A stretch of DNA of 43,248 bases from a virus (taxonomy: Duplodnaviria; Heunggongvirae; Uroviricota; Caudoviricetes), in IMG/VR virus record IMGVR_UViG_3300017788_000010, one strand, 5' to 3'. Of this stretch, positions 1 through 43,248 are shown piece by piece. Numbering within the stretch: the first letter of the stretch is position 1; the number at the start of each line of letters is the position of its first letter. Both the position numbers and the translations under genes were made by a program. The notes beneath the pieces were generated by a model that had not been told where the DNA came from, made no database searches, and saw nothing but the letters and a program-made list of their open reading frames with translations.

Positions 1-315
1 GCAAAGTATCTTCTGTCTACATTCTTCGGACCTCTATCAAACGAGGGATCTACGCACGACTTTAACAAGCGTGACGATAGTCGCCCCGAATATGGTTTTA
101 TGATGCATATCGTTATGAGATCAAGCAAATCAGATAATTTGCTGATCGGTGGCCGGGCTTGGAGAATAGAGGGGCTGCCTGATGGTACTCACAACCTGGC
201 GGTATACGCAACTTATGAAGGAAATATTGGTCTAGCTGACCCAAAGATCAACGATACGCTTGAGCATATTATGGCTGCATCTAGAGCTAAGCCGCAATTA
301 GAAGTCGTACGCTAA
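1..315 (+). CDS. Hypothetical protein, 5'-truncated (frame open from base 1)
   Basis: Frame 1 has no stop from position 1 to TAA at 313-315, so the listed ORF 100..315 is its C-terminal part. A terminator hairpin follows. Confidence 0.6.
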   Translation, partial: AKYLLSTFFGPLSNEGSTHDFNKRDDSRPEYGFMMHIVMRSSKSDNLLIGGRAWRIEGLPDGTHNLAVYATYEGNIGLADPKINDTLEHIMAASRAKPQLEVVR

Positions 316-337
316 CTATAATCATATAACACTATTT

Positions 338-372
338 GAAAGGGGGCTGGTAACAGCCTCCTTTCTTGTTTT
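338..372 (+). terminator. Rho-independent terminator-like hairpin
   Basis: GAAAGGGGGCTG-GTAA-CAGCCTCCTTTC forms a 12-bp stem with one G-U pair and a GNRA loop, followed by TTGTTTT. Confidence 0.7.
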
Positions 373-384
373 CTGGAGGCAGGT

Positions 385-936
385 ATGATCTGGGACAAAC
401 CCATACACGAACAACGATCAATTGATGACTGGCTAGGTGACAAGGATACAGGGGTGCCGCATAGCATGGTCGCTTTGATCAAAGCCGTGCAACCACTTGA
501 ATCCAAAAAGACTTTACTAGAAGCCGTACTTATTAACAGCGTTCTGCTCGTACCTGAGATATCGAAGGGCGCGCTAATAACGATTGCAAAGCTTCTGAAG
601 GCCGCAGCGCCTTATGTGGATATAGCTATGTGGGTGGAGGTACCTAAACTAGCGGATACTCTTAAAAACACCTCCGTGATATCGTGGACCGATACTTCTT
701 TGAGGAAGGCTTATTGTGTCTGCGACATATTGATTGTATCTGATATACCTCCTCCAGACGCACTGGATAAGGGTATAGCGCACGACAGGAAAGAAATAGA
801 GCACATACTAAGCGAGCGACTAAAACTACGTAGCCCGGCGCTCACAATAATCATAGGACCTAATCATCTGACGCTACCTCACGTTAAGCGGCACTCTTTC
901 ATAATGGATGCTCTCGATGACGTCTCAAAGACCTGA
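385..936 (+). CDS. DnaC/IstB-like helicase-loader homolog with degenerate Walker motifs
   Basis: RBS GGAGG at 375-379. 'CDILIVSD...EIEHILSERLKLRSPALTIIIGPN' parallels the DnaC pattern DLLILDD...II..R.....TIITTN. It lies immediately upstream of, and overlaps, dnaB. Confidence 0.45.
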   Translation: MIWDKPIHEQRSIDDWLGDKDTGVPHSMVALIKAVQPLESKKTLLEAVLINSVLLVPEISKGALITIAKLLKAAAPYVDIAMWVEVPKLADTLKNTSVISWTDTSLRKAYCVCDILIVSDIPPPDALDKGIAHDRKEIEHILSERLKLRSPALTIIIGPNHLTLPHVKRHSFIMDALDDVSKT

Positions 937-2254
937 AGCCATATTCATTACTAAGTTGTTGGCTGGAACGAAGCAGGATCTGGTCGACACAATGAAGTTC
1001 GGCTTCGATGCCGCACTGTTTCCAGATCCGTATAAAGACGTTATTGATTTCATACTAGAGTATCAAAATAAGTACGGGGATATACCTGACAAGAAAACTG
1101 TAGAAGAGCGCTTCTCTGTACTTGGTGCAGAAATCCTCTTTACGGACGCGGTGCCTAAAGCTCCTTTGCGCGCTACGTACGATAACGTAGTTAAACAAAG
1201 CGCTAAGGCCGACATAGTTAAGTTCTCTGAAGAACTATATACCAAATACGAGCAGCTAGACGGACTCCAGCTTATCGATCTTGTTGTAAAAGAAACAGGC
1301 AAGCTTACCAATAGATTCCTAAAATCTAGAGGCAGGGTCAGCTCGCTAACCGAGCTGGTTCCTGATCTCAAAGCTAACTACGAAGAGATCATCAGCGGGA
1401 ACGCGGTCGGTATCCCTATACCGTTTCTATTTCTGCAAGAGATGCTGCTAGGCTGGCAACCTGCTGAACTAACCACCGTAGTAGCTAGAACCGGCGTAGG
1501 TAAGACCTGGTTCCTTATGATGAGCATCATAGCAGCCGCTGTAGGCGATCCGTACTTCTTCTATAGACCCCCGGACATATCTCCGCTATCAGAGGAAAGA
1601 AAACGCAAGCTAGCTACCCGGGTATTGGTAGTGAGCTGCGAAATGCCTAGCCTGGATATCGCTAGAAGACTCATGTCTGTGTACGCTCAAACAAGCTTCA
1701 ATAGACTACGCTCAGCTAAGCTCAGCCACGAAGAGAAAGAGCTGTACTTCAGAAAAATGAGCGACGAAGCAGCTGTTCTGATGGGTAACAACATACGTAT
1801 AGTTGGTCCCGAAATAGCCAGCACGCCTGAGCAGATCTTAGCTCAAGCACAGGACTTCGACGCAGCGCTTATAGTCATTGACGGCTTCTACTACATGCAG
1901 GGGCCGGGTGAGCAGCGGTGGGAGAAGGTTCAGGCTAATATGCAACAGATGCGCCTGCATTCACTAATGAGCGGAAAGCATTATCTACTTGCATCACAGT
2001 TTAAGCGTGATGCTAAGACAATACAATCATCCAGCACAGACGATTTAGGCTTCTCGGTCAGTATTGGCCAGGACTCGAATAACGTCATAGGCCTATATCA
2101 ACCCAACGCCTTAGCTAAGGCTAAGCAGCTTGATATGAAGAGCCTGAAGTTCAGAGACGGTGTTCCCAATCAGCCGTACAGATTTAGTTGGGACTTCTAC
2201 AACATGGTGTTTGACCAAATCGGACAGGTAGCAGAAGACAGTGAGGAAGAATAA
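908..2254 (+). CDS. dnaB: Replicative DnaB-like helicase
   Basis: Walker A VVARTGVGKT, H1a LVVSCEM, Walker B LIVIDG, H3 ASQFKR, H4 IGQDSNNVIGL and KFRDG. Confidence 0.9.
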   Translation: MLSMTSQRPEAIFITKLLAGTKQDLVDTMKFGFDAALFPDPYKDVIDFILEYQNKYGDIPDKKTVEERFSVLGAEILFTDAVPKAPLRATYDNVVKQSAKADIVKFSEELYTKYEQLDGLQLIDLVVKETGKLTNRFLKSRGRVSSLTELVPDLKANYEEIISGNAVGIPIPFLFLQEMLLGWQPAELTTVVARTGVGKTWFLMMSIIAAAVGDPYFFYRPPDISPLSEERKRKLATRVLVVSCEMPSLDIARRLMSVYAQTSFNRLRSAKLSHEEKELYFRKMSDEAAVLMGNNIRIVGPEIASTPEQILAQAQDFDAALIVIDGFYYMQGPGEQRWEKVQANMQQMRLHSLMSGKHYLLASQFKRDAKTIQSSSTDDLGFSVSIGQDSNNVIGLYQPNALAKAKQLDMKSLKFRDGVPNQPYRFSWDFYNMVFDQIGQVAEDSEEE

Positions 2255-2304
2255 GTGATTCGCCCCGCTAAACCACACAGAAGAGAAACATCTGTAAAGA
2301 ATGC

Positions 2305-2333
2305 TTGATCATTTTAATAGCGAGACATACTTT
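2305..2333 (+). promoter_or_regulatory. Possible sigma70-like promoter upstream of nrdJ
   Basis: TTGATC (2305-2310), 17-nt spacer, TACTTT (2328-2333), then RBS GGAGGAG before ATG 2357. Confidence 0.35.
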
Positions 2334-2356
2334 AGTACCACATTTGGAGGAGCCTT

Positions 2357-4357
2357 ATGATCACTAGACAGCCGCCCGTTTCTACATCTTTGCAGCTATC
2401 GGATTCCTTTGTTCAGCAGTACGCGAATAAGGAGGTTCCCTGGGGGCCGGTAGGTTATGTTGTATTCAAAAGAACGTATGCACGACCGATCAGTATCACT
2501 ACCCACGGGTATACTTATAACGACACAGAGGAGTGGTACCAGACCTGTCAACGCGCTGTAAACTCTGTTCTTACTATAGGAGCCGGCGCGTTCTCTATTA
2601 AAGAGGCGGAGCGTCTATACGACCACATGTTCAACCTTCGGGCCTGCGTCTCAGGTAGAGCCTTGTGGCAGCTTGGAACGGCCACCGTTGCTAAACTAGG
2701 CGGCGCGTCTCTAAACAACTGCTGGGCCCTCACATTCGATAAACTTGATTCGTTCTTATTCTTGTTCGATATGTTGATGCTTGGGGGTGGCGTAGGATAC
2801 AACATACAAAGAGAGTATGTGTATCAGCTGCCGCCGATTAAGTACAACGTGTCAATTACCAGAAAAGACGACCACGATGTCGACTTCATTGTTCCTGATA
2901 ATCGGGAAGGCTGGGTAGAGCTCCTTAAGCGCGTTCTTGATGCGTTTACATACACCGGTAAGTCTTTCACTTATTCGACGAAATGCTTGCGGGGTAAAGG
3001 CGCGGCTATAAAAGGCTTCGGGGGCGTAGCGTCTGGGCCAGAAGATCTGGTCCGTGGTATATCGCAAATCTGTGATGTGTTGCGCTCTCGTATAGATAAG
3101 CGCCTACGCCCCATAGATGTTCTGGATATAAACAATATCATAGGCACAATAGTAGTTGCCGGTAATGTCCGTCGCTCGGCGCAGATTGCCTGTGGCGACC
3201 CGGATGACTTCAACTTCTTGAGAGCCAAGCGTTGGTCTCGCGGGGATATCCCGGGCTGGCGCGCTATGAGTAACAACACCATAGTAGCCAACTCGTTCGA
3301 TAATATACCGGAAGAGTTTTGGAACGGCTACGGACCTAAAGAAGGTGAGCCCTATGGTCTATTCAATCTGAAACTGGCTCAATCAAAAGGCCGCCTAAAA
3401 GATACCCACAGAAAGGATCCCGAAGTAATCGGAACAAACCCCTGTGCTGAGATAACTCTGGCGGATAAAGAGCCCTGCAATCTGACTGAAATATTCCTAC
3501 CCAACATACGCAGCGTTCCCGAGTTCGTTGAGGTAGCGACATTACTGTTCAAAGTAGCTAAGCTTGTAACAACGCTACCGTATCACTGGGAACTTACGCA
3601 AAACATTATATCTAAGAACCGTCGTATTGGCAGCAGCCTAACTGGCGTAGTTCAGGCGAGTCCGGAACTTCTGTCTACGGAGACGCTCGATTATGTCTAT
3701 AAGTCAATAGAGCTGGCGGATGAGGTTTTCTCAGCCGAGCTTACCAAGGTATTTAAGAAGCCTATCCCGACCTCTATAAAGCTCACCACGATTAAGCCTA
3801 GCGGAAGCTTGAGCTTGCTCGCTGGTGTATCTCCTGGGTGCCACCCGGAATATGCGCCGTACTACATCCGCCGCGTGCGTATGTCGGCTGACGATAAGCT
3901 GGTAAGAGCCTGCTCATTTGCCGGCTATCATGTGGAACAAGTCATCAACCTAGACGGCTCAAAAGATCCTAACACGGTTGCAGTATCGTTCCCGATCAAG
4001 GCGCGCAATCCTGATAAAGTGTCCAAGAACTTCACAGCCATAGACCAACTAGAGCTGGTTAAGTTCTTACAAACAAACTGGTCTGATAACTCAGTATCTT
4101 GCACAATCTACTATAAAACTGAAGAACTCCCTGGCATACAGGAGTGGCTCAGAAATAACTTCAATACGGGCGTTAAATCAGTATCTTTCTTACTACACTC
4201 CGATCACGGGTTCATTCAGGCACCGCTTGAAGAAATAACAGCGGATCAGTTCAATAAGATGTCCTCAAAACTAAAGCCTCTAAGCATAGGCTACGATGTC
4301 GGCGGAGACCTACAGAGCTCTGTCGAATGTGAAGGTGGCGCGTGTCCGATAAAGTAG
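2357..4357 (+). CDS. nrdJ: Class II (adenosylcobalamin-dependent) ribonucleoside-triphosphate reductase
   Basis: N-terminal VVFKRTYAR, SGRALWQLG, LNNCW, VAGNVRRSA, catalytic NPCAEI, TTIKPSGSLSLLAG, NSVSCTIYY and C-terminal redox pair CEGGACPIK. Confidence 0.92.
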   Translation: MITRQPPVSTSLQLSDSFVQQYANKEVPWGPVGYVVFKRTYARPISITTHGYTYNDTEEWYQTCQRAVNSVLTIGAGAFSIKEAERLYDHMFNLRACVSGRALWQLGTATVAKLGGASLNNCWALTFDKLDSFLFLFDMLMLGGGVGYNIQREYVYQLPPIKYNVSITRKDDHDVDFIVPDNREGWVELLKRVLDAFTYTGKSFTYSTKCLRGKGAAIKGFGGVASGPEDLVRGISQICDVLRSRIDKRLRPIDVLDINNIIGTIVVAGNVRRSAQIACGDPDDFNFLRAKRWSRGDIPGWRAMSNNTIVANSFDNIPEEFWNGYGPKEGEPYGLFNLKLAQSKGRLKDTHRKDPEVIGTNPCAEITLADKEPCNLTEIFLPNIRSVPEFVEVATLLFKVAKLVTTLPYHWELTQNIISKNRRIGSSLTGVVQASPELLSTETLDYVYKSIELADEVFSAELTKVFKKPIPTSIKLTTIKPSGSLSLLAGVSPGCHPEYAPYYIRRVRMSADDKLVRACSFAGYHVEQVINLDGSKDPNTVAVSFPIKARNPDKVSKNFTAIDQLELVKFLQTNWSDNSVSCTIYYKTEELPGIQEWLRNNFNTGVKSVSFLLHSDHGFIQAPLEEITADQFNKMSSKLKPLSIGYDVGGDLQSSVECEGGACPIK

Positions 4358-4659
4358 GAATAGAGAACCACATAGAGTTCTCTCTCGTATGTTCTTCCGC
4401 GTTCCGATACGCTCACGGAAGAAAGACATATATAGTAGACTCAGTTATTTCTTTTCTAACAGACGCGTGGCCGCATATAGATCAAAATATACGCACGTTA
4501 ATCCTAGACGAGATATATAAAGAAACACATAATAGATACGCCACCTTCATAGATGGTAAATTGAGCAACGTATATAAAGATCTTGAAGACAAATGGCTAG
4601 ATTTTGCTAATAAACAGGCCTTAATAAGTGCCTCTAAAAATGGCGAAAATAGCCCCTAA
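4342..4659 (+). CDS. Small conserved phage hypothetical protein (AFRYAxGRxTY motif)
   Basis: Fills the gap after nrdJ. The motif AFRYAHGRKTYIV resembles a recurrent small phage protein family (recalled, not searched). Confidence 0.6.
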   Translation: MSDKVGIENHIEFSLVCSSAFRYAHGRKTYIVDSVISFLTDAWPHIDQNIRTLILDEIYKETHNRYATFIDGKLSNVYKDLEDKWLDFANKQALISASKNGENSP

Positions 4660-5029
4660 AGAAGTCATAAGAGATATAGAAGATACCACATTTGGGGACG
4701 CAGATCACTGCTGCGTCCCTAAGTGTTCTAATAAGGCTGATGTCTCATATTCGTCTTCGCTTCAACCGGGATCCAAATGGTGGCTGTGCTCTGCACACCA
4801 CGCTGTCATAGGGTACGTGTATGAGGTGACGGATGGAAAGTTGTCGGATTGGACAAAGGAAAACAAGCTTAGAGCAAAAATAGGCTTGCTACCTACGGCC
4901 AAGATGACCAACGAAGAGTATGTGGCAGATGCGCTCGCTAAGGGGGTTCCAAAAGAATGGCTCATCCCGATAAACGAGAGGTATCCGACAAAGGTGTCGA
5001 CCGTAACTCTTTCCGATCTTCTACCATGA
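4640..5029 (+). CDS. Hypothetical protein with Cys/His cluster (possible Zn finger)
   Basis: CCVPKC...WWLCSAHH. ATG 4640 is preferred over the listed start 4628; the gene overlaps the previous one as in an operon. Confidence 0.55.
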   Translation: MAKIAPKEVIRDIEDTTFGDADHCCVPKCSNKADVSYSSSLQPGSKWWLCSAHHAVIGYVYEVTDGKLSDWTKENKLRAKIGLLPTAKMTNEEYVADALAKGVPKEWLIPINERYPTKVSTVTLSDLLP

Positions 5030-5038
5030 AGGTAACCT

Positions 5039-5173
5039 ATGACCGCACCGCAAGAAGATGATGGGCTGGACTACGACGAAGAAAAAGAGATGCGCCAGGT
5101 GTTTCCTGGCCTGGCTCTTTTGGGCATCACCCTGCTGGTTGTAGGGTTCGTGCTCTGGATCGTAGGCATCTGA
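5039..5173 (+). CDS. 44-aa single-pass membrane protein (below the ORF-track cutoff)
   Basis: MTAPQEDDGLDYDEEKEMRQVFPGLALLGITLLVVGFVLWIVGI*: acidic N-terminus and one hydrophobic helix. AAGG lies upstream, and the ORF ends just before the terminator. Confidence 0.6.
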   Translation: MTAPQEDDGLDYDEEKEMRQVFPGLALLGITLLVVGFVLWIVGI

Positions 5174-5175
5174 AT

Positions 5176-5204
5176 ATCAGGGCGGACACCCGCCCTGATT
5201 TTAT
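5176..5204. terminator. Terminator hairpin between convergent transcription units
   Basis: ATCAGGGCGG-ACAC-CCGCCCTGAT is a perfect 10-bp stem followed by TTTTA. It sits between stop 5173 (+) and stop 5201 (-). Confidence 0.75.
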
Positions 5205-8200
5205 ACCCACGCGCCAATTCTGACGGCGGGACTACTTATACGCCTATTCGCTCGCCAGAAGGTGCCTTGTCGGACCGTGACGGTTCCGTTAGATGTAGCA
5301 GACAAAGCAAACTGAGGGCGCACGGTTCCTGTTGCTGTAACATATATGGTTCCCAACGTGTACCCGTGCGTTGTAGTCTGGGTGCCCGCTGGGGCACCTG
5401 TGGCCGCTGTTTTGAGTATCCTGTGTCCTGTGGTCTGTGCGGTTCCTTGGGTGTTTTCGGCGCCGGCCTGTCCAAAATGGGTATAGGCGATGTCGTATGT
5501 GGCCGTTCCTCCAAACGAGAACGTAAAGCCAGCGCTGGTCGCACCTTTCCCTATCCGCAGCATACCAAAAAACTCATATACACCTGGACTCAGTGTTATG
5601 CCAGGATTAGGAGAAAACCAGTCCTGGGTAGCAGTGCCGTCTACCTTATTGTATGCCGTATGCACATACCTGTAAGCATACATGTCCCTAGCCGGGCTTA
5701 GTCTTCCTGCTGCGTCTAATCCGGGATACCCGCCCGCCGTGTTTTTAGCAGAGGCCTGCTGATACTGCGGGTGGTCGTCATCACTCAATCCAGTCAAAGC
5801 CCCGTGATCGACGGCCCCGGTTGACGGAGAGGCGTTGCGCCACCGCCCCGAGGCAGCGTGGTAAGTAAGTACTTGCCCGTTAGATACGCTTGTTGGAGAT
5901 ACGTCTAGCAGATCAACTACTTTTATGTAGGCTTTTGGTGATAGATTATACCACGTCTCGTCTTCATAAAATAGCAGTTGTCCGTTAGACGGCGTAGTAA
6001 TATCTACGTCTGTCGAGCTGCTTATAGTAGTTTCGTAGAGCTCGTTTACCCAACGCTGAATGCTATTTAACCATACCAAATGATGCCGGTTAGCTAGCGC
6101 AGATATGTGCCCTATTTTAACGTCAGCCGAATTATTTAGTCTCGGTGACTGCCATAGGTTATTCCCGTAAAGCACTTCGCCAGCTGCGGGTGACGCACCT
6201 AGTCTAATAGGAGAAACAATACCAGACGCATCTAGGCCAACATAACCATTGGCCGCGTTTCTTTCTGATCTAAGTTGATACTGGGCGTGATCGTCGTCGC
6301 TCAGCCCTAGCAAAAGACCGTGGTCAATTAATCCAGGAGAGAAGTGCGCTGATATATTCGCTGGGCTGCTACCGCTGGTTTGCCATCTAACGTTTATGGT
6401 ATTAGCCGGAGCTGCCGGTAGCGTGTTATTAAAGTTAGCGTCGTTAACCCCAGCGCTGTTAATAGACACCGAGTCCCCACCAGCAGATGCCGCAGGGAGC
6501 GCTTGCCAAGTACCGTCGCCCCTCAACCACACTCCCGACGATGGTGTATTTGATCCTAGACGTGTAGGTGAGGCTCTGCCGCTGGAATCAAGCCCCATAT
6601 ACCCATTAGCCTGATTCTTCTCAGAACGTAGCTGGTACTGGGTGTGTGGATCGCCAATCGTTAATCCAGAGAGCCCGCTGTGGGATATGTTAGCTGGTGA
6701 TACAAAAGCTTGAATCTTACCGGCCGCGTCGTCGTACACCCACCGGATTGTTGAGGACGGCGATACCATTGCCCCAAAAACATCTTGGGCGCGCTCATCT
6801 GTGAAATACAGATTACTGCCTTCCGCTAGATCGCTGGTTGTTTTTGTAGCTAACCAGGTGTTAGCTCTAGGGGACGTGAGGTATTGAGTGTGCGGATCGC
6901 CGGTGGTTAAACCAGATAGAGAGTTGTGAGATATGTTCGCCGGCGACACGAAAGCCTGAATCTTTCCAGTCGGGTCGTTGTAGCTCCATCTTATAGTAGA
7001 GGAGGGCGATACCATAGCGCCGACAACATCCTGTACCCGCTCGTCTGTATGGTACAGATTTGTGCCTTCGGATAGATTCGTAGTGGACTTGGTACCGAGC
7101 CACGTGTCCGCTCTACCAGCGGTGTGATACTGGGTGTGGTCATCATCGCTCAATCCACCCAAACCACCGTGATCTATACCTGCTGGAGAAAGGACGGCTT
7201 GTATCTTACCTGCTGTATCGTTATACGACCAACGAATCGCAGCGGACGGTGAGACCATTCCACCCACGGCGTCTTGTGCGCGCTCGTCGGTGTAATAAAG
7301 GTTTGCGCCCTCAGCTAGGTCAGTCGTGGATTTGGTGCCTAGCCATGTGTCCGCTCTACCAGCTGTGTGATATTGGGTATGATCGTCGTCTCCCAGACCT
7401 ATTAAGGCGCCGTGATCCGTAACCCCGCCACCAGGAGAAGCCCAAGTATTGTTGGCGAACAGTACCTTACCGGTAGCGGGTGCTGATCCCAGCTTGAGCG
7501 GCGACACGAACCCGGACGAGTCAAGTCCGGGGTATCCGTTGTTCGCGCCCTTCTCTGATCTAAGCTGGTACTGAGTGTGCGGATCGCCTGTTGTCAGATT
7601 AGACAACGCGTTGTGAGGTATATTGGCGGGAGACGCGTGTGCTGAAATAGTGTTACCTGCGTCGTCATAGACCCACCTAATTGTCGATGTTCCTGTTAGA
7701 ATGCTACCTACAGCATCCTGTGCCCTCTCATTGGTAAAGTAGAGATTTGATCCCTCGATCAGGTTCGTAGTAGATTTTGTTCCTAACCAGGTGTCTGCTC
7801 TACCAGCGGTGTGATACTGAGTGTGGTCGTCATCGCCTAAACCACTAAACGCCCCGTGGTCCACAGCTGCCGGGGAAAAGAACGCCCGCAGCTTACCAGC
7901 GGGGTCGCTGTACGTCCACCGAATAGCTGTGGACGGAGACATCATCGCCCCCACAACACCCTGTACTTCCTCAATGTTTGTGACGCTAGTGAAGTTCGGG
8001 GACTCATTCACCCACTTACCAGACGACGAGCGGTATATCAGGATCTGCCCGTTAGCCACTGCTGACGGAGAAACATCGACTAAGGCTCCTAAAGCAAACC
8101 CGGGACTAATCTGATTTGGAGAGTAGCTCAGGCGCCCAGTGACCACTGAAGTTACTAGGCCTGCCGAATTGACAGTTAGGGCTTGTACATACGAGTACGT

Positions 8201-8287
8201 CCCGCCTGTAACGCCGCTGGGTTGTAGTTTGGCTACGCTGACCGACGCCGGCGCAATATCAGGTGATTGAATTCGAGTTCTAGACAT
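5201..8287 (-). CDS. Long tail fibre / receptor-binding protein with modular repeats
   Basis: 1028 aa. Repeated DHGxLxGLxDDDHxQY, HxxLSxLTxGDPHTQY, TTxLxEGxNLYxTDERxQD, NGYxGLDxSG and LxDV...NGQxLxY...WxN units, plus a distinct beta-rich C-terminal domain. Confidence 0.75.
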   Translation of the reverse strand: MSRTRIQSPDIAPASVSVAKLQPSGVTGGTYSYVQALTVNSAGLVTSVVTGRLSYSPNQISPGFALGALVDVSPSAVANGQILIYRSSSGKWVNESPNFTSVTNIEEVQGVVGAMMSPSTAIRWTYSDPAGKLRAFFSPAAVDHGAFSGLGDDDHTQYHTAGRADTWLGTKSTTNLIEGSNLYFTNERAQDAVGSILTGTSTIRWVYDDAGNTISAHASPANIPHNALSNLTTGDPHTQYQLRSEKGANNGYPGLDSSGFVSPLKLGSAPATGKVLFANNTWASPGGGVTDHGALIGLGDDDHTQYHTAGRADTWLGTKSTTDLAEGANLYYTDERAQDAVGGMVSPSAAIRWSYNDTAGKIQAVLSPAGIDHGGLGGLSDDDHTQYHTAGRADTWLGTKSTTNLSEGTNLYHTDERVQDVVGAMVSPSSTIRWSYNDPTGKIQAFVSPANISHNSLSGLTTGDPHTQYLTSPRANTWLATKTTSDLAEGSNLYFTDERAQDVFGAMVSPSSTIRWVYDDAAGKIQAFVSPANISHSGLSGLTIGDPHTQYQLRSEKNQANGYMGLDSSGRASPTRLGSNTPSSGVWLRGDGTWQALPAASAGGDSVSINSAGVNDANFNNTLPAAPANTINVRWQTSGSSPANISAHFSPGLIDHGLLLGLSDDDHAQYQLRSERNAANGYVGLDASGIVSPIRLGASPAAGEVLYGNNLWQSPRLNNSADVKIGHISALANRHHLVWLNSIQRWVNELYETTISSSTDVDITTPSNGQLLFYEDETWYNLSPKAYIKVVDLLDVSPTSVSNGQVLTYHAASGRWRNASPSTGAVDHGALTGLSDDDHPQYQQASAKNTAGGYPGLDAAGRLSPARDMYAYRYVHTAYNKVDGTATQDWFSPNPGITLSPGVYEFFGMLRIGKGATSAGFTFSFGGTATYDIAYTHFGQAGAENTQGTAQTTGHRILKTAATGAPAGTQTTTHGYTLGTIYVTATGTVRPQFALSATSNGTVTVRQGTFWRANRRISSPAVRIGAWV

Positions 8288-9092
8288 AGTTTACACCACG
8301 TGTGTAGGAAGCTACAAGCACGTCTGTTGCCTCTGGAGTATTCGGAGAGGTAAATAAAACAGTGGATCCTGATAAAGTATAGTCAAAAGGCGACCCAGCT
8401 TTTTGAATAAGGCCGTTCTTGTAGAGTAAAAGGCTGTTAACAGGAACCGGCATGTACGATATTGAAAATGATCTGTTAATACCGTTCCGTAGTCCAACAG
8501 GACTTTCGTTATACACGTGAATGTAGAACGTAGGTCCGGCAGTGTAAGAAGCCGCCAACACATCAACAGTTGTTGGAGCAATAGGCGATACAACAGTCAC
8601 GGTTCGTCCAGATAACCAATAATCAAACGGCGAGCCTTGTTTCAAAAGCAGGCCGTTTCTGAATAAGGCCAAGCTGTCTGTAGGTACCGGAGATTTGGCT
8701 AACGTGAACGTGCGGTTGGTGCCGTTTCTGGTTCCTACGGGAGACTCGTTCCAAACATAAACAGACAGTCCTGCGGCAACAACGAGATCATCCAACCTTA
8801 TCTTGTCAGCTGATGACATGAACCCGGCCGTTACTGTCGTAACCACAGAGTGTAACATGCCTCCAGCCTGATTACCGTGCGTAACGGCGTGAGCGTGGTC
8901 AGCCCTAGCAGCCTCCTCGCTCGTGCCGGAAGATCCTGAGCCGCCTAGGGTTAGGCCTACCGGTACATCATTAGACAGATCAACCCCAGTAAAATTCAAG
9001 GAATTAACTAGATTAGTAAACTCCTCCTCAGTTATACTAGAAGAACCGACAGGCCTTGCGACAGGCTGCCCTCTGATGTTAATACGCCTCAC
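8280..9092 (-). CDS. Tail-fibre-associated structural protein with tandem duplicated domain
   Basis: GTG start with RBS GAGGGA. Fibre-type motif AARADHAH...AGFMSSADKIRLD. Two copies of NESPVGxRNGxNRxF...NGLxxKxGSPFDYxLSG.TV...DVLxASYT. Confidence 0.65.
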   Translation of the reverse strand: MRRINIRGQPVARPVGSSSITEEEFTNLVNSLNFTGVDLSNDVPVGLTLGGSGSSGTSEEAARADHAHAVTHGNQAGGMLHSVVTTVTAGFMSSADKIRLDDLVVAAGLSVYVWNESPVGTRNGTNRTFTLAKSPVPTDSLALFRNGLLLKQGSPFDYWLSGRTVTVVSPIAPTTVDVLAASYTAGPTFYIHVYNESPVGLRNGINRSFSISYMPVPVNSLLLYKNGLIQKAGSPFDYTLSGSTVLFTSPNTPEATDVLVASYTRGVNYV

Positions 9093-9120
9093 TAAAATCC
9101 CTCAATATATGGCATAAGAT
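9092..9120 (+). promoter_or_regulatory. Putative phage promoter, copy 1 (A-rich-N13-GGCATAAGAT)
   Basis: AAAA 9094-9097, 13 nt, GGCATAAGAT 9111-9120. The same 10-mer recurs at 24200 and 41749, each time at the start of a + strand module. Confidence 0.55.
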
Positions 9121-10114
9121 GAAAGAAGAAAATCTTCGCTCAATTTTATACGCAATTGATCCTAATATGGACATATCTAGAAGCGGAGACACCCACTTAG
9201 CTGTGAGATGTTTGATGGCCGCAAAAAGACACCGGGACGGGATAGACCGCCGACCGTCTATGACCATAAGCCATGGCGACGGGACCTCTTTCGCGTGGTG
9301 CTGGAGCTGCGGATACAAAAAACCGCTGTCTGATACGTTGTTCGAGCTGGGTAGACATCACGGAGGTATGGCAAGATTGGGGCTAGAGGTACAGCAAGCA
9401 GAGGCCGGTACTATACGGGTGCCTCAGCTAGGGCAGAGACCCGAAACTGCTTCACCCGTAGTAACATATACTGATATACTAAAGGAATTGTATTCAAATC
9501 CGTGGCCGTCAACAGTGGCTCAATTTATGGCCTCAAAAGGCGTGTCTATACGTACTGCTAAGGCGTTTGGCTGCGCGTTTATGCCTAAAGGAAGTGAAAT
9601 ACTACTGCCATCGGGAGACGAGTTCGTAGCCAAATATGATCTAATACTGTTCCCTGTTGTTACTAAGCTAAACGGGGAACTAGAGTGCGTTGGCTGTCTC
9701 GGTCGGTATGTAGACAGCACATATAAAGGGACAAAGTATTTCTTCCCTATGCCAGTAAAATCAACCAACTACTTCTTCGGTGAGCAGATGCTTAACATGA
9801 GGGAGAAGCTACCTATTTTTATAGTAGAGGGTCCGCTAGATATGATGCATTTAGCGGAGCTTGGTTTTAGGTCGTTGGGTAACATGGGGTTAGGAGTGTC
9901 CGATAAAAAAGTAGCGAAGCTACTGGCGTCCAATCCGAAATATGTTATCCTTCTATTAGATCCGGATGCCGCTGGTATCCAAGGTCAACAAAAATACCTA
10001 AATACCCTCAATAAAGCCAATATACAAGCAATATCAAGAAAAACGACTGTTGACCCGAAGTATTTAGACAAAACAACTCTAGAAAACCTTTACATAGGAA
10101 AACAACTCAAATGA
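9119..10114 (+). CDS. dnaG: DNA primase (Zn-binding domain plus TOPRIM)
   Basis: C...H...D..PS...CWSCG Zn-binding pattern, GRYVD, TOPRIM IVEGPLD and LLLDPDAAG. Confidence 0.88.
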   Translation: MKEENLRSILYAIDPNMDISRSGDTHLAVRCLMAAKRHRDGIDRRPSMTISHGDGTSFAWCWSCGYKKPLSDTLFELGRHHGGMARLGLEVQQAEAGTIRVPQLGQRPETASPVVTYTDILKELYSNPWPSTVAQFMASKGVSIRTAKAFGCAFMPKGSEILLPSGDEFVAKYDLILFPVVTKLNGELECVGCLGRYVDSTYKGTKYFFPMPVKSTNYFFGEQMLNMREKLPIFIVEGPLDMMHLAELGFRSLGNMGLGVSDKKVAKLLASNPKYVILLLDPDAAGIQGQQKYLNTLNKANIQAISRKTTVDPKYLDKTTLENLYIGKQLK

Positions 10115-11079
10115 CTGATTTCAAGGATTTAATAGCGTCCTCAGGTTCGCCAGTAGGTAGACTCGCTGCCTTCCGTCTTCTAAAAGACCCTGAACTGGTT
10201 AAGAACGATTCCTCAGCAGATAATGATCTGATTGCTGGGATGTGGAAGGCGCGCGGCGGCTTGCCGTTTAGACTACCTACCGGTAAGAAGACGACCGTGG
10301 TACTCCTCAGCGATATAGAGCTGTTCCCTGTACACGAGATGGCGATCGGCGAACGCAAGGGAACAAAAGGCAGCTACCCTCAAACCGAGTTCTTTCGTTC
10401 GATGTCTACGCTAGGCGTGGGCGACGACGGCGCGACAGTTAGGTCAGGTAACAAGTGTTTGCTTGAACAGGCTCTTGGCAGGGGGCCCAAGCTTATCGCA
10501 GTCGCTAAGCTGCTAGATACTACACCGTTTAAGACCAGAGAAGGGAAAGAAGTCCCCTGGTCTGTGCGCAGCGTCGTTATCCCGTCAAACAGCTCTCTGC
10601 TATCAGTATTGGCCGCCACATCTGAGGCAGCTAAGACTTCTATACAATACATGGTGTTTTCGGTTCAGCGCTCAATGAATGAAAAGAGCCCTAAAATCGG
10701 AGACTCGTGGACATACACAGGCAAGCGCGTTCCTGAGATTATGTCAAGGGACGGCATATCAGCAGCAGAGGCCGCAATAGACTTCTCTAAGGGATTCCCT
10801 ATCCCGACTGCCGAGCAGGCGATGGCTCTTATCAAAAAGCACGTTGCGCTGTGCAAGCGCTTTGCTGGTGAGACTAAAAACGCTGTGCTGACTTATGATG
10901 AGCGCGGCACGGCCCAGCTAATGGGCGTGACAAGCGACCCTGTTGACGCTCTGTTGAACACCGAGCCCGCAACAAAGCCCGCCGGTTTGTCATTGACTTT
11001 AGAGGATCTTCAAGACATCGCCTCCGCTCCTGATTCAGACGATCTTCACGGCAACGATACAGAATTGACCTATAACTGA
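10111..11079 (+). CDS. Probable single-stranded DNA-binding protein
   Basis: Lies between primase and polymerase and has an acidic C-terminal tail (DSDDLHGNDTELTYN). FRLP.G...VVLLSD...VHE and FSVQRS..EKSPKIGDSW match a large-phage SSB pattern (recalled). Confidence 0.55.
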   Translation: MTDFKDLIASSGSPVGRLAAFRLLKDPELVKNDSSADNDLIAGMWKARGGLPFRLPTGKKTTVVLLSDIELFPVHEMAIGERKGTKGSYPQTEFFRSMSTLGVGDDGATVRSGNKCLLEQALGRGPKLIAVAKLLDTTPFKTREGKEVPWSVRSVVIPSNSSLLSVLAATSEAAKTSIQYMVFSVQRSMNEKSPKIGDSWTYTGKRVPEIMSRDGISAAEAAIDFSKGFPIPTAEQAMALIKKHVALCKRFAGETKNAVLTYDERGTAQLMGVTSDPVDALLNTEPATKPAGLSLTLEDLQDIASAPDSDDLHGNDTELTYN

Positions 11080-11082
11080 TAG

Positions 11083-11295
11083 ATGGAAGTAAAAGAACTG
11101 GTTGCGCTATTGTCTAGATTTGACGATGATATGGAAGTCGTATTGCTCACCGCCTCTGGCACAGTCAAGGTTGTGGATGATGCGTTTATAGTAGAAATTC
11201 ACGGAGACAAGCGCGAGCTTTTACCAAAAGGTTCTCGCTTATCTTCAGATGAACGCGCTTCTTTAGAAAAAGTGGTCGCGCTAGAAACAGAATAA
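11083..11295 (+). CDS. Hypothetical protein (MxVKELxxxLxxFDxDxEV type)
   Basis: Fills the SSB-polymerase gap; the N-terminal pattern is common in small phage proteins. Confidence 0.6.
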   Translation: MEVKELVALLSRFDDDMEVVLLTASGTVKVVDDAFIVEIHGDKRELLPKGSRLSSDERASLEKVVALETE

Positions 11296-11301
11296 CTATA
11301 C

Positions 11302-12987
11302 GTGCACGCTCTAAAAGACATCCTTCGAGAAATCGAGGCGTTTAAGGAGTTTGCGTTTGATACAGAGGCCGAGTCAATAACAAGTGATCCTAGTGATGCT
11401 ATAAATCCTAGACTAGCTAGGATCACACATGTTTCCTTAGCCACTAAAAATCTAAGCGGGTGTTTCAAGGCGACTGACGACATACGACAAGAAATAGTCG
11501 CCTTACTAAAAAATCCCGCCCTTACCTGTATCATTCACAACTGGCCTTATGACGGCGCATTATTGCACCATAATGGTTGGATAAAGTACGAAGACATTGC
11601 TACAACCAAGGTAGACACCATGACACTATCTTGGTTAATAGATGAAGAGAACGCGCACGGTTTAAAATCCCTGGTGTTCCAGCATTTTAGCTATAAGATG
11701 GTTAGCTACGAAGAAGCTACCAAAACATCTCCTACAATTCAAGGTATTGCCTTGTGCAATAATGTGATAAACAGCGCTCCAACAATTATGAGTGAGTGGA
11801 GTAAGCGCCGTCCATATCCAGATTTTGACTCACCTGTGATGAGCAAAATAAAAATCAGAAAAGACCTCATGGCTAAGGGGTTAGATAAGAAGGCTGTAAA
11901 AGCCGAGGCTGATCGACTGTTAGGCGCAGAGGAACTAGAGAGATATAAAGCGTTTTCCTTAGCACAATGCGGTAAAGCCCAAGCATTACTTACTCAGCTA
12001 ATACCACGCGCTGAGAAAGAGTTCCGAATGTACGCTCGGGACGACGCTAAGATGCTTATGCGACTATACCACAAGCTGTTACCAAAGGTGAAAGAAGCTA
12101 AGCTATACGGCTGGTTCTTAGTCGAGACAAATATTTTAGACTCCGCTATAAAGATGCACCTATCGGGAGTGTATATAAATGAAGAGAAGGTGACCGAGCT
12201 CCGCACTTTCATGGAGCCGCTCATACACGAATTCGAGGCAAATGTCTTTAACACAGCTAAAGAACAGTTTAATATCAATAGCTCTGACGATATACGCAAA
12301 GTATTATTCGATAATCTGGGCGCTATACCGCCTGTTTTCCGTATAGATCGTACGGGACGTAGATGGCCTAAACTGACTACAGAAGGCGATAACTACTGTA
12401 AACAGAACGGAATACAGCTTGATCTGCGGTCCTCGGACCCGTTGCCTGATATAATCAGGGCCAAGTACCTGTCGTCGGACCAGAAGGTGCTGGAGAGGGT
12501 AAACCATCCACTGGCTCGCGCTATTCTAGACTACAGAGCAGTTACTAAACTAGACAAAACATACATACAGAGCATGCTGGACATCCTGGCCACAGGAAGC
12601 CACTTTATCCACACTAACTTCCGACCTCTTGGAACAGATACCGGTCGTTGGTCGTCAAACACCCCTAATCTACAAAACATACCGTCAAGAGCTAAGGACT
12701 CTCAATACGATCCTCGCATAAGAACACTAGGATCTAAAATACGCCAAATCTTCACAGCTAAGCCTGCAGACGAGTTGGCGCCTGAGGGGTACTCTCTGAT
12801 CATAGCAGACCAAAGCCAGATCGAACTCCGACTCTTAGCGCACTATTGTGGGGACGCTAGATTGGCTGAGGTGTATAACCAGCACATAGATTTTGATGAC
12901 ATGCGCTTCTACACAGGAGACATTCACTCATCAACATCAAAAGCTCTGGACGTTCCTAGAAAATACGCAAAAGCTATTAACTTCGGT
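11302..12987 (+). CDS. polA: Family A DNA polymerase, exon 1 (join 11302..12987,13211..13981; about 818 aa spliced)
   Basis: 3'-5' exonuclease motifs FAFDTE, IIHNWPYD, DTMTLSWLIDE and YARDDA. Polymerase TGRWSSNTPNLQNIP, motif A IIADQSQIELRLLAH, and motif B start RKYAKAINFG ending exactly at 12987 (codon 562). Confidence 0.92.
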
Positions 12988-13210
12988 AGAGTAATCCACT
13001 TAAGCCGAAACAAAACTCACTCAATTCAGTGGAACCCCTCTGGGGCAATACTGAGCGAATCGTCCAGGAATGGATGAAGCGTGCAACGACTCACAGCGCA
13101 GACAGTCAGCCTGCGGCCTGGGTACGCGAAGGCGTAAATACGGTGAGACAAGGTACCATTAAGTATCTTGTAAGGTATAGTCTAGCCCCATGGTAACACG
13201 GGACAAGCTG
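12988..13210 (+). ncRNA. Group I self-splicing intron (IA2-like: P7.1 and P7.2 present), 223 nt, no ORF
   Basis: The 5' exon ends in U and the intron ends in G. P1 TTCGGT(12982-87)/GCCGAA(13004-09); P3 13016-21/13142-47; P4 13026-31/13049-54; P5 CCCC/GGGG; P6a GTCCA-GGAA-TGGAT; P7 GACT(13088-91)/AGTC(13179-82); P8 13148-56/13163-71; P9 with GTAA loop; P9.0 AGC/GCT. Removal restores the frame NFG|FNYGMG. Confidence 0.93.
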
Positions 13211-13981
13211 TTTAATTATGGAATGGGAGCTGAGAAGTTCTCTAGAGAAGCCAAGCTCTTCACAGAGACTGGCGATTATGATATCACAAAAGCGACTAAA
13301 TTTAGAGACGGTTTCTTCAGAACGTACCCTGGCATTGCTATGGCTTTGGAACGTATGAAGACCCGTTGGTATGACGGTCATAAAGACATCAGCACTATAT
13401 GCGGGTGGACTAGAAAGTTCTATCGACACGAGAAGGTGTCTCCTGGCACCATGCTTAATGCGCGTATTCAAGGATCTAGCGCTAACCTACTCAAAGCATG
13501 TATCTTCATCATAAACAAGTACGTATTGCCGAAGTTCCCAGGCACCCGCCTGGTTCTGCAGGTACACGACGAGCTAGTTGTGGAGACGCCTACCCGCTTT
13601 GCTAAGCAGGTGGGGTTATTAGTTAAATACGTTATGGAATACCCGTGGTTTACTGTTAACGTACCTCTATTAGCCAGCGCTAAGATATGCAAAACATGGT
13701 GGCAAAATTCTGATGAAGCCACACCAGATATAGGATACACGTATGCAGAAATAGCTGGGGTGCCTAGAGTGTTCAATGAAAGTAACTGGACCGAGTGGGT
13801 CGAAGTACAAGAAAAGCATCCTAAAGACATAAAGAACAAGAGCGCCGCAGCGGCCCTCTCTAAAGAACAGATCGCTTACTGCAAGACCATTATTCCGGAC
13901 AACGGGCCGTTATTTAAAACTAGGTCAGGTAAAAGAATCGTGTCTAGAGAAGAAGAACTAAAAGCACGACAGAGCCTATAA
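13211..13981 (+). CDS. polA: Family A DNA polymerase, exon 2
   Basis: Resumes motif B (FNYGMGAEKF), then FFRTYPGI, LNARIQGSSANLLK and motif C LQVHDELV. Confidence 0.92.
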   Translation, partial: FNYGMGAEKFSREAKLFTETGDYDITKATKFRDGFFRTYPGIAMALERMKTRWYDGHKDISTICGWTRKFYRHEKVSPGTMLNARIQGSSANLLKACIFIINKYVLPKFPGTRLVLQVHDELVVETPTRFAKQVGLLVKYVMEYPWFTVNVPLLASAKICKTWWQNSDEATPDIGYTYAEIAGVPRVFNESNWTEWVEVQEKHPKDIKNKSAAAALSKEQIAYCKTIIPDNGPLFKTRSGKRIVSREEELKARQSL

Positions 13982-14427
13982 TGAACAAGTCACTAAGAAA
14001 CTGTCCTTATGATTCTTTCGATATCGAACTGCTGCTTCTCAAGCTAGCTATTAGAGCCGCAATTCTATCGGAGCATGCAGTAGGATACAAGGATAAAATC
14101 CTACTACTTCCTCCAAACAACACCGCAGATAACTTCAGCATCTTCAGGCGCCTGGAGCCGTCTAGCGCCGTCTTCGTTCACAAAAAGCGCCCAGCGGAGG
14201 CGGTGGACCGGTTTGTCTTAACGTTCATATACGAACAAGACCTGAATGTAGACGACGTTCGCTTCTATCTAGACGCAGCAGCAGACGCAGGAGCTACTAC
14301 ATGGGAGCATATAAAAACCCATGCGTTAGGTATACAAAATCTGATTTCTGCTAGCGGCTTCTCGTCGGTACTAACCGGAGCACAACATGACAACCAAAGT
14401 CAAAAAAGCAATCAAAACAAACACTAA
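13981..14427 (+). CDS. Hypothetical protein
   Basis: 148-aa ORF coupled to the polA stop (TAATG). Confidence 0.6.
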   Translation: MNKSLRNCPYDSFDIELLLLKLAIRAAILSEHAVGYKDKILLLPPNNTADNFSIFRRLEPSSAVFVHKKRPAEAVDRFVLTFIYEQDLNVDDVRFYLDAAADAGATTWEHIKTHALGIQNLISASGFSSVLTGAQHDNQSQKSNQNKH

Positions 14428-15214
14428 AGTAACAAATAAAGCAGTAACCGCCCCCACCAGACCGGGCCCTACAATAGACAGCATATTGCTATTTGCTCGT
14501 AGATCTGCGTCTGCGGATAAGGTGTCTGGTAAAATTCGCGGAGGGTACGCTACTCTGTGGGGCAGCAAGGTGGCTCGGCATGCTGCTGCTAAAAAGGGGC
14601 GCATACCTGTACCTTCAGTAACTATAGATATCATAAATGAGAAAAATAGACGTGTAGAACTGTTTCCCAACTTCGAGTGGTTGGGCGCCGTCATAGTATC
14701 TATCGACCCCGTCAGCGGTGAGTACGGGATGGAGGGGGTGGCGTTGCTGCCTGACGGCAGCTTACTGCTACCTAGACAGCCGGTGGTGTCGAAAACCTTT
14801 CAATGGAAGCCGCTTCCTAAAAACATCCCACTTTCAGAAGAGTGTGTGGGTAAATTCAACTTACTGGGCGCCACGCTAAAGAGTAAGACCTTATTTAATG
14901 ATATACGGACAGAGGCGCTCAATATACTGAACAACGTGCCTGAGACGCCGGCCTGGCTTGTTAATCAACTAGCAGGCGGCGTATTTAATCTCAAGGTGCC
15001 GTATCTCGCCGCGGTAATGCAGCAGCCTGTGTCCCAAGAAAAGAGCAGAAAACTTGGCAACATATTTTTGTTCACCCCTGCTAGGTTCAATAGGTTGTTC
15101 TGTAACGGCGCCTATAAGAACGCGGTAATGTCTGTACCATATCTATTGAAAGGACCTAAAACCCCGATCGAGGATGTACGTCCGCTACTCAATAACCCAT
15201 TTGCTAGTGTATGA
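14387..15214 (+). CDS. Hypothetical protein (basic N-terminus)
   Basis: 275-aa ORF, translationally coupled to the helicase (ATGA overlap at 15211). Confidence 0.65.
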   Translation: MTTKVKKAIKTNTKVTNKAVTAPTRPGPTIDSILLFARRSASADKVSGKIRGGYATLWGSKVARHAAAKKGRIPVPSVTIDIINEKNRRVELFPNFEWLGAVIVSIDPVSGEYGMEGVALLPDGSLLLPRQPVVSKTFQWKPLPKNIPLSEECVGKFNLLGATLKSKTLFNDIRTEALNILNNVPETPAWLVNQLAGGVFNLKVPYLAAVMQQPVSQEKSRKLGNIFLFTPARFNRLFCNGAYKNAVMSVPYLLKGPKTPIEDVRPLLNNPFASV

Positions 15215-16683
15215 GCAGAGGGTTTATCCGTATATCTGAAGAGGTGGCCAGCGTCATTGACAAGAATAGACGCGCGGTTTCCGAATCTCGTGATTACTCC
15301 GTGTTAAAAGCTGAGAGACCTGGGGTATTCCTATGCCCCAAGTTTCTCACAGATAACTCAGCAGAAAGCCTGATTGTTAAAAAAATTAAACCAGGCAAAA
15401 GCTATCCTACTAAATTCACCTTAAAGCCTCATCAAAAAGAGCCCGTGCAGATAACCGTTAAAACACTGGTCAAAAATACGGGCGCCTTGCTTCAAGCACC
15501 ATGTGGTAGCGGTAAAACTGTTATGGCGCTCAGTGTTGCTGCATCACTAGGACTCACTAGTGTTATTATATTAGTGGATCAAGTTAACATAGCTGTGCAG
15601 TGGCAAAGTAGTATCTGGGCCGTGCTTGGGCTGCGATCAGAAATATTCTGCGCTGATTACAAACAGGTTACTGATAAAGCTGTGCATGCTGACGGGTTCA
15701 GAATAATCGTTGCACAGAGTTTGATGAGACAGAACTTTGTAAACAATCCTATTGCCTGTGATCTATTAATAGTAGACGAGGCCCACGTATTCTCAGCTCC
15801 GGCCTTTCTATCTTCAGTATTCAATGTAGCGTTCACCTATTCACTAGCACTGACCGCTACCCCGGATAGAAAAGACGCGTTGGAATGGGTATTTCAAGCG
15901 GTGCTTGGTAGAGAGATTATCGAAGCCACTAAACCCAGTAACAACGCTCGAATCAATATAGTTAACATAAAGCTATCAACGCAGATCAAGACCTCGGACT
16001 ACACGATGTGGTGGTGCCGACCCAAAAAAAAGAGCACCTGGTTAGCGGCCTGCGCTTCGTGTGATCTATATGACCTGTATCCAAAATGTGGCGGAGCTGC
16101 GTTGTACTCATCAGGTAAACCACGCATAATGATGGCGGGTCTTATTAAGCGAGTAGTGTTCGATCCAGATTACGTAGCGTTCACTAAAGAAACACTCGCG
16201 TCCTTTCACAAAAATAAGAGGCAAGCCCTCATATTCAGTCACTTGAAAGAGCATCTGCGGTTCTTATATTCTTTTGCGGTCGAGGCATTCGGAGAAGACG
16301 CCTGTGGCCTTTATATCGGCGGCGCGTTAGCAGAGGACAAGAAAAACAGGCAGGATGCTATGACCAAGCCGCTAACATTCTGTACATACAGCATCGCTAA
16401 TAAAGCCCTCGATGTTCCGCATAAAGACACGGCCTTTTTCACAAGCCCGATATCCGATATTCGGCAGGCTAAGGGAAGAGTTGAGCGCGATGTTCCTGGA
16501 AAAAACAGGCCTGTTATAATAGATCCTGTTATAGCGGATATAGGCATGTTTAGAGGCATGGCAAACAAAAGACAGAAAACATACAAGGACACCAATTGCG
16601 CAATAACCTATGTTAACCGCGACTATTCTAGTAACCAAAAATCAGGACAACACAACCCAGACTATACTAAGAAAGGTAGTTAA
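15211..16683 (+). CDS. Superfamily 2 DEAH helicase (UvsW/A18-like)
   Basis: Q motif LKPHQ, Walker A QAPCGSGKT, LLIVDEAH, motif III ALTATPDRKD and motif VI QAKGRVER. Confidence 0.88.
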   Translation: MSRGFIRISEEVASVIDKNRRAVSESRDYSVLKAERPGVFLCPKFLTDNSAESLIVKKIKPGKSYPTKFTLKPHQKEPVQITVKTLVKNTGALLQAPCGSGKTVMALSVAASLGLTSVIILVDQVNIAVQWQSSIWAVLGLRSEIFCADYKQVTDKAVHADGFRIIVAQSLMRQNFVNNPIACDLLIVDEAHVFSAPAFLSSVFNVAFTYSLALTATPDRKDALEWVFQAVLGREIIEATKPSNNARINIVNIKLSTQIKTSDYTMWWCRPKKKSTWLAACASCDLYDLYPKCGGAALYSSGKPRIMMAGLIKRVVFDPDYVAFTKETLASFHKNKRQALIFSHLKEHLRFLYSFAVEAFGEDACGLYIGGALAEDKKNRQDAMTKPLTFCTYSIANKALDVPHKDTAFFTSPISDIRQAKGRVERDVPGKNRPVIIDPVIADIGMFRGMANKRQKTYKDTNCAITYVNRDYSSNQKSGQHNPDYTKKGS

Positions 16684-16684
16684 A

Positions 16685-16939
16685 ATGGAAGCACCGCAAA
16701 ACGCACCCAGCAATCAACTAGTCACGTTTCGTATAGGCATGAAGATCCCAGAGACATATGGGAAGTTCTCCTCTACCGAAGTGTCTATCGAACTCACCGG
16801 CCCTGCGGATATCGACAAATTCGAGGACCACATCAATCACTATGTGGACCGGGTAATGAAGTATGAGCGGGAAGTGATAAATAGCATAGCTGTCGCTTCT
16901 GGTCAGAAGCCTTATTTCGGAGACACTAATAATGGTTAA
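16685..16939 (+). CDS. Hypothetical protein
   Basis: ATG 16685 after AAAGGT is preferred over the listed start 16610. Overlaps the recA start. Confidence 0.6.
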   Translation: MEAPQNAPSNQLVTFRIGMKIPETYGKFSSTEVSIELTGPADIDKFEDHINHYVDRVMKYEREVINSIAVASGQKPYFGDTNNG

Positions 16940-18431
16940 GAAACCTAAAGAAGAAAAGCCGAGTAATACCGGTGTTGTAGAAAAGCAATCCTTAGGAGAC
17001 GCTTTGGTTGCCGCCAGCATCGCCGTGCAAAAACAAGGTGGAGAACTTAGAGCCACGGCAGACACGACGGAGTTCAACAAGAAGCTGCTCTATACAGGTC
17101 TTCTTGAGGTAGATCTGAACCTGCGTATAGGGCTTCAAAGTAAATCTATGTTACTGGGTGAACCGTCTGCCGGTAAATCCCTGTTCATGTATATGATGAT
17201 AGCAGCCATACAAAGGACCTGCAGAGTCTGCCAAACACCCATCATTCCGTTCATTAACGACAAAACAGGAGAGACGCGCACTACCTGTAGGTGCGGTAAG
17301 AATGACGGAATGGTTGCTGTTCTCATAGATGCCGAGGGTGACTTCGACCCTCTATGGGCGCAGGCGTGGGGGGTACAGCTTGGGCATGGTGGTGAAAACG
17401 TGGACGCGTATCGGGAAATAGTCCCGGGCGTCAGGGTTTCGCCTAACGCCAAGTTTGTAATAGTCCGTTTGGACAATATTGACCAGATGGCTCCGGTTGT
17501 TCGACAGCTAGTATCTAAAGGTGCTGTTGACTTCGTGGGTATCGACGGTGTCATATCGTTAGAGACCAAGGAAGCGTCTGAAGGTAAAAACCAGCCTGGT
17601 ACTAAAGCTCGTGCGATTAGCCAGCTGGTGTCTGCTATAAACTCAGGCTCCGGCACGTGTTGGATTAGGTACAAAACCGCGCCCACTATGATCATATCTA
17701 ATCAATACCGTAACCGTATCGGAGGCATAAGCCCTCTGGCTGACCCCCGTGCGGCGGGCGGCGGGTATGCGCTAGCGCACCTAGCATTCCAAACGCTTCA
17801 CATAAGAACTTCCTACTCAGACGATACTGGCGGCTTCAAAGGCGTCAATGCCGAAGGCGAAGTCACCATAAAATCCAAGAAAGATAAGTTCAGTGGAAGC
17901 ACTGGCGCTGAATCGCAACATAGAGTCTATCTCCAAAAGATGTCGGTTAAGCGGGTGGAGTACAACACCGGCGATACCGACGAGGGGGCACGTCTGTGGA
18001 GCATCATCAGCGAACTAGGCGCCGCGGGAGACAAGCGCTGGTTCTATAAAGATACCAAAGGCTATCACGTTCTAGGCAGGACCTTTACCACTGCCAAAGA
18101 CATCCAGCTTTTCCTAGCAAGACCCGACATCGGTTTCCAGCTTCGGCTGCCTATCTTTTGTCTAAAACTAAATCCCGTGCTGCGCAATCATTTAAACGTT
18201 GAGCAGTACAATTATAATCCTTTCAAAGACGAGCCTATTCTGGAGCTCATAAATGAAGCGAAAAATGTCCTTGGAAAGCCTGTTCAGCCGAATGAGCCAG
18301 GAACAGACGCAAGAGGAGAAGAGGCTTCTATCGAAAATATCCTCGGCGGTCTCGACTCCTTCCTCGACGACGCCGCCAGAGATGTTGACGCTACAAGCGA
18401 TCCAGAACCGCAACCAGTCATTGAAGAGTGA
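16932..18431 (+). CDS. recA: RecA/UvsX-like recombinase with Cys-rich insertion
   Basis: Walker A GEPSAGKS, LIDAEGDFDPLWAQAWGV, Walker B VDFVGIDG, KARAISQ, IISNQYR and GGYALAH. Confidence 0.85.
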   Translation: MVKKPKEEKPSNTGVVEKQSLGDALVAASIAVQKQGGELRATADTTEFNKKLLYTGLLEVDLNLRIGLQSKSMLLGEPSAGKSLFMYMMIAAIQRTCRVCQTPIIPFINDKTGETRTTCRCGKNDGMVAVLIDAEGDFDPLWAQAWGVQLGHGGENVDAYREIVPGVRVSPNAKFVIVRLDNIDQMAPVVRQLVSKGAVDFVGIDGVISLETKEASEGKNQPGTKARAISQLVSAINSGSGTCWIRYKTAPTMIISNQYRNRIGGISPLADPRAAGGGYALAHLAFQTLHIRTSYSDDTGGFKGVNAEGEVTIKSKKDKFSGSTGAESQHRVYLQKMSVKRVEYNTGDTDEGARLWSIISELGAAGDKRWFYKDTKGYHVLGRTFTTAKDIQLFLARPDIGFQLRLPIFCLKLNPVLRNHLNVEQYNYNPFKDEPILELINEAKNVLGKPVQPNEPGTDARGEEASIENILGGLDSFLDDAARDVDATSDPEPQPVIEE

Positions 18432-18915
18432 GCAGTGGGTAGAGGACCGGACCGGACTCAGGCGCGTACCTGGGTCCGGGTGTGGTCTTGTATACAAAGG
18501 CGATAACGGTAATCGCCTGTGGCATTATGAAGATAAATCAACAAGAGCAGATTATCTCTGTATTAAGCTGGCGTGGTTAGATAAAGCTAAAACACAAGCT
18601 AACTCTAAACAAAAGCCTTACTATGCGCTAGGCGTTTCCGGTAAGACGCGTATAATCGTTCTTCCAGAGCCGTTCTTACTAGCCGTGGGCTGGAAGGCTG
18701 CGCCTGGGTTTGATTTCATAACAGCGGTTCAACATAAATCACTAACAAAACACCACTTATATATGTGTACGGCATTAGATACCTTAAAAGAAAAAGAATA
18801 TATACCGCTCGGTTTCTTCAATAAAACAACCGGCATAACAAATAAGTACGGCATAGTGTCTGAAGAGGTGTTTGCCGCCCTGGTGAGGATAGCGGAGCAG
18901 CTAAACCATGATTAG
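18382..18915 (+). CDS. PD-(D/E)XK nuclease, putative Hjc-type Holliday junction resolvase
   Basis: S..SEQ.V....G.RRVPGSG.....KGD.....YEDKST...LAWLDKAKTQA pattern. The start is uncertain (18292, 18382 or TTG 18421) and overlaps the recA 3' end. Confidence 0.6.
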   Translation: MLTLQAIQNRNQSLKSEQWVEDRTGLRRVPGSGCGLVYKGDNGNRLWHYEDKSTRADYLCIKLAWLDKAKTQANSKQKPYYALGVSGKTRIIVLPEPFLLAVGWKAAPGFDFITAVQHKSLTKHHLYMCTALDTLKEKEYIPLGFFNKTTGITNKYGIVSEEVFAALVRIAEQLNHD

Positions 18916-19897
18916 TGCATCACTAAAGGCATTTTTCCACAACCTCACAAAAGTCACGATAAAACCAATCGTGGCTATAGATCTGTCGGCTGTTTTAAAC
19001 GCTGCACTAGTGACAAGCACTGTCCGAGAATCGCGGGACGTCTACTACGCTAGTAGTCTGCCTTATATGTGCGATGTCAAAGAGGTGTTTAAGCGCGTAG
19101 AGAATATGTGGAAAGAGCCGGCCGAGACAGACCCGGGCTCGCTAAAGCTCATGGCGCTAGGCACCGCTATACACAGCCTCACACAGAACAAACTATTCGC
19201 ACAAAAGAATCTCTTGTGGGGTAATTGGAAGTGCCGTAGCTGCGGCACCACAGTAACGCACTCATTCAGACCGGCGCTCTGCAGTAATACAGTCAAAACC
19301 ACAGATATTATAGGAAATGTCGTAGAAGACACCTGTGTAAACAGATTAAAAAAGCAAGAAGAAAAGTGGGAGTACTCAGAATTATCCCTAGTATGTGAAA
19401 CCAAGAACATACGCGGGCGCTGTGATGGTATCATATTTATAAACGACAAGTGGTATATACTAGAACTCAAAACAGTATCTGACTTGGCTATAGACGATAC
19501 TAGATACACTATTGTGAAGACACACAAGGTTGTGGTAGAAGAGGCCTTTAACAGACTACCGAACCAGGGCCATGTCGATCAAGCGTCAATATACAACGGC
19601 CTAGTTATGAATATGATACAGGAAGGAAAACTCCCTCTTTCTATACAAACCTTTGGCGGGGCGCTACTTATGTATGCTTCTAGAGGAGAGCTAAAAATCC
19701 GAACTTTTTGCATACCTGCCAGCACTCAGGCGTATACTTATTATGCGGGGCGTATTGACAACATAACAATGCTGGTCAACCAAAAGAGCCCCCTTAACGG
19801 AACAAAAAAATGCAGCTCCCGTACATCCGTGTACGCTAGGAGCTGTCCTTTTATTGACAAGTGTTTTCCTAAAACAAGAAGCAAGAAAGTCACTTAA
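18908..19897 (+). CDS. Cas4-like / PD-(D/E)XK exonuclease
   Basis: GTAIH, RGRCDGII, ILELKT and HVDQASIY. An N-terminal Cys (YMCD) plus C-terminal C...RSCPFIDKC fits an Fe-S staple, and there is a CxxC insertion. Confidence 0.75.
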   Translation: MISASLKAFFHNLTKVTIKPIVAIDLSAVLNAALVTSTVRESRDVYYASSLPYMCDVKEVFKRVENMWKEPAETDPGSLKLMALGTAIHSLTQNKLFAQKNLLWGNWKCRSCGTTVTHSFRPALCSNTVKTTDIIGNVVEDTCVNRLKKQEEKWEYSELSLVCETKNIRGRCDGIIFINDKWYILELKTVSDLAIDDTRYTIVKTHKVVVEEAFNRLPNQGHVDQASIYNGLVMNMIQEGKLPLSIQTFGGALLMYASRGELKIRTFCIPASTQAYTYYAGRIDNITMLVNQKSPLNGTKKCSSRTSVYARSCPFIDKCFPKTRSKKVT

Positions 19898-21144
19898 TGG
19901 AAGCAATGACACTAAAGGCGGCGAAAGCGCTACAGCAGGCGGGCAAAGAGATTATAGAAAAGGGAGAGGCGCCGTTCAAGACAGACGGGTCTGTTTCTGT
20001 TCTAGAAGACCGCGCTAAGGCGTTAGCCAGTAGTAAAGACGGCAGCGAAGCCGAACTCAGTTTCGTGCTTTATGCCCTACGCGAAACTCGCGGATATTTA
20101 GATAAGAGCTATTCACGCTTTGTAGACTATGCAGAAGCGGAGCTCGGCATCGGAGCTACAAAAGCAAATGCCCTCGCAGCCGCCTGGGAAATGTTTGTTA
20201 AACTAGGCCTCTCCACCACCGCCCTAGGCGGGGAGAACCACATCAGCTGGAGTAAGTTTAGATTACTACGGCCCGCTGTGGAAAAAGGCATCATCACTGA
20301 GGGTAATATTCTAGAGTGGTTGCCCAGAGTCTCCGTAGCCAAGAACGGGCTAGCTATGCGTGATTCTGATCTGATAACACAGGTTAAGCGTTTAGTGGAA
20401 GTGGATAGCGTGGAAGAAGCCACCGATACAGAGCGCCTTATTACATTGAAAATGAAAATCCCTGGGGAAAGGGTAGAAGAGCTGCACACATATGAGGACG
20501 TAATACGTCAAGGTATGGAGATAGAAGATAGAGGTATGCAGCACCTCAAAGCCATGGAGATGCTGTCTAACGGCATCGTAGCCGGAAACGTAGAGGCAGC
20601 TAAGCTGTACGGTTTGAGTGGACTAAAGCGCGCGGCTGAGTCTATGTACCCGGGTATCGTATGCACCTTCTTAGCTACAGAAGGGGTTCGCGATGCCTAT
20701 AAAGAAATCGACATAGTTCCGATTAGCTTCGTTTATCAAGCTTATGTAGATATAGGCGGCAAGCGTCAGCTGGTGCATACTTTGGCGCACGATGACGCCG
20801 CCGCAGAAGAAATGCTAGGAACCAAAGAATTTCGTAGGTACAGCATCTACGTTCCTGGTTTGACAGAGCCCGAGAAAAAGCCAGTCCCGGCACCCGTCGA
20901 AGAGGCGGCTGCATCGGTAGCGGTCGATATAACTGACCCCGATCTAGCTCCGTCGCCGGTACTCACAGCCGCGATAAAGGCAATGACCACGGTTCTTATA
21001 GATAAAAAAATTCTGTCGAAAGACGGGTGTGCACAGAAGCTGAAAGCTCTAAAAACAGATATTGACGACGACCGTCGGTGGCTGATAGCTAGTGCTAAAT
21101 GGTTGATTGATATATGCAAAGAGAATCAAATAGTGTTGAGGTAG
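19897..21144 (+). CDS. Hypothetical protein, possibly DNA-binding
   Basis: 415 aa. LY.L...RGYL...Y..F.DY....LGI....A..L ... ISWSKFRLL resembles a recurrent phage helical domain; function not assignable. Confidence 0.6.
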   Translation: MEAMTLKAAKALQQAGKEIIEKGEAPFKTDGSVSVLEDRAKALASSKDGSEAELSFVLYALRETRGYLDKSYSRFVDYAEAELGIGATKANALAAAWEMFVKLGLSTTALGGENHISWSKFRLLRPAVEKGIITEGNILEWLPRVSVAKNGLAMRDSDLITQVKRLVEVDSVEEATDTERLITLKMKIPGERVEELHTYEDVIRQGMEIEDRGMQHLKAMEMLSNGIVAGNVEAAKLYGLSGLKRAAESMYPGIVCTFLATEGVRDAYKEIDIVPISFVYQAYVDIGGKRQLVHTLAHDDAAAEEMLGTKEFRRYSIYVPGLTEPEKKPVPAPVEEAAASVAVDITDPDLAPSPVLTAAIKAMTTVLIDKKILSKDGCAQKLKALKTDIDDDRRWLIASAKWLIDICKENQIVLR

Positions 21145-21584
21145 TTATTAACGTAGATGCCTCAAAGACGGCGACTGGCGCGGCCTTCTCCTGTAGGATA
21201 AGCGATATCACATATGAAAAAGCATTCTTTAAAGGAACATATCATAGCGCCTTTCTTCCTAATAACCTAACGGCCTCTAGTGCAGAAGCTATGGGCGTGT
21301 TAGAATCAATGCTCTTCCTAGAACGTATTTTGCATGGGCTGTCTGTACCACCTAGGATCGTCAACCTACGCATAAATACGGATTGCTTCTATGTTGTTTC
21401 TTCGTTAGAGAATCATAAACGACTTCCTATCATCAAAGACATACTAGAAAGATCTCGACGCTTTAAGGGCGTATCAGTAAAGAAAGTCACAGCGAAGAGT
21501 AATGTGTTTAAAAAAGTACATAAAACGGCTATACGAAAAAGACGGGCCTATTCCACTTCTCAACCTATAAGATCAGCCAGATGA
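21114..21584 (+). CDS. RNase H-like protein
   Basis: VINVDAS (D1), SSAEAMGV (E2) and LRINTDCFYVV (D3) are spaced as in RNase HI. The fourth acidic site appears as NVFKKVHKTA. Confidence 0.6.
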   Translation: MQRESNSVEVVINVDASKTATGAAFSCRISDITYEKAFFKGTYHSAFLPNNLTASSAEAMGVLESMLFLERILHGLSVPPRIVNLRINTDCFYVVSSLENHKRLPIIKDILERSRRFKGVSVKKVTAKSNVFKKVHKTAIRKRRAYSTSQPIRSAR

Positions 21585-21946
21585 CAGAACCTTTTTGGAC
21601 ATTCATACCTCAAAAGCTCATAATCGCCGCAACGAACAATCAGGGGTTAATGGCCCCTGATGTCACGGTCAGCGGGTGGTTTAGTTTGGTTACAATAGCA
21701 GATGTGGAAAAAGGCCCTAACGCAACGGAGCCTACCGTAGTACCTACAATACTGACTCCAGCAGACCAGCCTGTAGTGCTCAAAGTTCCGGCTAGCCTAT
21801 TACACAATAAGAACACAGAAGAACTATCAACACAAGACATAATTGCTGGATTGAACAAACTATTCTCTTACAAATTCAACAACATACCCTCAGTACCAGA
21901 CGAGACTACGATAAAAATACCGCCCTCAAAGCGTAGAGTAAAATAG
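21581..21946 (+). CDS. Hypothetical protein
   Basis: 121-aa ORF with ATGA coupling to the previous gene. Confidence 0.6.
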   Translation: MTEPFWTFIPQKLIIAATNNQGLMAPDVTVSGWFSLVTIADVEKGPNATEPTVVPTILTPADQPVVLKVPASLLHNKNTEELSTQDIIAGLNKLFSYKFNNIPSVPDETTIKIPPSKRRVK

Positions 21947-21950
21947 TAAC

Positions 21951-22601
21951 GTGAAGGTTCTAGCATTTGATCCGGCCACTATACTGGTGGGGGTAGCGTG
22001 TTTGGAGTCCGTAAACGGAACAATACGTCTACTCGATTGCGGTAAAGTAGACCTAGGGGACCAAAATCCCCTAGGTTTTAGGCTGGTTCAAATGCGACAA
22101 ATTGCGCTAGATTTGATTAAAAAACACAACCCAGACATAATCGCTATCGAATACGTCCGCTTCAACAGAGGCAGCGTAGCTAATTTTGATAGTCTAAGTA
22201 AGGTACTGCTTATGACTGGCGTATTATATGAAGCGGCTGCCGGGCACAGGCTACCTCTGGCACTACTAAGCGCTTCTCAGGTTAGAGGCCTTATAGGGAA
22301 CAAAGAGAAGGCTTCCGGTAAAAAGAAAAAAGTTACAAAATCAATAGTAGAGACCCGCTTCAAATCTGATATACTTGCTATCAGAGGAGCGCTGTTTAAG
22401 GCCTCCGATTTAGATATAACTGACGCTATTGCCCTTGGATGGGTATCCTTCTCTACCATGGAAAAAGACCTAATTAAGTACGGGGTCATTAAATGCCCTG
22501 CTTGTGGATCGCAATCCGTTCATGAAATACGACGTGAGGCGACATCTACATACAAATGCGATACTTGCGGGAAAGAATTCGATGAGACTACGCCGCGGTA
22601 A
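21951..22601 (+). CDS. ruvC: RuvC-family Holliday junction resolvase with C-terminal Zn ribbon
   Basis: MKVLAFDPAT (D), IAIEYV (E) and ITDAIALG (D), followed by CPACGS...YKCDTCGKEF. Confidence 0.82.
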   Translation: MKVLAFDPATILVGVACLESVNGTIRLLDCGKVDLGDQNPLGFRLVQMRQIALDLIKKHNPDIIAIEYVRFNRGSVANFDSLSKVLLMTGVLYEAAAGHRLPLALLSASQVRGLIGNKEKASGKKKKVTKSIVETRFKSDILAIRGALFKASDLDITDAIALGWVSFSTMEKDLIKYGVIKCPACGSQSVHEIRREATSTYKCDTCGKEFDETTPR

Positions 22602-23004
22602 AAAAATAGAAATACCTGTAACCTTCGAGGTTCAGGAAGATATAAAGAGAATATCTGATAACTCGGATAGATCCATTCAAGAAGTTCTATACTACTTTGC
22701 CTATACAGGCCTGAACAAGGCAACTATGAGTAAGATAGCTAGTCTGCCTTTTGTAGAAAAAGGAAAGCGCAAACACTACCGGCTATACATGCGATTGCCC
22801 ACAAGAGCAGTCTCTACCTTAGATGATATAGCCTGGCAGCACGGATTCGCTCCTTACATATCAAACAATAATGGCGGTGGATATGTTATAGGGCTGTGCG
22901 CCAACTGGTGCTTAAAAGAAAACTCCGTAAAGTATTGGATAGCTTTTTTCTCTTCTGGATGTGACTTACAAGAAATAATAGAGGATACATTATGGCAAGC
23001 GTAG
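22582..23004 (+). CDS. Hypothetical protein, possible tandem ribbon-helix-helix regulator
   Basis: ATG 22582 is preferred. IPVTFEVQEDIKRISDNSDRSIQEVL and LYMRLPTRAVSTLDDIAWQHG both look like beta-helix-helix units. Confidence 0.45.
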   Translation: MRLRRGKKIEIPVTFEVQEDIKRISDNSDRSIQEVLYYFAYTGLNKATMSKIASLPFVEKGKRKHYRLYMRLPTRAVSTLDDIAWQHGFAPYISNNNGGGYVIGLCANWCLKENSVKYWIAFFSSGCDLQEIIEDTLWQA

Positions 23005-23372
23005 ATCTGTCAAAGACATTGGCGGGCGCAGAAGGCTTAGGGATACAGCCGGTAACTTTTACCAACATCCCTCTAGCCCTTCCAGAAAGCCCGCTAATGC
23101 TTGTGGCGCACGGTATAGATGCTACTAGAGGTTCTTCTGTTAAACTGATATATCAGTTCAAAAACGTGTCTGTAAAAGACATGTACCGTATGGGAAAGGT
23201 GCTAAACTTCCTAGTGAAGGAACTGGGCTATAGCACATCCTATGCGTCAGCCGGACCTAGCCCCGTCTACAGAAATCAATGGGACTTTATTTACTGCGAC
23301 GTGCCGCTTATAAACGTCCCCTTCGTTCAGGAACTCGTCTTAAAAAGAATAAAGGCTGAGTACAGTTTATGA
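22992..23372 (+). CDS. Hypothetical protein
   Basis: 126-aa ORF with RBS GAGG, coupled to the sigma gene. Confidence 0.6.
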   Translation: MASVDLSKTLAGAEGLGIQPVTFTNIPLALPESPLMLVAHGIDATRGSSVKLIYQFKNVSVKDMYRMGKVLNFLVKELGYSTSYASAGPSPVYRNQWDFIYCDVPLINVPFVQELVLKRIKAEYSL

Positions 23373-24169
23373 CGTCAGAATTTCAGCAGTATTACGAATC
23401 TTTCAGGCTAAAAAAGCCGTACACGGCTAAAGCAGAAAGAACGATGCTGCGGAAGATAAAGGCAGGAAACGTCTCTGCCAAACAAGAATTCATTGAACAC
23501 AACATGCGGCTTGTTTTAAGCTGCGTGTTGCGTTTCGTTAAATCAACTGATCCTAAAGCCATGGATCTGGTATCTGCTGGTACTCTAGGCCTTATAAAAG
23601 CTATTGATGATTTCAAGATATCAAAGACAAATAGATTCTCTACCTACGCAGTCTGGTGGATCAAAGCCAGGATACGAAAAGAACTCGGGCACATAAAGCC
23701 GCGCATACATCAGAACAAGCTGATGCACGCTCAGTACAAGACAGCGGCAGAGCTTTTGAGAAGCGTATTGCACCGAGACCCCGCACAAGAAGAAGTCTTT
23801 TCAGAACTAGGTTGGTCCAACGCGTCCATAGCTAAGTTTTCGATAGAGTCTGAAAGACAGATAGTGCCCATAGAGACAATCTCCGCCGAGATAGAAGACG
23901 GCAGTGCTGCAGACAGCGCGCTCACGCTGGCAGCAGAAGACGCTGTGCTGGATCCTGTATTCATGTCGGAGGATTGTGTTAGATTACACAGCGCACTGAA
24001 TCAACTGGCGCCGGTTCTCGAAGACATCATCAGACGGCACTACGGGCTCGGTTTCGTCGACACAGCGACCTACGATGAGCTGGCTAGTTTCTACGGGTTT
24101 ACCAGAGAACGTGTACGTCAATTAGAGAACGAAGGTCTTAGAAAGCTGTGGATGCTTTTAAACAACTGA
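23369..24169 (+). CDS. Phage-encoded sigma-70-family RNA polymerase sigma factor
   Basis: Region 1.2-like N-terminus; region 2 EFIEHNMRLV...DLVSAGTLGLIKAIDDF...RFSTYAVWWI; region 4 IIRRHYGLG...TYDELASFYGFTRERVRQLE. Confidence 0.9.
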   Translation: MTSEFQQYYESFRLKKPYTAKAERTMLRKIKAGNVSAKQEFIEHNMRLVLSCVLRFVKSTDPKAMDLVSAGTLGLIKAIDDFKISKTNRFSTYAVWWIKARIRKELGHIKPRIHQNKLMHAQYKTAAELLRSVLHRDPAQEEVFSELGWSNASIAKFSIESERQIVPIETISAEIEDGSAADSALTLAAEDAVLDPVFMSEDCVRLHSALNQLAPVLEDIIRRHYGLGFVDTATYDELASFYGFTRERVRQLENEGLRKLWMLLNN

Positions 24170-24180
24170 TCAAAGCCCTA

Positions 24181-24209
24181 CAAAAATATCTGCTATTGTG
24201 GCATAAGAT
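24181..24209 (+). promoter_or_regulatory. Putative phage promoter, copy 2 (A-rich-N13-GGCATAAGAT)
   Basis: CAAAAA 24181-86, 13 nt, GGCATAAGAT 24200-24209. Confidence 0.55.
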
Positions 24210-24215
24210 AATTGA

Positions 24216-24240
24216 GTAAGGCACGTCGCCTTGCTTTTTT
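24216..24240 (+). terminator. Hairpin plus U6, terminator-like
   Basis: GTAAGGC-ACGTC-GCCTTGC followed by TTTTTT. Confidence 0.5.
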
Positions 24241-24263
24241 CCACAATTCTTACGGGTGATCTG

Positions 24264-24656
24264 GTGTCTAATACTCAGTACGAGCTAACAGACGAGCACC
24301 GCGCTCAGATTAAGCCATGGACAGATAAGTGGGTGAGAAACGCCATGAGCACGGCGCCTATCACCTCCGACGACAGAATCGCCATGGTCGAGGCTGTTCG
24401 CGGTATGTATCGCGCCGCCGGGATGGAACCTCCCCCGGACAATCGCATCATTTTTGTTGATTCACCTATTGAAGCTTCCTTCCTAGCTGGCATGGCTGCG
24501 TGGCGGTGGTTCATCCACACCGAGCCCGAAAAAGCTAAGCCGCTGGTCGATGCCTTCGCCCCTACCTGGGACGCTCCGGCTCCTGATAACGACTATGATC
24601 GTACTATTCTTGAACGATTCATGGCGCGTCTGCGCAAAATCTGTCCTCCGGAATAG
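24264..24656 (+). CDS. DUF6745-like protein, N-terminal piece
   Basis: GTG 24264 with RBS GGGTGA. YELTDEHRAQIKPWTDKWVRNAMST...AVRGMYRAAG..PP...IIFVDSP is the typical N-terminal domain of phage DUF6745-containing proteins (recalled). Confidence 0.65.
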   Translation: MSNTQYELTDEHRAQIKPWTDKWVRNAMSTAPITSDDRIAMVEAVRGMYRAAGMEPPPDNRIIFVDSPIEASFLAGMAAWRWFIHTEPEKAKPLVDAFAPTWDAPAPDNDYDRTILERFMARLRKICPPE

Positions 24657-24684
24657 CTAGGCGTATCCACACTTTTACATTATA

Positions 24685-24903
24685 ATGTTTAACAGAGGCG
24701 ATCGGGACTCTTTTGATACTCGATACGGGATAAGCGTCTATTGGATAGACAAGCTCCTGGTATCCGCAGCATCTGAGCGGCTTACGCATGCCATCGGCGC
24801 GCACCTGCTACACCGCGTAATAGAGAGCGGAACGATCGGCGCGCAGAATATAAACTCAGAGAATATTTTAAGCATGGATGAGATCGATAATCCGCAGTCA
24901 TAA
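24685..24903 (+). CDS. Short ORF in the gap of the split DUF6745-like gene (possibly vestigial)
   Basis: 72 aa, AT-richer, no clear RBS. Contains an 11-nt in-frame direct repeat ATCGGCGCGCA (24793, 24835) encoding IGA(H/Q). Confidence 0.3.
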   Translation: MFNRGDRDSFDTRYGISVYWIDKLLVSAASERLTHAIGAHLLHRVIESGTIGAQNINSENILSMDEIDNPQS

Positions 24904-24958
24904 ATAAATACCTTACTCACACAAAAACCGTCGATAGTTACCTTCAGGGACGCAAACG

Positions 24959-25696
24959 ATGCCCGCTCCCCTAGCACATCCTAAAAAGTCACGTTGGTTC
25001 GACTCTTCTATTTATGCTAAAATTGTCAAGGCGATAGGATCCGATACAGGGATCTTGTGCGTCAGACGCGCCTACGGCTTCCGTAATGGAGGCAACCAGT
25101 GGTCTGGGTGGGTGGCTTATCTGTCGTTCTTCAGACATATAGTAAAACTACCTATGGATTATAGCAGATGGGAACACTACGAGCGCGCCGCTGAGTTAGG
25201 CGGTCCTCGTTATATGCACACCCAGTTCTGCATCATATCTGCTCGCCCAACCAAACTGGTCGTGGATGCAGACAATCGACCGCATTGTGAAGACGGCCCC
25301 TTCTGCGAATGGGCTGACGGAACAAGGCTGTGGTCATGGCACGGGGTCCGCGTTCCGGGGTGGGTTATCGAGCACCCGGAGCTGATCACGGCTGACGACG
25401 TGACTGCCGAACAAAACGAAGAGGTGCGCAGAGTTCTTGTCGAGCGCATGACCCCTGAGAAATTCCTGGCGGAATCCAAGGCAGAGGTCATCGACATGGA
25501 CTTCGAGGGGACCGCAACCGGGTCCGCTGCGAGAGCGCTGCTTCGGGACAAAACCGGAGGGGTTTGGCTTGTGGGTACGGACGGTTCGACGAAACGTACG
25601 TACTACATGCCTGTAACGCCCACTATTAAGACCTGCCGCGCTGCGCATGAGGAGCGGTGCGGTTTCGATGAACGCCTCATTCAACACAAGTCCTAG
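24959..25696 (+). CDS. DUF6745-like protein, C-terminal piece
   Basis: GGNQWSGWVAYLSFFR...FCIISARP...DADNRPHCEDGPFCEWADG..LWSWHGVRVP...EQNEEVRRVLVER...GTDGST.RTYYMPV. Possible RBS AGGGA at 24946-50. Confidence 0.75.
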   Translation: MPAPLAHPKKSRWFDSSIYAKIVKAIGSDTGILCVRRAYGFRNGGNQWSGWVAYLSFFRHIVKLPMDYSRWEHYERAAELGGPRYMHTQFCIISARPTKLVVDADNRPHCEDGPFCEWADGTRLWSWHGVRVPGWVIEHPELITADDVTAEQNEEVRRVLVERMTPEKFLAESKAEVIDMDFEGTATGSAARALLRDKTGGVWLVGTDGSTKRTYYMPVTPTIKTCRAAHEERCGFDERLIQHKS

Positions 25697-25706
25697 GAAA
25701 AAAAGC

Positions 25707-26153
25707 ATGCTAGCTACTACAATAACAGCGTTAGAAGCCATTCGGCGCATCAACGAGTCGGCGGCGCAGCCGGAGCTCCGTATCTGCGAGACCACGGCCG
25801 TTGGCCAGGTCCCTGGTCACCAGGGCGATCTGTATATTCACCGTGTCGAGGACGGATTCCCGATCGGCGAGGTTTGGGGTAACGGCTCACGGCAGGTAGC
25901 CTTGGGCGACACCACCGGCTCACGCCACATCGCGGAGGGCGACGACGTCACCGTGTTCCACTCCAAGAAGCTGCCGGACTGGATTCGTCCGGCTGCCGGC
26001 GTGCCGGAGGACCGCTACCGCGGCCCCGTTGTCCGGGCTCCTAAGGGGTTCCGGCTAACGCATCCGGAACACGCCCATCACGACTTCCCGGCCGGGACCT
26101 ATTTCGTATCCTACCAGGTCGATGTGACGCGCGCTATGCGCGTCCAGGATTAA
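25707..26153 (+). CDS. DUF6745-partner small protein ((R/H)QGD...HxEH family)
   Basis: HQGDLYIHRV, VALGDTTGSRH and LTHPEHAHHDFPAGTYFVSYQ form the motif set of the small protein that usually neighbours DUF6745 genes (recalled). ATG 25707 is preferred. Confidence 0.65.
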   Translation: MLATTITALEAIRRINESAAQPELRICETTAVGQVPGHQGDLYIHRVEDGFPIGEVWGNGSRQVALGDTTGSRHIAEGDDVTVFHSKKLPDWIRPAAGVPEDRYRGPVVRAPKGFRLTHPEHAHHDFPAGTYFVSYQVDVTRAMRVQD

Positions 26154-26509
26154 TGCTACGCCTTCTCATGCTCGATGATGAATCTAGTCGGCATGAGAAG
26201 GTTTCTCTAGCCCTGACTAGGTGTATACAGACCCACTGCACCACACCAGAAGAACTAAGCGCCGCATTGCGTTCAGTGTCTTTTGATGTGGTGCTATTGG
26301 ATCATGATCTTGGCCAAGCTGAGACAGGGCTCGATTGCGTACGAGATAATATCCACCATTTTGCTAAGGCCTTCGTTGTGGTGCACTCCAATAATAAACC
26401 TGGAGCGGATAGCATGATAGGCTGCTTACGCGAATCGGGTATACCGTGCGAACATATTCCCTTCACCAGCGAGCGCCTAATTCAAGCACTTCTTGACGCT
26501 GGATTCTAG
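26153..26509 (+). CDS. Stand-alone receiver-fold protein, cyclic-phosphate-processing REC (cREC)-like
   Basis: LLMLDD..SR, VLLDHDLG, TGLD and VVVHSNN..G..SM. The DHDLG and HSxN motifs separate this group from ordinary CheY-like receivers. Confidence 0.65.
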   Translation: MLRLLMLDDESSRHEKVSLALTRCIQTHCTTPEELSAALRSVSFDVVLLDHDLGQAETGLDCVRDNIHHFAKAFVVVHSNNKPGADSMIGCLRESGIPCEHIPFTSERLIQALLDAGF

Positions 26510-26515
26510 CGACAC

Positions 26516-26794
26516 ATGCATATAGCAAAAGACTGCACGGAAGATGCTAAGCTATTGCAAGCGCTTCAGACAATATTCGCGCATAGAGCTGTTCTGGATG
26601 TTCACGTGAGTGCTGCTGGAACCAGTGTCTGGATAACCAACCGGCACGGTGAGCGTGTTGTCCAGATAGATAGCGCAACTATTGAATACGAACGAGCGGC
26701 TGTGTTCGACGAGTTTGCACCACCGCTAAGCGCGGTTGAGCTGGTGCTCATAGCCGTAGCACGGTTCTTAGACCGCCGCTCTACAACAAAATAA
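26516..26794 (+). CDS. Hypothetical protein
   Basis: 92-aa ORF; last gene before the convergent terminators. Confidence 0.55.
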   Translation: MHIAKDCTEDAKLLQALQTIFAHRAVLDVHVSAAGTSVWITNRHGERVVQIDSATIEYERAAVFDEFAPPLSAVELVLIAVARFLDRRSTTK

Positions 26795-26850
26795 GCCAGG
26801 CTGTCCCGGCTTATAAAGAAGACCCTCCAATCATGGGGGGGTCTTTTTTT
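26791..26850. terminator. Tandem hairpins; bidirectional terminator at a convergent junction
   Basis: ATAAGCC(A)GG-CTGT-CC(C)GGCTTAT (26791-26814), then AAAGAAGACCCTCC-loop-GGGGGGTCTTTTTT (26815-26850) with A-tract and T-tract flanks. Lies between the + stop at 26794 and the - stop at 26849. Confidence 0.8.
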
Positions 26851-27577
26851 ACTTTGTCGTGACTAGCTGGATCGGTGTGACGCTATCAAATTGACCGCTC
26901 ACGCTTTCAGAGATGACAACGCTGCCTGCGTCTAAGCCCATACCATGAGCCTCTATGAAGCAATCTTCCAGGTACACCGCACCATACGGGCGCTGTCTGG
27001 TGTCTTTGAACACCATGATTAGACCAAAGGGCACGTTAAATAGTTCCGAAGCAAGATTGATGTAGAAGTCCCTATTTTCCTTGTTCGGTGTGCCGCCAAA
27101 GCCCGGGGCGTTCTTCAACGGCTGGTCTGAGAACAAGGCTTTATACTGAGCGGGTATTGAGATACCTTCTCTACTCGGGTCGTCCGGATCAGTATTAAGC
27201 GCCTGACCGAACGGCCCTAGGGGGCCGCCGTTAGCACTTATAGGAGCAAGGGCGTACAGCATGCGCATCAGAGAAGGGCCATAGAACATGACTCTACCCA
27301 TGTTGAAGTTAGCGAACATGCGGCCCGGAACAAAGTAGGAGCGCTTCGAACCGATTTCGAACAAGCGTCCTACCTGTCTACTCTGCTGCATAGACATGTT
27401 TTGAAGCAGACCAAGCGGTATGATGGCGTTAGACGTCAGGCCTCCCGCACTGTTTAGGTGCGTGAAGCGTGAGGGGCCCGCCAAGATCAGCGTGGATTCA
27501 GACGACAGGTACTCGCCGTTTTTTATTTCGGCTTGTACGTGCTCTCCACTCCAGTTCCAGTCGAGAAAACTACTCAT
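26849..27577 (-). CDS. Tail tube protein
   Basis: Directly downstream of the sheath gene. PLGLLQNMSMQQSRQVGRLFEIGSKRSYFVPG and YLEDCFIEAHGMGLDAGSVVISESVSGQFD fit a contractile-tail tube pattern. Confidence 0.78.
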   Translation of the reverse strand: MSSFLDWNWSGEHVQAEIKNGEYLSSESTLILAGPSRFTHLNSAGGLTSNAIIPLGLLQNMSMQQSRQVGRLFEIGSKRSYFVPGRMFANFNMGRVMFYGPSLMRMLYALAPISANGGPLGPFGQALNTDPDDPSREGISIPAQYKALFSDQPLKNAPGFGGTPNKENRDFYINLASELFNVPFGLIMVFKDTRQRPYGAVYLEDCFIEAHGMGLDAGSVVISESVSGQFDSVTPIQLVTTK

Positions 27578-27592
27578 CTGCTTCTCCTACTT

Positions 27593-30500
27593 TTAGATAT
27601 ATATCGTTATCTCACCGCGTGCGGCAGAGAAGTACGGCTCTACTGTGTAGGTAAGTAAGAACGTGTCGGGCACAGTCTCACTTTCCTCCATGTTGGTAAG
27701 TTGAATCGATCGCATCTCGCGTCTATCCAACAGCTCCTTAGCAACCGCCCCCTGCTGAGCAGAGAGAAGAGTGAAGAAGCCTTCGTCCAGAATATACGGC
27801 CCTAGGAGGGGCTTGAGCTGCGTTCTCAGCTTTCTGGCAAAGTTGTCGATCTGTGATGTCACGCTGTCTTCCACGAACACCAGGTCCGAAGCGTCGGTTG
27901 TCAGCGCACGAATAGCTTGTACAGCTGAGCCAGCGCCGGCCACCTGCTCCATGTAGTACGTGCCGGCGTTTATCATCGTATCTTGATAAGGTGCGTTAGT
28001 GGCGAACGGGTCGCTTAGCGCATAGATGCCGGTTCCTGGCGTTCTCGTTAGCGGCTTAACAGGGCCGAAGCGCGCCCGCTTAGCCGCCTCTAGCGCACAT
28101 AGGTAGAACCCGCCAACATCGAAGTCTTCCACTTCTCCACCACCATAGAACCCGTCCGCAGACGTGCCTGTGGTGTCGGTGAACGATACCGAGACGTTGT
28201 CTGGGTACAGGTTACGAATGCGTCTGTTAGCTAGGCCAAGAGCGTAGTCTTTGATCGCGTCTCTCAGGCCCGCATCAGTCAGGTACTTGCTGGTGATTGT
28301 GAAGTCCACCACCGAGTAGTCCGCACCTACCGGTATGTTCCCGTCAGGTAGCATACGCACAACTGTGTCGCCAGCTATCGTGACCGCCAAAACGGTGCCG
28401 GTTGATTGGATCACTGCCGTACCGTTGAACGCCGAAACAGTAATCTCGTCACCAACCACGATACCTGAAGCGGTCATATCCTTATCTATCGTAACAAGCT
28501 GTTGTGTACCAGATCTTGTTATTGATGCGGTATCTCCGTCAACAAACTGAGCACGGACCGTGGTTCTCGGGAAAGAGGCGCTCTGGTACAGAATACGCTC
28601 GCGCTTGTTGTCCGGATCGGACTCTGTATCTACGTGAACCTGCGCAGCTGATAGTACGCTAGCTGATTGAGTTAGCGGTACTATCGAGTACACAACCGGT
28701 GTCTTGGCCGAGTTAAGCGCCGTCTGCCAGGCGTTTGTGGTGTCAGCAGCTACGCGCAGCGTGTAAACAGCTGTAGGTGTATTAGCTGTAGCTATACGGG
28801 CGGCAAGTGATAGCGGGTTGCTAGGAACAGCCGGACCAAGAAGCTCCTCGAATGTTGAAGCAGATACTTCCTGGACTGTTAGATCATCCGTACGCACCTC
28901 AGAGTAGGTCACAAGCACGTCACCTGATAGATCGGCTCCGGCTAGCGTCTTCTTGATGGAATAGCTTACCGAAGCAGACGAATCAGGTGCGATAACTAGA
29001 ACCGGATCTTCGCCGGCTTCTACCACCACGCCACCGCTTACAGCGGTCGGTGTCTGGAAGTACACGCCGCCCAGAATCGTGGAGGTTGGGGGAATTTGGT
29101 TAGGTGTCGATGAGGCCTCTTCCATTTCAAGGGTGGTGGCCGACACGACTCTACGTACTCGGAAGTCCGCTCTGCGGCCGGCCTCTCTTACTGAAAAGCC
29201 CAGACCAGCTACCGTCTCAGAAGAACCTAGCGCCAGTCCAGCAAACTCATGCAACTGAACAGCTACTTTATCCTGTTCCGCTGAGTTACTAGGAGAAGGC
29301 ACAGCCGTCACAATAAAGTCTAGGAACCCCGAGTCGTCAAATATCAAAGAGCCAACCGGCGCGGCTGTTCTAAAGTCGGTGGCAGCGGCTGTTAGTATTC
29401 GAGTAGAGCCGGTCACCGCTACTCCATTCAGAGTAAGAGAAGCGACTGCTCCTGTAGCAGACACGCTGGCTCCTGCATATGACGCTACTGCTGTGGGGCT
29501 AAACACGACATAGTCAATACCAGCGGCAGTATATCCTGCCGGAACCTCAGCGCGAACAAAGGGCGTGACACGGACGCGTGCGTTAGTGTCCGTTGCCTCA
29601 GAGCCGATCAGATCGTCACCCGGGCTCGAAACAACGAACGTCGGTCGATATATGCCGTCTGTTCCTTTGATGGCGATGTAGCTACCTGCTGACACAGGCG
29701 ACAGCGATGCGAGCGATGTATCATAGAACACGCGGCGGCCAGAGCCATCAGCGGCCGTGTAGGCACCTGTCGTAGAGACACCTACGATAGGGTCTAGCGT
29801 GCGCGCATAGAAGACCGCGCCGTTCTGCTCAGCCTGCGCTTCCGGCAATGTGGACGCAGCGAAGTTTTTGACCACCTGCGTTGTGCTGCTGCTTGTTCCG
29901 GTGATGCCGTAGAACGCGGGGTACAGCTCATTGGCGCTGTTGCGCAAGAACACCACACCACCGCCCGCTGCGTTGCCGTACAAAGCGAAGGTTATCGGTG
30001 ACGGGTATGTAACGACGCGTTCTGTAGCTACCACGACGTGCCCAGACACCGTAGTTCCGGCGCTGGCGCCCGTGGCGTCGTACACAACCCCATCTCCGGA
30101 ATATAGTATGTTCCAGTTATCTACGCGAACAATATCGTTCACTTTCGTGGCGCTGGTGAAGCCGCCCAACGCCGCAAAGCTGTCGCTGTGTGATACTAGC
30201 CGACGTATACCGTTACTGTCTTCAGGATATATCGTGTATTTAGATACCTCAGAGGCGCCGGCGGTTCTCGGGCCTTTGTCTTTTCGGCGAACAGTTAGGG
30301 CCGATTCTGACACTAGGCCGTTTGTGTCGACAACATATGTTGCTGTATTGTCAACATAAAGCTCAGTCCCATCAGCTACGCCGCTTGATATGAAATTAGC
30401 CGAGTCGTCGCTGAACGTACCGACCACAGGGCTAGAGGTGTTTGCCTGGAAAGCGCCCGCGGCACCAGAACCTACGGTGAATGTGGCGCTAGCCCCGCTA

Positions 30501-30832
30501 GCTATATCAAATGTGGGCGGCTGCGAAACAAGATCAAAAGTTACGCCGTCCAGCTCTGCCGTACCTAGTGTATTACGAACATGTACCTTAGGAATCAGGG
30601 TTGTGTCCGTGCTAGTTATGGGATCGATAGTTCCGCCTAGCCACCCGGGAAAGGCAACGTCTATCGCCGCGGAGTTAGCGTTCCACGATAATAGATCGGC
30701 TTTTGTTTGGAACTCGTAGTGCCTATTCAGGCCTATCAGCAGCACCGGCAGCTCCGAGGGAGGCACTACCGGAGTCACTGGCGTGAATACTTGGGTTATT
30801 CGTAGGTCGGGGCGTAGATTATTTGAAGCCAT
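27593..30832 (-). CDS. Tail sheath protein (large, 1079 aa)
   Basis: N-terminal RPDLRITQVFTP...PVLLIG; C-terminal sheath core LSLAARIA...W..AL...YSIVPLT...IDNFARKLR..L...LG.Y...PYFSAARGEITIYI; adjacent to the tube gene. Confidence 0.82.
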   Translation of the reverse strand: MASNNLRPDLRITQVFTPVTPVVPPSELPVLLIGLNRHYEFQTKADLLSWNANSAAIDVAFPGWLGGTIDPITSTDTTLIPKVHVRNTLGTAELDGVTFDLVSQPPTFDIASGASATFTVGSGAAGAFQANTSSPVVGTFSDDSANFISSGVADGTELYVDNTATYVVDTNGLVSESALTVRRKDKGPRTAGASEVSKYTIYPEDSNGIRRLVSHSDSFAALGGFTSATKVNDIVRVDNWNILYSGDGVVYDATGASAGTTVSGHVVVATERVVTYPSPITFALYGNAAGGGVVFLRNSANELYPAFYGITGTSSSTTQVVKNFAASTLPEAQAEQNGAVFYARTLDPIVGVSTTGAYTAADGSGRRVFYDTSLASLSPVSAGSYIAIKGTDGIYRPTFVVSSPGDDLIGSEATDTNARVRVTPFVRAEVPAGYTAAGIDYVVFSPTAVASYAGASVSATGAVASLTLNGVAVTGSTRILTAAATDFRTAAPVGSLIFDDSGFLDFIVTAVPSPSNSAEQDKVAVQLHEFAGLALGSSETVAGLGFSVREAGRRADFRVRRVVSATTLEMEEASSTPNQIPPTSTILGGVYFQTPTAVSGGVVVEAGEDPVLVIAPDSSASVSYSIKKTLAGADLSGDVLVTYSEVRTDDLTVQEVSASTFEELLGPAVPSNPLSLAARIATANTPTAVYTLRVAADTTNAWQTALNSAKTPVVYSIVPLTQSASVLSAAQVHVDTESDPDNKRERILYQSASFPRTTVRAQFVDGDTASITRSGTQQLVTIDKDMTASGIVVGDEITVSAFNGTAVIQSTGTVLAVTIAGDTVVRMLPDGNIPVGADYSVVDFTITSKYLTDAGLRDAIKDYALGLANRRIRNLYPDNVSVSFTDTTGTSADGFYGGGEVEDFDVGGFYLCALEAAKRARFGPVKPLTRTPGTGIYALSDPFATNAPYQDTMINAGTYYMEQVAGAGSAVQAIRALTTDASDLVFVEDSVTSQIDNFARKLRTQLKPLLGPYILDEGFFTLLSAQQGAVAKELLDRREMRSIQLTNMEESETVPDTFLLTYTVEPYFSAARGEITIYI

Positions 30833-30841
30833 AGAAAATCC

Positions 30842-31645
30842 TTAGTAGTTTCCTAGCCAGCGATTCTCCAGTGCCGGAGACTCTGTAACCTGCACAGGCA
30901 ACACCGTAATATGATACGGGCTTGTCTGCGAAATTGTTCTAGGATAATTGTATCCTGAAAGATTGTTTAATCCGGCGGCGATATTTCCCGGAGACGCAGT
31001 GGTCTGCAGCACCCACGTTATCGTCTGATCAACAATGAGGTCTACTCTAGCACTGAATAGCTCTATCTGGGAATCTGTTTTAATAGGCACCACAGGCCCT
31101 ATAGAGACAGTAGATATCTTATGAATTCTTGCTCCGTCTCTGATCATTTGACGAAATATTTTGATTCCACCACCCACTAACCACACAAGCTGATCCACTT
31201 CTGTGTCTCTTCTTGAGTAGCACGTTACAGATAGCCCCATTGTGGTGAGGTCCATATACGGCACTCTAGTGCGATCGTCTGTTCCTAGGCCTTTTGCCGT
31301 GGCACTGATGTGCACCAACTTCTTATGAGTAAAGTTGTCTTGCTTATTACCCACAGCTAGATTATTAAACTGAAACGCGCCCCTAGAAACTATGATCGTA
31401 GGACGTGAGTCTGGTTTTTTTAGCTCGTCCGAGAACGAGTCTGCTATAACTAGGCGGCTTTGGCGGGCGGTGTCTGAGTTTTCAGATACGTACAGAAACG
31501 GGTTTTGTGGCGCTCCTGCAAAATCAAATAGGGCTGGCTGTGAGAACAAAGACTCTAAAACCTGTATCAAAATCCGCCTTGGGTATATAAGCGGATTTGT
31601 TACAACGTCGTCTATCGACCCAAAGCTAGCTAGCCCTAAACTCAT
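30842..31645 (-). CDS. Putative tail completion/terminator protein
   Basis: Position immediately upstream of the sheath; RPTIIVSRG and beta-rich ISTVSIG...FSARVDL. Confidence 0.45.
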   Translation of the reverse strand: MSLGLASFGSIDDVVTNPLIYPRRILIQVLESLFSQPALFDFAGAPQNPFLYVSENSDTARQSRLVIADSFSDELKKPDSRPTIIVSRGAFQFNNLAVGNKQDNFTHKKLVHISATAKGLGTDDRTRVPYMDLTTMGLSVTCYSRRDTEVDQLVWLVGGGIKIFRQMIRDGARIHKISTVSIGPVVPIKTDSQIELFSARVDLIVDQTITWVLQTTASPGNIAAGLNNLSGYNYPRTISQTSPYHITVLPVQVTESPALENRWLGNY

Positions 31646-31932
31646 TCAGTCATCAGGTAGCGACCTACGGCCGCTTCAATTTCGTACCCGCGCTGCGCTA
31701 TACGGTCCGAAATACCGCGCAGGAAGTTCGGGTCTTCCATTAGCTGCGACAACGGCATATTAGCAACCTTGACAACCGCGTCCTCTTCGACAACGGGCGC
31801 CACGGCCTCTTCTTTTTCCTCAACCACGGATTCTTCCGTCGCCTCTGTCGCAGCCTCTTTTATGACTTCCGGAGTAGGCGGCATGCCAAGCGAGCGAAGC
31901 GAGGCTAAGAAACGTTCTTCAGATGTTTGCAT
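31642..31932 (-). CDS. Small acidic virion/assembly protein with KxA motifs
   Basis: RBS AGGAG; E-rich linker; IKEAA and VKVAN. Confidence 0.6.
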   Translation of the reverse strand: MQTSEERFLASLRSLGMPPTPEVIKEAATEATEESVVEEKEEAVAPVVEEDAVVKVANMPLSQLMEDPNFLRGISDRIAQRGYEIEAAVGRYLMTE

Positions 31933-31975
31933 GATTATCTCCTAATAACTAAGTGTGTTGTTGTGCGTAACTAAT

Positions 31976-32839
31976 TCAAATTCTAACTGACTTGATCACA
32001 TTATCTGCGGCCTGGTATGTGATTAAACGTCTAGCAACTGTGGGTCTTACCAACAGAGGCGCTAACGTAGATAAGTCTATTATAGGTATGTTATGCTCTA
32101 TATCTTCCGGGTTTAGTTCCTCTAATACCGCATTTTGATTCACTAACATACGGCCTTTTTCAGTGGGCTGAATAGACACGACGCGGTATCGTTTACCTGT
32201 CTCTAGAGCGCAGATCAGGTCCTTGGGACGTAGGATAGGGTAATTTGATAACAATCCTATGGTCGTGGCTGATTGCCTGTTGGTGTCTGACGGGGCGTTA
32301 GCTTTTGTTACTGGAGCAACCACACTAAGTGTTAGTATAGGGTTAAAATAGCCACCAGCATACCCGGTGTTAAAACAAGAAAGGCATCTAGAATCCGTTG
32401 TTTTCCTTAACACCGAATCCCAGCAAACAGAGCACCGAGGAGACGGGTCCGATTTTCTTTGATACACAAGTATCGGATCACCTCCCAGTTTGACGGCGGT
32501 ATTAGTTGCTTTTAGCAACGCCATGGACACCGCGTCTATTTCGTAGTTGATACGAACCGGGCCGTGCGTAAACGCGTCACCAGAATTATCAACCACCTCA
32601 AGTCGATAATACTGCACTATCCATCTATCGGATGTGTTTACCGCGGTATCTAGATAATACCCTGTATCTGCGGGGACGGCGGCTACTAAAACAAACCCGT
32701 CATGATCTACGGTAGATCGGTATATCCTAACAGTTGCGCCAATACTCTCAGAAGGAATACCCAGCAACCGCCAACCTATTATTTGGGTATGTGCGGTCTG
32801 CTGGGCGATAACGATGTTGGTTAGGCGCAGGGAGGTCAC
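31976..32839 (-). CDS. Putative neck/head-closure protein with Zn-finger insertion
   Basis: RCSVCWD...RCLSCFNTGYAGGY, LSNYPILRPKDLI and RYRVVSIQP; located in the neck gene region. Confidence 0.55.
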   Translation of the reverse strand: MTSLRLTNIVIAQQTAHTQIIGWRLLGIPSESIGATVRIYRSTVDHDGFVLVAAVPADTGYYLDTAVNTSDRWIVQYYRLEVVDNSGDAFTHGPVRINYEIDAVSMALLKATNTAVKLGGDPILVYQRKSDPSPRCSVCWDSVLRKTTDSRCLSCFNTGYAGGYFNPILTLSVVAPVTKANAPSDTNRQSATTIGLLSNYPILRPKDLICALETGKRYRVVSIQPTEKGRMLVNQNAVLEELNPEDIEHNIPIIDLSTLAPLLVRPTVARRLITYQAADNVIKSVRI

Positions 32840-32853
32840 AGGCGCAGCCTGCT

Positions 32854-33156
32854 TTAATCTTGCTCTTTATGCGGCGAGTAGTTGCTCTCGCTGAGCTGTG
32901 CAGCGGTGCCTACCCCGCGGCCTACGCGCTTTCCTACAAATCTGCCGGCGGCCCCGCCAGCAAACCCACCAGCTACACCCTTAGCAAGCCGACCAGCGGT
33001 CGACTTACCTTCCATGGCTCCAGCAGCAAACCCGCCCACAGAACCAATAGCGCCGCCTAGGGCCTTGTAGTTACGCTTAAGGCGGCTGGATCTGTCCTCG
33101 TCTGTTTCATAGGCCAGCTTGGCTAGCTCGTCCATAAACGCTTCCTGAAACCTCAT
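32854..33156 (-). CDS. Glycine-zipper membrane-type virion protein
   Basis: FMDELAKLA followed by GxxxG repeats (GGAIGSVGGFAAG; GVAGGFAGGAAG). Confidence 0.6.
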   Translation of the reverse strand: MRFQEAFMDELAKLAYETDEDRSSRLKRNYKALGGAIGSVGGFAAGAMEGKSTAGRLAKGVAGGFAGGAAGRFVGKRVGRGVGTAAQLSESNYSPHKEQD

Positions 33157-33590
33157 GTCTTTCTCCGTAACGTGGTGTAGGATGTTCTAGCAAGAGCGGC
33201 GCTCAGACCTGGATTAAGGAGCAACTCCTTAACAGGAACTGGGTTACGCGCCTCTATGTTCTTAGATGATAGATGTTTCTTATCCGCAGCCAGCTGGCCG
33301 CGGGCGGCTCCTAGCGGTATTCCCAAGGCAGCCCCCAGCCCAGCTCCAGCAGCGGCTCCTTGCACGGGCAAGCCTATGATAGCGCCTAAACCTAGACCAA
33401 CCAGACCGCTTATAATAGCGGCAGCTATTCCGCCAGCTACGCTTTGCTGCAGCCCCATAGAGGATCTAGCAGCAAATAGCTCCGGTTCAGCCAGGCCTGT
33501 ATTTTTTACTTCAGGCAGAGCGGGTGTCCGTTCTTTTTCGGCCGCGGCATATCCCGCAGCGAAAGCTTCTGCTAGGGCTTTAGTATCCAT
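33153..33590 (-). CDS. Glycine-zipper membrane-type virion protein
   Basis: AGGIAAAIISGLVGLGLGAIIGLPVQGAAAGAGLGAALG: two hydrophobic GxxxG segments. Confidence 0.6.
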   Translation of the reverse strand: MDTKALAEAFAAGYAAAEKERTPALPEVKNTGLAEPELFAARSSMGLQQSVAGGIAAAIISGLVGLGLGAIIGLPVQGAAAGAGLGAALGIPLGAARGQLAADKKHLSSKNIEARNPVPVKELLLNPGLSAALARTSYTTLRRKT

Positions 33591-34095
33591 CGATATCGTT
33601 CACCATACCGTCCCACATTTCTGTGTGAGATACAGTATAAGCACCGTTCATATTCTCAGCTACCTTGAACTGCATCTTGTTCGAATCGTACTCGGCCTTG
33701 ATTGTCTGGTATATGGCTTCAAGGTTTCTCCAGACAGCATTAGGCTGAACGTTTACGTTACCGGCTGTAAAAGGTATGTCCTGCTTTGCTCGTTTTATGA
33801 TCAACATACGCAAGACTCTGCCAGCAGCCATATCCGTGAGCCACCTTCGTGGACCTTGAAATTTAGGAACTGTCATCAACATGTCAAAATCTAACATGTA
33901 TGATAACATAGGAGGAGCACTGTTCCAATCATCTAATGTATCTACTATGAACCGAGCAATGGTTTCATCCGTCACTTCTTGTCCATCAAAAAGCTCGTTT
34001 GTTTGTACATAATCCTGTAACAACAGACGAACCTGCTGCACCATCTTTAACGGTACATTATATACAAAATCAGATTGGGACGTGGGTATGCTCAT
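33580..34095 (-). CDS. Putative head-to-tail adaptor
   Basis: Helical protein VRLLLQD...NEL...WNSAPP...; near the major capsid gene in a typical adaptor position. Confidence 0.5.
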   Translation of the reverse strand: MSIPTSQSDFVYNVPLKMVQQVRLLLQDYVQTNELFDGQEVTDETIARFIVDTLDDWNSAPPMLSYMLDFDMLMTVPKFQGPRRWLTDMAAGRVLRMLIIKRAKQDIPFTAGNVNVQPNAVWRNLEAIYQTIKAEYDSNKMQFKVAENMNGAYTVSHTEMWDGMVNDIDGY

Positions 34096-34550
34096 TCAGT
34101 TTTCTTAGGGCGCCCACGCGGCTTTTTACTGTCGCTCGCTTCTACAACCTCTGTCGGCGGCGTCTCAGTATTAGCGGCGACCTGCGGTACAGGCGCTTCG
34201 TCAGCCAGTATCACATCCAGAACAGCCTGTTGCTGTTTTTGTTCTTCTGTAAGTTCTTCCCGCACCTCTATCTTAACAATATTACCTAACGTAGCCACAA
34301 CAGAGATACCTGTTGCTTTGGCTAGCGGACGCTTGAAGTGCGGGTACTTGTGGATAAAGGTATCCAAATCCACGGCAGAGCCTACGTGCTCGACCTCCGA
34401 GGTATTTGGATTAGCAATGACCATGTGCTCCAGGGCGCTAGACGAGAACGTCGCCGCCACACTGTCCTGAACAATACGATCACGGCCAGGCTGTATACCG
34501 CCGCGGCACTTTGTAAAAACATAAGGTCCAAACCAGAATACTCTTTTCAT
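34092..34550 (-). CDS. Hypothetical protein with C-terminal AT-hook
   Basis: Ends in KKPRGRPKKTE after an acidic linker; RBS GGAG. Confidence 0.6.
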   Translation of the reverse strand: MKRVFWFGPYVFTKCRGGIQPGRDRIVQDSVAATFSSSALEHMVIANPNTSEVEHVGSAVDLDTFIHKYPHFKRPLAKATGISVVATLGNIVKIEVREELTEEQKQQQAVLDVILADEAPVPQVAANTETPPTEVVEASDSKKPRGRPKKTE

Positions 34551-34562
34551 GATAGCTCCAGT

Positions 34563-34598
34563 AAAAAGGCCCAGGATATTTAATTATACCCTGGGCCT
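34563..34598 (-). terminator. Terminator after the major capsid gene
   Basis: On the - strand: AGGCCCAGG-GTATAATTAAATAT-CCTGGGCCT-TTTT, about 20 nt after the MCP stop. Confidence 0.75.
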
Positions 34599-34618
34599 CC
34601 ATGAAAACTAGCTAAAGA

Positions 34619-35911
34619 TCAAGCAACCGGCGACGTTGACGGAAGCTTTCCGCTCTCCAACGGGCGGTTGGTTAGGCGGAACGTACCGACGTTACCAATG
34701 ACGCTGTTGTGGTTAATGGTATCATTCTGCGTGTCCTGCCAAATGTTCGGCAGCGTGATGCTGGCGTTCTGCAGAAGCAGTAGACCAACACCCTTGATGT
34801 TACCGAAACCCACACCGCAATCTTCCCAAGCTTCCATTTCGATCATGCGGCCTACCTTATTGATCCAGAACTTAGTGTTCTCTAGGATCAGGTAGCGGCC
34901 CAGGAATTCCGGGGCCGGGAAGGTGAAGATCTGACCAGGCTGCACGATATCGGGATTATCGCGGACAGTGGTCACAAATGTGTACCCACCGACAGTGGTG
35001 TACTTGTAACCGTCGCGCACGATCTCTCCGGTTATCTGGAGACCTGCTTCAGAATCCATCCAGCCGACAGTATCGTTCCAATCGTACTCGTGGAGCAAGA
35101 AGACTCGCGCCTTCATCTCACGAGCAGATTGAATCTTGATGGCGTCACGCAGCGCGGTTCTTGTGAACGATGTCTCCTGCGAGAGGATAATGTTCGAGAA
35201 CTGCGCTGTCGCCAGGTTAGCGTTCACAGGGGCAGAAGTTTCCCAAGCATTGTACGTGTCGGTCTGCAAGCCGCCGAGCGCTTCTTTATCCGCCACCTTT
35301 TTTGAGTACAGGTACGAGGCGAACTGCTCTTTTGAAGCGAAGTTCTTACCTGTACCAGAACCGGTTAATGTGGGTAAGCTAAAGACGCCGTTAGAGGCGT
35401 TCACAACCAGGCCGCGATCCACCAGGTCATTCATGCGCACGCGGGTAGCGAGCATCAGAGCGACCTTGACGTGATCCATGAAGGTCTTGTCGACCTGCTC
35501 CTGGATGTCCTTAACCGTGTTCTGCTCGATGACCTTAGTCAGCGGCATACGGTACGAACGAAGTTCCTGCTCAGACTTTTGGAACTTGTCCGAAGACACG
35601 GTACCCATACGGATCTCGTATCTCTTTGCCTGGATATAGGTCTTCTCAGGCTCGCCACGCCAGTTAAGGCGCATGGCTAACGAATCCGGCTCGATGTCGT
35701 CGATGTACGACAGACCTTCGTCAGAAACGTTTCTCGTTAGTTCAGCTTCGGTGACGGTCTGAGGAGGTAGAATCTTTCGGCAGAAAGAATTCTCGCGAAG
35801 TTTATCTTGGATATAGAGGCCAGTGACTTCACCAACCTTCTCAAGAGCTTCGCCACCTCGGTTCAGGGCCTCACCAAAAAGCGAATTAAACTCACTTGCA
35901 TCAATCTTCAT
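34619..35911 (-). CDS. Major capsid protein (presumed HK97 fold)
   Basis: 430 aa between the decoration/scaffold/protease genes and the neck genes. YIQDKLRENSFCRKILPP, KFQKSEQELRSY, NTVKDIQEQVD.TF and PEFLGRYLIL..TKFWI.K...MEAWED; strong terminator downstream. Confidence 0.8.
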   Translation of the reverse strand: MKIDASEFNSLFGEALNRGGEALEKVGEVTGLYIQDKLRENSFCRKILPPQTVTEAELTRNVSDEGLSYIDDIEPDSLAMRLNWRGEPEKTYIQAKRYEIRMGTVSSDKFQKSEQELRSYRMPLTKVIEQNTVKDIQEQVDKTFMDHVKVALMLATRVRMNDLVDRGLVVNASNGVFSLPTLTGSGTGKNFASKEQFASYLYSKKVADKEALGGLQTDTYNAWETSAPVNANLATAQFSNIILSQETSFTRTALRDAIKIQSAREMKARVFLLHEYDWNDTVGWMDSEAGLQITGEIVRDGYKYTTVGGYTFVTTVRDNPDIVQPGQIFTFPAPEFLGRYLILENTKFWINKVGRMIEMEAWEDCGVGFGNIKGVGLLLLQNASITLPNIWQDTQNDTINHNSVIGNVGTFRLTNRPLESGKLPSTSPVA

Positions 35912-35959
35912 GTGGTAATTCCTTTTTGATTTCCAAATAAACCTAGAATGACAATACAG

Positions 35960-35983
35960 AAGGGCGCCCGTTAGAGCGCCCTT
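35960..35983. other. GC-rich hairpin in the MCP leader
   Basis: AAGGGCGC-(8 nt)-GCGCCCTT is a perfect 8-bp stem between the decoration gene and MCP. Confidence 0.55.
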
Positions 35984-35989
35984 GAAAAA

Positions 35990-36529
35990 TCAAGACGCGA
36001 CGACGACGGTAGGTACCGAATTAAACAGGAAGTGCGCACGGCCATTGTAGTGGCGGTAAACAATCCCGTGGTACTTACGATTCGGTGCCGGCGATAGACC
36101 GCGCCACTTAGCACCGTCTGTCGACACCGCGACAACCGAACCGATGGCGGGTAGCACGCCGGCCGCTGCCTTACCCACGCCCCACATCGAGGCCGGCAAA
36201 CCAATGTCGACGCCGTTACCAACGATTACCGCGAGACCGCCGCTAGCGACATTAACGCTAGGCGCAGTCGGGTCTATCGGGTCGCGTTGGATGAACGAAA
36301 CGTCCGAGCGTGTCGAGTCCACCCAGTTAAGAAATACCGGGCGCACCGTAACGGCCGCCGGGCTAAATGTAGCAGCCGTCGCAGGAGCAGCAGCGCCGCC
36401 GCTGGTCGCGTCGATCACGATGGGGGCGCCTTCCGCGTACACATCCGTAGTAGCCAAAGCTACTTTCTGGATATTTACAGCAGAAAGCTTGCTGTTAACA
36501 GTGACATTACCTTGTGTTTTACGAACCAT
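35990..36529 (-). CDS. Putative capsid decoration/stabilising protein
   Basis: 179 aa, Ala/Gly/Val-rich, immediately upstream of MCP; one QKVAL motif near the N-terminus. Confidence 0.55.
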   Translation of the reverse strand: MVRKTQGNVTVNSKLSAVNIQKVALATTDVYAEGAPIVIDATSGGAAAPATAATFSPAAVTVRPVFLNWVDSTRSDVSFIQRDPIDPTAPSVNVASGGLAVIVGNGVDIGLPASMWGVGKAAAGVLPAIGSVVAVSTDGAKWRGLSPAPNRKYHGIVYRHYNGRAHFLFNSVPTVVVAS

Positions 36530-36531
36530 AT

Positions 36532-36906
36532 TTAATTATCCTCAATAATCAGTTTTACGCGAGAAGCTAAAGCGTCTTCCGGAGAAGAGGCCGACCCGGA
36601 ATCCTCGCGCGAAGATCCCAGGTCTGTTACGGAGCCTATAGTATAAGATTCGTTATATCCAGATAATGCAGCGGCTTGTTTTATTAGCTGAGCCTTTTCG
36701 GGCGCGGCCTGAAACTCTGCTAACTTATCTAGTGCATCGACAGGATCGATCAGCCCCTCCGCTACAAGCTCCAAAACATCCTTAGCTGCCTTATGCGCTG
36801 CATTTAGCTGAACCAGTTCTGCACTAGTCTTCACTATATCAGACTGAAGGCGAGCTAAGGTGTTCCTAGCCTGCAACAAAAGATAAGCTGTCTTAGTCAA
36901 TCCCAT
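36532..36906 (-). CDS. Scaffold-like coiled-coil protein (KxA motifs)
   Basis: Helical; TKTAY, HKAAK, DKLAE, IKQAA. Confidence 0.6.
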   Translation of the reverse strand: MGLTKTAYLLLQARNTLARLQSDIVKTSAELVQLNAAHKAAKDVLELVAEGLIDPVDALDKLAEFQAAPEKAQLIKQAAALSGYNESYTIGSVTDLGSSREDSGSASSPEDALASRVKLIIEDN

Positions 36907-36907
36907 C

Positions 36908-37117
36908 TTACGCTAATATATCTAATGCGGCTAATACTTTGGCTATGGCTACTTTGCTTGCGCGTTTCTCCATAGATCCTTCAATTTCTTTATCGATTTC
37001 GGCTATAAGCGCATCTACGGACTGCGCCTCTTCGGCGGCTTCTTCAGAGGCTGTTTTTTCAATCTCTTCTTTAGCAGAAGCTGCTTTTATCAACGCCTCT
37101 AAATCAGAGTACAGCAT
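36908..37117 (-). CDS. Small acidic scaffold-like protein (KxA motifs)
   Basis: RBS AGGAGG; IKAAS, EKTAS, EKRAS and SKVAI in 69 aa. Confidence 0.65.
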   Translation of the reverse strand: MLYSDLEALIKAASAKEEIEKTASEEAAEEAQSVDALIAEIDKEIEGSMEKRASKVAIAKVLAALDILA

Positions 37118-37133
37118 GACTACCTCCTAAGAA

Positions 37134-37577
37134 TCAACCTTGTCTGGAGACGAGTTCCTGGGCAACAAGACGTCCCAGCTCTTCCGCCTCCGCTTCCGGC
37201 ATATTTTCTAGAGCTTCTTTGGTGAGGCCCAGCTCAGCTAGAAGCTCTCCAGCGGCCTGTCCAAGTTCGGCAGCGGCCTGCTTATCCATAGCGCCTTCAT
37301 CAGCTGTCGAGGCATCGGCCGCGCCCTCACCGGCGGCGTCCTCTGTCTCCAGCCCTTCGAGCGCGTCCTCTACCATAGCTACGCCGAGATCCAGTAGCTG
37401 CGAATCGTCCATCTGCGGCAACTGGCCGGCTTCCTGGGCCTGCTTAACGAGGTCGAAAGCCTCGTCCAGAAGCTCGACGCGAACATCGTCTTCTCCCCAG
37501 GCTTCTTGAAGCGAGGCGAGCTTTGATTCAAACTCGGCCTGCTTTACTAATTCAAATGTTTCTGCTAGCGATGCCAT
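37134..37577 (-). CDS. Acidic scaffold-like protein (KxA motifs)
   Basis: RBS AGGAG; very E/A/D-rich; VKQAE, SKLAS, VKQAQ, DKQAA. Confidence 0.65.
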   Translation of the reverse strand: MASLAETFELVKQAEFESKLASLQEAWGEDDVRVELLDEAFDLVKQAQEAGQLPQMDDSQLLDLGVAMVEDALEGLETEDAAGEGAADASTADEGAMDKQAAAELGQAAGELLAELGLTKEALENMPEAEAEELGRLVAQELVSRQG

Positions 37578-37594
37578 GTGTATGTACTCCTGTA

Positions 37595-37984
37595 TTAGGT
37601 TAGCGGTTTGGCTTTGTTGACTACGCCCTTAGCGCCAGAGATGGCCTCAGCTTCCGCGCGAACGGACGAGTTGTCTCCAACACCCTTGTGGCTGTTGAGG
37701 TTATCAATTTTGCGAGCGACTGATTGCCACTTGCTCTCGCGGTGCATACCACCACCAGCCGCTGGAACGCCAGAACCGGCCAGCTTCTCGATCAGACGGT
37801 CGGCAAAGCCTTCGGCGAAGAGCTGTCCACCAGCATAGAGCTCGCTGGCTAGCTTTTCGATCGACCCGTCTTCTTGTTTCACTTCTGTAGCGGGAGCTGC
37901 CGAGGCTACTTTCTCGACTTCAGCAGTTGCTTCCGCGCCAGAGTTTTTGCTCAGCTGAGCAAATAAAGCCTCGACGTTTAACAT
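37595..37984 (-). CDS. Scaffold/internal head protein (KxA motifs)
   Basis: RBS GGAG; EKVAS, EKLAS, EKLAG. Confidence 0.65.
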   Translation of the reverse strand: MLNVEALFAQLSKNSGAEATAEVEKVASAAPATEVKQEDGSIEKLASELYAGGQLFAEGFADRLIEKLAGSGVPAAGGGMHRESKWQSVARKIDNLNSHKGVGDNSSVRAEAEAISGAKGVVNKAKPLT

Positions 37985-39354
37985 AGGTAATTACTCCGTA
38001 AAAAATGTGAACAAACAATGAAAGGAAGCCACACCGGGCTCCTTGTTTCTGCAGATTTAATCAACGACGACTCCAGCGCTGTGCTGTCGACAGTAAGGCG
38101 GATTGTCGGATTTGTTTCTAGCATATGTGTGAGGGCATTGAAATCTACCCTACTAAGCACTTCAGCAAACTTATGGCTGCAGGCAGACTTCGTAAGTCTA
38201 GACACCTTATTGTTCCTGAACGCTCTTTTACTAAAGTGCGGGTCCAGTAAAGACCTATCAGGAACCGAGGGTCCTAGAATTACTATAAGTTTGCGATTAG
38301 GATTGACAAGATCAAGTTTATCCGGAATGTTTTCCGGATTCTTGTCTGCTATAACATCTACTTCTTTAGCTGTAGGCAGCATGCCCAGCATTAGCATAGT
38401 ACGGAGCAGCTCTCCTGGGCCATGTGTTTTTGCCAGGTTTCTGAGCTGCGGATCGGGCAGGCTATTCTCATCACAAAGAGCTTGTGGGGCTTTTGATTGA
38501 ATAAACGAGAGTAGTCTGGGATCAACCGGGGCCGGGCCTAGGTTAGCCGGCTTTTCCTTAACGACCTCTCTTTTTTCTATTGTAGCCTGTTTGGCAACAC
38601 CGGCGGAGGCTACTTTTCTTAGCATCCAAGCGCTCTTGTCTGCTGGTACGCCTACTTTTGATATGTCAAAAAATACAGGGAAGTAGTTATACGAGAAGAC
38701 TTTTCTTCCATCAGGAAGAACCTGGCGTAGCTGGGTTGCTAGGTGTGGGCAGTATTCAGAGCGGCTGCGTGCTATGTTAGAGCACACACCACATACGTCA
38801 AATTTGAGGCGGGCACCCATTGACCACGGTATAGCTGCACCATCGTCAATCATCTGAACGATGTCCGGTGCTCTATCTTTGTACACAAATAAGATGAGCT
38901 CGACTCGATGCATCCGATCATTGTAGGCCTGAGCAATAACGTCGCCGCAAGCTATAAGCGGGTCTTTGTTTACGTGATTGACGTAAACCTTAGCTGTTGT
39001 AGTGAACGTCGGCGCCCCATATGATCCGGTAGTAGGGATACAAAAATCAGGTAACTTCTCTTTTACTTTAGTGTCAATGAGTGTAATGACGTCTTTTGGC
39101 GGCGGAAGGCTTTTTAAGCCCCACTCAGGAAAAGCATCCCCGTTGGCATTCGATCCCCAAATCTCGTACGCGCCCAACGCGTTTATGAGCACGTACCGTC
39201 CCTCAGGCCTGGGTTTTATACTCTCTATTACCGACATAAGCCCTTCAGGCACATACGCGGACGCTACCTTCTCCATGGTGCGGCTATGTATATGTGTATA
39301 TACAGACCCCCATTGGGCCCCCATGGATTCTAGCGATACAAATTTTTCAATCAT
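37978..39354 (-). CDS. Prohead (maturation) serine protease, HK97/assemblin-like, with Zn-finger insertion
   Basis: NANGDAF, VYVNH (His), WSMG (Ser) and FFDISKVGVPAD..A (equivalent to the EVSLV..PA motif of phage prohead proteases); CxxC...CxH after the Ser; upstream of the scaffold and MCP genes. Confidence 0.7.
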   Translation of the reverse strand: MIEKFVSLESMGAQWGSVYTHIHSRTMEKVASAYVPEGLMSVIESIKPRPEGRYVLINALGAYEIWGSNANGDAFPEWGLKSLPPPKDVITLIDTKVKEKLPDFCIPTTGSYGAPTFTTTAKVYVNHVNKDPLIACGDVIAQAYNDRMHRVELILFVYKDRAPDIVQMIDDGAAIPWSMGARLKFDVCGVCSNIARSRSEYCPHLATQLRQVLPDGRKVFSYNYFPVFFDISKVGVPADKSAWMLRKVASAGVAKQATIEKREVVKEKPANLGPAPVDPRLLSFIQSKAPQALCDENSLPDPQLRNLAKTHGPGELLRTMLMLGMLPTAKEVDVIADKNPENIPDKLDLVNPNRKLIVILGPSVPDRSLLDPHFSKRAFRNNKVSRLTKSACSHKFAEVLSRVDFNALTHMLETNPTIRLTVDSTALESSLIKSAETRSPVWLPFIVCSHFLRSNYLC

Positions 39355-39755
39355 TTGGGCTTGAATATTTTCTGAAGCATGAGTTTTTTTCTAGCAACAC
39401 GCCCCGCCAGGCGAAGTTTCGCCGGCAGGGACCTCGCCATTATGCTGGCCGCAGGGCGCACTCCGCCGGCTAGAGAAACGAACTGACGTGTTGCAGGTAT
39501 AATGCCTATACGCGAAGCTGAGTCGTGGGCATCTCCCATCATGCGAGAAGCTGTATCAACCCAGCCCCCAGCAGTTTTTAACATCGCTGTGGCTATTAAC
39601 GACCCATGAACCGGGGTTGTCTTTGATGATTGTACTTTACGCATTTCGGAGCGTGCTCTGGTATTATCACCAGTTATTCTAGGATCGCGGTCTGTGGAGC
39701 CTGTTGAAGAGACACGTACTCGTGAATCCGCATACGTAACAGAGTGCGATGTCAC
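39351..39755 (-). CDS. Hypothetical head-region protein
   Basis: GTG/ATGA-type coupling on both sides; LKTAG motif followed by a basic amphipathic segment. Confidence 0.5.
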   Translation of the reverse strand: MTSHSVTYADSRVRVSSTGSTDRDPRITGDNTRARSEMRKVQSSKTTPVHGSLIATAMLKTAGGWVDTASRMMGDAHDSASRIGIIPATRQFVSLAGGVRPAASIMARSLPAKLRLAGRVARKKLMLQKIFKPK

Positions 39756-40519
39756 GGAGCACGGTTCTTTCTCTTACTCTTAGCCTCTTCACGCGCAGCG
39801 TAGCTAGCATCGTCAAGCTCTTGCTTTCTTCGCAGCGTGTACTCATTCATCTGCTGATCGTATCGATGTTTTTCTGTGGTCTGTGCTCTATTCAGTACAA
39901 TCTCCGCAGCGCGACTAGCCGGTTGAGCTATGGAACTTATAGAATCAGATAGGTTCTGAGCAGACCGCCCCTGTAGACCTAAGAGCTCATTTATTACTTG
40001 AGGGGTTATGGACGCTGGCCCTAGTCTACTAAAGCTATTCATAACATTACCTGCTACAAGAGGGTTCGCCGCTATGTCTGGGGCAAAGTCTTTGAGCAGC
40101 CTAAAATATCTAGGTGTGTTGGGGTCATTCTTGAGACTAGGGTAGTCTTGTAGAATCTGCGTCATAGAGGCAGTTAACTGATTCTGTCTGCGCATTAGTT
40201 GAACGCCTTTAGCTACTGGACCGGCCAATGCCCCGGCTGCCCCGATGGCCGCGAGCACGTTTCCTAGTGTGTTGCTTCTGGAAGGCGGGGCGATTTGGGC
40301 CTCTTTTTCAATCCAATCTAATACGCCTAGCAGCGCCTCAAAATCATCCTCATTATCTATTTCTGAGACTGCTTGTTTTATTAATGACTGAATCGCAGCC
40401 GAGTCATTCTTTGTTTTAGCTAACAGCAGTGCTGAGGCAAACTTACCCAGCTCCTCGCCCTCCGCACTGGAGAGCTCGCCGCCATATACACCGGCATAAT
40501 CTGAAACGAATTTAGTCAT
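39752..40519 (-). CDS. Putative internal head protein with hydrophobic segment
   Basis: GKFAS, IKQAV and EKEAQ, followed by LGNVLAAIGAAGALAGP. Confidence 0.6.
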   Translation of the reverse strand: MTKFVSDYAGVYGGELSSAEGEELGKFASALLLAKTKNDSAAIQSLIKQAVSEIDNEDDFEALLGVLDWIEKEAQIAPPSRSNTLGNVLAAIGAAGALAGPVAKGVQLMRRQNQLTASMTQILQDYPSLKNDPNTPRYFRLLKDFAPDIAANPLVAGNVMNSFSRLGPASITPQVINELLGLQGRSAQNLSDSISSIAQPASRAAEIVLNRAQTTEKHRYDQQMNEYTLRRKQELDDASYAAREEAKSKRKNRAP

Positions 40520-41706
40520 TATACTTTTCCTCTTAGATACTGCGGCAGGTTATTCATTGTTTTATTAGCGTGCGCAGCTGGAACGTAGTTATGTAGAAGG
40601 TTTTCACCGGCTGATTTTAAAGCCGCCCTAGATACAAAATTTAGTCCTTCACCTGCGGCAACACTACCTACAACCTTTGCGCGGTCTTTTTTTGTTAAGC
40701 CTGCGGATTCTTCCGCTAGCTTCGTTATCTCAGGTATACTAGCGTGGGCCATTTTCTTCAAGGAGCCGATATACGCGCGGACCTCTGCGTTATCTTTTAG
40801 CGACCGGGTCTTTAACGTAACCAGGTCTTTGAAGTTATCCAGGTCACGCTTCCTATCAGAGGCGCGGACTGTCTTGGATATCGTCTCGTGTACCTGCTTT
40901 ACTCTTTTGATTATAGGCGCGGCCCCGTTAATGACCGTTACAGACGGGCCCTTTACCGGAGTGTGTCTGCCATCATAATCAACAGCTAGTCTACTTTTTG
41001 AAGCAAGGGGGCCTGTGAAAGGATGCCCTAGTTTCTTCAATTCTGTTTCCAAAGCACCAAAAAGCATGTTCCAGCTGTCTACAGACCCGGGTTCTATAGC
41101 CAGGGCGCATTTATGAAGAGAAGCTAAATCGCCGCCATCATAGGCGATAAACTGCTTCATATCAGAAACAAGCTGACGTAATTCTACAGCCAGCTTATCC
41201 AAAGCGCCGACTCTTTCTGATTCCGCTCTACCAATAGCCGCATCAATCTTTGCGCCGGCTGTTTTAGAAAGGGCCTTTAGCTCCAACCCATTTATCAGAT
41301 CCTTGTGACCATAGGCGTCGGCCATATCAGCGGCCGTCTTTTCTAGATCCGCCTCACCGTAGCCTCTATTAAACGCCTCTATTGTCTGCGCTACTTTCTC
41401 GTGCGCAACGCCACTTGAGCTGGGGGTTTGTAGATGCGCCAGCACATCTTCGAGCTTAGCCACGGCAAAAGTAAACGATTTATCGGACGCGGTCTTGCGC
41501 AGCGTCTCATTTACTTCGTGGTTTGCCATCTCTAAAACACGCTGAATCTGCATCTGGGACAGATTGTTCTTATCCGCCAGCTTAGCAATACTTTCGCTAA
41601 GAACCTTACCTTGGGTCAGGTATTCGGAGGCGGCCGTCTTAGCAAATATGTAAAAGTTGATGGCATTCATAATTTGATTCTTTGTGATCAGATCACTCCC
41701 TATCAT
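40519..41706 (-). CDS. KxA-rich head assembly/internal protein
   Basis: 395 aa (the true start may be ATG 41670); about 11 KxA sites, e.g. AKTAA, RKTAS, EKVAQ, EKTAA, SKTAG, TKLAE. Confidence 0.7.
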   Translation of the reverse strand: MIGSDLITKNQIMNAINFYIFAKTAASEYLTQGKVLSESIAKLADKNNLSQMQIQRVLEMANHEVNETLRKTASDKSFTFAVAKLEDVLAHLQTPSSSGVAHEKVAQTIEAFNRGYGEADLEKTAADMADAYGHKDLINGLELKALSKTAGAKIDAAIGRAESERVGALDKLAVELRQLVSDMKQFIAYDGGDLASLHKCALAIEPGSVDSWNMLFGALETELKKLGHPFTGPLASKSRLAVDYDGRHTPVKGPSVTVINGAAPIIKRVKQVHETISKTVRASDRKRDLDNFKDLVTLKTRSLKDNAEVRAYIGSLKKMAHASIPEITKLAEESAGLTKKDRAKVVGSVAAGEGLNFVSRAALKSAGENLLHNYVPAAHANKTMNNLPQYLRGKV

Positions 41707-41729
41707 TTAGGATAATGTTTAAATGTGAC

Positions 41730-41758
41730 AAAACAATTAAGCGAATACGGCATAAGAT
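41730..41758 (+). promoter_or_regulatory. Putative phage promoter, copy 3 (A-rich-N13-GGCATAAGAT)
   Basis: AAAACA 41730-35, 13 nt, GGCATAAGAT 41749-41758, at the divergent junction before the + strand genes. Confidence 0.55.
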
Positions 41759-41803
41759 ATTTGAATCGCAACTCTTTCCATCAACCCTAACTAGAGGTGT
41801 GTT

Positions 41804-42034
41804 GTGAGCCAGAACAACAAGTTGACAAAACAACAAGAGCGCGCAATCTTGTCCAAGGCCCTAGGCATGACCGTTGACGAAATAGCAAAAGAGGTCGACG
41901 ACGACGGCGCGGTTATGGACAGCGTGCTCGCCGTCGAGCGTGATGAGCCCACAGCTCCAGATATCAAGGGCATGGTAAACCCTGAAGATATCCAGATTAT
42001 GCTACAGGTTGTACTGCTCGGTCGGCTAGAGTAA
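41804..42034 (+). CDS. Small protein with LuxR/sigma-region-4-like HTH start
   Basis: RBS GAGGTG and GTG start. LTKQQERAILSKALGMTVDEIAKEV matches LTxxExxILxxxAxGxTxxEIA. Confidence 0.55.
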   Translation: MSQNNKLTKQQERAILSKALGMTVDEIAKEVDDDGAVMDSVLAVERDEPTAPDIKGMVNPEDIQIMLQVVLLGRLE

Positions 42035-42037
42035 CCG

Positions 42038-42646
42038 ATGACCCTAGAAACCCACGCGTGGATAGGAAAAGAATTTCACGTAGCTGGTTGGGGCTCCGCG
42101 GTTTTCGTCGTGAGGTGGATATCAGACGGGAGCGGGGGGCTTGCTCGCCGACAAGACGGAAAAACCGTAACCCAGGTGGTGCCAATAGCTCGATTATACC
42201 CCACACACGAGACATATAAGAAGCTGACAGGCATAGATGTGTTTCCGGCTGGTATCAGCGGTCATGAAGAGACCGCCGAGTTCCGCTGCTGGGCATCTGA
42301 TGCCGATATGAACACGCCTGGTTTTATTGCTCCTACCAACAGCAAGACTGGTGGGTGCCGTAAATGCGGGCATAGTATAGCGCCTCAAGCAGGCCAACCT
42401 GTGCCTATCATTCGCTTCGTCCCACAAATGGGTTATGCCCATTATGTGAATTGGAAAAGATGGTGCCACCTCGACACCGCCCGGTGTGAGAGGCAAAAAA
42501 TAAAGCAGCTGCGATTATTTGAAGAAAAAGCGAGCAAGCGTAGAAAGAAAACCTCGCAAGATCCTGATATAGCAGCAGACAGCGCTGCTGGTATATACGA
42601 AGCTATTGACCCGTACGGTGACAACGGTAGCGCGTTCTTCTTATAA
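42038..42646 (+). CDS. Hypothetical protein with Cys/His motifs
   Basis: 202 aa; CRKCGH...GYAH...WCHL...RC. Confidence 0.6.
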   Translation: MTLETHAWIGKEFHVAGWGSAVFVVRWISDGSGGLARRQDGKTVTQVVPIARLYPTHETYKKLTGIDVFPAGISGHEETAEFRCWASDADMNTPGFIAPTNSKTGGCRKCGHSIAPQAGQPVPIIRFVPQMGYAHYVNWKRWCHLDTARCERQKIKQLRLFEEKASKRRKKTSQDPDIAADSAAGIYEAIDPYGDNGSAFFL

Positions 42647-42648
42647 CC

Positions 42649-42888
42649 ATGAAAATCAAAGAACTCCCTCTTGATTTTCTATGGAGATTTAGTAAGTATT
42701 GGCTAAACTCACAAAAAGCTGTGAACTACGTCGGAACAGAAACAGGCATTCTTTGTGAGAGATATGGGCTTCTCAGGCAACCAGCAGACCGCAGAAAGTT
42801 AGGGGTGATGCCTGATATGGATTCGGTAGTAGCTGAAGGCGGCTGGGCACACTGGTATTCTAGCCCAGAGGTACTACAATACCAATGA
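42649..42888 (+). CDS. Hypothetical protein
   Basis: 79-aa ORF in a tightly packed + strand run. Confidence 0.55.
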   Translation: MKIKELPLDFLWRFSKYWLNSQKAVNYVGTETGILCERYGLLRQPADRRKLGVMPDMDSVVAEGGWAHWYSSPEVLQYQ

Positions 42889-43106
42889 ACCACAATATAG
42901 AATACGCTGACCGCGATCTGCAGCTAAGCATGAATATGGCCTGGTTAAAAACAAATGGTACTGGAAACCTTATTTTTCAGCGCATAGAACAGCGCTTCAC
43001 AAAGCCATCCTCCCCGGACCTCGCTCCCCTGTATCTCCTACTACTTGGAACATCTATTGAAGACTGTTTTGATGTGGCCGCACATGATTCATGCGAACAT
43101 ATTTGA
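42885..43106 (+). CDS. Hypothetical protein
   Basis: 73-aa ORF with ATGA coupling. Confidence 0.45.
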   Translation: MNHNIEYADRDLQLSMNMAWLKTNGTGNLIFQRIEQRFTKPSSPDLAPLYLLLLGTSIEDCFDVAAHDSCEHI

Positions 43107-43137
43107 TATACTAAAGCGTACTCTAGGTCGCGGTTAC

Positions 43138-43168
43138 AAACAAGGCCGCTAGTCGCGGCTTTGTTTTT
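43138..43168 (+). terminator. Rho-independent terminator-like hairpin
   Basis: AAACAAGGCCGC-TAGTC-GCGGCTTTGTTT forms a 12-bp stem with one G-U pair, followed by TT. Confidence 0.6.
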
Positions 43169-43248
43169 ACCCCCCCCCCCAAACCCCCCCACAAAACCCC
43201 AAAAAAAACCCAAAACAAGAGCCAAAAAAACAAAAAAAAAAAAAAAAA
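43169..43248. repeat. Low-complexity C/A homopolymer tail, probably a read-end artefact
   Basis: Almost only C and A runs, ending in poly-A at the window end. Confidence 0.7.

Follow-up and report, generated by a model that had tools for sequence, protein, structure and literature searches.

Group I introns have been described at three sites in the family A DNA polymerase genes of phages, corresponding to Escherichia coli positions 674 (SPO1, SP82, Bastille and Pf-WMP3), 676 (phiL7) and 881 (PhiI and W31) (PMC3428280). Their P7.1 and P7.2 helices are joined by the trinucleotide G-U-A, the criterion for subgroup IA2, and the Pf-WMP3 intron, an IA2 member, has all of the helices except P2 (PMC3428280). 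Splitting of the gene can be frequent, as in the Bastillevirinae, where nearly half of the polymerase genes are interrupted, some of them by three introns (PMC11878797). Short introns averaging approximately 206 nt and lying, like the one described here, in essential genes including the polymerase are known from the Jug jumbo phages (PMC12880540), a different phage group that we liken to ours by size and host genes alone.

Here, we analysed a stretch of 43,248 nt (the window) from the genome of a large, uncultured phage, IMGVR_UViG_3300017788_000010, in which a family A DNA polymerase gene (polA) is split by 223 nt at positions 12988–13210. We put the probability at roughly nine in ten that this segment is an ORF-less, IA2-like phage group I intron in the polA pre-mRNA, and that it probably removes itself. 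This reading is the best supported because a covariance model, covariation within a family of phage introns, intron-less homologues and two further lineages all bear on it. It is a known kind of phage element, at a site outside the published list of PMC3428280 and of a size typical of its family. The gene belongs to a replication module (908–23372) whose genes share its strand, and the features of the locus are collected in Table 1.

Table 1. Features of the polA locus, the proposed intron and the neighbouring genes (positions are those of the window)
Feature	Position	Strand	Details
DnaB-like helicase	908–2254	same as polA	
Class II-type ribonucleotide reductase	2357–4357	same as polA	
Toprim primase-like protein	9119–10114	same as polA	
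polA exon 1	11302–12987	+	562 codons; 3'-5' exonuclease domain and N-terminal part of polymerase domain; ends KAINFG, motif B
Proposed group I intron	12988–13210	+	223 nt, no ORF, IA2-like, no P2
P1	12982–12987 / 13004–13009	+	exon UUCGGU with internal guide GCCGAA; 6 bp; ends at U12987·G13004, the 5' splice site
L1 loop		+	16 nt; contains UUAA 13000–13003
P10 (possible)	13000–13003 / 13212–13215	+	4 bp, UUAA with exon 2
P1–P3 linker	13010–13015	+	6 nt, ACAAAA; no P2
P3	13016–13021 / 13142–13147	+	CUCACU with GGUGAG
P4-P5-P6 domain	13026–13082	+	P4, P5, P6, P6a
P4	13026–13031 / 13049–13054	+	
P5	13035–13038 / 13042–13045	+	
P6	13055–13057 / 13080–13082	+	
P6a	13060–13066 / 13071–13077	+	GGAA loop
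In-frame TGA	13075–13077	+	29 codons into intron; stops translation of unspliced mRNA; end of ORF 11302–13077
P7	13088–13091 / 13179–13182	+	GACU with AGUC; pseudoknot with P3
P7.1	13094–13120	+	two-part: 13094–13095 / 13119–13120 and 13097–13101 / 13111–13115
GUA	13122–13124	+	joins P7.1 to P7.2
P7.2	13125–13127 / 13132–13134	+	GAAG loop
P8	13150–13156 / 13163–13169	+	AAGGUAC with GUAUCUU
P9.0	13184–13185 / 13208–13209	+	AG with CU
P9	13187–13192 / 13197–13202	+	GUAA loop
Terminal G (omega G)	13210	+	end fixed independently by intron-less homologues
polA exon 2	13211–13981	+	256 codons and stop; begins FNYGMG; remainder of motif B, plus motif C
ResIII/DEAD helicase	15211–16683	same as polA	
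RecA-like protein	16932–18431	same as polA	
RuvC-like nuclease	21951–22601	same as polA	
Sigma factor	23369–24169	same as polA	after RuvC-like nuclease

The first-pass annotation of this DNA, made from the letters alone, described polA as two broken ORFs and proposed that excision of the insert restores KAINFG-FNYGMG, a claim that was borne out by the ORFs, by domain continuity and by uninterrupted relatives. The region consists of two ORFs in different frames, 11302–13077 (591 aa) and 13190–13981 (263 aa). Exon 1 matches Pfam families PF01612 and PF00476 (DNA_pol_A), the latter over profile positions 57–216, and exon 2 matches PF00476 over positions 219–379, so that the profile is continuous over the proposed junction. 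Deleting the insert joins AAC TTC GGT to TTT AAT TAT GGA ATG in frame (KAINFG to FNYGMG). As group I introns require a U before the 5' splice site and a G as the last intron nucleotide, one boundary pair alone fits, with A12988 as the first base of the insert and G13210 as the last.

The same junction is given exactly by homologues without the insert, a comparison that the annotation had itself recommended. With exon 1 as the query, ten full-length uninterrupted relatives (801–831 aa, 39–55 % identical) were recovered from approximately 5.8 billion proteins, and identity across all 562 exon 1 residues is 39–55 % for homologues P0003–P0013. The motif NFGFNYGM is unbroken in all 13 uninterrupted relatives (P0003–P0007, P0009–P0013 and the IMG/VR loci L006–L008; 34–55 % identity); the sequences of P0003, P0004 and P0005 read AKNVNFGFNYGMREEKF without a break over the junction, and L006–L008 are likewise uninterrupted there. 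A further 80 more distant metagenome relatives, out of 80, are unbroken at this point. Other searches for related loci were negative: blastn of the whole locus against a phage genome collection gave no match, and a single-protein scan of IMG/VR gave no relative.

The RNA structure of the insert is that expected of a group I core. Unconstrained folding of 12975–13225 gave a minimum free energy of −80.6 kcal/mol (z = −3.2 against shuffles) and recovered P1, P3, P4, P5, P6, P6a, P7.1, P7.2 and P8. Checked one by one, every helix pairs at its coordinates, and this covers all of the elements that had earlier been paired by eye: P1 with its U-G pair, P3 to P9, P7.1, P7.2, the GNRA loop of P9, P9.0 and the terminal G. 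P7 has just four Watson–Crick pairs, with C13092 opposite U13178 where the family has an A-U pair; from the group I consensus, G13088-C13182 is presumed to be the guanosine-binding pair. The earlier assignment to the phage IA2 type also held, as P7.1 and P7.2 lie between P7 and the 3' strand of P3 and are joined by G-U-A, with the proviso that phage 'IA2' introns are a heterogeneous set (PMC11878797). There is no endonuclease ORF within the intron; the sole internal ORF (55 aa, 13029–13196) has no Pfam match.

Covariance-model searches recognized the insert, with a difference between the general and the family-specific model. The Rfam group I model RF00028 has an end-to-end match at 12966–13203 with a score of 41.6 bits (E 2.6e-9 in a 501-nt slice), below its gathering cut-off of 50 bits, and Rfam gave no match in the whole 43-kb window, either at gathering thresholds or at E<=1. 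The RF00028 cut-off is conservative for such introns, since the two polymerase introns of Aeromonas phage vB_AhaP_PT2 (L001) also fall under it, at 39 and 36 bits. We built a second covariance model, R1, from 19 IMG/VR phage introns, with the intron of the window left out. R1 gave a single match in the 43-kb window, at 13008–13203 on the plus strand (80.8 bits, E 9.5e-19), which spans model positions 1–175 of 175. As the seeds of R1 score 122–165 bits, the intron of the window is a divergent member of the family.

This family was reached through its shared core. A blastn search of phage genomes with the intron returned short matches to P3–P5 in Aeromonas phage PT2, Shewanella phage 1/40 and Bacillus phage BMBtp13, each of which lies inside a split gene; Rfam confirmed the inserts of these genes as group I introns, with scores of up to 97 bits. 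The shared-core pattern AAUUCAGUGGA...CAAUACUGAGC...GUGCAACGA occurs at 57 IMG/VR loci, which represent 20 distinct introns, every one with no P2, a short A-rich P1–P3 linker and the P7.1-GUA-P7.2 arrangement. The same core sequence is found in the window, the terminase gene of Shewanella phage 1/40 (KJ018211), the tape-measure gene of Bacillus phage BMBtp13 (KX190832) and the IMG/VR loci; these compact introns share with ours the absence of P2, the linker, the P7.1-GUA-P7.2 arrangement and a GNRA-type L9. Their host genes are different (terminase, tape measure and others), and the intron of the window has a larger, two-part P7.1, a 16-nt L1 loop and a lower R1 score. Two IMG/VR loci are heavily intron-riddled: L058 (IMGVR_UViG_3300019867_000001) carries five family introns within a few kilobases and L011 (IMGVR_UViG_3300025655_000559) six, with a terminase among the affected genes of L011. 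A 17-mer from the intron matched only L004 and L005, which were rejected as chance coding matches, and longer intron patterns found no match in genome contigs or metagenome contigs.

Covariation was assessed on 39 R1 matches, aligned with the covariance model because MAFFT misaligned the P7.1–P8 region of the intron of the window; P6 and the P7 pseudoknot were added by hand. Standard pairs occupy 95.8 % of the alignment cells, as against 32–46 % when partners are slid by one to three columns, with pairing counts for the nested helices inflated by the fitting of the alignment to the model. Compensatory change is present in 33 of the 40 pairs, and none of 500 shuffles reached the observed values. 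Such changes affect five of the six P3 pairs and all six P9 pairs of the family. P6 and P7, which lie outside the model, covary too; in two members, for example, the P7 pairing GACUA/UAGUC of the family is replaced by GAUCA/UGAUC. A 2-bp hairpin that RNAalifold placed in J6/7 was judged spurious and replaced by the P7 pseudoknot.

The first-pass annotation called the intron a very compact ribozyme, which is fair in relation to textbook introns (223 nt, no P2 and a 6-nt linker); among related phage introns, however, it is ordinary. R1 matches have intron cores of approximately 155–225 nt, the Jug introns average approximately 206 nt and P2-less IA2 introns have been described in phage polymerases, so neither the size nor the absence of P2 is unusual. 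The Azoarcus pre-tRNA-Ile intron is approximately 205 nt long. This natural group I ribozyme, for which PMC3984707 cites structure papers, is comparably minimal in size, but belongs to subgroup IC3, has a P2, lacks P7.1 and P7.2 and resides in a tRNA gene.

To place the insertion site in the protein, we aligned P0004 to the Klenow fragment, in which adding 324 to the chain index yields the E. coli numbers, as verified on D705. The P0004 sequence RKLAKNVNFGFNYGM aligns with Klenow RRSAKAINFGLIYGM, and F762 corresponds to the F of NFG. The intron lies in phase 0 between the codons for G763 and L764; it had first been placed directly after the F762 equivalent, which is one codon too early. On this alignment, 763|764 differs from all three sites of PMC3428280, and its unlisted status is relative to that paper and to the relatives checked here; polymerase introns of the Bastillevirinae may also occupy it. 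The introns of PMC3428280 and that of the window have in common the gene family, the GUA junction of P7.1 and P7.2 and a location in the highly conserved, functionally critical fingers/palm stretch. They differ in that the published introns contain HNH homing endonuclease ORFs and are approximately 600–900 nt long, whereas ours has no ORF and 223 nt and sits at G763|L764.

The closest neighbour by position is the first polymerase intron of vB_AhaP_PT2 (OM716005; L001:1394–2071), a T7-like podovirus with a polymerase that is only a distant relative of the one in the window. Aligned to T7 gene 5, this intron is a phase 2 insertion in the codon for T7 F524 (E. coli I760) and lies 10 nt upstream of our site; T7 Y526 is the F762 equivalent, and F524 lies two residues earlier. 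Whether the site in the window is new, a question left to a search by the first reading of this DNA, can thus be answered in part: it is absent from the sites of PMC3428280, but a related intron is present 10 nt upstream in the Aeromonas phage. Both introns interrupt the motif B helix and their P3–P6 cores are alike (83 % over 47 nt), and the Aeromonas intron matches R1 at 40–84 bits. It differs in being 678 nt long, and the annotated homing endonuclease of that phage is in its second intron, which follows T7 H653 and which we take to be at site 881. By these alignments, related introns have entered the motif B helix on at least two occasions and at different points. The L001 polymerase gene as a whole contains two introns of approximately 600–680 nt (1394–2071 and approximately 2483–3077); in the database record, its middle exon (approximately 2072–2482) is without a CDS and the annotation of the first CDS extends into the intron.

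Two database proteins extend the distribution of the intron itself. P0002 (611 aa, 88 % identical) and P0008 (614 aa, 51 % identical) continue after NFG with nearly the read-through peptide of the window, and from this translated read-through their phages seem to carry the same intron at the same site. Back-translation of the tails over 147 nt requires at least 8 nucleotide differences for P0002 and at least 14 for P0008; by the back-translated peptide, the P0008 intron is at most approximately 90 % identical to that of the window over the first 147 nt. Loops or linkers account for about half of these forced changes, and each forced change at a paired position still allows a standard pair, including an unambiguous replacement of C-G by U-A at the P6a pair 13064–13073 in P0008. 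A search with exon 2 among short proteins returned just the fragment of the window and that of the P0002 phage, which indicates that the split is rare, and in the 84 loci (427 kb) that surround polymerase relatives R1 detected no member of the family.

A maximum-likelihood tree of exon 1 places the window in one clade with P0002, and P0008 with the nine intron-less proteins (support 91/92). The intron must, therefore, have been lost at least twice or have moved between lineages. Two points speak for movement, namely that the P0008 intron resembles ours (at most approximately 90 % of nucleotides) far more closely than do its exons (51 % of the protein), and that even the 16-nt L1 loop has no forced change; ribozyme constraint could account for part of this similarity. 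Sideways transfer between phages with 51 %-identical polymerases, of an intron with no endonuclease of its own, is nevertheless a tentative proposal, to which we give rather less than an even chance. If it took place, the intron might have been carried by a free-standing endonuclease that cuts the conserved sequence AACTTCGG|TTYAAYTAYGG, or by reverse splicing. The first route would be a case of collaborative homing, in which ORF-less introns are moved by a free-standing endonuclease (PMC3984707). Relatives without the intron show good conservation of the target DNA (AACTTCGGN|TTYAAYTAYGG), and a homing endonuclease domain was not found in the 30 other ORFs tested in the 43-kb window. Were transfer true, the motif B helix would join the homing targets of family A polymerases as one not listed before.

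Three other explanations of the split gene were weighed against a self-removing intron. Split replicative polymerases occur in other phages, and the two ORFs could be translated separately, one polypeptide ending at the TGA at 13075 and the other starting at the ATG at 13190, with the RNA between them a decayed, non-splicing relic. That ATG does open a 263-aa ORF in the frame of exon 2. However, there is no clear Shine–Dalgarno sequence just before it, and the exon 2 ORF of the P0002 phage is called from the M of FNYGMG, a different start, so that no start is conserved. The break would also fall inside a helix of conserved motif B residues, a poor cut point for a protein, and the retention of all catalytic-core helices, with substitutions in two other lineages that preserve pairing, is unexpected for a relic. 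We regard separate translation as very improbable.

Marginally less credible still is that polA is a pseudogene, inactivated by a mobile RNA element that no longer splices. The Rfam score below the cut-off would suit such an element, and splicing of the intron of the window is something that we infer. Against this, the two exons are intact and conserved over their whole length, the 43-kb window (of a genome of roughly 145 kb) contains no second family A polymerase ORF and the arrangement persists in three lineages with structure-preserving changes. The bypass in T4 gene 60 spans 50 nt. Joining of the ORFs by an intein, translational bypassing or a frameshift has nothing in its favour beyond the fact that the gene is split and can be dismissed almost entirely: in-frame stops in the insert rule out an intein, the 223-nt gap far exceeds the T4 bypass, and none of these mechanisms predicts that the insert would match group I models.

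The group I intron reading suggests the conventional splicing pathway of two transesterification steps, of which catalysis, the guanosine-binding role of P7 and any mobility are points that we infer from sequence. Free guanosine would dock at the G13088-C13182 pair of P7 and attack the bond after U12987, which would be held in P1 by its U·G wobble with G13004. The 3' OH of exon 1, once released, would then attack the bond after G13210, placed by P9.0 and P10. Ligation at TTCGGT|TTTAAT would yield the message for an 818-residue polymerase with motif B intact (KAINFGFNYGMG), and unspliced mRNA would give a product truncated at the TGA at 13075.

Nothing here overturns current understanding, and the practical value of the result is in annotation. 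As the intron scores under the Rfam cut-off, the only polymerase gene seen in the window would be annotated as two fragments, and the family-specific model R1 detects the intron cleanly. For phage family A polymerases, G763|L764 represents a fourth insertion point beside the three of PMC3428280. Together with the Aeromonas phage case, it is a second intron in the helix that binds the nucleotide, in keeping with the rule that elements of this kind target the most conserved DNA. This natural, IA2-like ribozyme of 223 nt, which lacks P2, could also serve as a convenient small construct for folding studies, and it is not the smallest known.

A few observations were made in passing. Downstream of the sigma factor gene, a DUF6745 match (profile 34–189) is confined to the ORF at 24959–25696, and the ORF upstream of it (24231–24656) has no Pfam match; window positions 24231–25696 contain no R1 or Rfam intron match. 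Two metagenome polA relatives, L137 and L139, have in-frame TGA codons at conserved glycines near the ends of their matches (NF*VVY*ISGF* and NF*VIYG), which suggests that TGA is read as glycine in the organisms or phages concerned. Lastly, the polymerase relative P0124 (405 aa, from a 66-kb contig) has an uninterrupted motif B and begins with a sequence that resembles an intein C-terminal block (SFINHN followed by SSGPNLQ), which suggests that an intein or split intein lies immediately ahead of the PNLQNIPS motif.
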